From contig MNQK01000031.1 of the NCBI GenBank assembly GCA_001915385.1, positions 133,166 through 197,165 on the forward strand: a stretch of 64,000 bases of DNA. Reading direction: 5' to 3'. The position numbers were made by a program, and so were the translations under genes. A model generated the notes under the pieces. The model worked only from the letters and a program-made list of their open reading frames with translations. It did no database searches and was not told the origin of the DNA. This DNA comes from Bacteroidales bacterium 52_46. Lineage in GTDB: Bacteria; Bacteroidota; Bacteroidia; Bacteroidales; Muribaculaceae. Positions 1 through 64,000 of the stretch are shown here, piece after piece; position 1 is the first letter of the stretch; every line of letters begins with the position of its first letter.

Positions 1-1952
1 GACGTGAAGCGATTGCTCATCCATATACCAAGGTCGGTGTTGAACACATCGGCCTTTGATGTCTCGTTGGGATTGGCGGCTGTGAAGAATATCATTCCCG
101 GAAAACCGACCGACGGCTCGACCACGCTACCCGAGTAACATGTCTCGACAAACATACCGAGCTTCCGGTAGCCCTTTCTGTCACGTAGCGCAGAAAGCGC
201 AGTATGCACATCGGAAGCGCTGATACCCGACGACCTGTCACCCCAGCACAATGTCCCCGGCATGCCGTGACCGCTTATGAATACGAATATATTGGTACCA
301 TTGTCGCCGTCGAGCACCACCGGAGTAGCGGCAGTCGGGACACCCGCCACGATATTGCAGAAATCGGTAGGCGAAAGGTCGGCCAGACGGTAATCGATAT
401 TTACGTCATCATACAGATTGTCGCCTCCGGGAGCGACACGTATCACACCTTTCTCGGGATTGTGCGAGTCGCCGGCGATATCGTCGGCCATGATAAGTAT
501 GATATTGTCGTCGGTATAGCCGTGTTCCTTCAGCAGTTGATACATTGCAAGCACATCGGCCTGATGGCGGTAATTGCTCCAGCCTGTCGAAGTCGCCACA
601 AGCAGCGCGCGGTGCGAGGTCAGAGGGGCGTATGCAATCCCCGCGTCACCCTGTCCGAATTCCTGCATCTGCGTGGCTTTCCAGTTCCATCCGGCAAGAG
701 TGGCGTCAGTGCGGTTGCCTCCGTCGGCAGTGTTATAGTCAAGTATTATATATCCCCCTTCATATACCTTGTAGTTATAATATGTGGTCGACAGGACATT
801 GGTATATACCTTGCTGTCGAAATCGAGCCATCCCGACGCTCCGCGCACGTATGGAGCGTCGCCCCCGGCAAGCGCATTGACCACATTGCGCATATCCTCT
901 CCCATCCATGAACCCATATTGAAGTCACGTCCGTCGACCACCGTGCGCAACGCGTCGCGCAGCGTGGCGTCGGGATGCAGTTCCTGATACCACGCGGCAT
1001 ATACGAGAAGCATTGCGGCATCGTAGAGCTGTGCCGAACCTACAGTCGGAGCGGCACCGAAAAATGTCCTGAACGATACGTCAAATCCCGTTTCGGGATC
1101 GGCACCGAAGCACACTCCCTCTATACCCTCTGCCTTGCGGCCGAGCTGCTCTATCACGTCCGACCCATAGCCGATGTCGGAAAAGAGCAGACGCGGAGCG
1201 GGAGTATTCACCGAATTGAATATATCGACTACCCTCCCTATCTCGGCCACCGATGTCGGGGCGCACACCACATAGTCAGCACCCGACGATGCAGCCGCAC
1301 GGGCAGCCTCATCAATGGTCGAACCGCTGTAATTATGTATACCTTTCACTGTCAGTCCCAGCTCTTTGGCCTGAAAAGCGAACCAGTCGACAAATGTTTT
1401 ACCGTACGGGTCGGAACCGTCGGCAATAAGCCCGACCGATTTGCCGCCGTAGTTCACGACTTTACTGAGCAGCACCTCCGACTGCGTGATGTCGGTTTCG
1501 GTCATGGCCCAAAGATTGCCCGACGAGGCAAATCCGCGCACGAGGTCTTCGGTTGTGGCAAGCGTCATAAACGTCACTCCCGAGCGGCACAGCGTCATCG
1601 CAATCGTACGCGCATCGCCCGAATACAATCCGCCTATCACTGCATACACATCGTCACGCTCCACGAGTTCATGCGCCAGGTTCTCAAGATCTTCGGTCGT
1701 CTCGTCGTAATACTCGATGTTGAGCCTTACGGTTTTGTCACAGTCGGAAAATGCCTGCGCGGTATTGTACTGCAGCAGCGTGAATATACGCTGCCAGTGG
1801 AGGTAGAGACCATTCTCCATAGGGAGCACGACCGCCACAGTCTTTTCAACCGCGGGTTTCTCCTTGCCCGGAGTCATATCATCGTCATCCGAGCAACTCC
1901 ACAACGACAATGACATAATCATTGCACACAATAACAGGATTCTGTTTTTCAT
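1..1952 (-). CDS. Legumain-like C13 family cysteine peptidase fused to an N-terminal periplasmic-binding-protein-like domain; lipoprotein. The C-terminus runs off the window edge.
   Basis: I translated the minus strand by hand from the ATG at 1952-1950. The N-terminus MKNRILLLCAMIMSLSLWSCSDDDD is a lipobox. The C-terminal part contains legumain-type motifs: NYRHQADVLAMYQ, IILIMADD, FVFISGHG (catalytic His-Gly) and MFVETCYSGS (catalytic Cys). The frame is open to position 1. It is absent from the ORF track only because no stop codon lies in the window. Its start overlaps the upstream stop as ATGA. Confidence 0.75.
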   Translation of the reverse strand, partial: MKNRILLLCAMIMSLSLWSCSDDDDMTPGKEKPAVEKTVAVVLPMENGLYLHWQRIFTLLQYNTAQAFSDCDKTVRLNIEYYDETTEDLENLAHELVERDDVYAVIGGLYSGDARTIAMTLCRSGVTFMTLATTEDLVRGFASSGNLWAMTETDITQSEVLLSKVVNYGGKSVGLIADGSDPYGKTFVDWFAFQAKELGLTVKGIHNYSGSTIDEAARAAASSGADYVVCAPTSVAEIGRVVDIFNSVNTPAPRLLFSDIGYGSDVIEQLGRKAEGIEGVCFGADPETGFDVSFRTFFGAAPTVGSAQLYDAAMLLVYAAWYQELHPDATLRDALRTVVDGRDFNMGSWMGEDMRNVVNALAGGDAPYVRGASGWLDFDSKVYTNVLSTTYYNYKVYEGGYIILDYNTADGGNRTDATLAGWNWKATQMQEFGQGDAGIAYAPLTSHRALLVATSTGWSNYRHQADVLAMYQLLKEHGYTDDNIILIMADDIAGDSHNPEKGVIRVAPGGDNLYDDVNIDYRLADLSPTDFCNIVAGVPTAATPVVLDGDNGTNIFVFISGHGMPGTLCWGDRSSGISASDVHTALSALRDRKGYRKLGMFVETCYSGSVVEPSVGFPGMIFFTAANPNETSKADVFNTDLGIWMSNRFT

Positions 1953-3001
1953 AGCTGCGATTTCTCCTTTCTGACAGCCTCGTCACGCGCGGCGGCCACT
2001 ACCGGTTCATATTGCGTGAAAAATGGCGACAACTGCCAGTCGGTATAGCCGCTGGCGAGTCCGAACACCGCCGATTCGGGCAGTTCGCCGTCAGTAAGCC
2101 AAGCCTCCAGATAGTTGTAGACAACGCTGTCGATATGTTTTATCACGCTGCCGGTGATATTGCGCGACAACGCCGACTGGTCTATATCCATGCCGGCGGT
2201 AAGAGGGGCGTCGGCATACTCGCGTGTATAGCGGTATATGCCCGAATTACTTCCTCCGGCTACCGGGAATACGAAGCTGTAGCTTTGCGACCACCGGCTC
2301 ATATTCCGGTAAGCTAACTGAGCCGATACATATCCCGTCCAGTCGTCGGCGAGATATTCGGTATCCACTTTTGCTGCGGAAGTCGTAGCATAAAAACCGT
2401 CACTGAAACTTGCCGCGGCCTGCGCCGTGACTGCATCGTCGGGATGCGCGAGCACAATCAGCGCGTCTTTGCTTTCGCCCGTCTGACGCAATCCGTCGAT
2501 ATATGTGGCTGCCGTCACTCCGGCGAGATACGACGCTCCGGCCATCGTCAGATGGAATGTAGTCACCGGAAGTCCCATCTCATTGTCGCTCTCAAACAGA
2601 AGAATACGCTTATTGGCCGAAAGCGGATGACGGCGCAGACACATACCGGTCAAGGCCTCGTAGTCGTCACTCGCCACCACAAACAGTGCCGGCACATCGC
2701 TTTCGGGTAGAGACAACCAGTCGGTAAGCAACCGTTCGGCCTCATTGATGGAGCCTGGAGAATACTGGTAGACATCGGCCTTACCATAAAAGTTTTTCTT
2801 GAACGACTGCACACCTGCCAGTATGCAGTCGTTATATCCCTGGTCGCCGAGTCCGCCGGGAGCATACATCACCACAACCTGCGGCCGGGGCGAAGCAAGC
2901 GGCGTATACGCATCATCGTCCGACGAGCAAGCAGACAGCCCCGACAGTGCCGTCGCCGCCAACAATGCCGACAATATGCTATTTTTACAATATCTGTTCA
3001 T
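1949..3001 (-). CDS. BMP-family (basic membrane protein, PnrA-like) substrate-binding lipoprotein
   Basis: 350-aa ORF with lipoprotein signal LSGLSACSSDDD. The segment VVVMYAPGGLGDQGYNDCILAGVQ resembles a BMP/Med-type periplasmic binding fold. Confidence 0.65.
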   Translation of the reverse strand: MNRYCKNSILSALLAATALSGLSACSSDDDAYTPLASPRPQVVVMYAPGGLGDQGYNDCILAGVQSFKKNFYGKADVYQYSPGSINEAERLLTDWLSLPESDVPALFVVASDDYEALTGMCLRRHPLSANKRILLFESDNEMGLPVTTFHLTMAGASYLAGVTAATYIDGLRQTGESKDALIVLAHPDDAVTAQAAASFSDGFYATTSAAKVDTEYLADDWTGYVSAQLAYRNMSRWSQSYSFVFPVAGGSNSGIYRYTREYADAPLTAGMDIDQSALSRNITGSVIKHIDSVVYNYLEAWLTDGELPESAVFGLASGYTDWQLSPFFTQYEPVVAAARDEAVRKEKSQL

Positions 3002-3068
3002 AGTTCCAATTAATAAAACGGAATTTTTCTTTAAAAATTATACGCCTGCCGATAGTTCTTGCTAATTG

Positions 3069-4205
3069 CTAATACTCTTCCTCCGGAAATTCCACAATCG
3101 TATAACGGTCACTCAACTCATTGTTTTTATCATAAGTAAAGTAACGGGCGTGGCTGTTACGGTGCTGTGGCACATTTGGCGACCAATTACGTTTGAAATA
3201 CATATTTCCTGACTTGAATCTGGTTGAATTGGGCGATTCCTGTTTTCCCAATATCACATAGTAGCTTCTTGACTCCCACACACGCCAGAACCACCACAGA
3301 TATTTGTTGTCCCACGTATCTCCGTACTGATATTGGTTTTCCGTCCCATTTTCTATGCTTATGGTGCGGGTAAACAAGTCGGTGACATAGCCCAGCCGCT
3401 TTCCTCTCTGTTTTTCAAGTTTCTGCAACCCGGCGAGCACGTTCTTGAAATCCTGTCTGTCGACAACCCACCATGTCGACAAAGCGTCCCATGCATCTTT
3501 TCCTGCACACTTTTTATATGAAGTGTATGACTTATATTTGTCGGAACGCGCTGTCGTTTCCCAGCCGTAATCCACGGTCATCATTATGCCGTCGCCTGCG
3601 CTCGAATACTCACGCACTACCAACCAATAATATTCCTTGTCATTTACTTTCTCGCATAAAATATCTCCTATGGCGTATGGTGAAATGATACTGTTATCAG
3701 GCCATGCCTCGGGAGTAAGTATATGCAATGTGGTAACCGTACCCCGCAACCTCGGCATATCGAATGAAATACGGGCAAGTTCCCCGGCGTCACGGCCGCG
3801 GGAATAAGTCACGGTGCCGTTATATCCCAGGTCATAGGTCATGAGGGATTCCGTACCGCTGAGGAAATCTTTTCCCAACTCGCTGTCAGCGAGCGTATGA
3901 CAAAAGAAATCAAAAGCTTCAGCTTCATCTTTCATAGTGCATGACAGTTCGTCAGGAAACGCCTCTTCAAGTGCCTTGCCCCACCGGGGAGTAAGAATTT
4001 CCAACGGCCCCGCAGAATCGATTTCACAAAAAGTAGTCACCAATTTGTCAGCAAGTACATCAGACAGCGGCACAATTTCCGCCTCCTCGTCAGGTTCCTC
4101 GTCGATGACCGGGTCATCGTCAGAACATGCCGTCATGAACGGCAATACAACTGCCCCCAACGCTATGCGGAATATGTTTCTTACGTATATATGCATCTGT
4201 TTCAT
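3069..4205 (-). CDS. Hypothetical lipoprotein (378 aa), Trp/Tyr-rich
   Basis: ORF with signal peptide and lipobox FMTACSDDD. I recognise no conserved motif. It sits inside the lipoprotein operon. Confidence 0.65.
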   Translation of the reverse strand: MKQMHIYVRNIFRIALGAVVLPFMTACSDDDPVIDEEPDEEAEIVPLSDVLADKLVTTFCEIDSAGPLEILTPRWGKALEEAFPDELSCTMKDEAEAFDFFCHTLADSELGKDFLSGTESLMTYDLGYNGTVTYSRGRDAGELARISFDMPRLRGTVTTLHILTPEAWPDNSIISPYAIGDILCEKVNDKEYYWLVVREYSSAGDGIMMTVDYGWETTARSDKYKSYTSYKKCAGKDAWDALSTWWVVDRQDFKNVLAGLQKLEKQRGKRLGYVTDLFTRTISIENGTENQYQYGDTWDNKYLWWFWRVWESRSYYVILGKQESPNSTRFKSGNMYFKRNWSPNVPQHRNSHARYFTYDKNNELSDRYTIVEFPEEEY

Positions 4206-4221
4206 TTTTTCATATTATCGT

Positions 4222-6570
4222 TTAAAGATTGGGATACGTGAAATATCGCGTCCTGAACAGCCGCACGGGATACATTTTGTTGATACCCGATATTACCTGA
4301 GTATCCCATGTATAGTCAGGTTTAAGCACAAGCGCATAACCTTTTGTTGTCGATTTGGCCGACTCCTTGAACGCTATGTAGCAATTGGAATTGTCGGTCG
4401 GCGACGATGTGCCGGTGGAGAAGTATCCGCAGAACTGTGCGTCAAAACCACTCGTACCGCCTTTGAACAACGACTTGGTATTGCGTCCTATATAATCCGT
4501 CAGATTTTCCTTGTCATGTTCGGTAGGGAGGTACCAGTAAAGCGCCATGTCTACGCTTGGCTCACGTTTTGAACCGTAGACGCCCGAGTTGGCCGACAGG
4601 AAGGCCGACCGCTGGTTAAGTATATAGGCATACAGCATATCGGCATTTCCATCGTTATAGATACGCTCTCGACGTGTGAATGACCGTCCGCTCAATGTCC
4701 CGAAATACATGCTCTCCATAATATTCCTTCTTGTCCAGTACCCGGAACCTATCTTAACAACGTCATACATGATATTGGAAGCGTTGAACTGCAGTTGATG
4801 CGGCAACGTCTTTGTATCGGGCGCCGGTCGGCATTTCACGCCGTAGTCCTGTTCGTAAAAATTGCCGTGCATCCAGTAGGCGGTCGTTATGCGGTCGTAA
4901 TAGCCGAAACCCTCTATCGGCTCTACATAACAGGTATTCTCATAGAAGCTGACAAATGCCGGACGATTGCCCTCGCCGTCGCCGGGGAAAAGCCCCTGAC
5001 TGTGGCTCGTGCGGCCGTTCTTTATCGGATAGAATACGGTCACTCGGCGGTCGGTACGGATTTTAGGCACATATTCCGAACAGATTTCAAGCAGCGGAGT
5101 GCCATTGCTGTACATCACCTTCACCAGCGAGCCTGAGCCATCGGCCGGAAACGTGAAATCCTTACTTGTCAGGTCAATCACATAATTGTCAATGCCGAGC
5201 TCCTGGTCGGTATACATGTTGTTGCTTTGGTTTGACATTCCCGCCACAACGTCCTGCACCTCCGCGCGTATTTTCGGGTCAGCAAAAAGATCCCATATCG
5301 GCATGAAGTTGAAATCAATGATGTCGAGATTTTTCTTATTTGATGGAGTATAGACTACCCTCGACAACCATTCCTGCAACAAATTATTGGGAAGCGCCCC
5401 GGTGTCACTAAGCCCGCTTATCGCGTTTTTCAGGGCGGCGCGGGTGTCTGCCGTACCGCCTGCTATGGAGAATGTATAGTCATTTGACATCGAACTCGTC
5501 ACTACCGAATGCGACGATGACGAACTGCTGCCGGTGCTCTTGCCGAATACCCGCGAGCACTGTTCCTCGGCATCCTTTTCAAATTCCGACGCATACGTGC
5601 GGTCGAACGTCACGACATAGTCTATCGAACCGCCGGCGAGTGCCTCGATGACGAGATGCGTGCCGTATGTGTTGACCATGTTTTTGATTTTGTCACGACG
5701 GGTCGAGGAGTTTGCATCAATTACCTTTTTATAATGTTCCCTGAAGCCCTGCGTGAACGGCAGTTCGTCAACGCCATACGTCGCGACAAGATATTCCAGC
5801 ACGCCGCGGTCGATGCTTCGCGACGATACTATCTTATAGAGTCGTGCGTATGCCATATAGCTTTCCGAAAGGTCGTGGGATGTTACCTCCTTAAATCGTC
5901 TTATCGTCTTCTTGACTCCTAAGAAACTGCTCGTTTTCTCCATCTTTTTTGTGAGATGGCTCGACATCTCCTGCATCGAGAAGGCCGACACGATTTCAAA
6001 CTTCTCGCTGCCGCGTATTACCTCCTGCACGCTTTGGAACGTGCTGTCGGAGTCAATGCTGCCCATAAGCGCGGTATCTATAATCCTACCCTGCACGCTG
6101 TTGCGGTTCTTGTACTCGCCGAAAGCGTTGAATCCCCACCCCACGCGATAGTCGCTCATCACGTCGGTATCGGCATTGTCGTCATAATCGCCTTCGCCAC
6201 GCTGATATATCTCTATCACAGCGCGTTTGCGCAGGTCGGGAGCACGGAATACCAGCGTGGCGCGGCGTCCGGCCACATCGTCGTTGTCGTCGGTGCGGAA
6301 TTCCACGATGCCGTCGGCCGGGAGCGTCGACGACGTGAGGTGCAGCCAGTCGGCGTCAGAAGTTATTTCGACGTTACCGGCGTCCCCTGGAGTTACGGTA
6401 AACGAATAGTACCGGCCATGGCTCTCCACTACCGGCAGTTCGTATGTCAATTCCAGCGTGTCTTCGCATTCAGCTCCTGGCAATGCATCATCGTCGGAGC
6501 ATCCGGCAAGACAGAACGCCGCAATGATTGCAGGCAGCAGCCTGCGATATATAAAATAAAGGTTATTCAT
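4222..6570 (-). CDS. MACPF-domain lipoprotein (paralog 1) with N-terminal BACON-like domain and long C-terminal extension
   Basis: 782-aa ORF with lipobox LAGCSDDD. The N-terminal segment SDADWLHLTSSTLPADGIVEF...RATLVF is BACON/Ig-like. The MACPF signature is YGTHLVIEALAGGS, matching Y-G-T-H-x7-GG. The conserved downstream motif MPIWDLF is shared with the two neighbouring paralogs. Confidence 0.8.
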   Translation of the reverse strand: MNNLYFIYRRLLPAIIAAFCLAGCSDDDALPGAECEDTLELTYELPVVESHGRYYSFTVTPGDAGNVEITSDADWLHLTSSTLPADGIVEFRTDDNDDVAGRRATLVFRAPDLRKRAVIEIYQRGEGDYDDNADTDVMSDYRVGWGFNAFGEYKNRNSVQGRIIDTALMGSIDSDSTFQSVQEVIRGSEKFEIVSAFSMQEMSSHLTKKMEKTSSFLGVKKTIRRFKEVTSHDLSESYMAYARLYKIVSSRSIDRGVLEYLVATYGVDELPFTQGFREHYKKVIDANSSTRRDKIKNMVNTYGTHLVIEALAGGSIDYVVTFDRTYASEFEKDAEEQCSRVFGKSTGSSSSSSHSVVTSSMSNDYTFSIAGGTADTRAALKNAISGLSDTGALPNNLLQEWLSRVVYTPSNKKNLDIIDFNFMPIWDLFADPKIRAEVQDVVAGMSNQSNNMYTDQELGIDNYVIDLTSKDFTFPADGSGSLVKVMYSNGTPLLEICSEYVPKIRTDRRVTVFYPIKNGRTSHSQGLFPGDGEGNRPAFVSFYENTCYVEPIEGFGYYDRITTAYWMHGNFYEQDYGVKCRPAPDTKTLPHQLQFNASNIMYDVVKIGSGYWTRRNIMESMYFGTLSGRSFTRRERIYNDGNADMLYAYILNQRSAFLSANSGVYGSKREPSVDMALYWYLPTEHDKENLTDYIGRNTKSLFKGGTSGFDAQFCGYFSTGTSSPTDNSNCYIAFKESAKSTTKGYALVLKPDYTWDTQVISGINKMYPVRLFRTRYFTYPNL

Positions 6571-8521
6571 AACTTACCTCCCTCGGATTGTAGATATATA
6601 CATAATCAGCGTCACGCCACATCCGGCCGGGGTAATCCTTCGAGGGGAAGAATGTGGGATATGCCTCATACTCCTTCAAAGGCACGGCGTCCATCCAGCT
6701 CCAGCCGGGCAGATTGGTGTAACGGTTTTTGTTCTCGAGATAGAAATGTCCGAAATGCTTGTAGACCTTGAGCATCGTGCCTCCTATCGTACCGTCGGGG
6801 AGCACTCCTCCCGGACGCTCGCAGCCGAGTATGGCATGTGAGCCGACATACGGCAGATTGTCAGCCTTTTTAGTCGAGAGCGCGCCCATATTGATATATA
6901 TGAGATTGCCCGACGGCGCGTCGTCGCGTTCCTTGACAAAAAACTTATAGCCGTTCCAGGCCACATCATACGCTTTGCCGTTGTGCACGCACAGTCCGGC
7001 ATCGAGTTGCACACGGCCCTCGTATATCGGATAAGCCACATGTACTTTTGTCCCGTTTCCGGCAATTTCAGGCACATATTCACGGCATACAGTCGCAACG
7101 TGGCGGTTGGAAGATATGATGTCGACCACATCGGGGTCGCTGAACGTGCGCCATTCGCCTGCTATACGGCATCTCACACTTCCGGGATTGGAGTCAAAGG
7201 AAGTATTGATGAAGTTCTTGTTGCCGAACGATTCGGCCAGCAGCGCGGCATTGCCCATTACGCGGCCTTCAACGAGTTCGGCAACAGTCCTGTCGGGAAT
7301 GAACTCCCATATCGGAACTACCTCCATGTCGGTCATCTCGACATTGGATTTTGTAATGTCGCTGTCGTTGTGATATACCGAACCAATCCAGCCTGTCACC
7401 ATGCTTTCAGCAGTTCCGTCGGTGTTGAAACTATTAAGGTCGATGACCTTGTCAAGATAGCTGAGGTCACCGCCGAGTATGCTGAGACGGCATTTTCCGT
7501 CGCGCAATATCTCGTAGTTGTGGGTCTGCGACGATGATTCCGACTTCATCTTGAACAGCGTCGCTATTGACACTCCGGCCATCGCTTCGGCCTGCTCGCG
7601 GTAGTCAAACTTGTGGGTGTCAACCTGCACCTCGAGCGTCAGACGCGCACCGAGTTTGGAATATACGACCACATGCGTGCCGTATTTGTACAGGAAGTTG
7701 TCGACATCATTCAGCGTGTGTATATTGCTGACCGCATAGCGGAAACTGCTGGTAAGCATGGAGGGATATTTCCTGGCGTATTCCCTTATGCCGGCTTCGT
7801 CGAGCGAATACTCGGCGCGGTCAATCCATACCTCGTTCTTGAGGATATAGCTGCTTTTGGTCCCTTCCTCAAACAGCGAGCAACTCATCGAAGCGTCGCC
7901 CGAAAAAAGCACAATATCGCCCGAAGCCCCTGCATAGACATTGGAATGCTGTATATAATCCACTACCGACGAATAGCTTTCATGAGTATAGTGCATTTCG
8001 TTAAGATTGGACGAAATGAGGAAATTGTATCCGGCGGTCTGGCCATACTTCTCAAGCATGGCTCGGTTGAGTATCTGACATCGGAAATCACTCATGTCGC
8101 AGTACCTTCCCTCGACGGCGTTGTAGGAGTATCCGATGCCGTGATGACGCATGAACTGGCGTCCCGACGCGCTCCTCGACACCGGCTTCTGGGCGAAATG
8201 CAACGTGCCGCGAGTGCCGTCATCATACACCACTTCAAGCGTGGCGCGACGCTCTGCCGGCTCGTCATTCTGCTCGAAATATACGGTGCCGTTGTCGACA
8301 ACGGTGATGAAACCGCCATCCTCGGCCGTGACCGATACTATAGGGCGCCCGTCGGCCGGTAGGGTATAATAGCCGTCCTCGCCGGATATTGCAATAGCGG
8401 AAATAGTGTCGTCCCCCGGGGGAACGACACTATCCATCTTATCATCTTCGCACCCCGTGGCCAGCAACAGCGGCAGCAGGAACGCGGTCACGAATCTTAT
8501 TGAACGCATGTAAGAATGCAT
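6563..8521 (-). CDS. MACPF-domain lipoprotein (paralog 2)
   Basis: 652-aa ORF with lipobox LLATGCEDD. MACPF-like motif YKYGTHVVVYSKLGARL and conserved VPIWEFI. Its C-terminal domain is paralogous to that of paralog 1 (CREYVPEI versus CSEYVPKI). It overlaps the downstream gene by 8 nt. Confidence 0.75.
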   Translation of the reverse strand: MHSYMRSIRFVTAFLLPLLLATGCEDDKMDSVVPPGDDTISAIAISGEDGYYTLPADGRPIVSVTAEDGGFITVVDNGTVYFEQNDEPAERRATLEVVYDDGTRGTLHFAQKPVSRSASGRQFMRHHGIGYSYNAVEGRYCDMSDFRCQILNRAMLEKYGQTAGYNFLISSNLNEMHYTHESYSSVVDYIQHSNVYAGASGDIVLFSGDASMSCSLFEEGTKSSYILKNEVWIDRAEYSLDEAGIREYARKYPSMLTSSFRYAVSNIHTLNDVDNFLYKYGTHVVVYSKLGARLTLEVQVDTHKFDYREQAEAMAGVSIATLFKMKSESSSQTHNYEILRDGKCRLSILGGDLSYLDKVIDLNSFNTDGTAESMVTGWIGSVYHNDSDITKSNVEMTDMEVVPIWEFIPDRTVAELVEGRVMGNAALLAESFGNKNFINTSFDSNPGSVRCRIAGEWRTFSDPDVVDIISSNRHVATVCREYVPEIAGNGTKVHVAYPIYEGRVQLDAGLCVHNGKAYDVAWNGYKFFVKERDDAPSGNLIYINMGALSTKKADNLPYVGSHAILGCERPGGVLPDGTIGGTMLKVYKHFGHFYLENKNRYTNLPGWSWMDAVPLKEYEAYPTFFPSKDYPGRMWRDADYVYIYNPREVSYE

Positions 8522-8522
8522 A

Positions 8523-10043
8523 TTAACGGGTGTGTGTTGATTTTATTTTCACTTTCCGGACATCGGTCGACTCGCCTGCAAGGTATCTCTTTATGAAGGT
8601 CGAATTGGGATATATGCCTTCCAGATAGTTTATCACCGCATCCTGACATTCGAAATCATCGAATATCTCCCATATCGGGATGATATCGACCTGAAGCAGG
8701 TCGGCGTTGCATTTCGTATAGTCGACATCATTCCTGATACTGTACGCCCAATCCTTGATACGGTCGGGAAGTCCGGTATCGGAATAATCGGCATTGCTCA
8801 ACGCCGTGAGCACTTCGCCTGCTTTCGTCATGTCACCACCGGCAACCTCAAGTTTGTAACGGCTGTTCTGAAGTACGGAAATCGAACTGTTGAGATAACT
8901 TACCTCTACATCAGCGTCAAGTTTGAACAGTCCGAGTTCAAAACCTACTTTGACAGTAGCGGTATCTACCCTCATCACTTCCTTTATATAAAGTGAGTCC
9001 ATGTCGAGATCCATTGTGATGCGTCCGCCAAGAGTCGAGCCTACGACAACACCTGTACCGTAGTTATTGACAAGCTGACGGATATATCGGTTGGCGACGG
9101 CAGTGTTGTTGCTTTTTACCGCAGTCTCGATATTTTTCCGCAATCCTGCCATACCGGTAGTCAGTATGGTTTTGCGGAAATCGTTTTTAGGCGCATTCTC
9201 TTCAGCCATATAATTGGAATAGTGCGTCAAGGCGTCCATATACGAGATGCCGGCGTCAAGAGTAGGATACTCTGCACTATATGCCAACTTCATGGTGTGG
9301 TCTTTCAGATCCTCATTACCGTGGTATGCACCGGAAATGCCGAAATGGAACTTGGCATAGGATACATTGAGCTGGAAGGCGACGCCGAGCGAGTCCCGCT
9401 TATCGATTATCGAATCCATATTCGCTGCCTCAAAATTGAGATTTGCACGCGGCACAGCACTTACGATATTGGCATAATCATCTTCACCGCTATCAAGGAG
9501 TTTTTCCAACGATGCGAGATTGAATACCGAGTTGCGCGAATAATTCAGTCCTACGGGTGTCCCTTTTTTATACTGACTGTCATAATACTCGATAAGGTTA
9601 CAGCCTACTCCGAGTTTCTTTGTGGCTGCTGTCTGGATATAGTCATTATCTCCATTGTCGGCAACTATTCCGTCAAGCTCACCGTACTGCGAGATACGGA
9701 ACTCAGTGGTAGCGCCGCCGGCATTCAGCGTCGCAGTGACGGTACGCATTTCGCCACCTATATTGTCGTCAAGCACGATAGTCATGACATCACGGCCGTT
9801 GCCGGAGTCATTGAGCACTGTGAGCCAGTCGCAGGTGTCGGGTACACTTACGCTCCATGCTCCCGCAGCCTCAACGGGTATCTCTACGATATTACTTTGC
9901 GCATATACGCTCAGTCCATTCTCAATAATATTTTTATCGATAGGCTGTCCGGCGGGAGTATCGTCGTCGGAACATGCCGCCAGACAGGACATGAAAAGTA
10001 TCCCTGCAGTTGCAAGACAGGTCTTTATGATTGATTTTTTCAT
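8523..10043 (-). CDS. MACPF-like lipoprotein (paralog 3, short form)
   Basis: The ORF opens at 10103, but the likely start is the internal Met of MKKSIIKTCLATAGILFMSCLAACSDDD. The segment CDWLTVLNDSGNGRDVMTIV is BACON-like. MACPF-like motif NNYGTGVVVGSTLGGRI and conserved IPIWEIF. It lies 1 nt from the next gene. Confidence 0.7.
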   Translation of the reverse strand: MKKSIIKTCLATAGILFMSCLAACSDDDTPAGQPIDKNIIENGLSVYAQSNIVEIPVEAAGAWSVSVPDTCDWLTVLNDSGNGRDVMTIVLDDNIGGEMRTVTATLNAGGATTEFRISQYGELDGIVADNGDNDYIQTAATKKLGVGCNLIEYYDSQYKKGTPVGLNYSRNSVFNLASLEKLLDSGEDDYANIVSAVPRANLNFEAANMDSIIDKRDSLGVAFQLNVSYAKFHFGISGAYHGNEDLKDHTMKLAYSAEYPTLDAGISYMDALTHYSNYMAEENAPKNDFRKTILTTGMAGLRKNIETAVKSNNTAVANRYIRQLVNNYGTGVVVGSTLGGRITMDLDMDSLYIKEVMRVDTATVKVGFELGLFKLDADVEVSYLNSSISVLQNSRYKLEVAGGDMTKAGEVLTALSNADYSDTGLPDRIKDWAYSIRNDVDYTKCNADLLQVDIIPIWEIFDDFECQDAVINYLEGIYPNSTFIKRYLAGESTDVRKVKIKSTHTR

Positions 10044-10178
10044 AATAATGTGATGATGAAAGTAAGCAGCTGCCGAATTAAACATGCAGAAACGGCACTT
10101 CAATTTATAACAGCTGCCTACCGGTTTGCGGGTTGTTATGATTTATGGAATGTTTTGAAACGGTATTCTATTCACCGG

Positions 10179-18438: not shown

Positions 18439-20028
18439 TCAGACGGTTTGTGGTTTTGAATTTTTGAACAGATGCTCATAGAGCGCATCGGCCGCACGCT
18501 CTCCGTCGACAGCGGCCGAAACGATACCGCCCGCATAGCCCGCACCTTCGCCCGAGGGGAACAGACCGTCAACATTGACCGAACAGAGCGTCGCATCGTC
18601 GCGCACAATCCTTACAGGTGCCGAAGTGCGTGTCTCGCAACCGAGCACAATAGCCTTGTCGGTGAGAAATCCGCGCGACTTGCGGCCGAATTCCTCAAAT
18701 CCCTTGCGCAGGCGACTTGATATAAATTCGGGAAGGATGCGGTCGACACGTGCGGAATGGACTCCGGGGGCGTATGACGACGGCGGAAGCGACGCCGAGA
18801 GCCGTCCGGCCACGAAGTCGGTCATACGCTGCGCGGGAGCGTTCTGCGTGCGGTCGCTCTCCTCGTAAAATTTCTTTTCTATTTCCTCCTGGAGCGCCAT
18901 TATCTTCAAAGGCCCCATATAGTCCGTGACATCATCGGGAAGTATTTCCACCACCATGCCCGAATTGGCCCATTTAGTGCCGCGCGAAGCGGGCGACATG
19001 CCGTTGACAGCCTGCTGGTCGGGACCGCTTGCCGAAGGGATGACAAACCCGCCGGGACACATGCAGAACGAATATACGGCACGGTCGGCCACACGTGTAA
19101 GCATCGAGTACTCCGCCGCGGGCAGGTATTTGCCGCGTCCCTGCGGATTGTGATACTGAATTGAGTCGATGAGCTGCTGCGGGTGCTCCAGACGCACGCC
19201 TATGGCTATGCCTTTCGGCTCGATGGCCACTCCGCTGTCGAGGAGCATCCGGTAGGTGTCGCGCGCCGAATGTCCGGTAGCGAGAATGACCGGGCCGCGA
19301 TACGTATCGCCCGACGCTGTACGTACGCCGTCGATGCGCAGTGAGCCGCCATCTTCGGCAAGCAGCAATTCGGTGACACGTGCGCCGAAGTGAATTTCGC
19401 CGCCACAACGTATTATCGTTTCGCGCATAGTTTTGATTACCCCCGGCAGACGGTCGGTGCCGATATGCGGATGGGCGTCCACAAGTATGTCGGCCGACGC
19501 GCCATGCTGACAGAATATCTGCAATATTTTCTCGACATTGCCGCGTTTTTTAGAACGCGTGTAGAGTTTGCCGTCGGAAAAAGCACCCGCACCACCCTCG
19601 CCGAAACAGTAATTGGAGTCGGGGTCGACAATATTGTTGCGGGCAATCTGAGCCATATCCACACGACGGGCGTCAACATCTTTGCCGCGCTCGAGAACGA
19701 CCGGACGCACGCCAAGCTCGATTAGCCTCAGGGCCGCGAACAGTCCGGCGGGGCCGGCACCGACCACAACGGCCTGCGGGGCCGCACTTACGTCGCCGTA
19801 GCTCACAGGGCGGAGCAGCGGTGACTGCGGGGCATCTTCCCCGACGTAGACATCGACCGTAAGATTGACCATGACGCGGCGCTGACGCGCGTCGATGGAA
19901 CGTTTTTTCACTACGATGTCGTGTATCGAATTGGCGTCGACACCAAGTACGGTCGAGGCCTGAGCTTTAAGAAGCAAAGGAGTGGCGGCAGTGCGCGGGT
20001 CGACGCGGAGTTGCAGGTTATGTATCAT
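18439..20028 (-). CDS. FAD-dependent oxidoreductase (COG2509-like NAD(FAD)-utilising dehydrogenase)
   Basis: Dinucleotide-binding motif VVVGAGPAGLFAA. C-terminal FAD-dependent protein domain. Confidence 0.8.
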   Translation of the reverse strand: MIHNLQLRVDPRTAATPLLLKAQASTVLGVDANSIHDIVVKKRSIDARQRRVMVNLTVDVYVGEDAPQSPLLRPVSYGDVSAAPQAVVVGAGPAGLFAALRLIELGVRPVVLERGKDVDARRVDMAQIARNNIVDPDSNYCFGEGGAGAFSDGKLYTRSKKRGNVEKILQIFCQHGASADILVDAHPHIGTDRLPGVIKTMRETIIRCGGEIHFGARVTELLLAEDGGSLRIDGVRTASGDTYRGPVILATGHSARDTYRMLLDSGVAIEPKGIAIGVRLEHPQQLIDSIQYHNPQGRGKYLPAAEYSMLTRVADRAVYSFCMCPGGFVIPSASGPDQQAVNGMSPASRGTKWANSGMVVEILPDDVTDYMGPLKIMALQEEIEKKFYEESDRTQNAPAQRMTDFVAGRLSASLPPSSYAPGVHSARVDRILPEFISSRLRKGFEEFGRKSRGFLTDKAIVLGCETRTSAPVRIVRDDATLCSVNVDGLFPSGEGAGYAGGIVSAAVDGERAADALYEHLFKNSKPQTV

Positions 20029-20044
20029 AATAAGGAATCAGAAT

Positions 20045-21448
20045 TTATAGGGGTGTGGCTGACGGCGCCGACATGAATTTGCGGTTCTGCCGACGCATCA
20101 TTATAATAAGTGTTATCACCGCCACGACGAACGCAAGGAAATCGGACGCCGCCATGCTTGCCCAGACACCGTCAATGCCGAAGAATGCGGGCAGTATGAG
20201 CAGAAACGGTATGAGGAAAAGCAGCTGTCGGGTAAGCGAAAGGAATATAGACAGCTTCGGTTTGCCGATTGACTGGAAAAAGTTGGTAATGATAATCTGG
20301 CAGCCAACAACCGGGAAACAGATAAAATAGACGCGGAAACCGTTGCGGGCGATGTCGACAAGCTGACAGTCGACAGTGAAGAATCCGCTGATAGTATCGG
20401 GGAACAGTTCGGTCACCACCCACCCGACAGTGGTGATGCATACGCCGATAAAAATACCTTTTCGGAGCGTCTGCTTCACGCGTTCCCACTTGCCGGCGCC
20501 GTAGTTGAATCCAAGAATGGGCTGCATGCCCTGCGTCACACCGAACACTATCATTACGAAGAACATCGTCGTACGGTTTATGATACCGTATGCGCCTACC
20601 GCAAGGTTGCCGTCGGAGCCCGCGCAGTCAAGCAGCGCCCTGTTGAGGAACACCACCACGACGCATGCGCACACGTTCATCAGGAACGGCGACATGCCGA
20701 TGGCGTAGATGCGCCGGACTATCGCCCCCGAAAGCCAGCTCCGCTCGCGGCGGAAATGTATATAGCTGTTTTTCGACATGAAGTGACACAGCACCCATGT
20801 AAAGGCCGCCAACTGACCGCACACGGTGGCGAGCGCAGCGCCTCTGATGCCCCAGCCGAGCACGAATATGAAAACAGGGCACAGGGCAATGTTGACACCC
20901 ACGGAGAGGAGCGCCGACACCATCGCTTTGGCCGGATAACCCGTAGCACGCATCAGGTTGTTGAGCCCGATAAACACGTAGGCAATCGGGGTTCCCGCCA
21001 GGATGACCTGCATGAACTCGCGGGCGTAGGGCAGCGTCTCGGCCGTCGCGCCGAAGAACAGCAGTATCGGGTCGAGAAATATCAGCGTCAGTCCGCCGAA
21101 TATCAGCGAATGCACCAGGCAAAGGGTAAGCACATTGTTGATTACCTCAGATGCGCGGGCAATGTTTTTCTGCCCCATGAAGATGGAGGTGATGGTAGCT
21201 CCGCCGACAGCGATGAGCATACAGAACGCTATCACGAGGTTCATCAGCGGGAATGTGATTGCAAGGCCGGCGATAGCCATCGCCCCGACACCTCTGCCGA
21301 TGAAAATAGAGTCGATTATGTTGTAAAGCGAGGTGACGACACTGGCAATGACAGCCGGTACGGAATATTGCACCAAAAGGCGTCCGATAGGACGGGTTCC
21401 AAGAATAGTCGGGTCGGAATTGGGTCGTGATTCTTTCATACACTGCAA
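20045..21448 (-). CDS. MATE-family multidrug efflux transporter
   Basis: 467 aa with 12 predicted transmembrane helices. MATE-like N-terminus ...LLVQYSVPAVIASVVTSLYNIIDSIFIGR. Confidence 0.85.
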   Translation of the reverse strand: MQCMKESRPNSDPTILGTRPIGRLLVQYSVPAVIASVVTSLYNIIDSIFIGRGVGAMAIAGLAITFPLMNLVIAFCMLIAVGGATITSIFMGQKNIARASEVINNVLTLCLVHSLIFGGLTLIFLDPILLFFGATAETLPYAREFMQVILAGTPIAYVFIGLNNLMRATGYPAKAMVSALLSVGVNIALCPVFIFVLGWGIRGAALATVCGQLAAFTWVLCHFMSKNSYIHFRRERSWLSGAIVRRIYAIGMSPFLMNVCACVVVVFLNRALLDCAGSDGNLAVGAYGIINRTTMFFVMIVFGVTQGMQPILGFNYGAGKWERVKQTLRKGIFIGVCITTVGWVVTELFPDTISGFFTVDCQLVDIARNGFRVYFICFPVVGCQIIITNFFQSIGKPKLSIFLSLTRQLLFLIPFLLILPAFFGIDGVWASMAASDFLAFVVAVITLIIMMRRQNRKFMSAPSATPL

Positions 21449-21525
21449 AATTAACGCTTTATAATATGACTTTAGGTGAAAAAAGTCTTAATTTTGCAAT
21501 AATTTACAAAAAATAGCATATCACG

Positions 21526-22182
21526 ATGGATAGAAAAGTTGCCGTATTATTTGACCTTGACGGAGTATTAATCGACACAGAAGGCTTATATACAGAATTT
21601 TGGGCGCAGACAGGCCGTGAATTCGGAGTGCCCTCCCCCACTTTTGCCGCCGACATAAAGGGAACCACACTCAAAAGCATACTCAACTATTTCCCCGGCG
21701 ACGAACTTAAGGCGAAAGTGATGCAGCGGATACATGATTTCGAGGATACGATGCAATACCGGATGTTTCCGGGCGTAAGCGAATTTCTTACGGCACTTAA
21801 GGCTGCCGGCATACTGACGGCAATCGTCACGAGCAGCGACGAGGTGAAAATGTCATACCTGTACAAGCAGCTGCCGGTGCTTCGCGATATGGTCGACGAA
21901 GTTATTGACGCATCGATGGTGACCCGGTCGAAGCCCGACCCGCAGGGTTATCTCCTCGCAGCGGAAAAGCTCGGCTGCCGACCGGATGACTGCTACGTAT
22001 TCGAGGACTCGCTCCAGGGCCTTGAAGCCGGTCGCCGTGCCGGCGCGACAGTCATAGGCATTGCCACCACCAACCCCGCCGACACCGTACGCCCTCTTTG
22101 CGACTATCTCCTCCCCTCCTTCATAGGTTTCACCCCCGCCAGCCTGCTTGAAATCAAGAAACAAATACGCCCGAGTTTGTAA
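21526..22182 (+). CDS. HAD-superfamily hydrolase (beta-phosphoglucomutase-like, subfamily IA)
   Basis: Motif I VLFDLDGVLIDTE. Motif III region ...FEDSLQGLEAGRRAG.... A TAATTTTG -7 motif lies at 21488-21495. Confidence 0.85.
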   Translation: MDRKVAVLFDLDGVLIDTEGLYTEFWAQTGREFGVPSPTFAADIKGTTLKSILNYFPGDELKAKVMQRIHDFEDTMQYRMFPGVSEFLTALKAAGILTAIVTSSDEVKMSYLYKQLPVLRDMVDEVIDASMVTRSKPDPQGYLLAAEKLGCRPDDCYVFEDSLQGLEAGRRAGATVIGIATTNPADTVRPLCDYLLPSFIGFTPASLLEIKKQIRPSL

Positions 22183-22219
22183 GGTCGCTATGTAATGCTA
22201 TTTACTTAAGGGGCAAGAT

Positions 22220-22300
22220 GTGGGGCGGGGGCGTCTCGCCCCCGTGGTATTATTTTTATATTCTGAAAGTTACCACGGGGGCGAGACGCCCCTGCCCCAT
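22220..22300. repeat. GC-rich palindromic REP-like element (family B), copy 2
   Basis: GGGGCGGGGGCGTCTCGCCCCCGTGG...CCACGGGGGCGAGACGCCCCTGCCCC. Confidence 0.8.
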
Positions 22301-22426
22301 TCAACCCAACTCAACTCAGCTTAGGTAAACAGCATTGGGACATTTGACCGCTAATTATAATTTTGCAATGCTTTTGACATCGATTGGGACATTGCTTCCT
22401 GTTAATCGGCCGTTAAGTATCCGGTC

Positions 22427-23203
22427 TCAGCGGAAGTCGTCGGGGGTGAGGGTCACATCTATGTGAAGTCCGGACTCTTTACCTGCGTAGCGGTAGATTA
22501 TGCCGCGGTCGGCACGTGCGAGATATTTGCCCGTAGCGTTTATCATGTCGTCACCGAGCAGTTCGGATTTGATTTCATTTTCAATTTCGACGGCATTGTC
22601 CGACAATACCTCCATATCATATATTTCCTCGTCGACATCGCATAAGAATACTATGTTGGAGCCGTCGTCAAAAACATCAATAAGGGTCATACCCTCCTCA
22701 ATCTCAGCGGGACAGAGCGCTTTGTTCGAATCGATTGTCTGTTTGATAATCATATCGGCGCTCTCCTCTTCGGTAAGAGGATTTTCATTCATCTCCTTAA
22801 TATCCGATGCAGGAATTTCCAATTCAACTTTTCTACCCGACTTGCTGCCCCTATATTTCGCCTTAAGTCCGACACCGCAATCGGTCATGAGTTCCACGAA
22901 CTTTTTAGAGTCGTCGCCCGACAACAAAGCGGGCAACACCGGACGTGCCTTTTCCTCAAATCCGTCAAAATCGAAAAAACCAAAGGCATCTTCATTGACA
23001 GTCAGATTAAATACAATTAACCGGCCATCCTCGTCATAGTCGACACTGTCGATACGTCCGAGAGAGCCCAATGACTGCGGACACGTAGCATTGTATTTGG
23101 CGATTTCTTTCTTCAAAGTTTCGATTTTGGAATCGGCACACCCGGGCAGAACAAGCAAGAGAGCCATGAGCGGCAACAGACATAGAGCAAAATACTTTTT
23201 CAT
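22427..23203 (-). CDS. Hypothetical lipoprotein (258 aa), acidic
   Basis: Signal peptide plus lipobox LVLPGCADS. No recognised motif. Confidence 0.6.
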   Translation of the reverse strand: MKKYFALCLLPLMALLLVLPGCADSKIETLKKEIAKYNATCPQSLGSLGRIDSVDYDEDGRLIVFNLTVNEDAFGFFDFDGFEEKARPVLPALLSGDDSKKFVELMTDCGVGLKAKYRGSKSGRKVELEIPASDIKEMNENPLTEEESADMIIKQTIDSNKALCPAEIEEGMTLIDVFDDGSNIVFLCDVDEEIYDMEVLSDNAVEIENEIKSELLGDDMINATGKYLARADRGIIYRYAGKESGLHIDVTLTPDDFR

Positions 23204-23320
23204 AATTATTTATTTAAATGATTGGTCGTTGTATATCGGCAAATGTAATTATAAAAAATAAATTTTCATGCAAAAATTCAATTTAATCAAGATAGAGTTG
23301 CGCTTTTTACGAAAAATCTG

Positions 23321-23328
23321 TACCTTTG
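23321..23328 (+). promoter_or_regulatory. Bacteroidetes -7 promoter motif (TACCTTTG) upstream of guaB
   Basis: Matches TAnnTTTG. A TTG lies about 21 bp upstream. Confidence 0.45.
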
Positions 23329-23338
23329 CATGCAATAA

Positions 23339-24838
<1,500 letters not shown>

Positions 24839-25048
24839 TCGACACGGCTTCATCGTCAAGATGAATGAAACATACCGACAATATTAAGAATCCTGACGCG
24901 GTGCAATCATCAATCATGCCGCATCAGGATTTTTCATTCCAATTGCTTTTATTATCATCCGGATTATAATAAATCGCTACCGGCTCCGTTAATATTAAGT
25001 AACAATCATACGTAACAAGAAAATAAAAACCGTAATCTAAAGACAATA

Positions 25049-27013
25049 ATGAAAAAAGTACTTTTGTCGCTGACTATCGCTGCATTGGGCGGACTGAGCC
25101 TGTCGGCTGCGTCGAAGGACGCCGACCCGGTGCTTATGACTGTCAACAAAAAGCCTGTCAAACTCAGCGAATTCGCGTATCTCTATCAGAAAAACAACGC
25201 GCAGCAGCTTGCCACGCAGCCTATCGACGAGTATCTCGACCTTTTCGTGGTGTATAAACTCAAGGTTGCCGACGCCGAAGCTGCCGGCATAGCTGAAAAC
25301 GAGGCGTTCGTCAACGAATACGCAGGCTACAAACGTGACCTTTCCGAGCCCTATCTGGTCGACCAGGCAGCACGCGACAGCCTCGTGCACAGCATATACG
25401 ACCGGTTGAAGACCGAAGTCGACGTAAGCCATATCATGGTGGAACGTCCCTACGGCGCAAAAGCCACCGCTGCCAAGAAAGCGATGCTCGACAGCCTCCG
25501 TACCGAAATAATCGCCGGTCGCGCTGATTTCGCCACAGTGGCCGATACCTACTCCATCGACCCCGCAGCAAAGCAGAACCACGGCCACATGGGTTATATC
25601 GTGGCAGGAGCTTTCCCCTATACGTTCGAGGATGCTGCCTACTCTACAGCCGTCGGTGAAATTTCGCCTGTCATCGAGACACAGTTCGGCTACCACATCG
25701 TGAAGGTCAACGCCACCCGCAAGGCCCAGGGTCAGGTGAAAGTGCAGCACATACTGAAACTCACCCGCGGACTCAGCGAGGAGGAGCAGACTGTCAAGAA
25801 AGCGCAGATCGACTCACTCTACACAGTGCTCAAGAACGGCGCCGACTTCGACGAAGTAGCCAAAGCCGAGAGCGAGGATCCGGGTTCGGCACGCAACGGC
25901 GGCCGCATGGACTGGTTCTCGACCGGCCGCATGGTGCCCGAATTTGAGGCAACATCATTCGCCCTGGCCAACGGAGAGATTTCCGAACCGTTTGCCACAG
26001 CCTACGGCTATCATATCGTGAAACGCCTCGACTGGAAACAGATTGACTCATACGAGGATATGGCACCGCGCATCAACGCAATGATTGACCGCGACGACCG
26101 CCAGTACATCCCCGTACGTGCAAAGACCCGCCAACTCCGCGCCAAATACAACACAACCATCAATCAGGCCATAGTAGATGACGTCCGCAACACAATCTCG
26201 CAATACGGACGCCTCGACTCCACGCTTGTAGCGTCGCTTGTGGCCGACGAACGCACCATCATCACTCTCGACGGTGCCGACGAGGAGATAACCGTAGGCG
26301 ACATCTTCGCCGCTCTCCCCTCCCACTTCAGCGCGATGCCTGCCGACGATGCCAACGGCTCGTTCCTCCAGCGACTTGAGGAAGTGGCCGACGAAGCATC
26401 TGTCAACGCCGAGCGCGAGAATCTGGCAAAAGAGAACACGGAGTACCGCAACCTGCTCAACGAATACCGCGACGGCATGCTGCTGTTTGAAATCAGCGAC
26501 CGCAACGTGTGGACCCGCTCCAAAGAGGATACCGAAGGTATCAAGGCATATTTCGATGCCAACAAGGCGAAATACGCTACATGGACAGTTCCCAAATTCA
26601 AGGGGTACGTAGTGTTCGCCACAAGCGACTCAATCAAGGATGCCGCACAAAGCTACATAGCTGCCAACAATATCGCCAACGAAAATCTTGTAGAAGCACT
26701 CCGCGGCGAGTTCGGCAAGGATGTGAAAGTGGAACGCGTGCTCGCAGCCGAAGGTGACAACGCCATAATCGACGGCCTTGCATTCGGCAAACCTGCCCCC
26801 TCTCCCACCGGCAAATGGATTGCCTACTTCGCCCACGCAGGCAAGGTTATCGACCAGCCCGAAGAGGTTGCCGACGAACGCGGCGCCATAACCACCGACT
26901 ACCAGAACGCTCTCGAACAGGAGTGGATCAAATCGCTCAAAAAGAAGTACAAGGTAAAAGTAAACCAAAAAGTACTCAAGGAATACAAAGCCTCAATAGA
27001 AGCAACAAAATAA
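25049..27013 (+). CDS. Periplasmic peptidyl-prolyl cis-trans isomerase, SurA-like with two parvulin domains
   Basis: Signal peptide. Two PpiC-type rotamase segments (...GYHIVKV... and ...YGYHIVKRL...). Confidence 0.85.
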   Translation: MKKVLLSLTIAALGGLSLSAASKDADPVLMTVNKKPVKLSEFAYLYQKNNAQQLATQPIDEYLDLFVVYKLKVADAEAAGIAENEAFVNEYAGYKRDLSEPYLVDQAARDSLVHSIYDRLKTEVDVSHIMVERPYGAKATAAKKAMLDSLRTEIIAGRADFATVADTYSIDPAAKQNHGHMGYIVAGAFPYTFEDAAYSTAVGEISPVIETQFGYHIVKVNATRKAQGQVKVQHILKLTRGLSEEEQTVKKAQIDSLYTVLKNGADFDEVAKAESEDPGSARNGGRMDWFSTGRMVPEFEATSFALANGEISEPFATAYGYHIVKRLDWKQIDSYEDMAPRINAMIDRDDRQYIPVRAKTRQLRAKYNTTINQAIVDDVRNTISQYGRLDSTLVASLVADERTIITLDGADEEITVGDIFAALPSHFSAMPADDANGSFLQRLEEVADEASVNAERENLAKENTEYRNLLNEYRDGMLLFEISDRNVWTRSKEDTEGIKAYFDANKAKYATWTVPKFKGYVVFATSDSIKDAAQSYIAANNIANENLVEALRGEFGKDVKVERVLAAEGDNAIIDGLAFGKPAPSPTGKWIAYFAHAGKVIDQPEEVADERGAITTDYQNALEQEWIKSLKKKYKVKVNQKVLKEYKASIEATK

Positions 27014-27046
27014 TCCCACTCTCCATTCGTCACAAATCCAACCAAC

Positions 27047-27075
27047 GAGGCCGCGCTTGAAAGCGCGGCCTCTTT
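27047..27075 (+). terminator. Rho-independent terminator after the SurA-like gene
   Basis: GAGGCCGCGC-TTGAAA-GCGCGGCCTC followed by TTTG. Confidence 0.6.
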
Positions 27076-27365
27076 GAGTATATATTATTACACAAAAAGT
27101 TAGAAATCGCCTAAATTCAAAGTCGAGTTGTAAAATTGATATTGACGGCTGCATGGTGTATGGCTGCTTCCCGGAACTGCCGATAGTGCAGACTGATTAT
27201 CTTCAACTTGGCGCTGCGCCTGGGTGCAGTCTTACAATTCACTCATAACCAATAAGTTTGTCAGGTGAATAGTTACCTCTAAATCGAGGCTCTATGAAAT
27301 TTTCTTAAAAATTTGGTTATATCCGAAATTGTTTGTAATTTTACGAACAACAAATAAGGAGTAAT

Positions 27366-27695
27366 ATGACGAAATTAGAGATAACGCATGAACAGGAACG
27401 GCTTGCAAGATTTGCTAAAGCCATGGGGCATCCCACCCGCATCGCCATTCTGCACTTCCTCGCACAAAGAAACGAGTGTTTCTTCGGCGACATACACGAA
27501 GTGCTCCCGATAGCTAAAGCAACCGTGTCGCAACATCTTAGCGAGCTGAAAGAAGCGGGCCTGATACAAGGCACAATCGAACCTCCTAAGGTAAAGTATT
27601 GCATCAACTCCGAAAACTGGCAACTTGCCAGACAACTGTTTTCACAGATGCTTGACGAATGCTGTCCTTCAAAAAAGAATAGCTGCTGCTCGTAG
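27366..27695 (+). CDS. ArsR/SmtB-family metalloregulator
   Basis: HTH motif HPTRIAILHFL...CFFGDIHEVLPIAKATVSQHLSELKEAGLI. Cys-rich C-terminus. Confidence 0.85.
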   Translation: MTKLEITHEQERLARFAKAMGHPTRIAILHFLAQRNECFFGDIHEVLPIAKATVSQHLSELKEAGLIQGTIEPPKVKYCINSENWQLARQLFSQMLDECCPSKKNSCCS

Positions 27696-27759
27696 CGCTA
27701 TTTTTTTACGGCCAATGTTCGTAATTCGACAAACAACAACCCAAACAAATATATTCAAT

Positions 27760-28185
27760 ATGAAAAAATTACTGATGATTTTCGCCCTGATTACAGGGCT
27801 GATGTCATGCGCAGGCGGGGAGAAAACCGCTGACGCACCAACTACTGAAACAGATAGAGTAGAAGTCATTTACTTCCATGGCAAGCAACGTTGCGCAACT
27901 TGCAAAGCTATCGAAAACCGTACAAAGGAAGTTGTAAATTCTATGTTCGCAAACGAATTACAAAATGGCGCACTGGTAATCAGGACCATTGATATTTCCA
28001 CTCCCGAAGGTGAGCAACTCGCGGATAAATATGAAGTGGCTTGGTCATCTCTCTTTGTCAACAGGTGGGAAAACGGTAAAGAGACCCGCAACAACATGAC
28101 GGAATTCGGTTTTGGCAATGCGCGAAATAATCCTGAAGTTTTCAAAACAGGGCTTGCCGACAAAATACGCGAATCACTACAATAA
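27760..28185 (+). CDS. Thioredoxin-fold lipoprotein with CxxC motif
   Basis: Lipobox LMSCAGG. CATC redox motif. The start is taken at the internal MKKLLM. Confidence 0.6.
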   Translation: MKKLLMIFALITGLMSCAGGEKTADAPTTETDRVEVIYFHGKQRCATCKAIENRTKEVVNSMFANELQNGALVIRTIDISTPEGEQLADKYEVAWSSLFVNRWENGKETRNNMTEFGFGNARNNPEVFKTGLADKIRESLQ

Positions 28186-28892
28186 TGGACTGGTTACAAA
28201 CATTGCTCGACAACAGCACGGCTCCGGCTCTGACCGCCTTCCTCCTCGGATTGCTCACCGCGATTTCGCCGTGCCCCCTTGCGACCAACATAGCGGCAAT
28301 AGGTTATATAAGCAGGGATATTGAAAACCGGGGACGTATTTTCCGAAACGGGGTGCTTTATACCGTCGGACGAATCATTGCTTATACCATACTCGGCATT
28401 GTACTTATCTCAATACTGAAAGAGGGCGCAAGTGTATTCGGCATACAGAAAGCCATAGGGAAATGGGGTGAGATTTTGATTGGTCCGCTGCTTTTGCTAA
28501 TCGGACTTTTCATGCTGTTCGGGCACAAACTGAATATTCCACAGTTCGGTTTCGGTGGCAAGGGTGAAGGACTTGCCCGGAATGGTGGCCGGGGAGCATT
28601 GTTGCTCGGAGTGCTGTTCGCGATGGCTTTCTGCCCCACAAGTGGTATTTTCTACTTCGGCATGCTCATACCTATGTCAGTAAATGCAAGTGCAGGGTGG
28701 CTTTTACCCGTATTGTTTGCTGTCGCAACCGCGCTCCCGGTGCTTGCAGTTGCATGGATTCTCGCTTTCAGCTTTGAAAAGGTCGGCGAGTTCTACGGTA
28801 AACTGCGTATTGTTCAGAAATGGCTCAACATTATTGTCGGTGTCATTTTCATCGTGACAGGCATATATTACTGCATAATGATATACTTATAA
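28185..28892 (+). CDS. CcdA/DsbD-family thiol:disulfide transmembrane electron-transfer protein
   Basis: Six predicted transmembrane helices. Conserved Cys in ISPCPL and AFCPTSG. Confidence 0.75.
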   Translation: MDWLQTLLDNSTAPALTAFLLGLLTAISPCPLATNIAAIGYISRDIENRGRIFRNGVLYTVGRIIAYTILGIVLISILKEGASVFGIQKAIGKWGEILIGPLLLLIGLFMLFGHKLNIPQFGFGGKGEGLARNGGRGALLLGVLFAMAFCPTSGIFYFGMLIPMSVNASAGWLLPVLFAVATALPVLAVAWILAFSFEKVGEFYGKLRIVQKWLNIIVGVIFIVTGIYYCIMIYL

Positions 28893-28909
28893 CTGTAAAA
28901 CGAAAAAAC

Positions 28910-29332
28910 ATGGATAAAAAAGAATCAAAGAAAGGGTTTTGGTCAACTCTTTTCGCGCCCAAAAAGAAAAGCTGTTGCTGCAACAGCAATATAATCGTGG
29001 AAGACGATGTGAAACCTATTCAGTCGTGCGTCTGCTCAGGTGAATTGGCAGAATCCGCTGAAACCACTTGTTGTGCTGCTGCTCCCGGCGCAAAGGTCAG
29101 CGAGGTGCTTGTACTCGGCCCCGGATGCGCCAAATGCAAGGAGACATACAGGGTAGTTGAGCGTGTAGTCAGTGAGAACAATCTTGATGTCAAACTTTCC
29201 AAAATAGAGGATATAGCCGAGATGATGAGCTATAACATAATGACTACACCAGCAGTGGTAGTTGACGGAACTGTGAGAATCAAGGGGCATGTTCCAACCA
29301 CAGATGAAGTGAGGAAGGCATTCGGAATATAA
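28910..29332 (+). CDS. Thioredoxin-family protein (redox-active disulfide protein 2-like)
   Basis: GPGCAKC active-site motif. About 140 aa. The start is taken at MDKKES. Confidence 0.7.
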   Translation: MDKKESKKGFWSTLFAPKKKSCCCNSNIIVEDDVKPIQSCVCSGELAESAETTCCAAAPGAKVSEVLVLGPGCAKCKETYRVVERVVSENNLDVKLSKIEDIAEMMSYNIMTTPAVVVDGTVRIKGHVPTTDEVRKAFGI

Positions 29333-29395
29333 TCAGAACACAAAAAGCATAGTCATGAACACAAAAAAGGAAGTAAATTCCTGATATGGATCGTT

Positions 29396-30694
29396 GTGTT
29401 ATTTCTGGCAGCATTCTTCATGCCCGTCAACAGCGGGACCTTGTTGACAGCGATACACTCCACTCTTGACCTCGCTAAATGGTATGCCCGTGAGCACATC
29501 GTACTCTGTCTTCTACCGGCGTTCTTCATAGCCGGTGTGATTGCGGTGTTCGTAAGCCAGGGTGCGGTGCTGAAATATTTCGGAGCCAACGCCAAGAAAT
29601 GGGTATCCTATTCGGTAGCCTCCATATCGGGGGGTATCCTTGCCGTATGTTCCTGTACCATCCTCCCGCTGTTCACAAGTATCTACAAGCGCGGTGCGGG
29701 GCTCGGTCCGGCAATAGCTTTCCTTTATTCCGGTCCTGCCATCAGCATACTCTCGATAATACTGACGGCACGCATTCTCGGCTTTGAGATGGGCATTGCC
29801 CGCATTGTCGGGGCTGTGACATTCGCAATAGCCATCGGTCTTGTGATGTCGTTTATCTTCCGCAAAGAGGAGCGCGACAAGAAAATCGAACAAATGAATA
29901 TAGTACCCCCTCCCGAGAAACGCCCGCTTTGGCAGACGGCAGTTTTCTTCTTTACTCTCGTGGCAATCCTCGTGTTTGCCAACTGGGGCGCACCTGCAGC
30001 AATCGACCGTGGAATATGGGCAGCCATATACAATGCCAAATGGTGGATAACATCAGCACTTGCTATCGGACTATGCGTAATTATGGTAAAGATTCTGCAT
30101 CTGAAAACCAGGTGGATTACCCTCGGGGCTATTGCGGTAGCGGTATCTGCTGTTCTCGCAAATGTCTTTATTCCCGATGCAAAACTGGCTCCGCTCGTTC
30201 CGATGATTGTATCAGTAGCCGTGCTTGGCATCGTACTGCTATCAGACAAGACCGATGACGAAAACCGCGAGTGGGCGTTGTCATCGTGGGGATTCGCCAA
30301 GCTGATACTTCCGCTGCTTGCCGTCGGAGTCCTGACTGCCGGTTTCCTGCTCGGATCGACACACGACGGCATGGAGCTTCCCGGCATCATCCCGAACAGT
30401 TGGATTGAATGGGCTGTCGGAGGCAATTCGCTACTCTCGAATTTCTTCGCAAGTTTCACGGGTGCGTTCATGTATTTCGCCACCCTTACCGAGGTGCCGA
30501 TTATTCAAGGATTGCTCGCATCGGGTATGGGTAAAGGACCGGCGCTCGCCCTACTGCTCGCCGGTCCATCACTTTCACTCCCCAATATGCTCGTAATCCG
30601 CAGCGTGATGGGAACGAAGAAAACAGTAATATATGTGGCTCTTGTAATCGTCATGGCGACCGTCTCAGGCTGGGTCTATGGCTATTTCTTCTAA
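29396..30694 (+). CDS. ArsP-like permease (PF03773/DUF318 family)
   Basis: Polytopic membrane protein with the AVCSCTILPLF motif, a Cys-Ser-Cys motif typical of ArsP-type permeases. GTG start. Confidence 0.7.
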   Translation: MLFLAAFFMPVNSGTLLTAIHSTLDLAKWYAREHIVLCLLPAFFIAGVIAVFVSQGAVLKYFGANAKKWVSYSVASISGGILAVCSCTILPLFTSIYKRGAGLGPAIAFLYSGPAISILSIILTARILGFEMGIARIVGAVTFAIAIGLVMSFIFRKEERDKKIEQMNIVPPPEKRPLWQTAVFFFTLVAILVFANWGAPAAIDRGIWAAIYNAKWWITSALAIGLCVIMVKILHLKTRWITLGAIAVAVSAVLANVFIPDAKLAPLVPMIVSVAVLGIVLLSDKTDDENREWALSSWGFAKLILPLLAVGVLTAGFLLGSTHDGMELPGIIPNSWIEWAVGGNSLLSNFFASFTGAFMYFATLTEVPIIQGLLASGMGKGPALALLLAGPSLSLPNMLVIRSVMGTKKTVIYVALVIVMATVSGWVYGYFF

Positions 30695-31253
30695 TAATTT
30701 TTAATATATCTCTAATTTCCTTAGAAATTCGACTATATAAGAGAGTGTTTGAAATTAAACCGTATTAACAATAAACCGTATTAACAATAAAGAGAATGCA
30801 AGGAAAAACTTCAAATCAATCCTGAGGTTTTTTTTGGTTAATTCCGCCAAGTTTCATCAGTCGCATAGCTCGCTATGCTCCTTCTTCAACTCGCGGAATT
30901 ACCTCAAAAAATCCTCTCAGTCTTAATTATGGTTGCCTTTAACAATCATAGGGTTTGTTTATTCGTTATAATGTTATAACTTTGTATTTTAAATCAGAAT
31001 ATGATATGGCAATGACGATTAACTCCTCACCTGTTCTCACCGGTGAATCTGCAAGAGCTTTTGTTGAGGAAGCAGAGCGTAACGGCAAACTACCTACTCC
31101 GCGTCTGTCGCCGGAACGCGAAACGCAAATTGCTGAATTTTTAAAAAAATCGCGCGAGTTCATTTTCCCTCATAGACCATGACATTTTATAAATGATATA
31201 ATACCCCGACTGCGAGGTAACACTTTATATCACGTGATTGCTCCATATATGTA

Positions 31254-32909
31254 ATGAGAAAAGCAGTGTATCTTTTGTTTGTCATTGTGGCTTTGGCTTC
31301 CTGCTCGAAGCCGGAGGCGCGGCATGATAGGGAGATAGGTCAGGCCGAGCAGCTGATGGAGTGCAATCCGGACAGCGCTCTGACTATCCTGGAGGCGATT
31401 GATCCCTCCGACCTCAAAGTGGATTCCTTAAAGGCAAAATTCCATTACCTCAAGGCTTACGGACACATGAGCGCCAATCGATCCATGGTCGGGGACTCGT
31501 TGATTTCCTTCGCCCACAACTATTATCGAGGAAAGGATGTAGTGAAGGACATACGGAGCGCCTCCGCACTTGCATTCTACAAGTTTTGGATTGGCGACAC
31601 TCCGGGGTCCATTGTGATGCTTGATTCTCTCTCAAGTCTTTCCGACGTTCCCGATTCATTAATGGTAGTGGTATTGAGGATTCGCGTCTTGCTCGGTGCA
31701 TCCGAGTATCAAGGCCGTCAGATTATTCCGTTGGCGAAAAGACTTTATAAGTTGGAGACGGATACGCAGAGAAAAGAGGAGGCAAAATACATGCTTCTGG
31801 CAGGTTATGAATACGCCGAGGAGACAGACTCCGCTCTATATCTCGTGAAACAGCTTATCGACTATGCCCGCGACCACAAATGGGGAGACAAGCAGTTCCA
31901 GTTTGCAATCGAACGGGCACAGCTTCTCACCGAAGCCGGGCGCGAAGATGAAAGCGACAGACTTATCGGCGAGATATTCAGCAATGCCGGCTCCGATAAC
32001 GGCGCGGCTGATTTGCTGTATTTACAATACGCAATAAATGCTCTTAACAGAGGAGATGTTGGCCCGGCGGCACAATATCTGGCAACGGCCGACAGCCTTG
32101 CCTTCAGAATGAGAGGCAATGACGACGCTTATTTCCGCAGCTACAGCAACATGCTCCATGCCATAATTGATTTCAAGCAGACCGGACGCATAAAGCTGAT
32201 ACAGATAGCCGGGCTCAACAACCGTATGAACGAGCGCTTCAACCGCCTGAAGGCATCCCAGTGGGAGTCGGAACGCGACGCGCTGCATCAGCGGAACCGC
32301 GCATTGGCTTTAAAAGCCGAAAGCCGGCAGAAGACCGTGATTATCCTTGTGTTATGCCTTGCAGCCTTTCTGATACTCGGCGGCAGCGCATGGATAATCA
32401 GAACGCGCCGTCAGCGTGAACGCGACAAGGAGGAACGCATCGAGGCGCTGCAGAAAATGGTGGACGAATATAAGTCGGCTCCTGCGCAGGAAACGAAGAA
32501 AGCCGGTTTGTCTGCACTACGCGGGATAATGCTCAAACAGCTCGGAATCATCAAGATGGTAGCCGAGACCCCGACCGAACAGAATCGTGAGATGCTGCGT
32601 AAAATTTCGTCAATCGACGGCGAGACCAACGGCGAGCTTGTGGACTGGGGAAAGGTGTTCGAGTTAATTGACAATCTCTATTCCGGATTTTACAGCAGAC
32701 TCCGCCGGCAATATGGCGATCTTCTCAGCCAAAAGGAGGAACAGATAATCGTGCTTATGGTGGCCGGATTTTCCACAAAAGAGATAAGTGTGATAACCGG
32801 GCAGACTACGTCGACAATCTATGTCCGTAAATCATCGATAAGGAAAAAGCTCGGAGTGCCCGAGAAGGACGACATCGTGGCGTTCCTCCGACACCGAAGC
32901 ATAGATTAA
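31254..32909 (+). CDS. Membrane-anchored LuxR-family regulator with periplasmic TPR-like sensor
   Basis: Lipoprotein-type signal peptide (LASCSKP). Helical repeats and a single transmembrane helix (VIILVLCLAAFLILGG). The C-terminal GerE/LuxR HTH has the motif EQIIVLMVAGFSTKEISVITGQTTSTIYVRKSSIRKKLG. Confidence 0.7.
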   Translation: MRKAVYLLFVIVALASCSKPEARHDREIGQAEQLMECNPDSALTILEAIDPSDLKVDSLKAKFHYLKAYGHMSANRSMVGDSLISFAHNYYRGKDVVKDIRSASALAFYKFWIGDTPGSIVMLDSLSSLSDVPDSLMVVVLRIRVLLGASEYQGRQIIPLAKRLYKLETDTQRKEEAKYMLLAGYEYAEETDSALYLVKQLIDYARDHKWGDKQFQFAIERAQLLTEAGREDESDRLIGEIFSNAGSDNGAADLLYLQYAINALNRGDVGPAAQYLATADSLAFRMRGNDDAYFRSYSNMLHAIIDFKQTGRIKLIQIAGLNNRMNERFNRLKASQWESERDALHQRNRALALKAESRQKTVIILVLCLAAFLILGGSAWIIRTRRQRERDKEERIEALQKMVDEYKSAPAQETKKAGLSALRGIMLKQLGIIKMVAETPTEQNREMLRKISSIDGETNGELVDWGKVFELIDNLYSGFYSRLRRQYGDLLSQKEEQIIVLMVAGFSTKEISVITGQTTSTIYVRKSSIRKKLGVPEKDDIVAFLRHRSID

Positions 32910-33067
32910 GAGCTTGTTAAGACCCATTGACGTACCGCTAAGACTTTTAAGAGATGTAGCCGCTGACTTTCAGTAGGTTGTATCTCGTGCATTAAGACTT
33001 TTATATTTGGAGTTAAAATCCTTTTGGACATAATTTTGCATCAGTCAAACATAAAAACTGATGTAAA

Positions 33068-35380
33068 ATGAAAGCAAGTATTCTTACACTCCTAATGGTA
33101 TTTTTGGTTGTGGCTGCGGGCTATGGCCGCGAAATTTCGGGCAAAGTGGTCGGAGAAAACGACGCTCCGCTCGACTATGTCAACGTCGTGCTGTACCGCG
33201 ACTCGACCTATATCACCGGCACTGTAACTGACGAGGCCGGTAGGTTCTCCTTATCCGCTGACACTATCGGCAATCTCTCCGCCAAAGTTTCTTTTGTCGG
33301 TTATGAATCTTCCGAGCTTCCTGTTCCCCCATCGGGCGAAATGGGAATAATCAACCTTAAGCCGGCTACCGTACAACTCGGCGAGGTGGAGGTCCGCGCC
33401 ACACGACCCTCTACGACCATGAGGGGCAATGCACTCGTCACCAATGTAGAGGGCAGTTCCCTCGCCATCGCCGGTACGGCCAACGACGTGCTGACGCGCG
33501 TGCCGATGGTTGTAGACAACGACGGTAAACCGGAGGTATTCGGCAGAGGCGAGCCGGCAATCTACATCAACGGGCGAAAGGTCAATGACCTTCAGGAACT
33601 CTCCCAACTCAATTCAAATGACATAAAGAATGTCTCCGTCATTACCAATCCGGGAGCCTCCTATGCTGCCAACGTGAAATCCGTAATCATTATCCGTACA
33701 AAACCGCCGAAAGGTGACGGATTCAGCGGCACGTTCCGAACCGACAACGGCTTCAATTACTATTTCCGCACCGGAAACTCAATCGACCTGAAATATCGTA
33801 CCGGAGGACTCGAAGTATACGCCAACTATGGCTGGTGGTACGGCAACAACCGCGACGACCGTTCTAACGATATGACCACTACCACTGCATCAGGAATATA
33901 CAACCAATCAATCCGAACAATAGGCAAACAGTCATACAACGACATGACAGGCAAAGCCGGCTTCTCTTTCATGTTTAATGAAAAGCACAGCATCGGGGCT
34001 TATTATCAGAACAGCTGGAACCGACACCATGCCACCGGGACAATTCCAAGCGAAATATGGCAGAACGGTGCATTGCTTGACCGCTATAATTCCGATGTAA
34101 ACAACAGATTCACGGCATTGCCGTGCCATAATATAAATCTTTATTACAACGGTACAGTCGGGAAGTTAAACATTGACTTTAACGCGGACTATCTGTGGAA
34201 TAAAAACCGTGAACTTTCATTGAGCGACGAACTCAGCGAGAAGGGAGACGACCGCAATGTCAGCACTACCTCGGTCAACCGCAACCGCATGTTTGCCGAG
34301 AAACTGGTTGTCAGTCATCCTCTCTGGCTTGGCGAGATAAGTTTTGGAGAAGAATACACGAATACTCGCACCACCAATCTCTTTACCGCAAACATACCCG
34401 AAGTTCAGGATGCCGACAATCGTGTGGACGAAAGCAATATCGCAGCTTTTGTGGAGTTCGGGCGGCAGTTCGGTCGTTTCAACGTCGGCGTCGGACTCCG
34501 CTACGAGCATGTGAAGTTCGATTACTACGAGATGGGAGAGCATCGCGACGGACAGAGCAAAACTTACAACAATCTGTTTCCTTCGCTCGACCTCGCCACG
34601 CAGATAGGAACGGTCCGCATGGTGCTGAGCTATTCCGGCAAGACCGTCCGTCCCGGCTACGAGCAGCTCAACGGTGCCGTCAGTTATATCAACCGACTTA
34701 CCTACGAGACCGGAAATCCGTATCTGAAACCGACAAAAATGCAAACCGTGGAATATATGGCGCAATGGCGCCAGTTCTTCGCCCAGATGTCATATACATA
34801 CTACAAAGATGGCGTGTACTTCATAACCGAGCCTTACGGTGAGGACGGAGAGGCAACCATTATCCGTACAGCCAACCTTGACCGGCGCCATTATTTTCAG
34901 GCTTTTGTTGGCGGCCAGTTCAAAGTCGGGATATGGTCGCCCCGTGTGAATGTAGGCATGATGAAGCAATGGCTCACTCTTCCGGTCGACGGCAAGCCGA
35001 TGAAGATGAACAGTCCGGGCTTTCTGTTCCAGTGGCAGAACGCTATCCACCTTTCTTCCGACATCTGGGTCAATGTCGACGCACAGCTGATGACACATAT
35101 ACGGGACAATAACCAGAAACTTGCCAACACCCCATGGTATGTCAACGCCAAGATTTATAAAGGGTTCTTCGACAATGCTTTCAGCTTAACTCTCGAAGCA
35201 AAAGACCTGTTCAACACATCACGGAATGAAGCCGTCCTGTATAACGATGCCGTACAGATTGCTCAGAAGAATTTCACGCCCGGCCGCTCGGTAATGCTCA
35301 CCCTCCAGTATCGATTCAACACCACCCGCGACCGCTATCGCGGCACAGGCGCCGGCAACAGCGAGAAATCCCGCTTCTAA
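33068..35380 (+). CDS. Outer-membrane beta-barrel protein, TonB-dependent-receptor-like with N-terminal carboxypeptidase-regulatory-like domain
   Basis: Signal peptide. The CarbopepD_reg-like segment is VVLYRDSTYITGTVTDEAGRFSL. A plug-like region and a long beta-strand-rich C-terminus follow. Confidence 0.75.
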   Translation: MKASILTLLMVFLVVAAGYGREISGKVVGENDAPLDYVNVVLYRDSTYITGTVTDEAGRFSLSADTIGNLSAKVSFVGYESSELPVPPSGEMGIINLKPATVQLGEVEVRATRPSTTMRGNALVTNVEGSSLAIAGTANDVLTRVPMVVDNDGKPEVFGRGEPAIYINGRKVNDLQELSQLNSNDIKNVSVITNPGASYAANVKSVIIIRTKPPKGDGFSGTFRTDNGFNYYFRTGNSIDLKYRTGGLEVYANYGWWYGNNRDDRSNDMTTTTASGIYNQSIRTIGKQSYNDMTGKAGFSFMFNEKHSIGAYYQNSWNRHHATGTIPSEIWQNGALLDRYNSDVNNRFTALPCHNINLYYNGTVGKLNIDFNADYLWNKNRELSLSDELSEKGDDRNVSTTSVNRNRMFAEKLVVSHPLWLGEISFGEEYTNTRTTNLFTANIPEVQDADNRVDESNIAAFVEFGRQFGRFNVGVGLRYEHVKFDYYEMGEHRDGQSKTYNNLFPSLDLATQIGTVRMVLSYSGKTVRPGYEQLNGAVSYINRLTYETGNPYLKPTKMQTVEYMAQWRQFFAQMSYTYYKDGVYFITEPYGEDGEATIIRTANLDRRHYFQAFVGGQFKVGIWSPRVNVGMMKQWLTLPVDGKPMKMNSPGFLFQWQNAIHLSSDIWVNVDAQLMTHIRDNNQKLANTPWYVNAKIYKGFFDNAFSLTLEAKDLFNTSRNEAVLYNDAVQIAQKNFTPGRSVMLTLQYRFNTTRDRYRGTGAGNSEKSRF

Positions 35381-35546
35381 ACCCCATAATATGAAGATGT
35401 CGCAGAACCGTGCGTCCCTACAATTTGCTGCGACTTTTGACCGCTAATTATAGTTCTACAATAACCTCCGTGGGGAACGAATTAACCACGACCTCAAGCG
35501 ATTGGAGACCGCACCGGCGTGCAGCCCGATGCTATTTACTTAAGTT

Positions 35547-35581
35547 GAGTGGAGCGGGGGCGTCTCGCCCCCGCTCCACTC
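35547..35581. repeat. GC-rich palindromic element (family B), short perfect-palindrome form
   Basis: GAGTGGAGCGGGGGCGTCTCGCCCCCGCTCCACTC lies between convergent genes. Confidence 0.8.
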
Positions 35582-35608
35582 TGAAGTCGTTAATTAAAGG
35601 CTGCGAGG

Positions 35609-36454
35609 TCAGCAGGCTTTGAAGCTGAGGTCGAGGCCTTTTACGGAGTGAGTCAGGGCGCCTACGGAGATGTAGTCGACGCCGCATTCGCCGTATTGGC
35701 GGAGGGTGTCGAGGGTGATACCGCCTGAGGATTCGATTTCTACGCGACCTGCTATATGCGCTACGGCTTCGCGGGTGCGTTCGGGGGTGAAGTTGTCGAG
35801 CATGATACGGTCGATGCCTGCGGCGAGTGCCTGGTCGATTTCTTCGGTGTTGCGCACTTCGACTTCAATCTTGAGGTCGCGGCCTGTTTCCTTGCAGTAT
35901 TTTTTTGCTGCTGCTACTGCCTGCGGGATGCCGCCGGCGAAGTCAATGTGGTTGTCCTTGATGAGTATCATGTCGAAGAGGCCGATGCGGTGGTTTTCGC
36001 CTCCGCCGATTTTGACTGCCTCCTTTTCGAGGAGACGCATGCCGGGAGTGGTCTTGCGCGTATCGAGGACTTTGGTCTTGAGCCCGGCAAGGCGGTCCTG
36101 ATATTTGGCGGTCATTGTGGCGATACCGCTCATTCGCTGCATGATGTTGAGCATGGTGCGTTCGGTCTGGAGCAGTGAGCGTACGCGGCCTTCAACCACA
36201 AATGCGATGTCGCCGGGCTTTACGCGGGCACCGTCGTTGATGAAGACGGTCATTTTCAACTCGGGGTCGAAGTAGTTGAATACGCGGCGTGCCATCTCGA
36301 CGCCGGCAAGTATGCCTTCTTCCTTTACGATAAGCTGCTGACGTCCCATTTCGTCGGCGGGAATGGTTGAGAGTGTGGTATGGTCGCCATCGCCCACATC
36401 TTCGGCAAATGCCAGGGCGATAAGGTCATCGATAAGTTCGTCCTTCGTTTTCAT
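35609..36454 (-). CDS. nadC: Nicotinate-nucleotide pyrophosphorylase (quinolinate phosphoribosyltransferase)
   Basis: Full-length match to the NadC family. Motifs ...KDNHI... and ...GGITLDTL.... Confidence 0.9.
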   Translation of the reverse strand: MKTKDELIDDLIALAFAEDVGDGDHTTLSTIPADEMGRQQLIVKEEGILAGVEMARRVFNYFDPELKMTVFINDGARVKPGDIAFVVEGRVRSLLQTERTMLNIMQRMSGIATMTAKYQDRLAGLKTKVLDTRKTTPGMRLLEKEAVKIGGGENHRIGLFDMILIKDNHIDFAGGIPQAVAAAKKYCKETGRDLKIEVEVRNTEEIDQALAAGIDRIMLDNFTPERTREAVAHIAGRVEIESSGGITLDTLRQYGECGVDYISVGALTHSVKGLDLSFKAC

Positions 36455-36499
36455 GTCTTATAATAATTGATTAATTTTGCGCAAAATTACGGAATAAAA

Positions 36500-36976
36500 A
36501 TGAAAATATCGCTCTATATCATCGGAAAAACGACTGCGGCTTATCTGCGCGAGGGAATTGAAATATACTGCAAACGCCTGGGACATTATGTGCCGTTTGA
36601 AATAAAACAGTTTCCCGACGCGAAAGTGACCAAAGGCACGAGCGAGAGCGTGCAGAAGGTGAAAGAGGGGGAAATGTTTCTCGAACAGATACGCACGAGC
36701 GACTATGTAGTGCTTCTCGACGAGCGGGGCAAGGAGATGACATCGCGCGATTTCGCAGCATATATCGACAAGCGCATGGCATCGGCAGGAGCGGGCAATA
36801 TAATATTCGTAATCGGAGGGCCTTACGGATTTTCGGAGGCGATGTACGCACGTGCCGACAGCAAGGTATCGTTCTCGCAGATGACATTCTCACACGAGAT
36901 GATACGCCTGCTGTTTGTGGAGCAACTGTACCGTGCCATGACGATATTGCGCGGAGAACCGTACCATCATGACTGA
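36500..36976 (+). CDS. rlmH: 23S rRNA (pseudouridine1915-N3)-methyltransferase RlmH
   Basis: SPOUT fold. About 157 aa. Motif ...LLDERGKEMTS...GGPYGF.... Confidence 0.88.
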   Translation: MKISLYIIGKTTAAYLREGIEIYCKRLGHYVPFEIKQFPDAKVTKGTSESVQKVKEGEMFLEQIRTSDYVVLLDERGKEMTSRDFAAYIDKRMASAGAGNIIFVIGGPYGFSEAMYARADSKVSFSQMTFSHEMIRLLFVEQLYRAMTILRGEPYHHD

Positions 36977-37057
36977 TGGAATTTTGAATTTTGAAGGTGG
37001 AATTTTGAATGGGGCCTTCGACGCTGTAATTGATTTTGGAATTTTGAATGGGATTCG

Positions 37058-37639
37058 TTAGTTTTCAACTGTGCCTTTGTCGTCCCCGCTGTTGTCGGGG
37101 TTGAAGAGGCGGTCTTCGTCATCGAGTTTGAAGTAATGGGCAAGGAGGGCTATGAAGCGGGATATCTGGGCTATGGCGTTGGCTGTCTCGGGGGTTACTT
37201 CCTTTGATTGCAGACGCATCATCAGCATGCCGTAGAGGGCATTGAAGCACGTCTCGATTTCGCCGGCGGGATTTTCTCCGGCTTTCGCGCGAAGCTCGAC
37301 TATGAACGGTAGTGTGCGATAGAACTCGGCGGAGTATTCGGCGAAACGGGGGTCAGCGAGCAGCGCGCGGTGAAGCTGCACAAGCTGCACGATTACGTTT
37401 TTGTTGATCTGCAGGTGACCGGATTTGACGACGTCCTCGCGGCGCATCATGTCGATAAGCGATTCATACCATTCGGTCATCTCGCGGCGTTGAGCGTCGT
37501 CGAGGCTGAAACGGTCAATGACGTTTTCCTTTATTTTCTCTATGTCGAGGTTGTTGGCGCGGATTATATCCTCAATCTGCCACATATAGATGAGATACTC
37601 GGCAATATTTTCCTTTCGTTTCTGCGATGCTATTATCAT
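37058..37639 (-). CDS. Hypothetical cytoplasmic protein (DUF4924-like)
   Basis: Helical, about 193 aa. The start is taken at MIIASQKRK because the upstream in-frame extension runs into the repeat element. The family name is from memory and is uncertain. Confidence 0.55.
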   Translation of the reverse strand: MIIASQKRKENIAEYLIYMWQIEDIIRANNLDIEKIKENVIDRFSLDDAQRREMTEWYESLIDMMRREDVVKSGHLQINKNVIVQLVQLHRALLADPRFAEYSAEFYRTLPFIVELRAKAGENPAGEIETCFNALYGMLMMRLQSKEVTPETANAIAQISRFIALLAHYFKLDDEDRLFNPDNSGDDKGTVEN

Positions 37640-37737
37640 AATCTTCGTTTTTATCAATGCTCGGATACATATAATATAACAAATTTGGAAGAAATTTTCC
37701 TGCACAGGAATCCAAGATAGGAGATCTGTACCATGGA

Positions 37738-38052
37738 CACACAGACCGTGCAATGCAGTTCAAATAAGACGTAATTCGTCAACGTAGAGCCGAAGGCTCG
37801 GGGGTGTTACTATCCCCGTCCGACGCGTAGCGGAGGGCGGGGTAAAAGGGAATACGCTGTGCGAGCCCACAGAGAGGGCGAGTGTGATGCTCTCTGATTC
37901 ATTATTCTACACAGTCGCCCGTTCCACGGGCTCACTTTATGAATGGTCGCGGTTGCCCCGCCCTCCGCTACGCGTCGGACGGGGATAGTAACACCCCCGA
38001 GCCTTCGGCTCTCAGCTATTTGAACCGCATTGCACAGAGCGTGCGTCCCTAT
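37738..38052. repeat. Large palindromic intergenic element (family C), copy A
   Basis: Termini ...CACAGACCGTGCAATGCAGTTCAAATAAG... and ...CTATTTGAACCGCATTGCACAGAGCGTGCGTCCCTA. Internal perfectly inverted ~56-bp arms GAGCCGAAGGCTCGGGGGTGTTACTATCCCCGTCCGACGCGTAGCGGAGGGCGGGG. Confidence 0.8.
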
Positions 38053-38249
38053 ATTTTGGGATTCTGCACCTTTCCTATATCTGAAATGCGCAGGCACTCC
38101 GTGGTATACGCGATACAAAAATATGCATTTTAAACAGAAGTTCCAAAAGATTAAACGGAGTAACGGGTCGCGTTTCACGACCTGTTACCCCGTTCGGGAT
38201 TGAAATGATTAAAATAACTCTTTTAAGAGGTTGTCTAAGAAGTATTTAT

Positions 38250-39098
38250 TTACCAGGCGAAATCAAAAGTTTCCTCTTCACTGCCCCATTCGTCAGTTGA
38301 AACGGTTGTCAACTTTATAGGCAGATTCCCGGCATTTAATGTCCATGAGAATGTTTTGTTCCAACTATAGGTATCTTCTTCCGGATCAAATCTCACGTAA
38401 TTATTTGACACCGGAAGCTGCCTTGTTGCCTTACCGAGCAGACCGGCAAAATATGCATATTCCATTTCATCCATATCAATACCGAAAGTATCATCAAAAA
38501 GCATTATACAGCCCTTGTTTTCAATCGCTGAAGAACCATAACCGATTTTATAGTCACCGCCGCAGTTATCTTCTTCAGAGCGAACTTTTACAGCTGTGAC
38601 ATTGCCATCAGTATAGGTTATGTCGGTCACCTCATTTCCGCCTTCGGTACGTTTCATTTTTGTAAGCCGACCGTCTGAATTGTATTCAAACCACCATTCT
38701 TCAATATCACCATCACTTTCAATCTGCCTGCAATATTTTGTAAAACCTGCATCGTTGAGCAACAGATTGAACACATACCTATCCTCGTCATCTTCCACCT
38801 GCATAACGACATCATAAGAATCAGCACGCCCGATGCCTGGATAGGCAAATGTGATTCTTATACCGTCTTCTGAATCATTCATCGATACAACACGTCCGTC
38901 GGCGCCCTTTATTATATTCAATGCGCCTACCTTCGATGGTAATCCGGCAGTGAAAACGTTTGATGGATTTACGACAACCCCGGGATTGTTTCCTCCACCC
39001 GGGACATTATTGTCATCGTCATCATCACTGCACGATACGAATCCTGCGCCGCACGCAACAGCAGCCAAAGCAATTCCTGTAAATTTCAAAAAATTCAT
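38250..39098 (-). CDS. Hypothetical lipoprotein (DUF4595-like)
   Basis: Lipobox FVSCSDDDDD. The start is taken at the internal MNFLKF. The domain name is tentative. Confidence 0.55.
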   Translation of the reverse strand: MNFLKFTGIALAAVACGAGFVSCSDDDDDNNVPGGGNNPGVVVNPSNVFTAGLPSKVGALNIIKGADGRVVSMNDSEDGIRITFAYPGIGRADSYDVVMQVEDDEDRYVFNLLLNDAGFTKYCRQIESDGDIEEWWFEYNSDGRLTKMKRTEGGNEVTDITYTDGNVTAVKVRSEEDNCGGDYKIGYGSSAIENKGCIMLFDDTFGIDMDEMEYAYFAGLLGKATRQLPVSNNYVRFDPEEDTYSWNKTFSWTLNAGNLPIKLTTVSTDEWGSEEETFDFAW

Positions 39099-39226
39099 TT
39101 CTGTAAATGTTTTTATGTCCTCCCGTCTCAAAAGGACGTATTATAAATATAGATTTTAATTGTGGGGGGGCGAGACTACGTCATATCCGATGATAAGACA
39201 CCCCGGTCTGATCATACACGGTTTAT

Positions 39227-39589
39227 TCAAATATCGGGCTCGGTTTTCGCGATGCCGGTCAGATTTGTCAGTAGCAGCAGGTATACCATCAGGATAAGGG
39301 CTGCGACGATGATGTAGGTTATGACCGAAAAATCGAAAAGCGCAAAAATGACATTGAATGAAATCCCGATAAAGAGAGTTGCCAAAGAGAGTACCCTAAT
39401 ATTGACTCCGACATTGGACGAGTTATATTTTATGCCGATGCCGAACAGAAGTGTCACTAACGTAAGCACTCCTCCGCCTGTTGCAACGCACCATTTACAG
39501 GAGTCTGCTCCGGGAATCTGCCACAGCGCAAGAGCAGCGAGCAGGGCGATAACTGTACAGATAATCGCTTTAGTCACATTGAGTTTCAT
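39227..39589 (-). CDS. Small integral membrane protein (121 aa)
   Basis: Three or four predicted transmembrane helices. The start is taken at MKLNVTK. It overlaps the upstream stop as ATGA. Confidence 0.55.
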   Translation of the reverse strand: MKLNVTKAIICTVIALLAALALWQIPGADSCKWCVATGGGVLTLVTLLFGIGIKYNSSNVGVNIRVLSLATLFIGISFNVIFALFDFSVITYIIVAALILMVYLLLLTNLTGIAKTEPDI

Positions 39590-39951
39590 TGGCCGAGTAT
39601 TATTATCTTGTTGATTTCGGGAATATTTTTCGCGAATTGCCATGACGGCATACCTGCCCGCCAAAGGAGGGTCTCGCCGGCAATTTTTCCGCGCTTTATC
39701 AGTTCGCTTACCTGCTGCGGGGTGAGGGCGCCTACCTGCAATCCGTCGATTACCGCATACCATTCAAAGCGGGCAGCGGGCTGAGTGACGGCGCTTTGGC
39801 CGACGGCATTCTGTCCGGTAGTCCCGGCATTGACGCCGGCGACGGCGGTGTTGTTCATGACATGGTTCATGGTGCTGACCATCTGCTGCGCCAGACTGAG
39901 TCCGAGGCCAAACTCCACAAGCCGGTCAATACTGCTGAAATCTGTTGACAT
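39586..39951 (-). CDS. DUF4339 (GYF-like) domain protein
   Basis: The C-terminal WYAVIDGLQVGALTPQQVSELIKRGKIAGETLLWRAGMPSWQFAKNIPEI matches the DUF4339 pattern. Confidence 0.6.
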   Translation of the reverse strand: MSTDFSSIDRLVEFGLGLSLAQQMVSTMNHVMNNTAVAGVNAGTTGQNAVGQSAVTQPAARFEWYAVIDGLQVGALTPQQVSELIKRGKIAGETLLWRAGMPSWQFAKNIPEINKIIILGQ

Positions 39952-39999
39952 ATATAAAGAAAGGTTTTTGATAGATTAATGAAGTTTTTACAGCCTTTG

Positions 40000-41397
40000 C
40001 TACGGCAATGGAGGCGGCATCGCACCGGGAGTCGCGCCCGGCACGGGTGGAGGAACAGTCGGGAAAAGCGGCTGCAGTTCGGCCACCTGCCCTGCGGGAG
40101 TCCACGCGGGCATGCCCTGCGCCCATACCATCGTTGCGGGGTCGATGCGCCCCTGCTGCACGAGCGGCCGGAGCTGAGATACTTTGTACGGACCGCTTTG
40201 CTGTCCGCCAAGCACAACGTAGTACGATGTCTCCGATGCGCCGGGCACGGGCGGAGGTGTCGCACCCTGTTGCGCGGGTGGCTGCTGCCAGTATTGGTTC
40301 ATCGTCTGCCCCATATTGTTGACCATGCCGGCCATCTGATTGCCGAGGGCGCCCCCTACGGCCATACCGGTCATAAACTGAGCGGGATCGATACCGCTTG
40401 AACCGGAACTGCCACCCCAGCCTCCTCCTGAGCCAAGATTCTGAGCCGCAGTCTGCATCACGTCGGCCTGCCGGTCAAGAGCATGGGCACCGATAAACTG
40501 CGTTTCGGTCTGCAATCGCTGCGCACGCTGAGCCTCCTCGCGCTGGATACGGGCTGTTTCGGCTACGTTTTCGGCATTGATACGCTGCATGTCGTTCATA
40601 TTCCGGATATTGGCGGCAGTCTGCGCATGGATAGTCGAAGTCTGCTGCACGGCAGTGACATCGCGCAATTCGAGATAGCCGGCCGACTCCTTGTCGACTT
40701 CAATGCTCGAGATGTCGAGACGCGAGAGAGTGACGGCAAAATCCTCGAAATCCTCTTTCAGGCGCGGGAGCACAATGTCGTTGATAGCCTCAATCTTACG
40801 CTCTATCTGAAGGACAGGTATACCGTGGTCGGCAGGAGCGTTGACGACGGCTGATTTCACGCGCCGTATCACTGCGTCGCGGACCTGTTCCTTAAAACGC
40901 TGGAGCGAAAAGTCAATCAGCCGATGGGCATAAACGAACTTCTTAGCGTCGGCTACACGGAAATTGATACTGCCCCTGACGGCCATAGGCACGGCGTAAT
41001 CAAGGAACCGCGGATCGAACACATCGAAAAACGGGATGGCGAACTTGATGTTGATTATGCCGGATGTGTTGATATAATACACTTCGGCCTGAAACGGGGA
41101 CTCGCCACCGAATGCCATGCCTACAAGCGACGAGAGCACCGGGAAATTGGCGGTCCGGATAGTGTCGTCATACGGGCCCTCGATAATGTCGAGACCCTGC
41201 CCTTGCTGCTTGTATACGAACACAGCCGACTCGCCGGCCTTGACGCGCAGCGAGGAGCCGTAGCGTATGGCATTCTCGCGGGTAGTGGAATTGACATCCT
41301 GTCCGGCAGGACGCCATTTCCATACAAGATAGTCATCTTCATCGCAGCGGATCACATTAATCATTCCGCCGCTTTTACCTCTTCCGAACAGTCCCAT
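40000..41397 (-). CDS. SPFH/band-7 domain protein with Gly/Gln-rich linker and C-terminal DUF4339 domain
   Basis: The N-terminal 270 aa are SPFH-like. The C-terminus YYVVLGGQQSGPYKVSQLRPLVQQGRIDPATMVWAQGMPAWTPAGQV is DUF4339-like. Confidence 0.75.
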   Translation of the reverse strand: MGLFGRGKSGGMINVIRCDEDDYLVWKWRPAGQDVNSTTRENAIRYGSSLRVKAGESAVFVYKQQGQGLDIIEGPYDDTIRTANFPVLSSLVGMAFGGESPFQAEVYYINTSGIINIKFAIPFFDVFDPRFLDYAVPMAVRGSINFRVADAKKFVYAHRLIDFSLQRFKEQVRDAVIRRVKSAVVNAPADHGIPVLQIERKIEAINDIVLPRLKEDFEDFAVTLSRLDISSIEVDKESAGYLELRDVTAVQQTSTIHAQTAANIRNMNDMQRINAENVAETARIQREEAQRAQRLQTETQFIGAHALDRQADVMQTAAQNLGSGGGWGGSSGSSGIDPAQFMTGMAVGGALGNQMAGMVNNMGQTMNQYWQQPPAQQGATPPPVPGASETSYYVVLGGQQSGPYKVSQLRPLVQQGRIDPATMVWAQGMPAWTPAGQVAELQPLFPTVPPPVPGATPGAMPPPLP

Positions 41398-41402
41398 ACG
41401 CG

Positions 41403-42653
41403 TTATGCCTTGATTTTAAATTTACTTGCTGTTTCTTCGATTTCGCGGAGCAAACCCGGGTCGTCCTTAAGCACGATTCTCGCTTTTATAAGGATTTCTA
41501 CGGCCTTATTCTTATACGCCTTGGCAATTGTCTTTTCCATTTTATCAGAATTCATCATCCACGAGTATTGGGAATTTGTAGCGCAAGTCGTGAATAAATC
41601 CAGAATATCGGTTTTATTTGTCGGCACGGGAAAATTCTTTATGGCCATAGCCTGCGCGTCAGTCACCTTATCATGATAAATAGAGCCATTAAGCGATGAT
41701 ATATACATACTTAAAAGTCCATTGCCTTTTTTCGGAGCGTTCTCCGCTTTTTCACGCGCTTCTTCGATTTTTCGTGCAAGCCGCTCCGACGCTGTTCCCT
41801 GGTTTCCGGCCATACCGACAGGATATTCATATCCGCATTCTGGACACGATGTGGCGAGCTGCTTTACCGGAGCGTTGCAATGTGGACAACGATCAGGTGT
41901 GTTGCGTTTCTGTGGTGATGGTGCCGGAGCAGCTGCGCGCATTGCGGCCAATTTTGCAGCCTCCGCTGCGCTCTGCTCTTGTTTTTGCATGCGCGAAAGT
42001 TCCTGGCGCCGCTCGTAGAGACGAGCTTCGAGCACCATGACAAATTCGTCCATAGCCACACCTTCGGCCTGAGCGTTGCGGATGAGCACCTGACGCTCGA
42101 GGTCGCTGATTTCGCCGTCGGCCACCGCCGATGCGATAAGGGCATTGAGTTTTTCGGAGAATCCGTTGGAATTGCCGGCAACAGGCGTTGCCGCAGGAGC
42201 GGCCGGAGCCGGATTAGCCCACGGTACAGGGGGAGCGGCCGGGCGAGGTATCTCAGGGGCGAACAGGGCCGCGACTTTGGCGACTTGCCCTGCCGGACGC
42301 CATTCGCTCATACCCTCGATATATACGTAAGTATCACGCGTGAGAGAGCCTTGCTGTATCATTTCAATAAGTGTGGCCTTTTCGTATGGGCCGTAGGTCG
42401 TGCCGTTGACAGCCACAAGGACGCTTAGACTTTCAGCCGGTGCAGGGACCACGGGGGGTGGCGGAGTGCGGAGCGGATTACGGCGTAAAGAGTCAGCTGC
42501 TTTGTCGACAGTCTTGTCAACCGCTTTGTCGACAACGTCGCCCGCGGCTTCATTGATGAGTTTGTCAGCCACAGTTCCGGTAATGCTGTCGGGGAGATAG
42601 TCGCCTATTACATTTCCGGCAACATTTTTAATCATTTTCTTCAAGAGACCCAT
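41403..42653 (-). CDS. Multidomain hypothetical protein: DUF4339 domain + TerB-like segment + zinc ribbon
   Basis: DUF4339 segment SVLVAVNGTTYGPYEKATLIEMIQQGSLTRDTYVYIEGMSEWRPAGQV. TerB-like segment ADGEISDLERQVLIRNAQAEGV. Zinc ribbon CPHCNAPV...CPECGYEY. Confidence 0.6.
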   Translation of the reverse strand: MGLLKKMIKNVAGNVIGDYLPDSITGTVADKLINEAAGDVVDKAVDKTVDKAADSLRRNPLRTPPPPVVPAPAESLSVLVAVNGTTYGPYEKATLIEMIQQGSLTRDTYVYIEGMSEWRPAGQVAKVAALFAPEIPRPAAPPVPWANPAPAAPAATPVAGNSNGFSEKLNALIASAVADGEISDLERQVLIRNAQAEGVAMDEFVMVLEARLYERRQELSRMQKQEQSAAEAAKLAAMRAAAPAPSPQKRNTPDRCPHCNAPVKQLATSCPECGYEYPVGMAGNQGTASERLARKIEEAREKAENAPKKGNGLLSMYISSLNGSIYHDKVTDAQAMAIKNFPVPTNKTDILDLFTTCATNSQYSWMMNSDKMEKTIAKAYKNKAVEILIKARIVLKDDPGLLREIEETASKFKIKA

Positions 42654-42891
42654 AGATATTGTATTTTAAGGTGATAATGACATTTTAGAAAATCGGGAAA
42701 GATGTTATGCGAAGTTATATCAAATGTGCCGCAATTCATAAGTCCATTTTGTTCCAATTTAATCCAATTATATCCACTGCGTCATGAAGATTTACGTTAC
42801 ACCGGATTACAGGCGGTATCAACATAAAAATCTGTTCAAAAAAGTTTTGGAAAATTCAGTTTAAGGTATTGACACGTAAGGAAAAATATTG

Positions 42892-42899
42892 TATCTTTG
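42892..42899 (+). promoter_or_regulatory. Bacteroidetes -7 promoter motif (TATCTTTG) with an upstream TTG, ahead of thrS
   Basis: TAnnTTTG consensus with a TTG about 20 bp upstream. Confidence 0.5.
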
Positions 42900-42962
42900 T
42901 GACGATTTTTGCACAGTTGTCACGTTGTAGGTGACAATCAATTGATAATCAAAAACATAGAG

Positions 42963-44900
42963 ATGATAAACATTACTTTTCCCGATGGTTCGGTAAAGCA
43001 GTTTGAAGCAGGCGTAACGCCGCTTCAGATAGCAGAAAGCATAAGCCCGCGTCTGGCTCAGGATGTACTTGCAGCCTCAATCAACGAAGAAGAATGGGAC
43101 CTGACACGCCCCGTCACTTCCGACGCGTCAATCAAACTTTTCAAATGGGATGACCCGGAAGGCAAGCACGCATTCTGGCACAGTTCGGCCCACCTTCTCG
43201 CAGAAGCGCTCCAGGAGCTCTTCCCCGGCGTGAAGTTCGGCATCGGTCCGGCAATCGAAAACGGATTCTACTACGACATCGACCCCAACGGCCACAATAT
43301 AACAGCCGCCGATTTCGGTAAAATCGAGGCCAAGATGATTGAACTCGCCCAGCGCAAGGAAGAAATCAAGCGCGCCGACATATCGAAAGCCGATGCGCTC
43401 AAACTTTTCGGCGACCGCGGCGAAGAATACAAATGCGAGCTCATCTCGGAACTCGAAGACGGCCACATCACCACCTATACTCAGGGCAACTTCACCGATC
43501 TGTGCCGCGGCCCGCACATCCCCACCACAGCTCCCATCAAGGCAGCGAAGGTGATGTCGCTTGCCGGCGCATACTGGCGCGGCGACGAGAAGCGCAACCA
43601 GCTTGTGCGCGTGTACGGCATCACTTTCCCCAAGAAAAAGATGCTCGACGAATATCTCGCCCTGCTTGAAGAAGCAAAAAAACGCGACCACCGCAAACTC
43701 GGCAAAGAGATGGAACTTTTCGCATTCTCACAGAACGTGGGCGCCGGTCTGCCTCTTTGGCTTCCGAAAGGCGCCGCACTGCGCGACCGCCTCGAGCAGT
43801 TCCTCCGCAAGATACAGAAACAGTACGGCTACCTGCAGGTAATCACTCCGCACATCGGCAACAAGATGCTGTATGTGACCTCAGGCCACTACGCAAAATA
43901 CGGCAAGGATTCATTCCAGCCCATACACACTCCGGAAGAGGGGGAGGAATATCTGCTCAAGCCGATGAACTGCCCCCACCACTGCGAGATATTCAAGGCA
44001 TTCCCCCGTTCGTACCGCGAACTGCCCCTGCGTCTGGCAGAATTCGGAACAGTATACCGCTACGAACAGAGCGGTGAGCTCCACGGACTGACACGCGTGC
44101 GCGGATTCACTCAGGACGATGCCCATATATTCTGCGCTCCCGAGCAGATAAAGGAGGAGTTCCTCAAGGTGATGGACATCATATTCTACATCTTCAAAGC
44201 ATTGAAATTCGACAACTTCGAGGCCCAGATTTCACTCCGCGACCCGAAGAACAAAGAGAAATATATCGGTTCGGACGAGAACTGGCACCTTGCAGAGACA
44301 GCCATCATCGAGGCTTGCGAGGAAAAAGGGCTCAAAGCCCGCAAAGAACTCGGCGAAGCCGCATTCTACGGTCCCAAACTCGACTTCATGGTCAAGGACG
44401 CCATCGGCCGCCGCTGGCAGCTCGGTACAATCCAGGTAGACTACAACCTGCCCGAGCGCTTCCAGCTCGAATATACGGGTGCCGACAACCAGAAGCACCG
44501 TCCGGTGATGATACACCGCGCGCCTTTCGGCTCGATGGAACGCTTCGTGGCCGTACTCTTAGAGCATACCGCAGGTAAATTCCCCCTGTGGCTCGCACCC
44601 GAGCAGGCAGTCGTGCTCCCCATCAGCGAGAAATTCAACGATTACGCATTCGAAGTGGCGAAAGAACTTTCGGCACGCGATATCCGCGCCGAGGTCGACG
44701 ACCGCAACGAGAAAATCGGTAAGAAAATCCGCGACAACGAGCTCAAAAGAATACCCTATATGCTCATTGTAGGCGAAAAAGAAGCAGAAAACGGTGAAAT
44801 TTCTGTAAGAAAACAGGGTGAAGGTGATAAAGGTATGATGAAAATTGCTACCTTTGCAGACGAAATCACTCGAGAAATCGAAAATATGATCAACCAATAA
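42963..44900 (+). CDS. thrS: Threonine--tRNA ligase
   Basis: TGS domain, editing domain, class II catalytic core and anticodon-binding domain are all conserved. The start is taken at MINITFPDG. Confidence 0.93.
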
Positions 44901-44907
44901 ATCATTA

Positions 44908-45558
44908 ATGGATAAAAAGCCCAATCAAGCCGGCGCTCCGCGTCCGCAACACAACAACGGGACAGCACGTCCCCCCTATCAATCGCAACAGCCCCGGCCG
45001 GGAGGTCGTGACGCATCGCCCCGCCGCGGAGACGCCCGCGGCAAGGACAACAAAGACCAACACGCCATCAACGAGCGCATACGTGCCCGCGAGGTGCGAC
45101 TGGTAGGCGACAACGTGGAGAACGGCGTGGTTTCCATACAGGAAGCCCTGCGCATAGCCGACGATTTAGGTCTCGACCTGATTGAGATTTCTCCCAATGC
45201 CGAGCCGCCGGTATGCCGTGTGCTCGACTATCAGAAGTTCCTGTACCAGCAGAAAAAGCGCGCCAAGGAGCAGAAAGCCAAGCAGACGAAGGTCGTAGTG
45301 AAAGAGATACGATTCGGTCCGCAGACCGACGACCATGACTACAACTTCAAGCTGAAGCATGCCATAAGCTTCCTTCAGGAAGGGTCGAAAGTAAAGGCTT
45401 ACGTGTTTTTCAAAGGCCGCTCAATCCTGTTCAAGGAGCAGGGCGAGGTACTTCTGCTCAGATTTGCCAACGACCTTGAGGAATACGGCAAAGTGGAACA
45501 GATGCCTTTGCTCGAGGGAAAACGCATGATAATCATGCTGACACCAAAGAAAAAATAA
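44908..45558 (+). CDS. infC: Translation initiation factor IF-3 with Arg/Pro-rich N-terminal extension
   Basis: The IF3 core runs from [16 protein letters not shown] to the C-terminus. The true start may be an internal non-canonical codon. Confidence 0.85.
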
Positions 45559-45616
45559 GCCACGAGATGGCTAATCAATAATCAACCGAATTAATAATTC
45601 ATTTAAACTCAAAAAA

Positions 45617-45814
45617 ATGCCTAAGGTTAAAACTAACTCCGGTGCCAAAAAGAGGTTCGCCCTTACCGGATCAGGAAAAATCAAGAGAAAACATGCTTTC
45701 AAGAGTCACATCTTGACCAAGAAGACCAAGAAGCAAAAACGTAACCTCACACATTTCAGCACGGTTGCCAAAGCCGACGAAGCAAGCGTAAAAGCTCTGC
45801 TCGGTCTCAAGTAA
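45617..45814 (+). CDS. rpmI: 50S ribosomal protein L35
   Basis: [14 protein letters not shown].... Confidence 0.9.
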
Positions 45815-45938
45815 CGGATGCCGTAAAAGAAGGGTACAAAATTTAATTCGTGATATTACATTATTATTAACCGAGTGATTAGCCCAAAAGAGCAGAGTAA
45901 GAAGGCTCAGCCGCTAACATTCAAAAAGCACAACAACA

Positions 45939-46289
45939 ATGCCAAGATCAGTAAATCATGTAGCTTCAAGAGCTCGTCGTAAAAAAATCCTGAAACTTAC
46001 CCGTGGTTACTACGGATGCCGCCGCAACGTATGGACCGTAGCCAAAAACACATGGGAAAAAGGTTTGACATACGCATACCGCGACCGCAAAGACAAAAAA
46101 CGCAATTTCCGCGCACTGTGGATACAGCGTATCAATGCCGCTGCCCGCATGGAAGATCTCTCATACTCGAAACTTATGGGTCTTATCCACAAGGCAGGTA
46201 TCGAGATCAACCGCAAAGTCCTCGCCGACCTCGCCCTCAACAACCCCGCAGCATTCAAGGCTGTAGTTGAAAAGGTAAAGAACGCATAA
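45939..46289 (+). CDS. rplT: 50S ribosomal protein L20
   Basis: ...[16 protein letters not shown].... Confidence 0.92.
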
Positions 46290-46353
46290 CGACAGTAATA
46301 AAGCGCGCAAATAAATCAAAGAGCGCGTAAAGATACATCCCAACCCAACCCCC

Positions 46354-46402
46354 GAAGCGCTGACCGACTCCCCATTTCCCCAGGTCAGCGCTTCACTTTT
46401 TT
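46354..46402 (+). terminator. Rho-independent terminator after rplT
   Basis: GAAGCGCTGACC...GGTCAGCGCTTC followed by TTTTTT. Confidence 0.65.
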
Positions 46403-46448
46403 ATGCACGTATGGGGGGGTGCAAAACTGCTAAATTCAGGCCAACAAA

Positions 46449-46774
46449 GTAGGGACGCACGGTCTGTGCAATGCGGTTCAAATAAGGAGTAATTCGTCAA
46501 TGTAGAGCCGAAGGCTCGGCGGTGTTACTATCCCCGTCCGACGCGTAGCGGAGGGCGGGGTAAAAGGGAATATGCTGTGCGAGCCCACGTAGAGGGCGAG
46601 TGTGTGTGATGGCTTCAGATGTAGTATTCAACACATTCGCCCGTTCCCCGGGCTCACTTTATGAAAGGTCGCGGTTGCCCCGCCCTCCGCTACGCGTCGG
46701 ACGGGGATAGTAACACCTCCGAGCCTTCGGCTCTCAGTTATTTGAACCGCATTGCACGGTCTGTGCGTCCCTAC
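46449..46774. repeat. Large palindromic intergenic element (family C), copy B
   Basis: Its ends and arms are near-identical to copy A. The central loop is divergent. Confidence 0.8.
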
Positions 46775-46814
46775 TATTGGGGGTTCTGTAACATCCTCAT
46801 GGCATTATTCTTAT

Positions 46815-46857
46815 TTACTGAAAGTTATTACGGGGGCGTCTCGTCCCCGCTCCACTC
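46815..46857. repeat. GC-rich palindromic element (family B), half copy
   Basis: CTGAAAGTTATTACGGGGGCGTCTCGTCCCCGCTCCACTC. Confidence 0.7.
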
Positions 46858-47460
46858 AACTCAGATTAAGTATACAGCATTGAATCGAGTACCTACGATT
46901 TGCGGCGACTTTTGATAACTGTTTATAACTCTGCAATTTATAGCTCTGCAATCTCGGCAGATAATTCACCGGGAACCCATGTTCGCTTTCCGAGCGCACA
47001 GACCGTACGTTCATATTTTCGGGAGATTTGTGGTAGCTATTCAGCGAATATGTAATATGTAAAGTGCTTAAGGCTGCATCCCGGCGCAGTCGAGACTGAT
47101 GCAAACGGGTGTTTTCATCTGCGCATGGCTGCACCGGGGTGCAGCACCACAATATGCTCGTAACCAATAAGTTTGTCAGCCTAATAGTTATGATTTGTGT
47201 CGCATTTACAAAATAGAGATTAATGACAGGAAAATTTAAACAAATCGAAAAGCAGGAGTGTTATTATATCAAAATTAAGATACATAAAGTTAATTTAAAA
47301 TAAGAGACTTAGTATCAAGAACCTTCAAACAAGAGACTCCATACAGAAGACTCCTGTTATCTTAAACAAGAGACTCCCGTCACAGGAATTTCCGAAGAGT
47401 TTAAATCGAAGTTGAAAATATAATATAATCAACATACTGTTTAACTAATCTATTTAAGTT

Positions 47461-48021
47461 ATGAAAGCCTTAAAAATGAATTATTGGGGACACACTAAAT
47501 TATGGTGGCTTGTTCTTTGCGTAGGCATTTTACTTGTAATCGGCGGATTTGCCTATTGGTTCTGGCCGGCAGCAGGCTATGCAATCGCTTCACAGATATT
47601 CGGCTGGCTGCTTGTGCTGACAGGAATCGTTCAGTTATGCGTATCATCCGGGGTCAACCGCCCGCGCGGCTGGGGATGGTGGCTTGCCGGCGGTGTCATT
47701 GACCTGTTCATCGGGTTTATGCTCGTACGAAGTATCATACTCTCGGAATTCGTATTCCCTTACTTCCTTGCATTCATATTCATATTCTGGGGCATCAGCG
47801 CCCTGATAAGCGGCATCAGCCAGCGACAACGCAAATACTGGTGGCTGTATCTTATCAACGGAGTGCTTCTGCTTCTGATCGGATTCTTCTTCATTGAAGC
47901 CGGTTATCTACAGGATATGATGATGGTAAGTTTCCTTGCCGCCCTCGCATTCATCTATTGGGGTTTTGCAATTGCAATGACCGCCTACGACATGCGCCCG
48001 ACCGACAGTGACAACCAGTAA
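47461..48021 (+). CDS. HdeD-family (DUF308) acid-resistance membrane protein
   Basis: Six transmembrane helices, Trp-rich. HdeD-like repeat organisation. Confidence 0.65.
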   Translation: MKALKMNYWGHTKLWWLVLCVGILLVIGGFAYWFWPAAGYAIASQIFGWLLVLTGIVQLCVSSGVNRPRGWGWWLAGGVIDLFIGFMLVRSIILSEFVFPYFLAFIFIFWGISALISGISQRQRKYWWLYLINGVLLLLIGFFFIEAGYLQDMMMVSFLAALAFIYWGFAIAMTAYDMRPTDSDNQ

Positions 48022-48096
48022 CCATACAAAAGCGTGTGCCACGACGATAAGATGCGACAGCAATTAATCAGGTAAACGCACGCCGTAGAAAATAAA

Positions 48097-48142
48097 AAAT
48101 ACCGCCATTCAAGCCAATAAACTGAATGGCGGTATTTTTTTT
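48097..48142 (+). terminator. Rho-independent terminator after the hdeD-like gene
   Basis: AATACCGCCATTCA...TGAATGGCGGTATT followed by TTTTTTT. Confidence 0.65.
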
Positions 48143-48328
48143 GGTTCTAATTATTGATAATCCGGATTATTTTTGATATATTTGTAAATTAGACTAAGTA
48201 TAGGCGTTAAACCTTGAAGCAGAATTAATGTCTAAACATAAAATCGGAAGTGCCGTCTTATCGAATAATCTACAAGATTATGTCCCGGTAAACCGATTAT
48301 ATATAAACCTCCATATCTCTATAACATA

Positions 48329-49513
48329 ATGAAAATTTACAAATCACTGTCAATCACGCTTTTGCTTGCATGCTCCGCTACAACTACAGCCATAGCCCAA
48401 AGCTACTATGACGATGACATATATTATGACTCGTCAAAAGAGGCAAAAAAGGCGCCGGAGGCAGCGAAGAAGCAGAATAACGCAGCCGGTAATGGAGCAC
48501 AATATCAAGGTGCTTCATCGCAATACAAGTATCTGACGGCGACCGACGGCTCCGTCTATGTGGTAGACGAGCAGGGCAACGCCTATCCTGTCATGGCCCA
48601 GAACATACCCGGGTCGGACCTTTACACCGTATATACCGACAATACGCGCGACGTTGACGAATACAACCGCCGGTATCAGCAGGCCGACACCATCTCAGTC
48701 GACTCGCTTTACCGCGATACATTTGCCAATACGCGCAAGATTGAGCGTTTTTCCAATCCGACGATTGTAAGCCAGTCGAATGATCAGGAACTTATCGACT
48801 ACTATGCCGCCACACAGCCGGCACAGATCAACATCTTCGTCGACACGCCGTCATATTACGGTTGGAATTACCTGTCGCCCTACTACCGCCCCTACGGCTA
48901 CTGGAACAGCTGGGCATGGGATCCGTGGTATGGTCCCGGATGGTATGACCCGTACTATTCCTGGTCGTGGGGATGGGGGCCGTCGTGGGGATGGGGACCC
49001 TCGTGGTCATGGTCATGGACATGGGGTCCGGGCTGGTATCCGGGCCACGGTCCCGGACGTCCGCACCCGCCGGTTTCGCCCGGTGCACACCGCCCGGCAT
49101 ATCCGGGCAGCAATATGGCGCACTCCACAGGCGGCTACCGAGGCAATTCATCGGGTCGTCCCGGCGGAAGCGCAGGTGCAGGCGGTTACCGCGGCAGCGC
49201 AGGCAGCCGTCCGTCGACTGTAGGCAATGTCAACTCATTGGGCGCCACACGTCCGGCCACCAACTACAACAATGGCTCACGTCCGTCGGGCACACGCTAC
49301 AACAGCGGCACGCGCACCCCTAATGTAAACAGCGGCAGCAACCGTTCGGGAGGCCGCGGCAACGCAGTCAACAACAATAACAGCCGTCCGAGCACACCGT
49401 CTTACCGCAGTTCAGGCTCAACGGGAGGCAGCCGCGGAGGATTCAGCGGCGGTTCACACGGCGGAGGCGGTTCGCGCAGCGGCGGAGGCGGCGGCCGTGG
49501 CGGACGCCGGTAA
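48329..49513 (+). CDS. Secreted protein with Trp/Gly-rich repeat region (WSWGWGPSWGWGPSWSWSW) and Gly/Ser/Arg-rich tail
   Basis: Signal peptide. Low-complexity repeats. Ends in an RGG/GGR tail. Confidence 0.6.
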   Translation: MKIYKSLSITLLLACSATTTAIAQSYYDDDIYYDSSKEAKKAPEAAKKQNNAAGNGAQYQGASSQYKYLTATDGSVYVVDEQGNAYPVMAQNIPGSDLYTVYTDNTRDVDEYNRRYQQADTISVDSLYRDTFANTRKIERFSNPTIVSQSNDQELIDYYAATQPAQINIFVDTPSYYGWNYLSPYYRPYGYWNSWAWDPWYGPGWYDPYYSWSWGWGPSWGWGPSWSWSWTWGPGWYPGHGPGRPHPPVSPGAHRPAYPGSNMAHSTGGYRGNSSGRPGGSAGAGGYRGSAGSRPSTVGNVNSLGATRPATNYNNGSRPSGTRYNSGTRTPNVNSGSNRSGGRGNAVNNNNSRPSTPSYRSSGSTGGSRGGFSGGSHGGGGSRSGGGGGRGGRR

Positions 49514-49672
49514 GACTGCCGGGATAATGCCGCAGCGGCTCCCACACGACGAGACCGGATTACGTTGTTAAGAGCATGCGTGAACTTAACCCGCAATAAA
49601 ACGTAATTAATAAAAGAGGGTATCGGTTAAACATACTCCAACAGATTGATAACAGAAACTCAACCACAGTTT

Positions 49673-51277
49673 ATGAGAAAGATAGTAGTAGCAGCCATAG
49701 CAGCTGCGTTGCCGATGGGAGTCATGGCCCAAGGCGCGTTCAACGCATATACCCTGTCGCAAAGCGACCTGCGCGGTACAGCCCGCTTCATGTCGATGGC
49801 CGGAGCCTTCGGCGCACTTGGCGGCGATTTGTCCACGCTCAACCAGAACCCCGGCGGTATCGGAGTGTACCGGTCTAGTGAAATCGGGGTCACTCTCGAC
49901 ATAGACATGGAGAAATCAGACGTAGGCGGACAGACCGACAGCAAGACGCATGCCTATTGTCCCAACTTCGGGTATATCGGAGCAATCAATCTCGACAGCG
50001 ACGTTATGCCCTACTTCCAGTGGGGAGTATCCTACGGCCGCGTGGCTTCATTCGACCGCATATATAGCGGCGGCTTCGGCGAGCTTGGCACCTCGATGTC
50101 AAACTATGTGGCAAACGCCCGCGCCTACGGCATAGCGCCCGACGTGCTCGGCCAATCGACCACCTACAATCCCTACAACCGCTCGAATGCCGACTGGCTG
50201 AGCATCCTCTCGTTCAACTCATACATAATCAATTCGGTAGGAGGTCTGAGCCAGTACAACGGGCTTTTCGACGAGAACCAGACCTCGGGCAACGCCCAGT
50301 TTGCCGTGCGGCAGCGCGGATATGTCGATGAATATGCCATCAACTTCGGCGGCAACATCATGAACACCGTATACTGGGGATTCGGCTTCGGCATCACCGA
50401 CATCGACTTGAAGGAAGAGGCATTCTACGACGAGGAACTCACCAATGCCCGCATAGCCAAGAATGAAGGCATGGGGTCGCCTATAGTCAACGGCAACGCA
50501 TACTACGGGCTGAGCAATTACCGCAGGGTGAGCGGCTCGGGCTTCAATTTCAAAATCGGAGCGATAGTAAAACCCATCAATGAATTCAGATTCGGTATCG
50601 CGGTGCATACGCCCACCTACTACAATCTCAACGACAAATATGAGTCGTCGATCGGTTACAGCTATTCACAACCCCAGTCAAGCATACCTGACGGCACGGC
50701 CTACACCGACTTCGCCGACTACGACTGGAAACTGCGCACACCGTGGAAGATGATAGTATCGGCTGCCGGAGTGATAGGCGGACGCTTCATTCTCTCGGCC
50801 GACTATGAGTTCGCGGCATACGACAACATGCGTATCAGCGACTACGACGGCAACGAATACAAGGACGCCACACAGGAAATCAAGGATTATTTCAAGCCCA
50901 CCCACACGATGCGTATCGGTACGGAATACCGCATAACGCCACAGTTCAGCGTGCGCGCCGGTTTCTCTCAGAGCACATCGGCAGTTGAAAAGGCAGTGAA
51001 GGACGGCGACATCGAAGTATATACCACAGGCTGTAATCCCGCCTATACCTTCGATACCACAACCCGTTACATCACGCTGGGTCTGGGATACAGATACAAG
51101 GGTTTCTATGCCGATCTCGCATACGTCAACAAATACCGCAAGAGCCAGTATTCACCATTCTCGTCATACGAAGACCTTGCATACGCCGACCCGTCGAACA
51201 GCTGGGTATACAATCCTGCCGCCGAGTTCACAACGACTAACAACAACATCGTAATCAGTGTGGGATACAAGTTCTAA
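49673..51277 (+). CDS. Outer-membrane beta-barrel protein (FadL/TodX-like candidate)
   Basis: Signal peptide. Alternating beta-strand pattern. Terminal aromatic residue (…VGYKF). The family assignment is uncertain. Confidence 0.6.
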   Translation: MRKIVVAAIAAALPMGVMAQGAFNAYTLSQSDLRGTARFMSMAGAFGALGGDLSTLNQNPGGIGVYRSSEIGVTLDIDMEKSDVGGQTDSKTHAYCPNFGYIGAINLDSDVMPYFQWGVSYGRVASFDRIYSGGFGELGTSMSNYVANARAYGIAPDVLGQSTTYNPYNRSNADWLSILSFNSYIINSVGGLSQYNGLFDENQTSGNAQFAVRQRGYVDEYAINFGGNIMNTVYWGFGFGITDIDLKEEAFYDEELTNARIAKNEGMGSPIVNGNAYYGLSNYRRVSGSGFNFKIGAIVKPINEFRFGIAVHTPTYYNLNDKYESSIGYSYSQPQSSIPDGTAYTDFADYDWKLRTPWKMIVSAAGVIGGRFILSADYEFAAYDNMRISDYDGNEYKDATQEIKDYFKPTHTMRIGTEYRITPQFSVRAGFSQSTSAVEKAVKDGDIEVYTTGCNPAYTFDTTTRYITLGLGYRYKGFYADLAYVNKYRKSQYSPFSSYEDLAYADPSNSWVYNPAAEFTTTNNNIVISVGYKF

Positions 51278-51301
51278 GCTCCGTAACAACGACATAAACT
51301 G

Positions 51302-51365
51302 AACGCGGTTAAAAACCGCGTCTACTACATGACTCAATCATAAAAGTAGTGGACGCGGTTTCTTT
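51302..51365. terminator. Long hairpin related to the one at 16971-17036
   Basis: AACGCGGTTAAAAACCGCGTCTACTAC...GTAGTGGACGCGGTTTC. Confidence 0.5.
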
Positions 51366-51551
51366 GCGTGGCAAAGCGCCAAAGGCGATGATTAACCGCG
51401 GTGACGATGAATGGAATATGGATTGATTATCGGTTAATTATCGGACGCACAGACCGTGCGTCCCTACACCGCCGGACATAGTTTTGTCGTTCTGCGACAC
51501 CCTCAGAGAAATATAAAATTTAACCTTGCAGCAGGACAGCTGCCGACAGAT

Positions 51552-53549
51552 ATGGCTAACGAACAGGAAAATATAGATTTGGACAATCCCGAGTTTCAGG
51601 ATATATGGCGGCTTATACGCTATACCAACCGCCCTATATTCATGACAGGCCGCGCCGGCACGGGCAAATCGACGTTCCTCAAATATATCACCCGCAACAC
51701 CTCGAAAAAGCATGTGGTGCTCGCTCCCACCGGAATAGCGGCAGTCAACGTGGGCGGAGTGACACTGCATTCGTTTTTCAAGATACCGTTCAAGCCGCTA
51801 CTGCCCGACGACCCGGAATTCAAGACCGACCGTCTGCGCAAACGCCTTAAATACAACAAGCAGCATATAAAACTCATCAAGGAACTCGAACTGATTATCA
51901 TCGACGAAATATCGATGGTGAGAGCCGACATACTCGATTTTGTCGACAAAGTGCTGAGAGTGTATTCGGGGAATATGCGCTCCGCTTTCGGCGGCAAACA
52001 GCTGCTGCTCGTAGGGGATATATTCCAGCTCGAGCCGGTAGTGACCTCCGATATGCGCGACGTGCTGCGCGTGTACTACCCTAACTCATATTTCTTTTCG
52101 GCAAAGGTATTCAGTCAGCTGTCACTGGTGCAGATTGAGCTTCAGAAGGTATACCGCCAGCAGAATGCTGACTTCGTGGCGATGCTCGACCGCTTCCGCA
52201 CCGGCACACCGTCAATCAACGATATATCGCAGCTCAACCAGCGTGTGCGCCCGTCGGCGGCCACCAAAGGTGACGATTTCGTGATGACTCTCGCCACGCG
52301 TCGCGACATGGTCGACAGCATCAACGACAGCCACCTCGCCCAGCTGAAATCGAAGTCAATCATCTACGTCGGCGAGATAAAGGATGATTTTCCGGAAGCG
52401 GCACTCCCCTCGCCCAAAGAACTTGAACTTAAAGCCGGCGCACAGGTAGTATTCATCAAGAACGACCGCGACAAGCGCTGGGTCAACGGGACAATCGGAA
52501 AAGTATATTGCGCCACGGCCGACAAACTCGAGATAGAATTCGAGAACGGCGACCGTCATGTGGTGGAACGCGAGATATGGGAAAATATCGTATACAAATA
52601 CAACGAGAAGAACAAGACCGTCGATGAGAAGCTGATAGGCACCTACACGCAATATCCAGTCAGATTGGCATGGGCGCTCACTATACACAAGAGCCAGGGC
52701 CTGACGTTCAACAAGGTGATTATCGACGTGGGGCGCGGTGCTTTCTCCGGCGGCCAGACCTACGTGGCGCTCAGCAGAAGCACGTCGCTTGAAGGGATTA
52801 CGCTTCAGAATCCAGTCAGCGAGCGTGACATATTCGTGAGCCCGGCCATCACAGAATTCTCACGCCAGAGCAACAGCCGCGCCATCATATCGACAGCACT
52901 CGAGCAGGCGGCGGCCGACGACAATTTCGCGGAAGCGTCGCGGTATTTCGACAGGGGAGAATACAGTAAATCGGTAAAGGCATTTGCCGCCGGACAGAAG
53001 ATACGCGACGAGCTCTCGCGCGAGCCGGTGCAGCGCGCCATATCGCGCAAGCTCTACCGGCTGGGACAGCTCGAGGGGGAAATCGAACGCCTCAACGCAA
53101 TCATCAGCGAGCAGAAGAAACGCTTCGACTCTCTTGCCGAGGAATATATTGCGATGGGGCGCGACTGCCTTGATGAAATCGAGGACATAACCGCAGCTCT
53201 CGCCAATTTCGACAAGGCGCTCTCCATATCGCCCCGCAATGTCAAAGCGCTTGAATACAAAGCCCGCGCACTGACAGCCGCCCATACTACCGAAGAAGCC
53301 AAAGAGACTTATACCGAACTGCTCGACGTCGACCCGACACATCTGAAAGCGTTGCTGGCGCTCGCCGACATTGCCAATGACGAGGATGACAACTATGCCG
53401 CGCTCGACAGGCTTCTCGTGGCGGTAAAACATTATCCCGAGGAAGCGAGAGTTTACCGGCGCATGGCCCGCATCTACGATAATATCGGCGACGAGGAGGC
53501 TGCGGATTATTACCGTGAAATGGAACAGCGCTTCCGAAAGAAGAAATGA
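51552..53549 (+). CDS. PIF1/RecD-family ATP-dependent DNA helicase with C-terminal TPR region
   Basis: Walker A GRAGTGKST. DExx-like IIIDEISMV. C-terminal TPR-like repeats. The start is taken at MANEQEN. Confidence 0.85.
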   Translation: MANEQENIDLDNPEFQDIWRLIRYTNRPIFMTGRAGTGKSTFLKYITRNTSKKHVVLAPTGIAAVNVGGVTLHSFFKIPFKPLLPDDPEFKTDRLRKRLKYNKQHIKLIKELELIIIDEISMVRADILDFVDKVLRVYSGNMRSAFGGKQLLLVGDIFQLEPVVTSDMRDVLRVYYPNSYFFSAKVFSQLSLVQIELQKVYRQQNADFVAMLDRFRTGTPSINDISQLNQRVRPSAATKGDDFVMTLATRRDMVDSINDSHLAQLKSKSIIYVGEIKDDFPEAALPSPKELELKAGAQVVFIKNDRDKRWVNGTIGKVYCATADKLEIEFENGDRHVVEREIWENIVYKYNEKNKTVDEKLIGTYTQYPVRLAWALTIHKSQGLTFNKVIIDVGRGAFSGGQTYVALSRSTSLEGITLQNPVSERDIFVSPAITEFSRQSNSRAIISTALEQAAADDNFAEASRYFDRGEYSKSVKAFAAGQKIRDELSREPVQRAISRKLYRLGQLEGEIERLNAIISEQKKRFDSLAEEYIAMGRDCLDEIEDITAALANFDKALSISPRNVKALEYKARALTAAHTTEEAKETYTELLDVDPTHLKALLALADIANDEDDNYAALDRLLVAVKHYPEEARVYRRMARIYDNIGDEEAADYYREMEQRFRKKK

Positions 53550-53687
53550 AAGGAATCAAATCAAACATATTTAAGGTGTTGCAAAACTCAAAATATACCG
53601 ACGAAATTGCAGTGACGCGATTCGCCGTGACTTTTGACCGCAATATAGCTTTGCTACACCATCCTACTATAAACTAAAAGACAAACA

Positions 53688-56144
53688 GTGACTTACCCGG
53701 ATACATTTGAAAAGAAAACAGGATTTGACGCAGTACGCAACGAAGTGATGCGACTGTGCCAGAGCAACGGCGCACGCGCCACAGCCGACGAGCAACTGCA
53801 GTTTACAAAGGATTACGAAACCATACTCTACCGTCTGCGCAGTGTGGACGAGATGACGAAGATATTAGGAGGAGACAACGCATTCCCGCTCGGAGCCACG
53901 GGTGATGTGGCGGAACTGCTTGCCAAAGTACGGCCCGAAGGGACATTTCTTGGAGCCGAAGAGCTGAACATGGTTAATAACGCGCTACTTATTTCGGCTG
54001 CAATATCCGATTTTTTTGCCGTTGCCGCGCAGGAGGGAAACACGCCCTACCCCACTCTGACCGGCATTGCCGGAGATATAGAGCGGTTTGACGCCGTGTC
54101 GGCCACGATAAGCCGCAGCATAGACCGCTTCGGTGAAATCAAGGACTCGGCCTCGCCCGAACTTGCACAGATACGACGTCAGCTTCAACAGACTCAGGCC
54201 TCGATATCGTCGGTGATGCGCAGGGTAATATCGCGCGCGGTCGAGAGCGGTTATCTCGATGCCGACGCATCGGCCGTGGTGCGCGACGGGCGCCTTGTGC
54301 TTCCGGTATCGCCCATGCACAAGCGCCATATCAACGGTATCGTGCACGATGAGTCGGCCTCCGGCAAGACCTACTTCATCGAGCCGGCCGAGATGGTCGA
54401 GGCCAACAACCGCATACGCGAGCTTCAGATGGACGAACGGCGCGAAATGACACGCATACTTAAGGAAATCACCGCAGCCATACGTCCCGACATCGGTCGC
54501 ATGACAGCCACTATGCGCGTCGTGGCCGAGATTGATTTCATCCACGCCAAGGCTATTTACGCCCGGCGCGTCGACGCGCACATGCCGCATCTTAATACGG
54601 CTCCGGAACTTGAATGGTACCATGCCGTGCATCCGGTGCTGTTGCTGTCGCTCGAAAGCCACGGCAAGAAAATCGTGCCGCTCGACATCACCCTGTCGCA
54701 GAAAGACCGCCTGCTGATCATATCCGGTCCCAACGCCGGCGGTAAATCCGTATGCCTCAAGACGGTCGGCATTGTGCAGTACATGATGCAGTGCGGCATG
54801 CTACCCACCCTTTATGAAAATTCGCACATGGGCATCTTCGAAAGCATATTCATCGACATCGGCGACGACCAGTCAATCGAGGATGACCTGAGTACGTACA
54901 GCTCGCACCTGCGCAACATGAAATATTTCCTCCAGCACGGCAACCGCGCCACGCTTGCATTGATTGACGAATTCGGGGGCGGTACCGAGCCGACCATAGG
55001 CGGCGCCATCGCCCAGGCCATACTCAAGGATTTCAACGGAAAGGAAATGTGGGGCGTCATCACCACCCACTACCAGAACCTTAAGAATTTCGCCGAGGAT
55101 ACCCCGGGGCTCATCAACGGTTCGATGCTCTATGACCGGCATCTGATGCAGCCGCTGTTCAAACTGCACATCGGCAACCCCGGCAGCTCGTTCGCCATAG
55201 AGATAGCTCGCAAGACGGGACTGCCCGCACAGATAATAGCCGATGCCGAGGAGATAGCCGGCTCAGACTACGTGCGTCTCGACCGCTACCTGCTCGACAT
55301 AGCCCGCGACAAACGCTACTGGGAGCACAAGCGCGACGCCATAAAGCTGAAAGAGAAAAAAATCGACACTCTTATAAATAATTACGAGGCCGAGGCTTCG
55401 ACGCTGCGCGACAAACGCCGCGAAATTATAGCCGAGGCCCGCAGCGAGGCGCAGCGCATACTCGACAGCAGCAACGCCACCATCGAACGCACGATACGCG
55501 AGATAAAGAACGCGCAGGCCGAGCGTGAACGCACGCGCGCCGCCCGCCTGCAGATGGAACACGACAAATCATCACTGCTCAACGAGAAGGAGAACGACGA
55601 CCCCGAAATACTCAACCGCCACCGCAACAAAAAGAAGAAAGTCAAAACGGAAGCTCCCGTACCCGCCAAAGCGGAGGAACCGCTGAAGCCTGGCGACAAC
55701 GTGAAACTCGACGGACAGACCACCGTAGGTACCGTCATGGAGATAAGCGGCAAACGCGCCATCGTGAATTTCGGCGCGCTGAAGACTACCGTAGAGCTGT
55801 CGCGGTTGCGGCGCACGATAGCCAAACCGCAGTCGGGCGCACGCGACGCTTCGTTTGTAAGTTCGGCCACCACCGACGCCATGCGGCAGCGGCAGCTGTC
55901 ATTCACCAACGAGATTGACGTGCGCGGCATGCGTGTCGACGAGGCGCTCCAGGCCATCACGTATTTCCTTGACGACGCAATCCAGTTCTCGGCCGGACGC
56001 GTCAGGATACTTCACGGTACGGGCACCGGCGCGCTGCGCATGGCCGTGCGGCAGATGCTCGACTCGGTGCCGGGTGTCGCCTCGTACCGCGACGAGCATG
56101 TACAGTTCGGCGGAGCGGGTATCACCGTTGTCGACCTGCGGTAG
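53688..56144 (+). CDS. mutS2: Endonuclease MutS2 (MutS ATPase plus C-terminal Smr domain)
   Basis: Walker A GPNAGGKS. C-terminal Smr domain ...LHGTGTGALR.... Confidence 0.92.
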   Translation: MTYPDTFEKKTGFDAVRNEVMRLCQSNGARATADEQLQFTKDYETILYRLRSVDEMTKILGGDNAFPLGATGDVAELLAKVRPEGTFLGAEELNMVNNALLISAAISDFFAVAAQEGNTPYPTLTGIAGDIERFDAVSATISRSIDRFGEIKDSASPELAQIRRQLQQTQASISSVMRRVISRAVESGYLDADASAVVRDGRLVLPVSPMHKRHINGIVHDESASGKTYFIEPAEMVEANNRIRELQMDERREMTRILKEITAAIRPDIGRMTATMRVVAEIDFIHAKAIYARRVDAHMPHLNTAPELEWYHAVHPVLLLSLESHGKKIVPLDITLSQKDRLLIISGPNAGGKSVCLKTVGIVQYMMQCGMLPTLYENSHMGIFESIFIDIGDDQSIEDDLSTYSSHLRNMKYFLQHGNRATLALIDEFGGGTEPTIGGAIAQAILKDFNGKEMWGVITTHYQNLKNFAEDTPGLINGSMLYDRHLMQPLFKLHIGNPGSSFAIEIARKTGLPAQIIADAEEIAGSDYVRLDRYLLDIARDKRYWEHKRDAIKLKEKKIDTLINNYEAEASTLRDKRREIIAEARSEAQRILDSSNATIERTIREIKNAQAERERTRAARLQMEHDKSSLLNEKENDDPEILNRHRNKKKKVKTEAPVPAKAEEPLKPGDNVKLDGQTTVGTVMEISGKRAIVNFGALKTTVELSRLRRTIAKPQSGARDASFVSSATTDAMRQRQLSFTNEIDVRGMRVDEALQAITYFLDDAIQFSAGRVRILHGTGTGALRMAVRQMLDSVPGVASYRDEHVQFGGAGITVVDLR

Positions 56145-56285
56145 AACAATCTTTTGAAGCGATAAATTGAAACATAAACGCACCTGTTGCGTTTATACTA
56201 AAAACAATAAAAACATATTTTAATAAAATTATTAAATATATAAAATTTATTCGTAACTTAGAGGTCAATTGCAGACTGACAGCAG

Positions 56286-57731
56286 ATGAGCGAGACAATC
56301 AATCAATATATCAACATGACGTGGGTCTATTGGGCGCTATGGATTGTATATGGCGTCACGATTGTCAGCGTCGTGCTGGTGGTGCTGTCGGAGAACCGTA
56401 ACCCTGTAAAATCGCTGGCATGGATTACAGTGCTGTTGCTGCTCCCCGCGGTGGGGCTGATACTCTATTTCCTGTTCGGACGGTCAATCAAGAACAAGCG
56501 CTTCATATCGCGCCGCAACCGCCGGCGGCTCAAAAAGCACGAGCAGGCCAAAGCGTTTGATGCCGCGGCCTCGGGGCTGAGCGTGGAGAACGCGCAGCAG
56601 GTACGGCTCGGACAATCGCTGATGGGCGCCCCATATTACGCCGAAAACAACGCCCGCATCTTCGACAACGGCAAGGAAAAGTTTGACATGCTGTTTCAGG
56701 ACCTGCGCCGTGCCCGACGCTTCATCTACCTGCAATATTATATCTTTGAGGATGACAAAATCGGCAATGCCTTAGCCGACATATTGATAGCAAAAGCAAA
56801 AGCCGGAGTGAAGGTAAAGGTGATATACGACCATGTGGGCAACCTGAAGGTGAAACGGCGCTTCTACAGGCGCATGCGCGAAGCCGGAGTTGAAATCTAT
56901 CCTTTCTTCAAGTTGTCGCTGCTTCTTCCTGGCTCCCGTATCAACTGGCGCAACCACCGCAAACTGTGCCTTATCGACGGGCGCATAGGCTATATCGGCG
57001 GTATGAATGTGGCCGACAGGTATATCGACGGGGGCAAATTCAGCGTGTGGCGCGACATACATCTGCGCGTCACGGGGCCAATACTCCGCAGTTTCAACCA
57101 CTCGTTCTGCTACGACTGGAATTTCATGGGGCGACCCATACCCGAGGATTTCGCGCCGTCCGACGCAAAACCGTCGAGCGCCAACATAGGAATGCAGCTC
57201 ATCACATCAGGTCCCACCGGCCAGTGGGGCAATATTTCGCTGGTATTCCTCAAGGCTATCGGCAACGCCAAGCGCTCAATCTACCTGCAGACGCCATATT
57301 TCCTTCCGACCGAAGGATTGCTTCGCGCACTTCAGGCCGCAGCACTGTCAAAGATTGACGTAAGGGTGATGATGCCGCGCCGGGCCGACTCCTCCGTGCT
57401 GCGAAGTGCATCGTTCTCCTACATAAAGGAATGCCTTCGTGCAGGTATAAAAGTATATCTGTACGAACCGGGAATGCTTCACGGCAAGGTTATAATTGTC
57501 GATGACGACTTTGTCACCGTCGGGTCGACCAACTTCGATTTCCGAAGTTTCGAGCACAACTTCGAAGCCAATCTGTTCATCTATTCCAAGGAATTCAACG
57601 CCCGCATGACCGACATATTCATGCGCGACCTCGAGGACTCTACCCGCGTACTCCCCTACGACTGGGACCACCGTCCGCGCCTTGACAAAATGAAGCAATC
57701 GGTAATGCGCCTCCTCTCCCCGATTCTGTAA
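56286..57731 (+). CDS. cls: Cardiolipin synthase
   Basis: Two N-terminal transmembrane helices. Two PLD-type HKD motifs (HRKLCLIDG and HGKVIIVDD). Confidence 0.88.
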
Positions 57732-57876
57732 CCTCAAAAATTTTCACGGTGTAATAACGCCAAATCTTACCGTTATTTTATTATTGTCTTGTGAAAAATT
57801 ATCATTTTTACGAGTAAATGCGTATATTTGCATTATCATTTTACCGATAAAATCACATCAAATCAACAATAAAACA

Positions 57877-59526
57877 ATGGCTACAAAACCTTTTGAATAC
57901 CAGGAGATGTTTCCCATGGGGAAAGATACCACCGAGTATTATCATCTGACTTCCGACTATGTCAGAACCGAGACTTTCAACGGTCGCGAAATGCTTGTCG
58001 TTGACCCCGAGGCGCTAACCGTGCTCGCACGCCAGGCCACACACGACAATGCTTTCATGCTGCGCCGCGAGCACAACGAGATGGTCGCAAAGATACTTCA
58101 CGACCCTGAAGCAAGCGCCAACGACAAGTTCGTAGCGCTTACGCTGCTCCGTAACGCCGAAGTTGCAGCCAAAGGCCAGCTCCCATTCTGCCAGGATACC
58201 GGCACAGCAATCATCATGGGCAAGAAAGGCCAGAACGTCTACACCGGCGGCGGCGATGAAGAGCGCCTGTCAAAAGGCGTTTACCTTACCTACACGCAGG
58301 ACAATCTCCGCTATTCGCAGAACGCACCCCTCACGATGTATGACGAGGTGAACACCGGTTGCAACCTTCCCGCCCAGATTGACCTTTATGCTGTAGACGG
58401 CAACGAATACAAATTCGTGTTCGTGGCAAAAGGCGGCGGTTCGGCCAACAAGACTTATCTCTATCAGGAGACAAAAGCCATCATCAACCCCAAGACACTT
58501 GTTCCGTTCCTCGTGGAGAAAATGAAGACACTCGGCACGGCTGCATGTCCTCCCTACCATATAGCGTTTGTTATCGGCGGCACATCGGCCGAGATGAACC
58601 TCGCCACAGTCAAAAAAGCATCAGTCAAATATTACGACAACCTTCCCACTCAGGGGAATGCCCTCGGCCACGCTTTCCGCGACGTCGAACTGGAGAAAGA
58701 ACTTCTCGAGGCATCGCGCAAAATCGGTCTCGGCGCGCAGTTCGGCGGCAAATACTTCGCCCACGACATACGCGTGATACGTCTGCCGCGCCACGGTGCA
58801 TCATGCCCCATCGGTATGGGCGTAAGCTGCTCGGCCGACCGTAACGTAAAGGCCAAAATCAACAAAGAAGGCCTTTGGATTGAGAAGCTCGACGCAAACC
58901 CAGGCGAACTCATCCCCGAAGATATGCGCAAAGCGGGCGAAGGCGACGTTGTGAAAATCGACCTCAACCGCCCTATGAGCGAAATACTCGCCGAACTGAC
59001 CAAATATCCCGTGTCGACGCGTCTGTCGCTCAACGGTACAATCATCGTAGGCCGCGATATCGCCCACGCCAAAATCAAAGAGCGTCTTGACAAAGGCGAA
59101 CCGATGCCCGAATACCTCAAGAACCACCCCATCTATTACGCAGGACCCGCCAAAACACCCGAAGGAATGCCTTCCGGTTCGTTCGGGCCGACCACTGCCG
59201 GACGTATGGACCCGTACGTCGACCAATTCCAGGCGGCAGGCGGTTCAATGGTAATGATAGCAAAAGGCAACCGCAGCAAGCAGGTGACCGACGCATGCAA
59301 GAAGCATGGCGGTTTCTACCTCGGCTCAATCGGAGGCCCCGCCGCAATCCTCGCACAGAACTCAATCAAGAAAGTCGAGTTGCTCGAATACCCCGAACTC
59401 GGCATGGAAGCTATCTGGAAAATAGAAGTCGAAGATTTCCCCGCTTTCATCCTTGTAGACGACAAAGGCAACGACTTCTTCACCGAAATCGCCGCCAAGT
59501 GCGCAGGCTGCCCCATCGCTAAATAA
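57877..59526 (+). CDS. Class I fumarate hydratase (Fe-S hydro-lyase)
   Basis: N-terminus [13 protein letters not shown]...YYHLTSDYV matches the FumA/FumB family. The start is taken at MATKPFEY. Confidence 0.9.
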
Positions 59527-59649
59527 GATACTCCACAGGCATATACCAAACGAAGCAGGGCTGACATACAGGAATGTCAGCCCTTGCTTTATTCAGGTTC
59601 CCATACAGCATGCAAGGGCGTTTCGCCATCGTGGTATTTGTGTAGAATA

Positions 59650-59797
59650 GTGTATCAGAGCGCATCACACACTCGCCCTCTCCGTGGGCTCGCACACGCG
59701 TATTCCCTTTTACCCCGCCCTCCGCTAACGCGTCGGACGGGGATAGTGACACCACCGAGCCTTCGGCTCTCCGCTATTAGAACCGCATTGCACAGAC
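59650..59797. repeat. Family C palindromic element, half copy (one arm, inverted), truncated by a MITE insertion
   Basis: Reverse complement of the copy A left arm. It ends with ...GCATTGCACAGACCGTGCGTCC. Confidence 0.75.
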
Positions 59798-59976
59798 CGT
59801 GCGTCCTACTAGTGGTCAATCTTTTTTCTACATAATTTAGAGCATTGAAAAGGCTTAAATTATTAAATCCTTAATCTAAAGTATTTTATGAACAAAACTC
59901 AGGATAAATAGTTAATAAAGCTTTAAGTCTGAATGACTATTTCACATGTATTATAATTAAAGATTGACCACTAGTA
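59798..59976. mobile_element. MITE-like element with 15-bp terminal inverted repeats (TACTAGTGGTCAATC) and a 9-bp target-site duplication (CGTGCGTCC)
   Basis: Perfect terminal inverted repeats flank a ~150-bp AT-rich core. The direct repeat CGTGCGTCC lies at 59789-59797 and 59977-59985. The insertion splits the conserved terminal motif CGTGCGTCCCTACA of repeat family C. Confidence 0.65.
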
Positions 59977-60037
59977 CGTGCGTCCCTACATCGTTGGCTA
60001 AAATTCAGCAGTTTTGCAACGCCTTTCATACAACCCG

Positions 60038-60113
60038 CAAACAAACAAACAAACAAACAAACAAACAAACAATCAATCAATCAATCAATCAAACAATCAA
60101 TCAATAAGTTTGT
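60038..60113. repeat. Tetranucleotide microsatellite (CAAA)9(CAAT)5CAAA(CAAT)3
   Basis: Read directly from the sequence. It lies about 230 bp upstream of the NlpC/P60 gene. Confidence 0.9.
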
Positions 60114-60341
60114 ATTGCCGAATAGTTACCGGATATTGCCTAAATGTTATAATTTAACAAAATTAACAAAAGATAATATTATATATGATTGCAGGGCTTG
60201 GATATGGGCATCGTTTTCGCTAACTTTGTGAGTAGTAAAAACAACCCGACGTTTCGATTATAATATGAATTGAGGTTTTCAACATTTTCGATCAATCGAA
60301 AGCCTGTTTTCAAAATCGTTTCGATTATAACCCTTACCGAC

Positions 60342-60929
60342 GTGATTAGACGAATATTCATATCCTTAATACTGACCATGGTTGCGGCCACCGTATCGGC
60401 GCAGCATACGAGAGTACCCTCCCACGAAGCAGCCGAGCGCTATGCGGCGATGGAGAAAGTGGATCTTACGCGCCATCTGCCCGACATCAACAACCGCGAG
60501 CTCAAATCATTCGCAAGCGACGAGGCTGTCATGACGGCAAACGACATGCTGTCGCTGGCACGCACGTTCATCGGTCTGCGTTACCGTTACGGAGGCAGGA
60601 CGCCTAAGGGGTTTGACTGCTCAGGATTCACATCGTATATCTTCTCACAATTCGGATATGAACTGAAGCGTTCGTCGCGCGACCAATACCGCTGCGACGG
60701 CGAGATTGTCGACAAAATGCAGGTACAGCCCGGCGACCTTATCTTCTTCACGGGACGCAATTCGAAATCGGGCAACGTGGGCCATGTGGGCATCGTTGTC
60801 GACGGCGACCCTGTCACCGGCCAGATTACATTCATCCACTCCGCCTGCTCATCAGGCATATCAATCGACACGACTGACGACCCTTATTACTCAAAAAGAT
60901 TTATCGGAGTGAAAAGAGTAATCAAGTGA
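60342..60929 (+). CDS. NlpC/P60 (C40) family peptidase
   Basis: Signal peptide (GTG start) IRRIFISLILTMVAATVSAQ. Catalytic region GFDCSGFTSYIF...GHVGIV...H. Confidence 0.8.
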   Translation: MIRRIFISLILTMVAATVSAQHTRVPSHEAAERYAAMEKVDLTRHLPDINNRELKSFASDEAVMTANDMLSLARTFIGLRYRYGGRTPKGFDCSGFTSYIFSQFGYELKRSSRDQYRCDGEIVDKMQVQPGDLIFFTGRNSKSGNVGHVGIVVDGDPVTGQITFIHSACSSGISIDTTDDPYYSKRFIGVKRVIK

Positions 60930-60990
60930 CGACCCATTGCCGGCACGCATCTCCCGCCTGTTCAATCGGCCGCTTTATATAATTTTATAG

Positions 60991-63048
<2,058 letters not shown>

Positions 63049-63082
63049 CAGCAGAACCGAGATTCGATGCTGTTTGCTTATG

Positions 63083-63160
63083 TGGAGCGGGGGCGTCTCG
63101 CCCCCGGGGTATTATTTTTATTCACTGAAAGTTACCACGGGGGCGAGACGCCCCCGCCCC
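63083..63160. repeat. GC-rich palindromic REP-like element (family B), copy 5
   Basis: GGAGCGGGGGCGTCTCGCCCCCGGGG...CCACGGGGGCGAGACGCCCCCGCCCC immediately after ligA. Confidence 0.8.
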
Positions 63161-63305
63161 TATCAACTCAGCGTAAGTTAATAGCGATAAATCGCGTCTC
63201 TACAAGTTGTTACGAAGCGCCGAGCCATCCTATGGCCTGATACTTGAAGGCTACCTCGAACAATCGGCCTCCTGTAAGTGTTTTATGATAAAAATACTGA
63301 AAAAA

Positions 63306-63917
63306 ATGAAAAATAAACATATTATTTTCCCGGCTATAGTATTTGCCGTCATCGCTCTGGTATCATGCCAGAATAAAGAGGGACTTGCCAAGAAAGTAAA
63401 CGGCACATGGCAGTCGGTGCCCGAACATATCATCAATACCGACAGCATAAGCGTCAGTCTGATAAAGTCATACGAGTTCGCACCCATGCAGGATGCAGAG
63501 GGCACACTCATTATCAGCGCGATGCTTTCGATTGAGAAATATATGCCCGAAAGCGACTCCATAATCGCTCCTCTCACGATCAATGCAGCAGCCGTAGCTT
63601 CGGTGACAGGAACTTACGAGGCCGTATCATACGACAAAATCATACTCCACCCCGATGCCTCGACTTTTTCGCTTTCAGTCGATTCGGCCGCCGTAAGCTA
63701 TAACTACAATGTGCTCGACAACAATGCGGCTCCCGACCTGGTAAACCTAAAGCCACAATGGGCCGCAGAATTTAAAAGAGACCTCTCAAAGGCCGTCAAA
63801 GAAAATTTCATGCGCTGCGACACGCTTACCAAAGTCAAAGTGAGCGATACGCTGATGCATTGCCACGACGGCAAAGAGGATCTTACCATGCGTTTGCAGA
63901 TTAACCGTCCGAAATAG
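63306..63917 (+). CDS. Hypothetical lipoprotein
   Basis: Internal start MKNKHIIFPAIVFAVIALVSCQNK (lipobox). Confidence 0.55.
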   Translation: MKNKHIIFPAIVFAVIALVSCQNKEGLAKKVNGTWQSVPEHIINTDSISVSLIKSYEFAPMQDAEGTLIISAMLSIEKYMPESDSIIAPLTINAAAVASVTGTYEAVSYDKIILHPDASTFSLSVDSAAVSYNYNVLDNNAAPDLVNLKPQWAAEFKRDLSKAVKENFMRCDTLTKVKVSDTLMHCHDGKEDLTMRLQINRPK

Positions 63918-64000
63918 GCCGACTTTTAGATAGCGTTTTAGATAGCGAACTTAGCAGTCAAAAACGCTATGTTCAATCTGAATGAAAACAACCGGATAGT

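Follow-up and report, generated by a model that had tools for sequence, protein, structure and literature searches.

A recurrent three-gene MACPF lipoprotein cassette of Bacteroidales as a candidate multi-component pore-forming system

The window analysed here, the whole 64,000-nt stretch of DNA from Bacteroidales bacterium 52_46, carries near its start three tightly packed, intact minus-strand genes for MACPF lipoproteins, MACPF-C, MACPF-B and MACPF-A (Table 1). MACPF-B starts 1 nt past the MACPF-C stop, MACPF-B and MACPF-A overlap by 8 nt, and a 16-nt gap separates MACPF-A from L378. The first-pass annotation had reported three consecutive genes of 782, 652 and about 507 aa; all three lie where it had placed them, the last encoding 506 aa with a start identical to that of NCBI. 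They are not pseudogenised duplicates, as the ORFs are intact, lack frameshifts and recur as identical copies on at least eight independent contigs. The functional unit reaches past positions 4222-10043 and also takes in L378, Bmp, a legumain-like protease (PBP-C13) and L180, which that annotation had missed. We propose an operon of six to seven surface lipoproteins (L180, MACPF-C, MACPF-B, MACPF-A, L378, Bmp and PBP-C13) with the three MACPF genes as its core. Bmp and PBP-C13 overlap by 4 nt, and the latter gene runs off the window start, leaving the first 650 of its 703 aa inside; the protein is 100% identical to its orthologue at locus L002. Relatives of L180 adjoin the cassette in some distant lineages (242 bits at locus L009, 197 at L012, 165 at L034 and 172 at L037). 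Upstream of the run lies the sole minus-strand copy of the Bacteroidetes-type -7 motif TAnnTTTG from position 157 to 10995, which is probably the operon promoter; in the window this motif is over-represented (61 observed vs 32 ± 6 expected). The divergently transcribed AraC-type gene adjoins the cassette at loci L001, L009, L011 and L016, a tie limited to Muribaculaceae-type loci, and its product is a possible regulator of the cassette.

Table 1. Features of the MACPF cassette and its surroundings, in window coordinates
Feature	Position	Strand	Basis or remark
PBP domain + legumain-like C13 cysteine protease fusion lipoprotein (PBP-C13)	1..1952	-	legumain match; NCBI name 'legumain'
Bmp/PnrA-like lipoprotein, 350 aa	1949..3001	-	Pfam Bmp, 55.7 bits
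L378, 378-aa surface lipoprotein, hypervariable family	3069..4205	-	candidate immunity/specificity partner
MACPF-A, 782-aa lipoprotein: BACON-like, MACPF, CTD1, FISUMP-like CTD2	4222..6570	-	profiles, AlphaFold2 (AF2)
CTD2 of A, aa 582-782	4225..4827	-	weakly FISUMP/Fib_succ_major-like; profiles, below curated cut-offs
CTD1 of A, aa 451-581, post-MACPF, common with B431-561	4828..5220	-	hhalign
MACPF signature of A (YGTHLVIEALAGGS), canonical	5626..5667	-	sequence motif
Asn132 codon of A, disordered linker	6175..6177	-	candidate cleavage site
MACPF-B, 652-aa lipoprotein: small N-terminal domain, MACPF, ~220-aa C-terminal region	6563..8521	-	Pfam
MACPF signature of B (YGTHVVVYSKLGAR)	7643..7684	-	sequence motif
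MACPF-C, 506-aa surface lipoprotein: BACON, MACPF, no C-terminal domain	8523..10043	-	Pfam, AF2
MACPF signature of C (YGTGVVVGSTLGGR)	9021..9062	-	sequence motif
N130 codon of C, BACON-MACPF linker	9654..9656	-	candidate asparaginyl-endopeptidase cleavage site
L180, 180-aa lipoprotein	10179..10721	-	first gene of run; putative accessory
Bacteroidetes-type -7 promoter motif TAATTTTG (TAnnTTTG)	10988..10995	-	motif scan
AraC-type (HTH_18) protein, 559 aa	11214..12893	+	divergently transcribed; Pfam HTH_18, 56.2 bits

The assignment of all three proteins to the MACPF family, first made from the sequence alone, holds under profile and structural analysis. Each carries a lipobox (LAGC in A, ATGC in B, LAAC in C) with the cysteine at position 24, followed by acidic residues (SDDD, EDDK and SDDD, respectively) that are lipoprotein-export signals. 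The quoted MACPF signatures are present, as is the common PIW motif in the forms PIWDLF, PIWEFI and PIWEIF. A, B and C all score above the Pfam MACPF (PF01823) threshold, and the AF2 models of A and C have the MACPF fold, with complement C6, C8 and C9 among the best structural and profile matches of the window MACPF proteins. A Pfam search at E<=0.1 returned no match to PF01289 among the proteins of the window. Two domain claims were borne out in part. A BACON-like N-terminus had been attributed to all three proteins, and it is above threshold in C and sub-threshold with orthologue support in A, but no BACON match was found by Pfam in B or in any of its 22 orthologues. Likewise, the long paralogous C-terminal domain ascribed to two proteins is indeed common to A and B, but spans only ~130 aa (profile-profile hhalign probability 100%, E 2e-44, ending at A581/B561), and the distal parts differ.

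Around this common core, the three proteins differ in architecture. MACPF-A, proposed to be the target-recognising or nucleating subunit, has a BACON match of 22.2 bits in the window protein, and 25 of its 32 orthologues match BACON; its model resembles the BACON domain of 3zmr. Its terminal CTD2, a putative ligand-binding domain, matches Pfam Fib_succ_major at E 0.085 in the window protein and at E<=0.01 in 4/32 orthologues, and in the L040 orthologue matches TIGR02145 at E 1e-4 (model positions 10-173 of 176), all below the curated cut-offs. MACPF-B scores 36.0 bits against Pfam MACPF, with a MACPF match in 22/22 orthologues, and is proposed to be an adaptor or a second inserting subunit. 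MACPF-C (BACON 29.5 bits against a cut-off of 25; MACPF 25.4 bits) gave a model of pLDDT 79 that Foldseek matches to the PlyB pore (6e-15) and polyC9 (1e-12); it is the proposed polymerising, membrane-spanning subunit.

Within the window, pairwise BLASTP identities among A, B and C are 22-29% (E from 3e-15 to 9e-14). Two scans run independently, one seeded with B and one with A, collected 88 non-redundant loci from Muribaculaceae, Prevotellaceae, Alloprevotella, Cryptobacteroides and Bacteroides sp. The proteins fall into three monophyletic classes with a between-class identity of 11-22% and a within-class mean of 27-35%. The window identities and the monophyly of the classes imply that the three genes are not recent duplicates. 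Distances are correlated between classes (r = 0.89-0.91), and one A, one B and one C occur together in 43/44 informative loci from several Bacteroidales families. Such co-occurrence and correlated distances are also expected from the mere co-inheritance of one operon. The conservation check suggested for related Bacteroidales thus returned a recurring cassette, larger than the one first noted, which is patchy in distribution and lies in varying genomic contexts with changing outer flanks. As judged from sequence comparison, A, B and C are ancient paralogues retained 1:1:1.

The classes have also diverged in the parts expected to enter a membrane. With a home-made hydrophobic-face score, uncalibrated against proteins of known behaviour, the TMH1/TMH2 hairpins score 3.8/3.1 in C, 2.75/2.05 in B and 1.26/0.81 in A (27-28 orthologues per class), so that the C hairpins are strongly amphipathic, those of B intermediate and those of A polar. 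The MACPF signature likewise exists in class-specific variants: in class C it reads [YF]G[PT]x...GG, having lost the His, and in half of class B an Ala replaces the second Gly of GG.

These data bear on whether the cassette is one system or three BSAP-like toxins independent of one another, an arsenal in which each would form its own homo-oligomeric pore on a different receptor and the genes would merely be co-transcribed. Every protein retains a lipobox and an above-threshold MACPF domain, the differing distal C-terminal domains of A and B could bind different receptors, and each characterised BSAP acts alone (PMC4999547; PMC12853789; preprint 10.64898/2026.08.05.742979). Yet an arsenal predicts varying copy number and content, which is at odds with one member per ancient class across families; C has no receptor-binding C-terminal domain, the hairpins of A are so polar and charged that they would not suit a transmembrane barrel, and the signature is degenerate class by class. 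Moreover, amplification, when seen, involves A-L378 beside single B and C genes, as in the C-B-A-L378-A array of locus L103. We consider three independent toxins improbable. Comparative evidence favours a multi-component system, because the 1:1:1 set is kept across families, because each class is monophyletic with correlated distances, and because each class has its own specialisation in domain content, signature motif and hairpin chemistry.

The gene that follows A is a candidate immunity or specificity partner. L378 lies directly after A in 60/71 cases and diverges more between close strains than any other gene of the cassette, with a median of 13 identity points under B and a value below B in 84% of 45 pairs; against locus L048 it forms a divergence island (74-79% nt). 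It has no relative in Pfam, PDB or PADLOC. L378 co-varies with the type of the A C-terminal domain and not with the MACPF domain (partial r 0.91), a co-variation that could reflect mere adjacency in one recombination block. Within the lineage of the window itself, divergence falls on C and L378 and not on the C-terminal domain of A.

This variability is informative as to the target. MACPF and CDC proteins are classic attackers of eukaryotic cells, the cassette abounds in protozoa- and fungus-rich communities of the rumen and gut, and none of the outer-membrane-protein or O-antigen 'replacement' genes typical of BSAPs adjoin it; a co-operating three-part pore directed not at bacteria but at host epithelium, rumen/gut protozoa or fungi could be envisaged. 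However, the allele-like hypervariability of L378, which is exchanged along with the C-terminal domain of A, is the toxin-immunity arms-race pattern seen between related bacteria, and a eukaryote-directed toxin would need no cognate self-protection gene. Every Bacteroidales MACPF or CDCL toxin tested so far is, furthermore, antibacterial (PMC11901371). A eukaryotic target therefore seems quite unlikely.

Bmp and PBP-C13 may serve in proteolytic activation. Bmp immediately precedes C13 in 61/63 cases, and PBP-C13 is present in 43/48 triad loci with enough flank. Its protease domain aligns with legumain (phmmer E 2.3e-32), and both catalytic residues (His and Cys), like the NYR[HF]QAD motif, are kept in 26/26 full-length orthologues. 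A candidate substrate site lies in the linkers of A and C, both variable and disordered, where an Asn is the sole invariant residue: Asn132 of A is conserved in 28/28 orthologues in the context D..DN[AGSD] (pLDDT <50 for residues 130-133), and N130 of C in 27/27 (pLDDT <50 at this position). The class B linker has no invariant Asn among the orthologues.

Alternatively, Bmp and PBP-C13 could be a merely syntenic module, serving for example peptide or nucleoside surface capture or processing, with no part in MACPF activation, and the linker Asn could be structural. Both proteins have solute-binding-protein folds, a sigma-70-like match falls inside the 67-nt L378-Bmp gap, Bmp-C13 pairs multiply as their own unit, and the pair is missing downstream of B in a Cryptobacteroides-like subgroup. 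In addition, the S1-pocket Asp is not conserved, all orthologues having Ile or Val at the position of legumain D231, so that the Asn specificity of PBP-C13 is not assured. Nevertheless, Bmp-C13 stays linked to the triad across families, in two gene orders and amid changing outer flanks; C13 lies upstream in L066, a member of the exceptional subgroup; Asn alone is invariant in the two linkers; and the known activators of BSAP-1, CDCL, Fab1 and BcpT are clan-CD proteases (PMC11901371). A separate module is thus unlikely, though it retains some weight.

On balance, we lean with modest confidence towards a hetero-oligomeric, protease-licensed three-component MACPF pore, most likely directed against competing bacteria. 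In such a system, A, B and C would be exposed at the surface of the cell or of outer-membrane vesicles, with lipidated BACON domains as tethers. A, whose C-terminal domain is long and lectin-like and whose hairpins are too polar to span a membrane, would bind the target surface and nucleate assembly, and B, intermediate in both C-terminal domain and hairpins, would act as adaptor. C, which has canonical alternating hydrophobic hairpins and no C-terminal domain, would be recruited and polymerise to form most of the β-barrel, a role that would parallel those of C9 in the complement membrane attack complex (MAC) and CDCL-S in CDC-like toxins. The PBP-C13 asparaginyl endopeptidase, together with Bmp, may cut after the invariant linker Asn, freeing A and C from the lipid tether and licensing oligomerisation. 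L378, fastest-evolving and exchanged with the A C-terminal domain, may be the cognate immunity or specificity partner. A non-toxin role, such as surface adhesion, or remodelling or permeabilising the outer membrane or vesicles of the producer itself for cargo release or uptake, would suit components that are all predicted surface lipoproteins of the producer, and some bacterial MACPF proteins, such as BT_3439 and Plu-MACPF, are not known to be lytic (the receptor of the former is unknown; PMC12853789). But the textbook amphipathic transmembrane hairpins of C are strongly conserved, the hypervariable alleles of L378 and C fit conflict and not housekeeping, and the cassette is patchy, which together make such a role highly improbable.

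Of the known systems, those nearest to the cassette are CDC-like toxins of Bacteroidota, encoded by two or three genes, and BSAPs, each encoded by one. The array had been thought undescribed; a PF01823-type triad was not found in the literature, but CDC-like pore-formers encoded by two or three adjacent genes, with MAC-like action, a neighbouring immunity lipoprotein and protease activation, are known (PMC11169675; PMC11952106), three-gene arrays being reported in 61 genomes. As in BfCDCL and EaCDCL, where a single long subunit recruits short ones and protease activation is required (PMC11169675; PMC11952106), the window cassette encodes adjacent paralogous SpII lipoproteins of the MACPF/CDC superfamily, with 'long' subunits bearing a C-terminal binding domain and a 'short' one without it. 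The assembly order (inferred), clan-CD protease dependence (proposed) and a surface-lipoprotein immunity gene (BcdI, compared with the candidate L378) would be further likenesses. In contrast, CDCLs are defined by PF01289 and form two classes, whereas the window cassette matches PF01823, has three obligate classes and BACON tethers, and is hosted by Muribaculaceae, Prevotellaceae and rumen taxa. The CDCL protease is a C11 enzyme of the target cell, and that of the cassette an operon-encoded C13 fused to a binding-protein domain; L378, furthermore, has no detectable relative.

BSAP-1 to BSAP-4 (PMC4999547; PMC12853789; preprint 10.64898/2026.08.05.742979) are likewise PF01823 lipoproteins with an export signal whose C-terminal domain sets specificity. 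BSAP-1 becomes active when a clan-CD protease removes its N-terminal region, and binds its receptor through the C-terminal domain (preprint 10.64898/2026.08.05.742979; PMC12853789). BACON-MACPF proteins, some without a C-terminal domain, are already catalogued in Bacteroidota (PMC12853789). However, BSAPs are single genes forming homo-oligomeric pores (a 13-mer in BSAP-1) and lie beside genes, for an outer-membrane protein or O-antigen, that replace their target in a resistant form, and the protease that activates BSAP-1 belongs to the target cell; the window cassette instead combines three specialised paralogues co-inherited with a protease, Bmp and L378. Identity to the named BSAP families is negligible (NCBIfam BSAP5a 12 bits vs a cut-off of 500).

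By analogy, the cassette could be seen as the bacterial equivalent of the multi-protein MAC of complement. The C5b-C6-C7-C8-C9 system with CD59 also comprises diverged MACPF paralogues with divided labour, non- or partly penetrating initiators preceding a polymerising C9, an upstream proteolytic trigger and a dedicated self-protecting surface inhibitor. The window cassette differs in being an independent, lipoprotein-tethered bacterial radiation with unrelated ancillary domains (BACON, FISUMP-like) and an entirely inferred assembly order. Similarly, PBP-C13 resembles legumain (MEROPS C13, clan CD) but is a bacterial lipoprotein with an N-terminal periplasmic-binding-protein domain in place of the C-terminal LSAM prodomain. 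Pleurotolysin/OlyA-PlyB and other aegerolysin-MACPF toxins also need a separate membrane- or receptor-binding partner for the MACPF pore-former, but this partner is a small aegerolysin and no MACPF paralogue, and these fungal systems have neither protease nor lipoprotein tether; the PlyB pore is, nonetheless, the top Foldseek match for both A and C.

The three tandem MACPF lipoprotein genes that the first-pass annotation had recognized at 4222-10043, here A, B and C, are intact open reading frames, each with a lipobox and each above the Pfam MACPF threshold, and the motifs quoted for them are all present. GenBank lists the MACPF genes of 52_46, a human-gut MAG, as hypothetical proteins and names the nearby protease legumain. 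Neighbouring genes along C-B-A-L378 (L378 being a 378-aa lipoprotein) are set apart by a 1-nt gap, an 8-nt overlap and a 16-nt gap, and the Bmp-like gene overlaps that of the legumain-like protease (C13) by 4 nt; the genes of this cassette are predicted to be translationally coupled. A scan for sigma-70 promoters and terminators performed no better than shuffles, and the Bacteroidetes -7 motif TAnnTTTG was therefore used instead, which occurs at about twice the expected frequency across the whole window (61 vs 32 +/- 6 in shuffles). Tight gene spacing and a single upstream -7 motif together define the run as L180, C, B, A, L378, Bmp and PBP-C13. L378 and Bmp are 67 nt apart, and this spacer contains one sigma-70-like match, TTAGCA-17-TATAAT (3037-3065, minus strand, 10/12 positions), from a scan that overall returned fewer sites than shuffles; the match could be an internal promoter of the Bmp-C13 pair.

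Features of the MACPF cassette and its upstream flank, in window coordinates
Feature	Position	Strand	Description
PBP-C13	1-1952	minus	Peripla_BP_6 + C13 legumain-like lipoprotein; cut by the window start; 703 aa at full length
Bmp	1949-3001	minus	Bmp/PnrA-like lipoprotein
L378	3069-4205	minus	lipoprotein
A	4222-6570	minus	782 aa
B	6563-8521	minus	652 aa
C	8523-10043	minus	506 aa
L180	10179-10721	minus	180-aa lipoprotein, start of the run
Bacteroidetes -7 promoter motif	10988-10995	minus	upstream of L180; sole minus-strand copy in 157-10995
AraC-type gene	11214-12893		divergent from the cassette

The Pfam MACPF search proposed in the first-pass annotation (PF01823, gathering threshold 21.5 bits) places all three proteins above the gathering score (A 50.5, B 36.0 and C 25.4 bits), and the profile is matched at E<=0.01 by 32/32 orthologues of A, 22/22 of B and 13/21 of C. 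The eight class C members that miss this limit are nevertheless clear orthologues (e.g., L007, a related locus, 6516-7946); with about 40% of class C escaping the Pfam model, domain-based surveys will undercount triads or miss subunit C. The signature Y/W-G-T/S-H-F/Y-x6-G-G is canonical in A (YGTH...GG in the window, [YF]GTH...GG across the class), has GA for GG in B of the window and in half of class B (G[AG]), and has lost its His in C (YGTG in the window, [YF]G[PT]x...GG in the class). These variants read as class-specific degeneration, and similar degeneration of the signature is known among complement paralogues. The bent central beta-sheet of the MACPF fold is present, flanked by the pair of clusters from which the transmembrane hairpins arise on refolding. 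The MACPF scores, the intact reading frames and a mutual A-B-C identity of only 22-29% thus dispose of both possibilities named in the first-pass annotation as fatal to it, a non-MACPF fold and recent pseudogenised duplicates; the latter are further rejected on the monophyly of the classes. In the AlphaFold2 models of A (m2b3301e2f259) and C (me77b203ba6b4), the hairpin regions are drawn as long extended beta-hairpins, as in the pore state, which explains why structures of that state come out as the best PDB matches; soluble MACPF monomers have helical bundles where the pore state has hairpins.

Each protein carries a lipobox after its signal peptide (LAAC in C, ATGC in B, LAGC in A), with the lipidated residue at Cys24 in each, followed by an acidic stretch (SDDD, EDDK and SDDD, respectively) that is kept in nearly all orthologues. 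Acidic residues after the lipobox Cys constitute the Bacteroidota surface-export signal, as given for BSAPs (PMC12853789). For B, the BACON-like N-terminus attributed to all three proteins was not detected, and BACON (PF13004, gathering threshold 25 bits) was likewise undetected in all 22 orthologues. C consists of BACON and MACPF and nothing further. Across all loci, A and B, but not C, carry a C-terminal domain; the C-terminal region is shorter in B, and that of A comprises CTD1, common with B, and CTD2, weakly FISUMP/Fib_succ_major-like with every match below the curated cut-offs. The long C-terminal domain said to be shared by two of the proteins is borne out as a similarity between A and B, but one of only about 130 residues past the MACPF domain (aligned by hhalign as far as A581/B561), the distal parts being unlike.

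Membership of the CDCL family was rejected, as A, B and C have no match to PF01289 (Thiol_cytolysin) at E<=0.1; the EaCDCL pore is a weak structural match only (2e-5). An anti-phage defence system was likewise rejected, there being no PADLOC match. Class B-like proteins are distantly related to the curated NCBIfam model NF053771 ('BSAP5a family pore-forming toxin', 549 positions): it gives 12 bits for B against a cut-off of 500 bits and 25.9 bits for P0069, a distant B-like protein, with A and C unmatched.

The conservation of the cassette in related Bacteroidales, a check also put forward in the first-pass annotation, was followed in 88 non-redundant loci, obtained by merging a B-seeded genome scan (34 loci), a metagenome scan (61 loci) and loci fetched earlier, with near-identical copies removed. 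The metagenome scan was seeded with class A, class C having no stretch conserved enough for seeding. Hosts include Muribaculaceae, Prevotellaceae, Alloprevotella, Candidatus Cryptobacteroides, a Bacteroides sp. and many rumen assemblies. B orthologues of 65%, 47% and 46% identity stand in the same cassette with other outer flanks, and eight or more independent contigs carry an exact copy of A. B and C are both present in 43/44 informative loci, i.e., those in which A is complete and flanked by 4.5 kb or more on each side. Each class is monophyletic in a joint alignment, with between-class identities of 11-22% vs within-class means of 27-35%, and their pairwise distances are correlated from class to class (r = 0.89-0.91). 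Co-occurrence, monophyly and correlated distances together mark the triad as an ancient triplication inherited as a set, rather than a recent duplication or a variable arsenal. Accordingly, of the two functions offered in the first-pass annotation, the multi-component pore is favoured over the diversified toxin arsenal.

Two gene orders are found, C-B-A in 34 loci and C-A-(L378)-B in 28. An L378-family gene follows A in 60/71 cases, Bmp directly precedes C13 in 61/63, and C13 is present in 43/48 of the triad loci that extend far enough downstream; it is missing from L052 and from four loci of a Cryptobacteroides-like subgroup, another member of which (L066) has C13 upstream. Among individual arrangements, a human gut contig of 174978 bp (L102) carries a rearranged Bmp-C13-C-C-C-A-B with three tandem class C-like genes (432-481 aa), and L058 has two complete cassettes in tandem (C-A-L378-B-Bmp-C13, then C-A...). 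Four cassette contigs (L023, L024, L036 and L043) are binned as Methanomethylophilaceae archaeon, Clostridiales or Oribacterium MAGs, probably by mis-binning, given their Bacteroidales-type lipoproteins.

The three classes are also specialised. Scored by the best alternating hydrophobic face in the distal half of each predicted hairpin (27-28 orthologues per class), TMH1/TMH2 reach 3.8/3.1 in C, 2.75/2.05 in B and 1.26/0.81 in A, and charged residues make up about 30% of the A hairpins; C has predicted textbook transmembrane hairpins, whereas A does not. Complement C6, C7, C8 and C9 show graded membrane penetration, which the specialisation of A, B and C mirrors. The graded hairpins and C-terminal domains likewise mirror the long and short subunits of CDCLs (PMC11952106). 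In the rumen loci L103, L082 and L079, A and L378 are amplified in tandem next to single C and B genes. Over a wider set of rumen metagenome loci (L082, L079, L070, L083, L072, L059 and L103), tandem amplification was seen of A-L378 pairs, with at least four A copies in L082, and of Bmp-C13 pairs (two to three times). The amplified A copies are mosaic, with BACON 90-100% and MACPF 84-100% identical and CTDs either about 70% or 97-100% identical, regardless of MACPF. Such switching of the A C-terminal domain is as would be expected of a swappable specificity domain.

L378 is the most divergent gene of the cassette: in 45 close-locus pairs, its identity lies a median of 13 points below that of B. 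In 84% of these pairs L378 is less conserved than B, and the differences often take the form of discrete allelic types. In this family an N-terminal region of about 200 aa is conserved and the rest varies, and extra paralogues of 400 aa and roughly 800 aa often flank the cassette. Neither L378 nor L180 has relatives in Pfam, NCBIfam, PADLOC or the PDB sequences (the L180 jackhmmer run was contaminated by lipoprotein signal peptides, and only high-scoring matches were used). In an hhalign comparison with class A, L378 matches only at the signal peptide, and it is therefore not a cryptic MACPF protein. Between the window and its closest relative, L048, nucleotide identity is 74-79% in L378 and 79-85% in C, against 92-99% in the rest of the region, which suggests allelic replacement or diversifying selection at these two genes. 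The divergence islands (8650-10150 and 2950-4150) cover exactly C and L378. Within the mosaic arrays, L378 tracks the C-terminal type of A and not its MACPF domain (partial r = 0.91): one pair of copies has MACPF 100%, CTD 69% and L378 41% identical, another MACPF 92%, CTD 100% and L378 100%. The pattern is compatible with L378 being a cognate partner for immunity or specificity, in the manner of BcdI or CD59. Alternatively, L378 and the A CTD may co-vary through their adjacency in one recombination block.

The C13 domain aligns to mammalian legumain (E 2.3e-32), and all 26 full-length orthologues share the catalytic dyad (GHG/SHG for His, [AT]C[YFR][SA]G for Cys) and an NYR[HF]QAD motif. The S1 residue equivalent to D231 is Ile or Val in every orthologue, so that the Asn-specific S1 pocket is incomplete. 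The LSAM prodomain is absent, the protein ending about 15 aa past the protease domain and carrying an N-terminal Peripla_BP_6 instead. An invariant Asn with variable surroundings lies in the BACON-MACPF linker of class A (28/28; N132 in the window) and class C (27/27; N130 in the window), and in both models confidence is lowest in this linker; class B has no invariant linker Asn. In BSAP-1, clan-CD cleavage at R38 frees the protein from its lipid tether to form a 13-mer pore (preprint 10.64898/2026.08.05.742979), and clan-CD proteases also activate CDCLs, Fab1 and BcpT (PMC11169675; PMC11901371). From the linker Asn and these precedents, we infer that the cassette C13 may cleave A and C after that residue.

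The known PF01823 toxins of gut Bacteroidales, the BSAPs, are treated as single-protein weapons. The cassette shares with them the MACPF lipoprotein design, the acidic-signal SpII lipoprotein and, in the proposed reading, C-terminal specificity and protease activation; BSAPs differ in being single genes that act alone and adjoin a resistant replacement of their target. Neither the window nor the related loci have outer-membrane-protein or glycosyltransferase genes within or next to the cassette, and L378 could play a role analogous to the BSAP target replacement. The obligate triad (43/44 loci) argues against a BSAP-style sufficiency of one protein and a homo-oligomeric pore. With CDCLs the cassette shares a multi-gene, presumably MAC-like logic and adjacent long (with CTD) and short (without) lipoprotein paralogues, whereas CDCLs are defined by PF01289 and rely on the target cell for their C11 protease. 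CDCLs form hetero-oligomeric pores; candidate counterparts of their proteolytic activation and of their immunity from an adjacent lipoprotein are, respectively, the invariant linker Asn with the cassette protease, and the hypervariable L378. The novelty claimed for the arrangement holds in part: no paper was found that reports three PF01823 genes as a triad or ties such a triad to a legumain-type protease, but three-gene CDCL arrays with an adjacent immunity lipoprotein are known from 61 genomes (PMC11169675). Literature searches on BSAP-5/BSAP5a, MACPF in Muribaculaceae and MACPF with legumain gave nothing relevant; the existence of an NCBIfam 'BSAP5a' model is a hint that multi-part BSAPs have been studied in work that is unpublished or beyond the reach of searches.

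On balance, we lean slightly towards a MACPF pore with three components and licensing by a protease, built from surface or vesicle lipoproteins and paired with a hypervariable cognate partner, most likely for use in interbacterial competition. A more elaborate and rather doubtful version is a self-contained bacterial 'membrane attack complex', in which three obligately co-operating paralogues, each on a BACON tether, would act as initiator (A), adaptor (B) and polymeriser (C), armed by the operon's own legumain-type protease cutting at the invariant linker Asn. The fused and paired solute-binding domains would gate cleavage through a ligand, and L378 would restrain the system as a CD59- or BcdI-like check, swapped in cassettes along with the targeting domain. 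If so, Bacteroidales of the gut and rumen would have evolved complement logic (convertase, initiators, polymeriser and self-inhibitor) independently, and within the MACPF family proper. BACON-MACPF proteins, some without a C-terminal domain, have already been catalogued, and how the latter find a receptor was left open (PMC12853789); the cassette suggests that they may be polymerising subunits of multi-part systems in which a partner subunit does the targeting. Confirmation of the mechanism would provide a tractable bacterial model of hetero-oligomeric MACPF assembly under protease and inhibitor control, a function for bacterial legumain-like proteases, and a widespread competition system in the abundant yet poorly studied Muribaculaceae and rumen Prevotellaceae.

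Beyond the AraC-type gene lies a tmRNA gene (ssrA; 14223-14622, minus strand; Rfam RF00023, 130.9 bits) with the tag peptide GEKQYALAA, whose 3' end points toward the AraC/MACPF cassette about 3 kb off. Islands often integrate at tmRNA genes; the flanks of L001, a contig identical to the window, showed no integrase. Just past the tmRNA gene, a low-GC patch spans 15500-17000 (GC 0.31-0.34 vs 0.45-0.60 around it).

Follow-up and report, generated by a model that had tools for sequence, protein, structure and literature searches.

Intergenic palindromes in a gut Bacteroidales chromosome resemble gene-less pairs of the inverted arms that flank a Y1 transposase gene

Genomic neighbourhood of the three copies

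The window (the whole 64-kb stretch of DNA that was analysed) belongs to the core chromosome of a Muribaculaceae-like gut bacterium of the Bacteroidales, and its contig recurs in human-gut metagenomes. It contains three copies of a palindromic element, referred to as A, B and C (Table 1), which sit where a first-pass annotation of the sequence had placed them. Copy A lies between the stop of a DUF4595 gene (38250–39131, minus strand) and the start of a DUF4924 gene (also minus), copy B is downstream of the terminator of the thrS-infC-rpmI-rplT operon, and copy C follows the terminator of the fumarate hydratase gene (59557–59584). The upstream genes carry their own terminators, consisting of a hairpin and a T-run, ahead of the element. 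No transposase gene was found within the 64-kb window.

Table 1. Positions of the element copies and of their parts in the window
Feature	Position	Strand	Remarks
Copy A, whole	37733–38052	.	degenerate half-REP, linker, arm, centre, arm, linker, half-REP
Copy A, left arm	37775–37890	minus (arm profile)	outer end at 37775; subterminal hairpin GAGCC-GAAG-GGCTC at 37787–37799
Copy A, centre	37891–37905	.	residue at the place held by the Y1 gene in gene-bearing units (alignment)
Copy A, right arm	37906–38023	plus	subterminal hairpin GAGCC-TTCG-GGCTC at 37999–38011
Copy B, whole	46449–46774	.	starts with GTAGGGACGCAC, ends with GTGCGTCCCTAC; GTAG/CTAC feet intact
Copy B, left arm	46493–46608	minus	subterminal hairpin at 46505–46517
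Copy B, right arm	46628–46745	plus	subterminal hairpin at 46721–46733
Copy C	59640–59806	plus	remnant of the doublet centre (59640–59663), single arm (59664–59781), linker, start of a half-REP
Copy C, arm hairpin	59757–59769	plus	
Displaced half-REP end of copy C (CGTGCGTCCCTAC)	59977–59989	plus	split off by a 170-bp MITE at 59807–59976

Structure of the copies

Copies A and B are long imperfect palindromes which are 89% identical to each other over ~320 nt, in agreement with the first description. In copy A, the GC-rich inner arms of 60 nt at 37786–37845 and 37953–38012 are 98% complementary and include a perfectly inverted 56-nt core. In copy B, the arms at 46504–46563 and 46675–46734 are 97% complementary, with one mismatch (GGCGG versus CCTCC), so that the earlier statement that both copies have perfectly inverted 56-bp arms is right for the core of copy A and wrong for copy B. 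The inverted termini that had been quoted for the two copies fit the left end of copy B only, the left terminus of copy A being degenerate (ATGGACACAC...), and the 5-nt loop of the terminal hairpin of copy B (GGTCT) reads the same on the plus strand at both ends, which makes it a direct repeat, not an inverted one.

This terminal hairpin, GCAC-NNNNN-GTGC, has a loop that is flipped between copies, GGTCT in one sense and AGACC in the other (46458–46466 and 46757–46765; 37742–37750 and 38034–38042); in most doublets, the loops at the two ends of a copy have the same sense. The flipped loops suggest hairpin-loop inversion.

A profile built from 55 arms detects exactly five arms in the window, two in copy A, two in copy B and one in copy C. 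The two arms of a doublet are of different sequence types over their inner 45 nt, and the centre that separates them is only 15–19 nt long in copies A and B. The left arm of copy A has the "long" form of the outer junction, TTCGTCAACGTA. Copy C is a single arm, as originally reported, but the doublet centre is still present, as are a few terminal bases of the arm that was lost, and copy C is therefore a truncated doublet and not a primordial monomer. Its two pieces are contiguous in two related loci that lack the MITE (L019 and L022).

Copies A and B contain no protein-coding gene beyond spurious ORF calls. The ORFs at 37939–38133 and 46661–46915, which had already been dismissed, do exist, but the residues that they have in common are only those encoded by the repeat, after which they run into unrelated flanks; since, in addition, the arms differ by 1-nt indels that break the frame (GCTACGCG versus GCTAACGCG), these ORFs are spurious.

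Dispersal and strain variation

A degenerate 35-mer taken from the arm identified four loci in two MAGs, one from Muribaculaceae and one from Bacteroidales, and a 23-mer matched 41 metagenome loci; no viral contig was matched by the 23-mer. A search with a single arm returned 80 arms, which correspond to ~25 distinct sites in Muribaculaceae/Bacteroidales MAGs and gut metagenomes. Most of these sites are head-to-head doublets with 20–50 nt between the arms, and true singlets also occur. The similarity to the window is confined to the element, and the flanks of the copies are unrelated. This rules out a segmental duplication, which had been proposed as the finding that would speak against a repeat family, and together with the ~25 other sites it establishes that the family is dispersed.

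In assembly ERZ824598, a contig syntenic with the window has a coverage of ~9x, and seven contigs that bear the element are covered 8.7–10x. This match suggests that there are at least 7 copies of the element per genome; the number of detectable copies per genome is ~7–10.

The family also varies between strains. Three forms of site B are found in strains that do not differ in their L20 protein: the site is occupied by copy B, or by other repeats without copy B, or by a diverged relative together with different downstream genes. These alternative alleles correspond to a wholesale exchange of the intergenic mosaic. The diverged relative is a sister palindrome (GGGCCGGAGGCTCGCGGATTG...) seen in L032 (14215–14524) and in L051, and it is in L051 that the downstream genes differ as well. 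A clean empty site was not found at any of the three positions: site A is occupied in 5/5 contigs from related strains, site C is uniform in near-identical strains, and site B is replaced by the mosaics described above.

Metagenome assemblies break at these palindromes of ~320 bp and in the surrounding REP mosaics; such repeats also mark points of rearrangement between strains, and they produce spurious ORF calls in Muribaculaceae genomes. One contig, L022, links positions 59977–63064 of the window to positions 27127–37991 at a repeat, and both of its ends lie inside arms of the element; this join comes either from a rearrangement in the strain or from a chimeric assembly.

A Y1 transposase gene between the arms

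The search for a protein partner was a relaxed HUH/Y-motif scan of all the collected loci, and it gave one match, a 147-aa ORF in locus L017, which a distance of 52 nt separates from an arm, measured to the inner end of the latter. This ORF encodes a Y1 transposase (Pfam PF01797, E = 1.4e-20). Its close homologues (69–99% identity) are few and mostly found on contigs of ~1 kb, and most contigs that carry the gene are shorter than 2 kb, which is expected because repeats break assembly. In L061, L062 and L063, the Y1 gene is exactly between two inverted arms. The members of the cluster that lie on long contigs provide 16 further loci (L066–L081), and the arms flank the gene in 16/16, with further arms nearby. 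In these 19 loci, the gene codes for an IS200-like Y1 protein of 147–148 aa, the upstream arm ends 19–54 nt before the ATG and the downstream arm begins 7–14 nt past the stop. The ends of the unit are inverted repeats of ~120 nt. In another locus (L012), the genes between two arms are blaI/blaR1-like and do not encode a transposase.

As judged from the alignments, copies A and B are homologous to the arms that flank the gene: both copies align to the two arms of the gene-bearing units, and only a segment of ~490 nt, the one that contains the gene, is missing. The BLAST scores separate the two possible orientations of copies A and B relative to the Y1 gene weakly. Distant homologues of the Y1 protein (30–37% identity), including that of a Daejeonella MAG, are also flanked by inverted repeats that bear hairpins.

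The Y1 protein scores 62–71 bits against the NCBIfam IS200 model NF033573, above the cut-off of 55, and 28–31 bits against the RAYT model NF047646, well below the cut-off of 80; its nearest solved relatives are IS200-type transposases. The motifs MPDHVH and YIxNQExHH are common to 8/8 homologues. The latter is the signature of subclass 1.2 in the classification of Quentin et al. 2018 (PMC6006769), whose authors describe a low-copy subclass that occurs in Cyanobacteria and Bacteroidetes only, lacks terminal structures and has no associated REP. The family described here is thus a dispersed repeat family linked to transposases that were reported to have none. If this link is true, REPtron-like partnerships are not confined to RAYTs.

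Within a species, the Y1 gene has one conserved chromosomal context. For the Y1 protein P0011, it lies between serS-yqeY and PQ-loop-Big_2 (24 contigs read); for P0009, between the gene of a 385-aa protein and that of a PIF1-like helicase (22 contigs read). This single context makes the arrangement similar to a REPtron or TIRtron, with doublets that resemble REPINs, and unlike a multi-copy IS.

Folding and constraints on the hairpins

A single strand of copy A folds into one hairpin of −217 kcal/mol, far beyond what is expected by chance (z = −19.9 relative to shuffled sequences). The stability of a single arm is unremarkable (z = −0.95). When 55 distinct arms are folded together, the consensus has three local hairpins, in which 99.1% of cells pair. 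The subterminal hairpin, GAGCC-NNNN-GGCTC, is paired in 100% of the 55 arms and has double changes at 3/5 of its pairs. In total, 4 base pairs are changed on both sides, compared to 0.6 ± 0.7 in shuffled alignments (0/500 shuffles reach 4), and when the partners are slid along the sequence as a control, at most 1 double-changed pair is obtained, and 0 at 5/6 offsets.

Three of the four double-changed pairs fall in this subterminal hairpin, which has 5 bp and is the outermost one. A change confined to one arm, to GGGTC...GACCC, is seen in L020/L021, and it keeps the local hairpin and breaks the pairing with the other arm; the constrained unit is therefore the subterminal hairpin of the arm itself. 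These substitution patterns show that the outermost hairpin of each arm has undergone compensatory changes, by which it is apparently maintained. It must be kept in mind, as an argument against this reading, that compensatory changes in short palindromes can also come from template switching, with no need for selection. Recognition of a subterminal hairpin by Y1 enzymes of this superfamily is established for IS608, ISDra2 and the RAYT of E. coli.

In arms that are otherwise near-invariant, each of the four bases is found at the position N of the motif CACCNCC, 3 nt 5' of the subterminal hairpin (for example 37802, 37996, 46520, 46718 and 59753). In IS608-type elements, a "guide" tetranucleotide is located at the corresponding place. 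An inspection by eye revealed no partner 3' of the hairpin that covaries with this base.

Regarding known RNA families, the only Rfam match in the whole window at the gathering threshold is the tmRNA. With a permissive E-value, the best hits of copy A reach 24 bits and 15 bits, below the respective thresholds of 60 and 100 bits. The tmRNA gene (14223–14622, minus strand; tag peptide GEKQYALAA) adjoins a repeat cluster.

The REP shell

Canonical REPs with a GTAG foot occur in the same contigs, as do REPIN doublets, and their stems are of three types. The type I REP reads GTAG-GGACGCAC-GGTCT-GTGCGTCC, and the same foot and stem are given for a RAYT of subclass 2.4 in Table S1 of Quentin et al. 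2018 (PMC6006769). Di Nocera et al. 2013 (PMC3733652) do not list GTAG REPs for Bacteroidetes. Examples of REPs and REPIN doublets are found at 51447–51467, 27213–27275 and 47128–47190 in the window, and in L036 (656), L029 (11233), L020 (2439) and L004 (5600–5661).

In copies A, B and C, the doublet is bordered on either side by a type I REP, the two REPs being inverted relative to each other; each of them lacks part of its inner stem and continues into a linker (CAATGCGGTTCAAATA...). The GTAG feet belong to this outer shell of half-REPs, and they are degenerate in copy A and present in copies B and C. In other copies of the element, the shell is made of type II half-REPs or of another terminal module, or there is none. 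The gene-bearing units are devoid of GTAG feet, and so are the core doublets of L002, L006, L015 and L037. Since the shell is variable or absent and the gene-bearing units have no GTAG, the part that is related to Y1 is the core doublet, and the shell represents a distinct layer of REP sequence. The nesting would have come about by insertion of the doublet into a REPIN or by joint spread of the whole composite.

We also considered that the sequence GCAC-GGTCT-GTGC, present at both ends of copy B, could be a target-site duplication generated inside one REP. This was rejected because intact REPs are followed by G and not by CTAC, and because each end of copy B has its own GTAG foot and outward flank. 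No short REP with two feet was found.

Origin of the doublets

We consider it probable that copies A and B consist of the ~115-nt inverted arms which, in related gut Bacteroidales, flank a single-locus Y1 gene (HUH, IS200-type), joined head to head in a doublet that lacks the gene, and that copy C is such a doublet minus one arm. Of the three possibilities raised in the first-pass annotation, that of a non-autonomous mobile element is the one that agrees with our results, since a unit with a Y1 gene has these arms as its two ends, the copies are dispersed at unrelated sites in several genomes, and site B varies between strains. Mobilisation in trans by the Y1 enzyme is what we infer by analogy with TnpA of IS200/IS605 and with RAYTs. 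Like these enzymes, the Y1 protein would recognise the subterminal hairpins on single-stranded DNA, cut next to them, and move, excise or copy the doublet without any target-site duplication. Copy C, which has one arm, would be immobile and inert.

A giant REPIN, which extends from a GTAG foot to a CTAC foot and is moved by a RAYT, with the Y1-derived doublet as mere cargo, is an unlikely description of the composite. In this hypothesis, the pairing of the arms brings GGACGCAC and GTGCGTCC together as the basal stem of a canonical GTAG-footed REP. It is in line with the presence of GTAG REPs and REPIN doublets of three types in the same contigs, with the match between the foot and stem and those of a subclass 2.4 RAYT, and with the fact that the same shell is found at different sites in copies A, B and C and in L010, L012, L028 and L038. 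However, a motif search of the ~0.5 Mb of collected loci detected no RAYT gene, both the gene-bearing units and certain core doublets have no GTAG foot, and the half-REPs retain only 4 bp of their own stem. A classical MITE, whose long terminal inverted repeats are recognised by a DDE transposase, would have the inverted ends, the small size and the lack of ORF that are observed, but we regard it as extremely improbable: the gene between the arms is a Y1 transposase in 19/19 loci, the repeated sequence at the ends of copy B is part of two half-REPs in inverted orientation, both of which have a GTAG foot, and, in place of a target-site duplication of fixed length, no consistent direct repeats are seen at the ends of the core, with the qualification that these ends are placed approximately and that there is no clean empty site for comparison.

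The other rival hypotheses give the palindromes a function for the host. That they are kept as bidirectional terminators, mRNA-stabilising hairpins or insulators is suggested by their 3' intergenic placement and by the huge hairpin that they can form, and REPs in E. coli do have side effects of this kind (PMC3733652). Yet the upstream genes end in their own hairpin and T-run before the element, the long hairpin is followed by no T tract, and copy B is missing in related strains that have the same operon; the proposal that the elements are terminators is therefore not supported, and a host role is in general very unlikely. Also very unlikely is a role as a structured non-coding RNA, as had also been proposed, or as a cis-regulatory RNA, be it for each arm or for the palindrome in full. 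The doublet hairpin is very stable, the local hairpins display some covariation, and one strand has a cUUCGg tetraloop, but a single arm folds no better than shuffled sequence, no Rfam family is matched at the gathering threshold or with a credible E-value, and the elements are found in either orientation relative to their neighbours, after the terminators, with a presence that varies by strain and with arms that flank a transposase gene.

Going beyond the relation of the doublets to the Y1 unit, it may be that the subclass 1.2 Y1 gene and the arm doublets form a second, independently domesticated partnership of the REPIN-RAYT type. In gut Bacteroidales, a vertically inherited, single-locus IS200-type enzyme would then sustain large palindromic replicators in small numbers, and these would be interlocked with co-resident GTAG REPs, through insertion into REP hairpins or through co-mobilisation by way of the GTAG feet. 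We put this idea forward tentatively and consider it rather doubtful.

Comparison with known systems

The kind of system is known: it is a REPtron or TIRtron with doublets, and with gene-less derivatives that resemble PATEs. What is new is the clade of the enzyme (subclass 1.2), the size of the arm and its construction from three hairpins, the group of hosts and the nesting in GTAG REPs. Our search of the literature returned no description of repeats associated with subclass 1.2, of the three-hairpin arm, of a Bacteroidales host or of nesting in GTAG REPs.

Like the REPIN-RAYT systems (REPtrons) of Proteobacteria, the family combines a syntenic, single-locus Y1 gene flanked by cognate repeats with a dispersed form in which inverted doublets predominate, each able to fold as a single long hairpin; in both cases, singlets are decayed doublets and the repeats are intergenic. 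On the other hand, the protein is outside the RAYT clade and fits the IS200 model and the subclass 1.2 motif, and the repeat is a ~115-nt sequence with three local hairpins and no GTAG foot of its own, whereas a REP is a hairpin of 20–40 nt with a 5' GT[AG]G foot. The detectable copies are also few by comparison, only ~7–10 per genome.

The TIRtrons, in which the gene of a tyrosine transposase (TIRYT) is flanked by long inverted repeats whose copies form a moderately abundant family of dimers or clusters (Di Nocera et al. 2013, PMC3733652), are similar in both respects. TIRYTs are nevertheless described as RAYT-like and in other phyla, the GGGGWSAS motif that they share is not seen in this Bacteroidales family, and neither this family nor the nesting in GTAG REPs appears in that study.

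PATEs, the gene-less derivatives of IS200/IS605 (PMC10055086, PMC3119063), also keep both structured ends and conserved subterminal hairpins without any protein-coding gene, and their mobilisation in trans by TnpA is presumed. IS200/IS605 elements do not, however, end in inverted repeats, and the hairpins at their ends act on one strand, unlike the long inverted repeats described here; the parent of a PATE is a multi-copy IS at variable sites, in contrast with the one conserved gene context per species; and neither TnpB nor omega-RNA is involved in the present case. Canonical IS200/IS605 elements are defined by asymmetric ends and by a gene in several copies at variable sites, and the present family has neither. 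Lastly, BIMEs and the mosaic intergenic repeats of E. coli and Neisseria are likewise made of several nested repeat families and vary between strains, but their modules are different, and one of the modules in the present mosaics derives from a transposase unit.

Other repeats of the mosaics

The 170-bp MITE that interrupts copy C is AT-rich, has perfect 15-bp inverted ends (TACTAGTGGTCAATC) and is bordered by a 9-bp target duplication (CGTGCGTCC). Further copies are found in L052 (3522–3691) and L028 (800–969), and it is absent from the site in L019/L022. In 3/3 copies, the MITE is inserted in the 9 nt that directly follow the GTAG foot of a REP (GGACGCACG twice, GGCTGCACC once), which indicates that it targets REPs.

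A second palindromic family, with hairpins GGAGCGGGGGCGTC(T/C)CGCCCCCG, is present in the window at 13563–13818, 22160–22370, 35410–35600, 46773–46937 and 63064–63214. It has a linker (CAATGCTGTTTACTTAAG) and half-REP ends in common with some copies of the element, and one of its copies abuts copy B.

Most REP feet have, 15–35 nt outside, a GTTTTGCAAC-like box that points outward (for example at 46418–46428, 60008–60018 and 51480–51500), even toward the 3' end of a convergent gene. This box is similar to the −7 promoter element of Bacteroidetes, TAnnTTTG, and is a candidate promoter by resemblance only.

Next to site A, at ~36990–37072, the window has short tandem GGAATTTTGAAT units, where L014 (9193–10555) and L031 have an extra 1.36 kb; this extra segment was set aside, as it encodes a leucine-rich-repeat (LRR) protein. 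Last, a (CAAA)n(CAAT)n microsatellite at 60030–60100, upstream of an NlpC/P60 gene, differs in length between strains (L019, L022).

Follow-up and report, generated by a model that had tools for sequence, protein, structure and literature searches.

What do four adjacent genes of Bacteroidales bacterium 52_46 accomplish together, given that three of their products carry the same GYF_2 (DUF4339) domain and the fourth is a membrane protein? The genes, here called A to D, are flanked by the housekeeping genes thrS-infC-rpmI-rplT in the stretch of DNA that was analyzed (64 kb; hereafter the window), and all four open reading frames are present and co-oriented on the minus strand:

42654..42908, no strand assigned: divergent intergenic region between gene A and thrS, 255 bp
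41403..42653, minus strand: gene A, 416 aa, soluble; no transmembrane segment (hydropathy)
40000..41397, minus strand: gene B, 465 aa, SPFH protein of the YdjI type with GYF_2 in its tail; soluble, no transmembrane segment
39586..39951, minus strand: gene C, 121 aa, Met-rich N-terminal segment (residues 13-37) and GYF_2 (residues 64-117)
39227..39589, minus strand: gene D, 120 aa, four transmembrane segments; no named family

The dense packing described in an earlier sequence-only reading was borne out, with 5 nt between A and B, 48 nt between B and C and a 4-nt ATGA overlap between C and D. The longest reading frame of D (39227-39763, 178 aa) would overlap C by 178 nt. The ATG at 39589, joined in ATGA to the TGA of C, is almost certainly the true start and yields a product of 120 aa, the length recorded by gene callers for the identical family. 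The 255-bp region between A and thrS is presumed to hold the promoter of the operon; a sigma-70 scan of this region, which does not cover Bacteroidota promoters, gave no minus-strand match and overall no more than was obtained with shuffled sequences. Hydropathy analysis placed transmembrane segments in D only (residues 5-23, 35-53, 60-78 and 89-107), in agreement with its description as a small polytopic membrane protein.

A survey of gene neighborhoods, in which one genome per species was scanned (A2 scan) and the 80 best of 433 confirmed relatives were kept, made clear that the genes are syntenic and not scattered: in these 80 other genomes the cassette is found mostly in the order A-B-C-D on one strand. 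The hosts include Bacteroidales, Flavobacteriales, Saprospiraceae and Treponema. Where enough flanking sequence was available (66 loci), the core of A was accompanied by C and D in 53 cases, A by D in nine, C by D in two and A by C in two. The flanks are unrelated, with TonB/ExbD and AhpC in one genome, serS and mfd in another and thrS in the window, and any further gene family is shared by at most 12 of 82 loci. The four genes travel as one unit while their neighbors change, and we conclude that they form a self-contained operon that is conserved across the Bacteroidota and a few other lineages.

In B the following features were distinguished:

40687..41364, minus strand: SPFH domain (Band_7_1, PF13421), residues 12-237; Pfam E 3.4e-24
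40438..40683, minus strand: single long helix (…IQREEAQRAQRLQTE…), residues 239-320; AF2 model, pLDDT about 90
40291..40377, minus strand: conserved Gly/Met-rich segment FMTGMAVGGALGNQMAGMVNNMGQTMNQY, residues 341-369; modelled as disordered
40237..40260, minus strand: proline-rich motif TPPPVPGA, residues 380-387, just before GYF_2; P381-P383 and P385 at least 90% conserved
40063..40230, minus strand: GYF_2, residues 390-445; Pfam E 6.4e-19, pLDDT about 85
40003..40053, minus strand: proline-rich C-terminal tail PPPVPGATPGAMPPPLP, residues 449-465; P450 and P451 invariant in the B family alignment

The assignment of B as an SPFH protein with a C-terminal DUF4339 is thereby upheld. Its model was matched by Foldseek to HflK/C, stomatin, prohibitin, flotillin and QmcA over 285-330 columns (E 3e-8 to 5e-6), and the fold matches also included the GYF domain of GltJ (7z3c). 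By BLASTP, B shares 24% identity with the YdjI of the B. subtilis type (272 aligned positions, E 2e-12), and YdjI matches PF13421, the Pfam family of B, at E 8e-43. B is thus a soluble, cage-type member of the YdjI/SamI group of SPFH proteins. In the model its SPFH domain and 80-residue helix resemble subunits of the cages built by HflK/C, stomatin, prohibitin and flotillin, the helix corresponding to the wall or coiled-coil element of such cages. Within the Gly/Met-rich segment, G348, G349, A350, G352, Q354, M355, A356, G357, M358, N360 and G363 are invariant, and six of these columns are so in a further B alignment too. Given that B is of the cage type and that D is the only integral membrane protein of the set, the earlier suggestion of a membrane-associated complex appears reasonable.

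The product of gene A runs from a disordered N-terminus via a PPPP motif, GYF_2, a PPVPW motif, a TerB-like half-domain and a zinc ribbon to a helical C-terminal domain:

42444..42467, minus strand: proline-rich motif TPPPPVVP, residues 63-70, upstream of GYF_2; P66, P67 and P70 at least 90% conserved (44 relatives)
42261..42422, minus strand: GYF_2, residues 78-131; Pfam E 3.8e-14, pLDDT about 90 (AF2)
42219..42242, minus strand: proline-rich motif PAAPPVPW, residues 138-145, downstream of GYF_2; P141, P142 and P144 invariant (44 relatives)
41979..42170, minus strand: TerB-like half-domain (…AVADGEISDLERQVLIRNAQ…), residues 162-225; most conserved part of A
41835..41888, minus strand: zinc ribbon CPHC…CPEC, residues 256-273; C256, C259, C270 and C273 invariant (family alignment A1)
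41406..41792, minus strand: all-helical C-terminal domain (NFPVP…AYKxKAxQVLxKARIxLKDD), residues 288-416; no named family

The TerB-like motif that had been read in A is a genuinely conserved segment, but its likeness to TerB is partial, comprising about 40-55 residues, and is below threshold in the window protein. Across the 44 relatives of family alignment A1, ADGEISDLERQVLIRNAQ is invariant or nearly so. The strongly conserved ADGEISDLER segment matches only the last third of the TerB/DUF533 profiles, below threshold. DUF533 hits the window protein at E 0.0074 (residues 162-204, sub-threshold) and 42 of the 44 relatives (best E 1e-6), and the DjlA profile gives E 0.01. The TerB profile itself (PF05099) has no match to the window protein; in distant relatives of A its positions 58-115 or 78-114 (of 118) were matched, once above threshold. 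The helices of this region (residues 167-241) are modelled by AF2 with pLDDT above 90, and no solved TerB structure was retrieved for A, by sequence or by fold. The CxxC...CxxC ribbon, by comparison, was confirmed by its four invariant cysteines: Zn_ribbon_3 matches 43 of the 44 relatives (best E 2.6e-8), and the zinc-ribbon models of Pfam reach E 3e-4 to 7e-4, sub-threshold, in the window protein.

GYF_2 is significant in C (E 8.9e-13) as in A and B, and since these are the only reading frames in the 64-kb window with GYF profile matches, the repetition of the domain is not a matter of chance. The three DUF4339 proteins of the sequence-only reading are therefore found in the window, but the conserved arrangement is a different one. 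The A of most lineages begins directly at the TerB-like segment and is without GYF_2, so that the zinc ribbon and GYF_2 reside on separate proteins; the GYF_2 of A is limited to the clade of the window and scores higher with the GYF profile of the B tail than with that of C in 41 of 42 relatives. We consider it a lineage-specific copy of the B tail, and the ancestral A a GYF_2-free protein composed of the TerB-like segment, the zinc ribbon and the helical domain.

The GYF_2 domains are accompanied by conserved prolines. A PPP or PPxP motif precedes the GYF_2 core of B in 75 of 82 orthologues and a proline-rich tail follows it in all 82, while those variants of A in Prevotella and Bacteroidaceae that are free of GYF_2 keep PPPP(P) in an N-terminal extension. 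It was remarked in 2007 that proline-rich stretches often flank the GYF domains of bacteria and that transmembrane proteins are often their neighbors (PMC2034487), and a zinc ribbon lies next to the domain in around 44% of bacterial GYF proteins (PMC11135422). The GYF domain of GltJ, which is the top PDB fold match for the GYF_2 of A (7z3c), binds a proline-rich sequence of AglZ with micromolar affinity (PMC11135422), and does so without using the canonical eukaryotic binding site. Our guess is that PPPxP is the ligand here; in the AF2 monomer models of A and B the proline motifs have low pLDDT and are undocked from GYF_2.

C aligns collinearly to residues 340-445 of B (BLASTP, E 6e-10) and is a 'tail-only' relative of B, although the likeness of its N-terminus to the Gly/Met-rich segment is weak (hhalign probability 11%). 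Most loci have a small GYF protein after B. In other lineages C frequently ends in …LTPPP; the C of Bacteroidales bacterium 52_46 has no proline motif. The family of D comprises 77 loci, 76 of them in other genomes. No Pfam match was obtained with seven members tested, and D is on this basis not a TPM protein.

The sequence-only reading had regarded the function of the cluster as unknown. It can be narrowed, as B falls in the Pfam family of YdjI/SamI, a soluble SPFH protein that is recruited by membrane partners (PMC8581546). We give about even odds to the proposal that the operon encodes a membrane-tethered SPFH scaffold at the cytoplasmic face of the inner membrane, which is assembled through GYF–polyproline contacts and serves membrane surveillance. 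B would oligomerise into a ring or cage and might depend on D to reach the membrane, much as YdjI depends on YdjG and YdjH. Since the GYF domain of GltJ binds the proline-rich sequence of AglZ, the proline-rich motifs in B and A are proposed as ligands of the GYF_2 domains, and such contacts would create a network that is multivalent and open to regulation. C, which has the tail but no scaffold, could compete with or cap these contacts, and the acidic residues of the TerB-like module of A, together with the zinc ribbon, may provide the sensing or regulatory input. Most speculatively, the physiological role could be the surveillance and organization of membrane and envelope, in analogy to SamGHI but without PspA.

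Other explanations have to be weighed against the proposed scaffold. The SPFH protein could form a cage by which a membrane client encoded elsewhere is enclosed or regulated (an FtsH-like protease, a transporter or a synthase), with D as an NfeD-like partner and with A and C as client or regulator adaptors instead of stress sensors. Such a mode of action is that of the HflK/C-FtsH, QmcA-YbbJ and stomatin complexes, and the B model aligns best to HflK/C, stomatin, prohibitin, flotillin and QmcA; SPFH proteins are described as scaffolds that regulate membrane complexes. We nevertheless consider a client cage improbable, given that B, unlike HflK/C, stomatin and QmcA, lacks an intrinsic membrane anchor, that signatures of NfeD, an OB-fold or a protease are missing from D and that no candidate client gene recurs in the neighborhood of the 82 loci. 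Functional independence of the four genes, with GYF_2 merely a common domain, has next to nothing in its favor: it is already contradicted by the conserved synteny, as gene order and co-occurrence are kept across orders and even phyla while the flanks change, and the tight spacing and the confinement of GYF_2 to this part of the window point the same way.

TerB-domain proteins are found in stress and defence contexts, from which the earlier hint at a stress or phage-defence island derived. A phage-defence or abortive-infection module would use the TerB-like protein as a sensor of infection and the SPFH protein as the effector at the membrane. PADLOC indeed returned weak matches of A to Cas12f, HEC-08 and LmuB (E 2e-4 to 0.016), which span residues 168-307, i.e. 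the coiled helix, the zinc ribbon and the beginning of the C-terminal domain, but these fall short of any defence protein, and B, C and D had no significant match. No effector enzyme, be it a nuclease, an ATPase or a helicase, is encoded in the cassette; the genes around it are of housekeeping type or vary, without recurrent defence genes, and the cassette is conserved as a unit across a phylum, in at least 433 species-level genomes. Homologues of B were seen on 14 of 72,556 plasmid records and on only two of 50,697 phage records; these two are metagenomic contigs named 'Bacteriophage sp.' that lack annotation, and one of them carries the mark UNVERIFIED. Nothing marks the cassette as a phage-defence island, and we regard a defence role as very unlikely; the hint was not sustained. 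A polarity or motility switch like the ZnR-GYF module of GltJ, which would link an envelope machine (Bacteroidota gliding or T9SS, for example) with a G-protein or scaffold in the cytoplasm, strikes us as equally unlikely. Besides the fold match, the combination of GYF_2 and zinc ribbon in A corresponds to the architecture described as a switch module (PMC11135422). The NCBIfam model of GltJ gave weak partial matches to A (E 0.004), B (5e-7) and C (2e-9), yet these are confined to the GYF domain (16-37 bits versus a cut-off of 450), transmembrane and TonB-C parts are missing from A, none of gld, spr, mglA and aglZ recurs among the neighbors, and zinc ribbon and GYF_2 are carried by different proteins in most lineages. 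The cassette is, furthermore, found in Treponema and in gut Bacteroidales (Prevotella, Alistipes, Muribaculaceae), the latter of which are believed to be non-gliding.

In the searchable literature we found no description of the four-gene cassette, the TerB-like/zinc-ribbon partner, the tail-only C or the four-transmembrane partner. The combination of SPFH/Band 7 and GYF had been listed by Balaji and Aravind (2007), as an architecture only (gi 32472385; PMC2034487). In comparison to the TerB-fold modules (TerB PF05099, DUF533/YebE and the N-terminal domain of DjlA), the ADGxhsxxEr helix-hairpin of A aligns to positions 66-109 of DUF533 and 133-197 of DjlA; it carries just one of their repeated acidic motifs and is taken as about half a TerB domain, and genes of the ter operon are absent near the cassette. 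GltJ of the Agl-Glt gliding machinery of Myxococcus xanthus has the GYF_2-type domain in common with the cassette proteins and, like A of the window, joins it to a zinc ribbon in one protein (PMC11135422), but it resides in the membrane as part of a motility machine, is controlled by MglA-GTP and binds AglZ, and such partners are absent here. HflK/C-FtsH, QmcA-YbbJ/NfeD, stomatin, prohibitin and flotillin share with the B model the SPFH domain followed by a long helix, and the operons of cage-forming SPFH systems also hold a gene for a small membrane protein, as D here; those proteins are, however, self-anchored by a transmembrane helix or hairpin, and neither NfeD signatures in D nor a client protease gene near the cassette were found.

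This leaves the PspA-YdjGHI (SamGHI) system of B. subtilis, in which YdjI is soluble, requires YdjG and YdjH to form membrane foci and recruits PspA (PMC8581546), and in which SamI holds back SamGH signalling (bioRxiv 10.64898/2026.02.06.704340). The differences are considerable. A pspA gene is absent from the Bacteroidota cassette, the window and the 80 related loci; YdjG is membrane-integral (PMC8581546) and has two TFIIB-type zinc ribbons, whereas A is soluble and has just the CxxC pairs in common with it; YdjH has a TPM domain, whereas D consists of nothing but its four transmembrane segments; B ends in a GYF_2 flanked by polyproline instead of a zinc ribbon; and the cassette has the small GYF protein C in addition. 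As the partners of B and YdjI are not homologous, the functional analogy rests on one shared domain family. Both YdjI/SamI and B are nonetheless Band_7_1 proteins that lack a membrane anchor, each has behind its SPFH domain a stretch rich in Gly, Met, Asn and Gln (the likeness of the Gly/Met-rich part to the YdjI tail being compositional only) and a small C-terminal adaptor domain, and both operons pair the SPFH protein with one or more membrane proteins and a zinc-ribbon protein. The cassette thus looks related to the SamGHI/YdjGHI membrane-stress system of Bacillus, with a different wiring of its parts.

The cassette comprises four genes in the order A-B-C-D, all read from the minus strand:

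41403-42653, minus strand: gene A, an ORF of 416 aa
40000-41397, minus strand: gene B, an ORF of 465 aa
39586-39951, minus strand: gene C, an ORF of 121 aa
39227-39589, minus strand: gene D, with its start taken from an ATGA overlap; the longest ORF here spans 39227-39763 (178 aa)

The TAA of A and the ATG of B are separated by 5 nt, and the TAG of B and the ATG of C by 48 nt. At the C/D junction, the in-frame ATG of D (39589-39587) overlaps the TGA of C (39588-39586) in the sequence ATGA. Given this overlap and the length of 120 aa that is found for the D family in gene-caller records, D was assigned to 39227-39589 and not to the 178-aa ORF. The co-oriented anatomy proposed by the sequence-only reading was right with respect to ORFs, junctions and domains, the start of D being the exception. 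Upstream of the cassette lie the divergent genes thrS, infC, rpmI and rplT; downstream, a lipoprotein-like DUF4595 ORF is followed by a gene for a DUF4924 protein. The DUF4595 ORF (38250-39131, minus strand, just 3' of D) also gave weak RHS/YD-repeat matches, is not kept beside the cassette in other genomes and is probably unrelated to it. Promoter and terminator scans yielded the same counts as shuffled sequences, with an empty minus strand, and a hairpin past the D stop did not exceed shuffled sequence in stability (z +0.78). The module profiles matched nothing in the 64-kb window beyond the cassette ORFs.

Elsewhere in the window, a tmRNA gene adjoins a stretch of low G+C (14700-17000; 0.31-0.39 versus about 0.50 elsewhere) that contains two ORFs:

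14223-14622, minus strand: tmRNA gene (Rfam, 130.9 bits; tag peptide GEKQYALAA)
14750-15214: ORF of the Fur family, inside the low-G+C stretch
15584-16228: ORF of 214 aa matching no Pfam family, inside the low-G+C stretch

Considering that tmRNA genes are common integration sites, this stretch could be a small island remnant.

Protein B had been described from sequence as an SPFH protein with a DUF4339 domain (now GYF_2, PF14237). Both parts were recovered above cut-off in Pfam: Band_7_1 (PF13421) with 86.1 bits (E 3.4e-24; cut-off 24 bits) and GYF_2 with 67.9 bits (E 6.4e-19; cut-off 25.8 bits). The relatives of B number in the thousands, and the Band_7_1 plus GYF_2 architecture is listed for nearly all of them. 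Alignments revealed a conserved order of SPFH part, IQREEAQRAQRLQTE helix, Gly/Met-rich segment, TPPPMPGA, GYF_2 and PPPMP-rich tail, in which the SPFH part is highly and the Gly/Met-rich segment strikingly conserved. Conserved proline motifs bracket the GYF_2 domain: a PPP or PPxP motif was present upstream of its core in 75 of 82 B orthologues from different genomes, and a proline-rich tail followed it in all 82. Candidate proline-rich ligand peptides for GYF_2 in the cassette are TPPPVPGA, PPPVPGATPGAMPPPLP, TPPPPVVP and PAAPPVPW; in the AF2 monomer models, where these segments are of low confidence, they were not seen docked in cis on GYF_2. In the model of B (pLDDT 71.2), the SPFH fold leads into a helix of 80 residues (239-320); the Gly/Met region is disordered, and GYF_2 is predicted with confidence. 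Foldseek aligned it over 285-330 columns to HflK/C, stomatin, prohibitin, flotillin, QmcA and vault cage subunits (E 3e-8 to 1e-4), and the predicted monomer has the alpha/beta domain followed by a long wall-forming helix that marks cage-forming SPFH proteins. In none of A, B and C did a hydrophobic segment reach the threshold for a transmembrane segment. B is an anchor-less SPFH protein of the type of YdjI (SamI), from the Bacillus membrane-stress system YdjGHI (SamGHI), and its model resembles cage subunits.

Protein A carries a GYF_2 domain (52.6 bits, E 3.8e-14; Pfam cut-off 25.8 bits) ahead of what we call the A-core, i.e. a TerB-like segment, a zinc ribbon and a helical domain. Its close relatives, about 98, all derive from Bacteroidales-type metagenome bins. 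In an alignment of 44 of these the best-conserved stretch reads …AVADGEISDLERQVLIRNAQxEG…DEF…, the C-terminal helical domain is conserved as NFPVP…AYKxKAxQVLxKARIxLKDD, and C256, C259, C270 and C273 (CPxC…CPxCG) are invariant. Zinc-ribbon models remained below threshold in the window copy (Zn_ribbon_3/DZR, 20.7 bits; cut-off 27), and Zn_ribbon_3 was matched by 43 of the 44 relatives (best E 2.6e-8); with two CxxC pairs some ten residues apart and a profile match in its relatives, A qualifies as a zinc-ribbon protein.

The TerB-like segment noticed from sequence appears tenable at the level of the superfamily, but only the last helix-hairpin of the domain is represented. In window A, PF05099 (TerB) gave no match in Pfam, DUF533 matched below threshold (residues 162-204, E 0.0074) and DjlA matched weakly in NCBIfam (residues 169-233, E 0.01); among the 44 relatives, 42 matched DUF533 (best E 1e-6). 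When residues 162-416 were used in an exhaustive phmmer search, 1336 representative clusters of the A-core were recovered with E no higher than 1e-3, and 500 with E no higher than 1e-10. Most representatives are 230-290 aa long, with the TerB-like segment starting right at residue 2. PF05099 was matched by six of ten distant representatives, five of them below threshold (E 6e-4 to 6e-3) around positions 78-114 of 118 and one, P0289, above it (31.1 bits; cut-off 24.4) at positions 58-115, so that the A family covers the C-terminal part of the profile only. The AF2 model of A (mean pLDDT 73.8) has a confident GYF_2, confident helices at 167-241, a moderately confident ribbon and a confident helical C-terminal domain, with disordered linkers between the parts. 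Among solved structures, the GYF_2 domains of the cassette matched GltJ and eukaryotic GYF domains; the remainder of A recovered generic helical repeats only, and TerB was not found among its matches. The GYF_2 of A and of B also matched the chloroplast import protein Tic56 (PDB 8z9y_E, 7xzi_F and 7vcf_Q), which suggests that Tic56 has a GYF_2-like domain, a matter unrelated to the cassette.

The presence of GYF_2 on three of the four proteins is correct for the window (A, B and C) but is not the general state; it is a local addition to a four-gene cassette that is itself widespread. In A the domain is confined to the clade of the window (the window locus, L006, L001, L010 and L011), where it is flanked by TPPPPxVP and by PAPPVPW with three invariant prolines. 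It scored higher against a profile of the B tail than against that of C in 41 of 42 relatives, and these scores make it likely that the tail of B was duplicated and joined to A. Some A versions of Prevotella and Bacteroidaceae have N-terminal extensions with PPPP(P) and without GYF_2.

A and B, as well as many extended A variants (in L009, L025, L029, L056 and L071), have a similar start, M-G-[LF]-[LF]-x-K/D-x-[LI]-K, with MGLLKKMIK, MGLFGRGK, MGLFEKLK and MGLLDNLKK among the sequences observed:

42627-42653, in gene A: N-terminal motif, residues 1-9
41374-41397, in gene B: N-terminal motif, residues 1-8

YdjI starts with MSFFRNQL and PspA with MSIIGRFKD. Perhaps the shared start forms a short amphipathic helix that touches the membrane; confidence for this part is low in the AF2 models.

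Protein C (GYF_2, 48.2 bits, E 8.9e-13; Pfam cut-off 25.8 bits) is collinear with residues 340-445 of B (BLASTP, E 6e-10, a value carried mainly by GYF_2), and from this alignment it looks like a B tail without the scaffold. The conserved N-terminus of its family is FFSIDRLVEFGMGMAIAQQMVxTMN; homology of this part to the Gly/Met segment of B is weak and suggestive only (hhalign probability 11%, P 0.0027). In many lineages C ends in …LTPPP, which is absent from the window copy. D, with four hydrophobic segments, is the sole membrane protein of the cassette. It matched no Pfam family, and no NfeD domain was detected at E up to 0.1 in D and six further proteins, either orthologues or C-family controls. 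The D family diverges fast and surfaced only by synteny combined with iterated HMMs: a word-indexed search returned 4 relatives, and iterated HMMs on syntenic loci placed the family in 77 loci, 76 of them in other genomes. Transmembrane segments 2 and 3 are linked by a conserved basic loop, which would, by the positive-inside rule, face the cytoplasm.

To describe the distribution of the cassette, relatives of B were collected from one genome per species. At least 433 species-level genomes carried a B-type protein, and the best 80 of these 433 confirmed relatives were kept. They include a Bacteroidales MAG of 98% identity; the other kept relatives belong to Barnesiella, Prevotella, Alistipes, Muribaculaceae, Bacteroides, Segatella, Flavobacterium, Chryseobacterium, Lishizhenia, Crocinitomicaceae, Saprospiraceae, Lentimicrobiaceae and Treponema. 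Module content was scored with iterated profiles in the 66 loci that had enough flanking DNA. We found the A-core, C and D together in 53 of these, A and D in 9, C and D in 2 and A and C in 2, mostly in the order A-B-C-D on a single strand; in two loci of B relatives, consecutive A-like, B, C-like and D-like genes stood amid quite different neighbours. The cassette is therefore syntenic in relatives, as the sequence-only reading required, and not scattered. When all flanking ORFs of 82 loci were clustered, no further family recurred near the cassette in more than 12 loci, so the conserved unit consists of exactly these four genes.

Variation around this unit was observed in both directions. 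Outside Bacteroidota, in L063 and L070 (Treponema) and L079 (a 'proteobacterium' bin), what is left of the cassette is a zinc-ribbon plus helical protein, B and D; the TerB-like segment and C were not detected in these three loci, and the B of L079 has 574 aa and two GYF_2 domains. This hints at a minimal set of the C-terminal half of the A-core, B and D. In some lineages the set of modules has grown locally: extra paralogues (TerB-like proteins of 370-580 aa, second A copies, and larger proteins of 185-309 aa with one or two GYF domains) were found upstream of A in L013, L034, L037, L075 and L078, and downstream of D or between B and C in L021, L025, L068 and L082.

Given this synteny, chance adjacency of four genes can scarcely be credited. 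The hint of a stress or phage-defence island, drawn from the TerB-like segment, was not borne out either. A PADLOC-DB v2 scan of A to D and two neighbours gave nothing meaningful: B, C and D had no match better than E 0.89, and A had weak partial matches (E 2e-4 to 0.045, most within residues 168-307), none amounting to a match to a defence protein. Effector enzymes are absent, the 82 loci hold no recurrent partner beyond the cassette, the flanks are housekeeping or variable, and the distribution is phylum-wide. Homologues of B are rare on mobile records, with 2 phage and 14 plasmid records recovered by tblastn. The cassette is not a defence island, and as an explanation a phage-defence module is very improbable. 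The best 'phage' record (L086, MT835670.1 9466-20833) is an UNVERIFIED, unannotated 22-kb 'Bacteriophage sp.' metagenomic contig from human faeces, in which genes at 4050-4967 and 5001-6416 encode an A-core protein (zinc ribbon and helical domain) beside a B homologue of 46.7% identity; D was not detected there.

An SPFH cage serving an unlinked client, for example a protease or a transporter, would be compatible with the fold matches of B, but there is no linked client gene and B has no anchor of its own, which makes this reading unlikely. A motility switch like that of GltJ is highly unlikely, as the two have only the GYF domain in common and as gut anaerobes and Treponema carry the cassette. 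Against the GltJ model (NF033761, 671 positions; cut-off 450), A, B and C scored 16.2, 29.2 and 36.9 bits, with B and C matching in the GYF region only.

The reading that we prefer is that the four proteins, encoded by a conserved unit, form a membrane-associated SPFH complex, which we consider quite probable. By analogy with known SPFH systems, B would assemble into a ring or cage that is docked to the membrane via D. PPPxP motifs of B and A may be bound by the GYF_2 domains of B, of C and, in the lineage of the window, of A; such contacts would act on the flexible tails by cross-linking or gating them, with C possibly competing as a tail mimic. The acidic half-TerB module and the zinc ribbon of A could provide regulatory input. 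The output might, speculatively, be surveillance of the membrane or envelope, similar to SamGHI but without PspA; we lean modestly against such a stress-surveillance role for the cassette. For the whole package of observed features, assembly and surveillance output the chances appear even. More ambitious, and improbable in our estimate, is a phylum-wide Bacteroidota membrane-integrity machine in which a soluble SPFH cage sits on D as its four-transmembrane receptor, multivalent GYF-polyproline 'velcro' between the tails of the subunits sets the state of assembly, and tuning comes from C as a tail-only competitor and from A, whose half-TerB and zinc-ribbon protein would sense a metal or membrane-proximal signal.

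SPFH proteins organise membranes in all domains of life, and to our knowledge the study of how anchor-less members of the YdjI/SamI type are recruited and regulated is only starting, in one Firmicute. The cassette would add a second, differently wired example, with carriers of B-type proteins including major gut genera and groups (Prevotella, Alistipes, Bacteroides, Muribaculaceae), and its function would attach to three unnamed families, the A-core, C and D. If the cassette handles membrane stress, this bears on the tolerance of gut Bacteroidales to bile, detergents and antimicrobial peptides; if it is a membrane-integrity machine, it would represent a new principle of SPFH-scaffold assembly and the first function of bacterial GYF_2 outside Myxococcus motility. 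GltJ is the only experimental case of a bacterial GYF_2, and a classical Psp system is probably missing from most Bacteroidota.

A literature search found no paper describing the four-gene cassette. A paper of 2007 had already pointed out the SPFH plus GYF architecture and the proline stretches next to GYF domains of bacteria (PMC2034487), an adjacent zinc ribbon occurs in about 44% of bacterial GYF proteins, and the GYF domain of GltJ binds a proline-rich sequence of AglZ through its beta-sheet face (both PMC11135422). For comparison with YdjGHI, a B. subtilis-type pspA-ydjGHI locus was retrieved from a metagenome via primer sequences printed in PMC8581546. YdjI is soluble, requires YdjG and YdjH for its membrane foci and recruits PspA (PMC8581546); SamI acts as a brake on SamGH signalling (bioRxiv 10.64898/2026.02.06.704340). 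In the retrieved locus, Band_7_1 (146.9 bits, E 8e-43) of YdjI is joined by a zinc ribbon at the C-terminus; TFIIB-type ribbons were found in YdjG and a TPM domain in YdjH. The Gly/Met-rich segment was rejected as a motif common to B and YdjI, the resemblance being compositional only (B-family HMM, -1.7 bits with heavy bias), and the score of YdjI against the SPFH HMM was set aside as circular, since YdjI was already inside the iterated alignment. A cannot be equated with YdjG, as the alignment is limited to the CxxC pairs (E 0.15), nor D with YdjH, as D lacks a TPM domain or any Pfam match. No PspA homologue was detected in the window or in 80 related loci (phmmer with the PspA of L005; L001-L003 and L006-L085). 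B aligns to YdjI at 24% identity over 272 positions (BLASTP, E 2e-12), and both are soluble SPFH subunits without a membrane anchor. In contrast, pspA, an ESCRT-III-like gene, belongs to the YdjGHI/SamGHI operon and is missing from the cassette, as are homologues of YdjG (two zinc ribbons, an NTF2-like domain and a transmembrane segment) and YdjH (TPM plus transmembrane). The cassette is best filed as an SPFH scaffold system of the YdjI/SamI type with non-homologous partners and a proposed GYF-polyproline wiring.

Follow-up and report, generated by a model that had tools for sequence, protein, structure and literature searches.

Positions 59807 to 59976 of the window, by which we mean the whole 64,000-nucleotide stretch of Bacteroidales DNA analyzed here, very probably hold a genuine and recently mobile MITE that is specific for REP-like repeats and uses a transposase supplied in trans, no parent element having been found. 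The segment has the traits of a MITE: it is noncoding and 170 bp long, it ends in 18-nt terminal inverted repeats (TIRs), empty sites verify a target-site duplication of fixed length, and near-identical copies lie at unrelated loci. The targeting of REP arms is the main addition to the original prediction, which had read the segment as an element landed inside a repeat called family C.

The element and its genomic setting

The element lies in the spacer between the gene for a class I fumarate hydratase (ORF end at 59526) and the gene for an NlpC/P60 hydrolase (ORF listed from 60270), which is followed by ligA. The LigA protein encoded in the window exactly matches OKY84869.1, from the MAG "Bacteroidales bacterium 52_46," and the window corresponds to JGI contig Ga0245125_100069. 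A terminator-like hairpin (59557-59584) follows the fumarase gene. Because the element lies beyond this hairpin, and 285 bp or more separate it from the downstream NlpC/P60 gene, its insertion was presumably near-neutral for selection. The parts of the insertion are listed below, where L numbers designate the related loci that were retrieved for comparison.

59666-59806, + strand: left portion of the host "family C" unit (a GC-rich sequence of about 165 nt that contains internal hairpins), ending in the REP-like arm CGTGCGTCC; collinear with four paralogous units
59798-59806, no strand: left copy of the target-site duplication, CGTGCGTCC; 100% identity, and single in the empty sites of L006 and L009 and in the paralogous units
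59807-59824, + strand: left TIR, TACTAGTGGTCAATCTTT; identical in all 170-bp copies except L021/L028, and in a 265-bp variant
59825-59958, + strand: AT-rich noncoding core, 134 bp, with stops in six frames, 24 to 27% GC, no Rfam match, and 97 to 99% identity among copies
59959-59976, - strand: right TIR, the reverse complement of the left one (an 18-nt inverted-repeat match)
59977-59985, no strand: right copy of the target-site duplication, CGTGCGTCC; from the repeat search and the empty-site comparison
59986-59989, + strand: CTAC tag of the REP-like palindrome (GTAG on the other strand), abutted by the duplication; CTAC at eight and CTGC at one (L030) of the nine sites with a visible tag-side flank

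The TIRs are perfect over 18 nt (100% complementary), longer than the 15 bp originally given for them, and the 9-bp direct repeats adjoin them on both sides. The repeat is exactly 9 bp long, as the next bases differ on either side. The interval first proposed for the insertion, 59798-59976, covered the left duplication and the element and missed the right duplication. By our own estimate, the chance expectation for a perfect 18-nt inverted repeat within 200 bp that is abutted by a 9-nt direct repeat is about 1e-9 in 64 kb. The TIR does not occur again in the window, even with up to 3 mismatches allowed. The core is far poorer in GC than the window as a whole (50.6%), and with all six reading frames of the 170-bp element interrupted by stop codons, it has no capacity to code for a transposase.

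The same spacer contains a tetranucleotide microsatellite, (CAAA)n followed by (CAAT)n, at 60037-60107, about 160 to 230 bp upstream of the NlpC/P60 ORF. The length of this tract varies between strains, being much shorter in L003 and having other repeat numbers in L002 and L004; it could be slippage prone near a promoter region. Also, in L003 (2479-3000), an unrelated segment with a 6-bp gap has been swapped in just after the hairpin (alignment columns 74 to 90, about 59600 to 59616 of the window). Elsewhere in the window, a tmRNA gene at 14223-14622 on the - strand (RF00023, 130.9 bits) is the sole Rfam family found at the gathering threshold.

Filled and empty alleles in related strains

Strains were compared by aligning the spacers of contigs that encode an exactly identical NlpC/P60 protein. 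The L001 spacer is identical to that of the window and is filled. L002, L003, and L004 display a gap of exactly 179 columns, the sum of the 170-bp element and one 9-bp repeat. L006, a mouse-gut metagenome contig, and L009 are perfect empty sites (...gcacagacCGTGCGTCCctacatcgttggctaaaa): their flanks are identical to those of the window, and CGTGCGTCC occurs only once, with CTAC after it. The original prediction had claimed recent transposition with a 9-bp target-site duplication and had proposed looking for an empty site in a related strain; L006 and L009 are such sites, their single 9-mer confirms the duplication, and together with the exact 179-column gap, they bear out the claim.

The site is also empty in L002, L004, L005, and L010, where the target is mutated to CGTCAGTCCTTAC, and in L003, where it reads CGTGAGTCTATAC (position of window 59977-59989). 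All empty alleles other than L006 and L009 have substitutions in the 9-mer and tag, while every filled allele has the consensus target. Targets with such substitutions may have lost their attraction for the element. Overall, filled alleles (the window, L001, and L008) are in the minority relative to empty ones (L002-L006, L009, and L010). L010, the nearest relative of the window when 3 kb of flanking sequence is compared (28 differences in 2980), is among those without the element.

L008 carries the element (58-227) at the same site as the window but in inverted orientation, and its left duplication, CATGCGTCC, has one mismatch (8/9). The flank of L008 differs from that of the window by 1.8%. 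This allele could reflect an independent second insertion at a hot spot, or it could be an old insertion in which the segment between the TIRs was flipped before recombination reshuffled the flanks; a comparison of the flanking haplotypes favors neither. In 23 strain contigs, the remaining tagged REP arms known from the window are all unoccupied, and the activity of the element is therefore modest.

These alleles bear on the idea that the conserved 170 bp are a functional RNA or a regulatory cassette (a terminator, promoter, or sRNA) maintained by selection. As single-stranded DNA, the element folds significantly better than its shuffles (z = -5.5), as might be expected of such a cassette, but the fold is essentially the pairing of the TIRs, and the element matches no Rfam family. 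Inspection by eye of both strands revealed no canonical Bacteroidetes -7 box (TAnnTTTG). Moreover, the element occurs in both orientations relative to neighboring genes, and most strains do without it at this locus. We consider selection for such a function very unlikely as the explanation for the conservation.

The repeat into which the element has inserted is a GC-rich, multihairpin unit of about 165 nt that ends in a tagged REP arm, with copies at 46448-46775, 37700-38053, and 59666-59989. Its motif, CGTGCGTCCCTACA, is found 6 times in the window against an expectation of 0.5, and 0/100 shuffles reach 6. When the element and one 9-mer are removed, the site becomes collinear with 46448-46615 (reverse complement), 46605-46775, 37880-38053, and 37700-37900 (reverse complement), up to the end ...GCATTGCACAGACCGTGCGTCCCTAC. 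The joined flanks rebuild an intact REP, as evidenced by both the alignment of paralogues and the empty sites. The nesting of the element inside a family C repeat, which had been proposed from the outset, is upheld by this restoration of the host unit, and the point of entry can now be placed at its REP arm end. Because the 9-mer occurs once, not twice, in all four paralogous units and in the host-repeat consensus, the duplication does not belong to the family C consensus.

The host repeats are themselves variable. The two units at 46448-46775 form a 328-bp palindromic (inverted) dimer, and neither this dimer nor the host repeat matches an Rfam family. In L080, L090, and L092, the dimer is missing, and the rplT-DUF308 spacer in which it lies in the window is about 600 bp shorter. 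In L092, a spacer is also about 119 bp shorter around window position 51456, and no tagged REP end is found anywhere in the locus. Host repeats are thus present in some strains and absent from others, and they are therefore polymorphic themselves and possibly mobile in their own right.

This variability is relevant to a reading in which the element is a REP/BIME-like mosaic module, spread by recombination or by a RAYT (a REP-associated HUH tyrosine transposase). The element is always found inside REP-like repeats that differ in presence between strains, which is what such a module would predict. Nevertheless, its TIR is unrelated to the REP sequence, and its core, at 24 to 27% GC, has a very different composition. 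The exact 9-bp duplication and the clean empty sites also count against this reading. Mobility of the HUH/RAYT type operates on hairpins instead of 18-bp TIRs and leaves the target unduplicated. Finally, a motif scan (HUH ... Y-x3-NP) of the window and related loci detected no RAYT-like ORF. Taken together, these points make a REP/BIME module a highly improbable account of the element.

Copies and target choice

Additional copies were sought with exact-TIR scans of sequence collections and with a script that was run over all fetched loci. Beyond the copies at the window locus, the 170-bp form was found in L021/L028, L023, L025, L029, and L030, and in L020, L022, and L024, where it is cut by contig or locus ends. 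A comparison of 1.5-kb flanks indicated that only the window and L008, and likewise L021 and L028, represent the same locus; the remaining sites have in common at most repeat modules of 40 to 120 bp. The 170-bp form therefore occupies nine distinct sites in gut-metagenome contigs, and its copies are 97 to 99% identical to one another. The host DNA of these copies resembles the window in composition (47 to 55% GC), and the family C unit is present in L023 too.

A 265-bp variant has the identical 18-bp TIR and an unrelated core. It occupies two sites, L018 (210-474) and a second that runs from L013 (7857, to 8000) through L012 (from 1, to 121). The two elements are one base apart in sequence and lie in opposite orientations, with 9-bp duplications of GGTACAGCC. 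Their host, the MAG CAZSHV01, is labeled "uncultured Bacteroides sp." and has 59 to 63% GC. That only the 18-bp ends are kept across two cores and two host lineages is as would be expected if the ends were binding sites for a transposase.

Wherever both junctions are available, the duplication matches at 9/9 (the window, which equals L001, as well as L023, L025, L029, L030, and L013/L012) or 8/9 (L008 and L018) positions, except in the degenerate copy of L021/L028. At this locus (L021, 2431-2600; L028, 2210-2379), TACAATTGG replaces TACTAGTGG at the tip of the left TIR, with an additional C in front of it. At the left junction, CGTCCCTACAATTGG of the right flank is thereby repeated, and the continuation of the target, CTACAATTGG, stands in place of TACTAGTGG. 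The altered tip looks like the product of gene conversion from the flanking target, and it has probably immobilized this copy.

Could each copy instead be the in-place remnant of a full-length IS that lost its interior, so that the short element itself never transposed? The 265-bp variant does resemble a deletion derivative, in that it has a promoter-like AT-rich stretch and a 32-amino-acid ORF, MHQYEVRMAMDLKRGMAWLNQIAGHKARKFKD, with its stop codon within the TIR; this ORF looks like a transposase remnant. However, a single 170-bp structure, with its internal junctions unchanged, recurs at nine unrelated sites (97 to 99% identity), and independent deletions would not be identical. In addition, no full-length copy was found in the scans and loci searched. 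An origin by repeated deletion in place is most improbable, and a short element that itself moved is the reading that we retain.

Preinsertion sites were rebuilt in a common orientation for 11 sites (nine of the 170-bp form and two of the 265-bp form). The duplicated 9-mer is CGTGCGTCC, GGTGCAGCC, GGTACAGCC, or GGTGAAGCC, all of which fit SGTNNNNCC (11/11 sites). It is followed by CTAC in 8/9 and by CTGC in 1/9 (L030) of the sites where the tag-side flank is visible, with L022 and L024 left out of this count. The 9-mer constitutes one arm of a short, GC-rich, GTAG/CTAC-tagged palindrome of the REP-like type, laid out as GTAGGG-NN-GCAC ... GTGC-NN-CCCTAC. For instance, the tagged palindrome at 51443-51467 of the window reads GGACGCAC-AGAC-CGTGCGTCC followed by CTAC, and that of L022, which carries GTAGGGACGCACAGACCGTGCGTCC, reads GTAGGGACGCAC-AGAC-CGTGCGTCC. 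In its GG-N5-CC appearance, the duplicated 9-mer is reminiscent of the symmetric consensus at which IS10 and IS231A insert.

The 64-kb window contains only about 5 to 7 tagged arms. Across both strands, the window offers only about five target positions of this kind (and 22 CCCTAC hexamers in all), and so the agreement at 11/11 sites is not due to chance. Landing in the repeat is not accidental: the element specifically targets this position within REP-like palindromes. Relative to the tag, both orientations are used (6 versus 4 among the 170-bp copies, including L008).

Such near-absolute targeting of a single REP position raises the question of whether an IS110-type (bridge-RNA) or other site-specific recombinase moves the element, as the targeting resembles that of ISPa11 and ISPpu9/10. 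Several described REP-targeting IS, these among them, belong to the IS110 family. IS110-type elements have no long TIRs, whereas the present element has perfect TIRs of 18 bp, and its 9-bp duplication differs from the 0 or 2 bp of ISPa11 and ISPpu9/10. Perfect TIRs, a 9-bp duplication, and the use of both orientations point to a symmetric transpososome, not a directional recombinase. Mobilization by a recombinase of this type is hardly credible, and a transposase that acts on the two TIRs is the explanation that we prefer.

Mobilization, known systems, and significance

As a MITE, the element would be a non-autonomous, cut-or-copy-and-paste element whose sole functional parts are its two identical 18-bp TIRs. 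These would be the sequences bound and cleaved by a transposase acting in trans, presumably a DDE-type enzyme. This enzyme would cut the target with a 9-bp stagger, with one cut at the boundary of arm and tag and the other at the boundary of loop and arm of the REP, and repair of the stagger would generate the duplication of CGTGCGTCC. Because the two ends are identical, insertion could occur in either orientation.

The original prediction had proposed a search for other copies of the inverted repeat and for a cognate transposase with matching ends. Other copies were indeed found, with the 170-bp form occupying nine sites and the 265-bp variant two, whereas the transposase was not found in the window, in the related loci, or by exact-TIR scans of three collections. 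Within the window, the 40 long ORFs are housekeeping genes, and no transposase or integrase is among the best 25 families listed for the window ORFs by PHROGs and by NCBIfam. Neither a parent IS nor a transposase was detected in the window or in about 0.4 Mb of related loci. Several ORFs bracketed by inverted repeats were examined as transposase candidates and rejected, as they encode EngA, a sugar transferase, a SIS-domain protein, and a sigma factor. ORFs with the YREK pattern of IS4-family DDE transposases in the window and related loci were limited to a chance match in a TonB-dependent receptor.

Exact 18-mer TIR scans of 185,579 species-representative genomes, a metagenome collection, and IMG/VR returned only MITEs or single chance matches; the genome and metagenome collections are incomplete, in that neither scan returned the window's own copy. 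A 15-mer TIR scan of the viral collection likewise yielded chance matches and no parent. Loci with only MITEs or chance TIR matches were L011, L014-L017, L019, L026, L027, and L031-L071, of which L027 was checked and is free of ORFs. Among the fetched loci, no pair of TIRs 100 to 5000 bp apart, with up to 4 mismatches, bounds a longer, IS-like segment, and no related locus has the same REP arm interrupted by anything longer; the strain and viral loci added later were scanned for the TIR only.

The 265-bp variant gave no further lead. Its peptides (MHQYEVRMAMDLKRGMAWLNQIAGHKARKFKD and, on the other strand, one ending in LLARVIFAGIIATQSLIPFGKAFS, both running to a stop) have no word-sharing homologue, Pfam family, or plasmid match, and their phage tblastn matches are at chance level only. 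A blastn search of plasmids with the 170-bp and 265-bp variants found chance AT-rich matches only, and a literature search did not find the TIR string.

REP-specific IS of Proteobacteria are the closest functional analogues of the element, and a 9-bp-duplicating MITE such as MITEAba12 is the closest structural one. IS1397 and ISKpn1 are among the IS that are specific for REPs. Tobes and Pareja (2006; PMC1525189) described a "type 1 association" between IS and REPs for ISPsy8, ISPa11, ISPpu9, ISPpu10, ISRm22, and ISRm19. As in these cases, the joined flanks of the present element rebuild the REP, all 11 of its 11 sites are on a REP-type arm, and REPs act as a hot spot or safe harbor (PMC1525189). 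The type 1 REP-IS are autonomous elements of Proteobacteria with duplications of 0, 2, 3, or 6 bp (PMC1525189), while the present element is a noncoding 170 bp from Bacteroidales with a 9-bp duplication that spans the whole stem arm. MITEAba12 of Acinetobacter (113 bp; PMC6382973) is similarly a small, non-autonomous TIR element that makes 9-bp duplications, has been active recently, and occurs as highly conserved copies. It prefers AT-rich targets and has a parent, ISAba12, with matching TIRs (PMC6382973), in contrast to the strict GC-rich REP arm and the parent not found for the element described here.

Other families share single features with the element. The IS10 and IS50 subgroups of the IS4 family, tabulated in PMC2266710, have duplications of 8 to 9 bp and conserved ends (CT in IS10 and CW in IS50). 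The element is like them in the length of its duplication and in its short terminal repeats, but it starts with TA, and an IS4-family mobilizer of either subgroup was rejected on account of these ends. With its 9-bp duplication and TIRs, the element is unlike IS200/IS605-RAYT (HUH) elements and REPINs, which have hairpin ends and make no duplication. It is also unlike REP-targeting elements of the IS110 type, which duplicate 0 to 2 bp. The combination of a 5'-TA end, a 9-bp stagger, and the choice of a REP arm fits none of the IS families testable here.

It is the host repeat, and not the element, that resembles GTAG-tagged REPs and REPINs (PMC3733652), occurring both singly and as inverted dimers and being polymorphic among strains. 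The host repeat has the traits of these sequences, being a short GC-rich palindrome with a GTAG/CTAC tag that is located between genes. In a 2013 survey (PMC3733652), GTAG repeats were reported for Proteobacteria, Cyanobacteria, Chloroflexi, and PVC, and not for Bacteroidetes; GTAG-tagged REPs and REPINs also feature in PMC3116915.

More speculatively, we propose that the 170-bp element and its 265-bp cousin might be driven by an undescribed transposase lineage of gut Bacteroidales with 5'-TA 18-bp ends, a 9-bp stagger, and near-absolute choice of the REP arm beside the tag, although we regard this as doubtful. If true, this would be the first REP-specific TIR transposon system to be described outside Proteobacteria, and it would provide a naturally sequence-specific "safe-harbor" integrase for Bacteroidales.

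The element leaves the general understanding of MITE function unchanged; what makes it of interest is the strict targeting of REP arms in Bacteroidales together with the absence of a recognizable parent. It points to a transposase with very tight target choice, and such an enzyme could be of use to builders of genetic tools for Bacteroidales. The element also offers a clean, population-level case of recent transposition in uncultured gut Bacteroidales, and the filled, inverted, and empty alleles among strains with an identical NlpC/P60 protein make the site a useful strain marker. Finally, GTAG-tagged REP-like palindromes exist in the phylum of the Bacteroidales, where they act as a specific landing pad.

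Follow-up and report, generated by a model that had tools for sequence, protein, structure and literature searches.

A length-variable tetranucleotide microsatellite far upstream of an NlpC/P60 endopeptidase gene in an uncultured human-gut Muribaculaceae species

Phase variation in Neisseria, Haemophilus, Campylobacter and Helicobacter classically runs through the hypermutation of microsatellites. In the LOS genes lic1A and lic2A of Haemophilus influenzae, CAAT repeats lie inside the 5' end of the reading frame, and frameshift switches translation. The tetranucleotide repeats of that species are the subject of a survey (PMC2651432). Another arrangement is found at nadA of Neisseria meningitidis, where a TAAA tract of 4-13 units occupies about -55 to -85 (Metruccio et al. 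2009, PMC2791445); NadR operators flank this tract, which IHF and NadR bind, and quasi-periodic expression has been measured (PMC2791445). The T-tract of the Helicobacter pylori sabA promoter has been called a 'rheostat', for which graded rather than ON/OFF change is proposed (PMC4081817). For Bacteroides, phase variation is treated through invertases only in one review (PMC11868660), and a literature search on Bacteroidetes, Bacteroidales and Muribaculaceae found no report of microsatellite-driven variation. Hypermutable microsatellites of promoter regions are known as a kind; in gut Bacteroidales they are essentially unreported, and published work on that order deals mostly with invertible promoters.

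The locus considered here, a compound CAAA/CAAT tract in a single Muribaculaceae species, can be set against each of these. Like the nadA tract it is an A-rich tetranucleotide microsatellite upstream of a core promoter, and isolates differ in unit number (4-13 there, ~8-20 here). It departs from nadA in position, at about -130 to -197 from the predicted start; in its left flank, which is mobile DNA and is missing in one strain; and in phylum and promoter type, the Muribaculaceae promoter being of the -33/-7 kind. With the Haemophilus repeats it shares the CAAT unit and what would be the same tetranucleotide slippage, but it is intergenic, with only spurious 47-aa ORFs across it. The sabA repeat too stands upstream of the core promoter, and a graded effect is the most plausible kind at the Muribaculaceae tract, if there is any; the sabA repeat is, however, a homopolymer beside the -35 box, as against a compound tetranucleotide tract ~90 nt from the -33 box. 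The invertible promoters of Bacteroidales are alike in providing a stochastic genetic mechanism able to diversify expression in the gut members of the order, and differ in that site-specific inversion takes the place of the replication slippage supposed here.

The tract and its alleles

The tract was found in a stretch of assembled DNA of 64,000 nucleotides (hereafter the window), between a class I fumarate hydratase gene and a gene for a MepS/Spr-like NlpC/P60 murein endopeptidase (Table 1). A terminator hairpin follows the fumarate hydratase gene, so that the tract is shielded from upstream transcription. The assignment of the downstream gene to the NlpC/P60 peptidases, first made in the preliminary description, is borne out by its Pfam match; the top NCBIfam match, NF008096, falls under the model cutoff, and PDB relatives include 7cfl, 2k1g and 8xud. 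Of the 32 variable sites in the gene, 31 are third codon positions when the frame is taken from 60342. Gene callers place the start at ATG 60378 or at TTG 60270; the likely start is instead GTG 60342, which would yield the signal peptide MIRRIFISLILTMVAATVSAQ. As the callers used the other two codons, exact-protein look-up with the protein read from the GTG returned no match. Beyond the neighbouring ligA gene, IS66-family genes are present in one locus (L001, 6928-8844) and other genes in another (L002).

Table 1. Coordinates of the tract, its flanks and the neighbouring genes (positions in the window)
Feature	Position	Strand	Remarks
Cardiolipin synthase gene	56286-57731	+	
Class I fumarate hydratase gene	57877-59526	+	
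Intrinsic-terminator hairpin	59557-59584	+	After the fumarate hydratase gene
Half copy of dispersed palindromic repeat	59585-60018		59585-59806 and 59986-60018, split by the MITE
MITE, 170 bp	59807-59976		18-nt perfect terminal inverted repeats
Unique 19-nt left flank ACGCCTTTCATACAACCCG	60019-60037		Separates the tract from the dispersed-repeat terminus
Compound tetranucleotide microsatellite (CAAA)8(CAAT)5(CAAA)1(CAAT)3	60038-60105		17 units, 68 nt, read base by base
(CAAA)8 block	60038-60069		Most mutable part; 2 to 12 units among strains
(CAAT)5 CAAA (CAAT)3 block	60070-60105		60070-60089, 60090-60093 and 60094-60105
Candidate P2 -7-like box TAAGTTTG	60105-60112	+	Its first T closes the tract; identical in every strain
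Species-specific spacer between tract and conserved promoter block	60106-60152	+	Missing in L028 and L029 (sister species)
Conserved upstream promoter block TTTAACAAAATTAACAAAAGATAATATTATATATGAT	60153-60189	+	Core AACAAAAGATAATATT at 60165-60180
Promoter P1 (predicted)	60197-60228	+	-33 CTTG 60197-60200, 20-nt spacer, -7 TAACTTTG 60221-60228
NlpC/P60 5' leader (predicted)	60236-60341	+	Direct repeats CGTTTCGATTATAA at 60250 and 60317 around a hairpin
MepS/Spr-like NlpC/P60 murein endopeptidase gene	60342-60929	+	Pfam PF00877, E 2e-26
NAD-dependent DNA ligase gene	61042-63048	+	Downstream of the NlpC/P60 gene

The preliminary description rightly recognized a compound tetranucleotide microsatellite beginning at 60038, but carried it to 60113 and counted 19 units; its last eight bases (AAGT and TTGT) are unique flank and hold no repeat, the true end being 60105 with 17 units, and the plain (CAAA)n(CAAT)n form given there overlooked the CAAA interruption within the CAAT block. 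On the minus strand the tract reads as (ATTG)/(TTTG). TRF calls it at 60038-60104 (period 4, 16.8 copies, 95% matches, score 85) as the sole microsatellite of the 64-kb window, in which a regex census finds only one other tetranucleotide run of at least three units, (CAAT)3 at 56296. The longest tetranucleotide run in 200 first-order Markov simulations of the window was 2-3 units; a run of 17 is therefore not the work of chance, and the tract is real, with a length far above expectation.

When the LigA, NlpC/P60, fumarase and cardiolipin synthase proteins were looked up by exact match, ~45 loci from ~30 independent samples were recovered, to which a metagenome pattern scan added two further loci. 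The assemblies that supplied alleles encode an identical NlpC/P60 protein, and all belong to one uncultured Muribaculaceae species. Every exact-protein match comes from a gut metagenome, nearly always human; the host is thus an uncultured human-gut Muribaculaceae. The species itself is not among the 80 loci kept from a genome-representative scan; of the representatives among them, Muribaculaceae bacterium Isolate-002 comes nearest, at 90% aa identity, followed by a Bacteroidales MAG at 82%.

Complete tracts, as delimited by the invariant anchors ...CATACAACC and AAGTTTGTATTGCC, take 22 distinct forms in ~30 independent gut-metagenome assemblies, with ~8 to 20 units; every strain examined keeps a tract of at least 8 units. 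Anchor-to-anchor lengths range from 34 to 82 nt and are each congruent to 2 mod 4, so that all differences are multiples of 4 nt. Uninterrupted alleles include (CAAA)4(CAAT)4, (CAAA)5(CAAT)7, (CAAA)7(CAAT)7, (CAAA)10(CAAT)5, (CAAA)12(CAAT)5 and (CAAA)3(CAAT)8. Among interrupted ones are a lineage that starts CAAT-CAAA-CGAT and partly decayed forms with CATT or AATT. The CAAT block has pure runs of 2-8 units among strains, some with CAAA, CATT or AATT interruptions.

The strains that are otherwise indistinguishable are the most telling. The window and L236 have no mismatch over 9450 nt of flank, and carry (CAAA)8 and (CAAA)7, respectively; L233 has (CAAA)5 where L014 and L226 have (CAAA)4, with no mismatch over 4075 and 5254 nt; and L017 and L024, identical over 3761 nt, have (CAAA)7 and (CAAA)8. 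In these three near-clonal pairs the sole difference over 3.8-9.4 kb is one CAAA unit, always in the (CAAA) block; L016, of the same clade as L017 and L024, has 7+8 units. A rough count over near-clonal groups gives ~4 tract events against ~10 substitutions per ~5.5 kb, from which the tract may change, very approximately, ~10^3 times faster than a single site acquires a substitution. From the unit-wise steps we infer slippage as the mechanism, slipped-strand mispairing being a well-established source of 4-nt changes. Most near-clonal groups share one allele (six of seven members in the window clone; also L219/L223, L023/L134, L231/L022 and L229/L015), which argues against very high switching rates and suggests, at the level of the host-population consensus, a moderate mutation rate rather than extreme switching.

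That the tract is a hypermutable locus, as the preliminary description had supposed, is strongly supported by this wealth of complete alleles and by the single-unit differences between otherwise identical strains; the comparison of unit counts across strains proposed there finds that the counts differ, at a locus with a predicted promoter downstream. Two traits of simple-sequence-repeat contingency loci (sensu Moxon) are accordingly present: a length above chance, and a polymorphism of unit number among close strains that outpaces point mutation. Position, the third such trait, is another matter.

Promoter architecture and constraint downstream of the tract

Promoters of Bacteroidota combine TTTG at -33 with TANNTTTGY at -7 (PMC12632263), and a TAnnTTTG scan of the intergenic region gave three -7 matches. 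One is part of promoter P1, predicted from consensus and cross-species conservation, with a predicted transcription start near 60235. The sister species, L028 at 90% aa identity and L029 at 82%, are both without the tract and have TTTG-N20-TAACTTTG and CTTG-N20-TAATTTTG, respectively, the common form being (C/T)TTG-N20-TAAYTTTG. In the window as in L028 and L029, the core AACAAAAGATAATATT of the block upstream is positioned exactly 56 nt ahead of the -7 box, and this core is a candidate activator or UP-type site of a conserved NlpC/P60 promoter. Since this architecture is common to tract-free relatives, P1 would be the ancestral promoter. A microsatellite is found upstream of none of the homologous NlpC/P60 genes in 18 Muribaculaceae or Bacteroidales loci; its gain is therefore specific to one species.

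The second -7 match is the P2 candidate at the edge of the tract, taken up below; the third (60165-60158, minus strand) is without a -33 box and is not conserved in L028 or L029. A sigma-70 scan, with 2 sites against 2.2 expected, is uninformative because the organism uses -33/-7 promoters. A minus-strand promoter in which (TTTG)n would supply the -33 boxes was considered and rejected: the left flank is without TAnnTTTG, and the proximal TTTG stays equally far from that flank whatever the unit number.

From the end of the tract it is 92 nt to the -33 box of P1 and 116 nt to its -7 box; the tract is thus distal, rather than between core promoter elements. The suggestion of the preliminary description that the tract could alter promoter spacing is, in its classical sense, unsupported at such distances. 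Its analogy with the CAAT repeats of Haemophilus fails as well, as those repeats are within reading frames, whereas this tract is intergenic, ending at 60105 ahead of a gene that starts at 60342 (or at 60270 or 60378). Contingency loci have their repeat in a reading frame, or amid or across the core elements of a promoter, where a change of length switches expression; this tract has neither position and only abuts a candidate -7-like box. Its position is that of the nadA type, a tetranucleotide tract upstream of the predicted core promoter of the gene in question. Frameshift switching through an ORF across the tract was also rejected, since only the spurious short frames exist there; the longer frame across it in MITE-free strains is low-complexity junk that begins in the dispersed repeat.

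Variation among 17 haplotypes shows where the surrounding DNA is held constant. Variable columns make up ~21% of third codon positions and 18% of the nlpC-ligA spacer. From the tract to the start codon 13 of 236 columns vary, through ~8 events, which is ~4-5 times below third positions; in the 47 nt that adjoin the tract, the figure is two columns (P ~0.001 against the third-position rate, binomial estimate). On the other side, ~30 nt to the left of the tract are conserved within the species. The tract thus adjoins constrained DNA, and by the low variation this DNA is probably regulatory. The 47-nt spacer contains TATTGCC twice, at 60113 and 60134, 21 nt (two helical turns) apart, and the pair may be a binding site for a regulator. 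In the predicted leader, 3 of 107 columns vary, and L028 keeps both CGTTTCGATTATAA repeats, with a different hairpin sequence. An Rfam scan of 59300-60500 (E up to 1) found no RNA family for the tract flanks or the leader, which may be an undescribed cis-regulatory leader.

One haplotype (L012) has six bases swapped just upstream of the P1 -33 box (60189-60194, TTGCAG to AAATCA), a single multi-base event in an otherwise invariant promoter.

Possible effects on the NlpC/P60 gene

One way to understand the locus, and the one that we consider probable, is as a slipped-strand hotspot far upstream of the NlpC/P60 gene, with either no effect on that gene or a modest graded one. ON/OFF switching of the gene by the tract is unlikely. 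On this account the compound (CAAA)n(CAAT)m tract would have arisen within one human-gut Muribaculaceae species; slipped-strand mispairing would add and remove 4-nt units; the tract would act as a length-variable spacer outside the core promoter of a housekeeping NlpC/P60 gene; and the outcome would be no change, or a modest graded change, in NlpC/P60 transcription. An absent or small graded effect is favoured by the location of the tract outside the ancestral promoter, next to an upstream flank that is mobile and dispensable, and again by the nature of the gene, a core housekeeping hydrolase, together with the stability of consensus alleles within most clones. A required upstream partner is further argued against by L016, which has different DNA to the left, and by the selfish character of the upstream flank. 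What would count against a complete lack of effect is the constraint on the 236 nt, the adjoining 47 nt included; the -7 box that abuts the tract; and the persistence of the tract at 8 units or more.

A second perspective takes nadA as its guide. Here the unit number would set the distance and the helical phase between flanking sites, a protein-binding site on the left and, on the right, the TATTGCC repeats, the conserved block and P1, such that NlpC/P60 transcription would vary quasi-periodically with allele length. The general plan agrees with nadA, in which the TAAA tract is likewise upstream of the core promoter (PMC2791445); both immediate flanks are conserved, the left one for ~30 nt and the right one for 47 nt; and the tract varies in just the type of step that such a device needs. 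The geometry is less accommodating. The tract is farther off, at about -197 to -130 as compared with -55 to -85; the left flank consists for the most part of a dispersed-repeat end, and of wholly other DNA in L016. As this flank is mobile DNA and differs between strains, a fixed upstream partner for a spacing mechanism is doubtful. Allele lengths, moreover, span all helical phases with no visible preference, and the gene encodes a core housekeeping hydrolase rather than a surface antigen. Regulation of the nadA kind, as a distal rheostat or as phase variation, is accordingly unlikely at this locus.

A third perspective begins at the very edge of the tract. The consensus -7 box TAAGTTTGT begins on its last base, so that the tract could be the -33 and upstream region of a species-specific promoter, P2, with length or CAAT/CAAA composition tuning a variable transcript atop that of P1. 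The match to TANNTTTGY is exact, abuts the tract and is invariant in all strains, and the 47 nt downstream of TAAGTTTG are strongly conserved within the species. A partner is wanting, however: no TTTG stands at a 17-23 nt spacer from TAAGTTTG, and no allele supplies even a TTTG-like -33 there, the region always being CAAT/CAAA. The motif, besides, arises at 0.95 per kb by chance (both strands counted), so a chance match is plausible. Finally, at least two CAAT units are nearest the -7 box in all alleles; therefore, most length changes fall far from the region of polymerase contact. We regard a P2 of this kind as quite improbable.

More broadly, it is doubtful that the tract is a slipped-strand expression rheostat that retunes NlpC/P60 transcription, whether through the abutting -7 box or through the spacing of its flanks. 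If it does tune the gene, gut Bacteroidales would have a second source of heritable expression heterogeneity, independent of invertases, and the locus is a lead toward heterogeneity of that sort. NlpC/P60-type hydrolases may shape the peptidoglycan fragments seen by the host. Were the rheostat true, cell-wall turnover and the release of muropeptides to the host would vary among the strains and subpopulations of a single commensal.

Mobile DNA to the left of the tract

The left side of the tract is a patchwork. The dispersed element found there in half copy is elsewhere a near-perfect intergenic palindrome of ~350 nt, with full copies in the window at 46420-46780 and 37786-38048 (BLAST); its DNA folds at -145.7 kcal/mol (z = -20). 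An Rfam match of this element to MIR898 was rejected as a spurious long-hairpin match, at 43.5 bits against a gathering score of 75. The MITE that splits the half copy, whose presence beside the tract the preliminary description had noted correctly, is flanked by a 9-bp target-site duplication, CGTGCGTCC, at 59798-59806 and 59977-59985, and is single-copy in the window. It is found in the window clone, L236 and L025; most strains have an empty site with a single CGTGCGTCC, and the insertion is therefore recent and polymorphic.

Larger changes also occur on this side. In L016 the entire left side, the 19-nt flank included, is replaced by the upstream region of recA, which is divergent from the NlpC/P60 gene; at the junction (1928-2235 of that locus) CA-rich recA upstream sequence meets the tract exactly at its 5' edge, and to the right of it the downstream 3.4 kb are identical to those of L017 and L024. 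This junction, present in one sample, reflects either recombination with its breakpoint at the microsatellite or a join made during assembly, and a metagenome scan found no second copy of it. A metagenome scan for the CAAA/CAAT junction returned 111 matches, of which 2 are the tract locus; the rest, with unrelated flanks, resemble ordinary microsatellites of other organisms, most likely eukaryotes, and no second bacterial locus with the junction was found. L235 is rearranged with a breakpoint within the dispersed element, and in L227 (from ~3545 onward) unrelated sequence follows GCATGCAAGGGC, at about 59618 of the window and so likewise within that element; there are eight similar places.

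Such surroundings invite the thought that the tract is part of the MITE or dispersed element beside it, or a scar left by one of them, and has nothing to do with the NlpC/P60 gene. The dispersed repeat stops 19 nt short of the tract, the tract lies 52-61 nt to the right of the MITE, and the region is a rearrangement hotspot (L016, L227 and L235). Yet the copies of the dispersed element at 37786-38048 and 46420-46780 end without a CAAA/CAAT tract; MITE-free strains keep theirs; and in L016 the element is gone, while the tract remains on the NlpC/P60 side. By these comparisons, membership of the tract in either element is largely refuted, and an origin as their scar would be very improbable indeed.

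The notion that the length differences are artefacts of assembly or sequencing in a tract that is actually stable can be dismissed with near certainty. Contigs do break within the tract, though only in Logan assemblies at k=31 (L007 and L008), and one megahit contig begins at its 3' end (L026), but the ENA and JGI assemblies rest on k-mers and reads longer than the 34-82 nt that the tracts measure. The five independent assemblies of the window clone, from different pipelines, all give 17 units, so that the counts are reproducible rather than noise from assembly; the same alleles turn up in independent near-clonal samples; every length difference is a multiple of 4; and the interruptions CGAT and CATT are lineage-specific and track the flank haplotype. 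What the tract does cause is contig breaks in short-k assemblies. Returning to the slipped-strand hotspot, the locus illustrates that a long tetranucleotide tract can arise, persist species-wide and go on mutating in a commensal of the Muribaculaceae. At a minimum the locus serves as a high-resolution strain marker, which separates strains identical over 9 kb.
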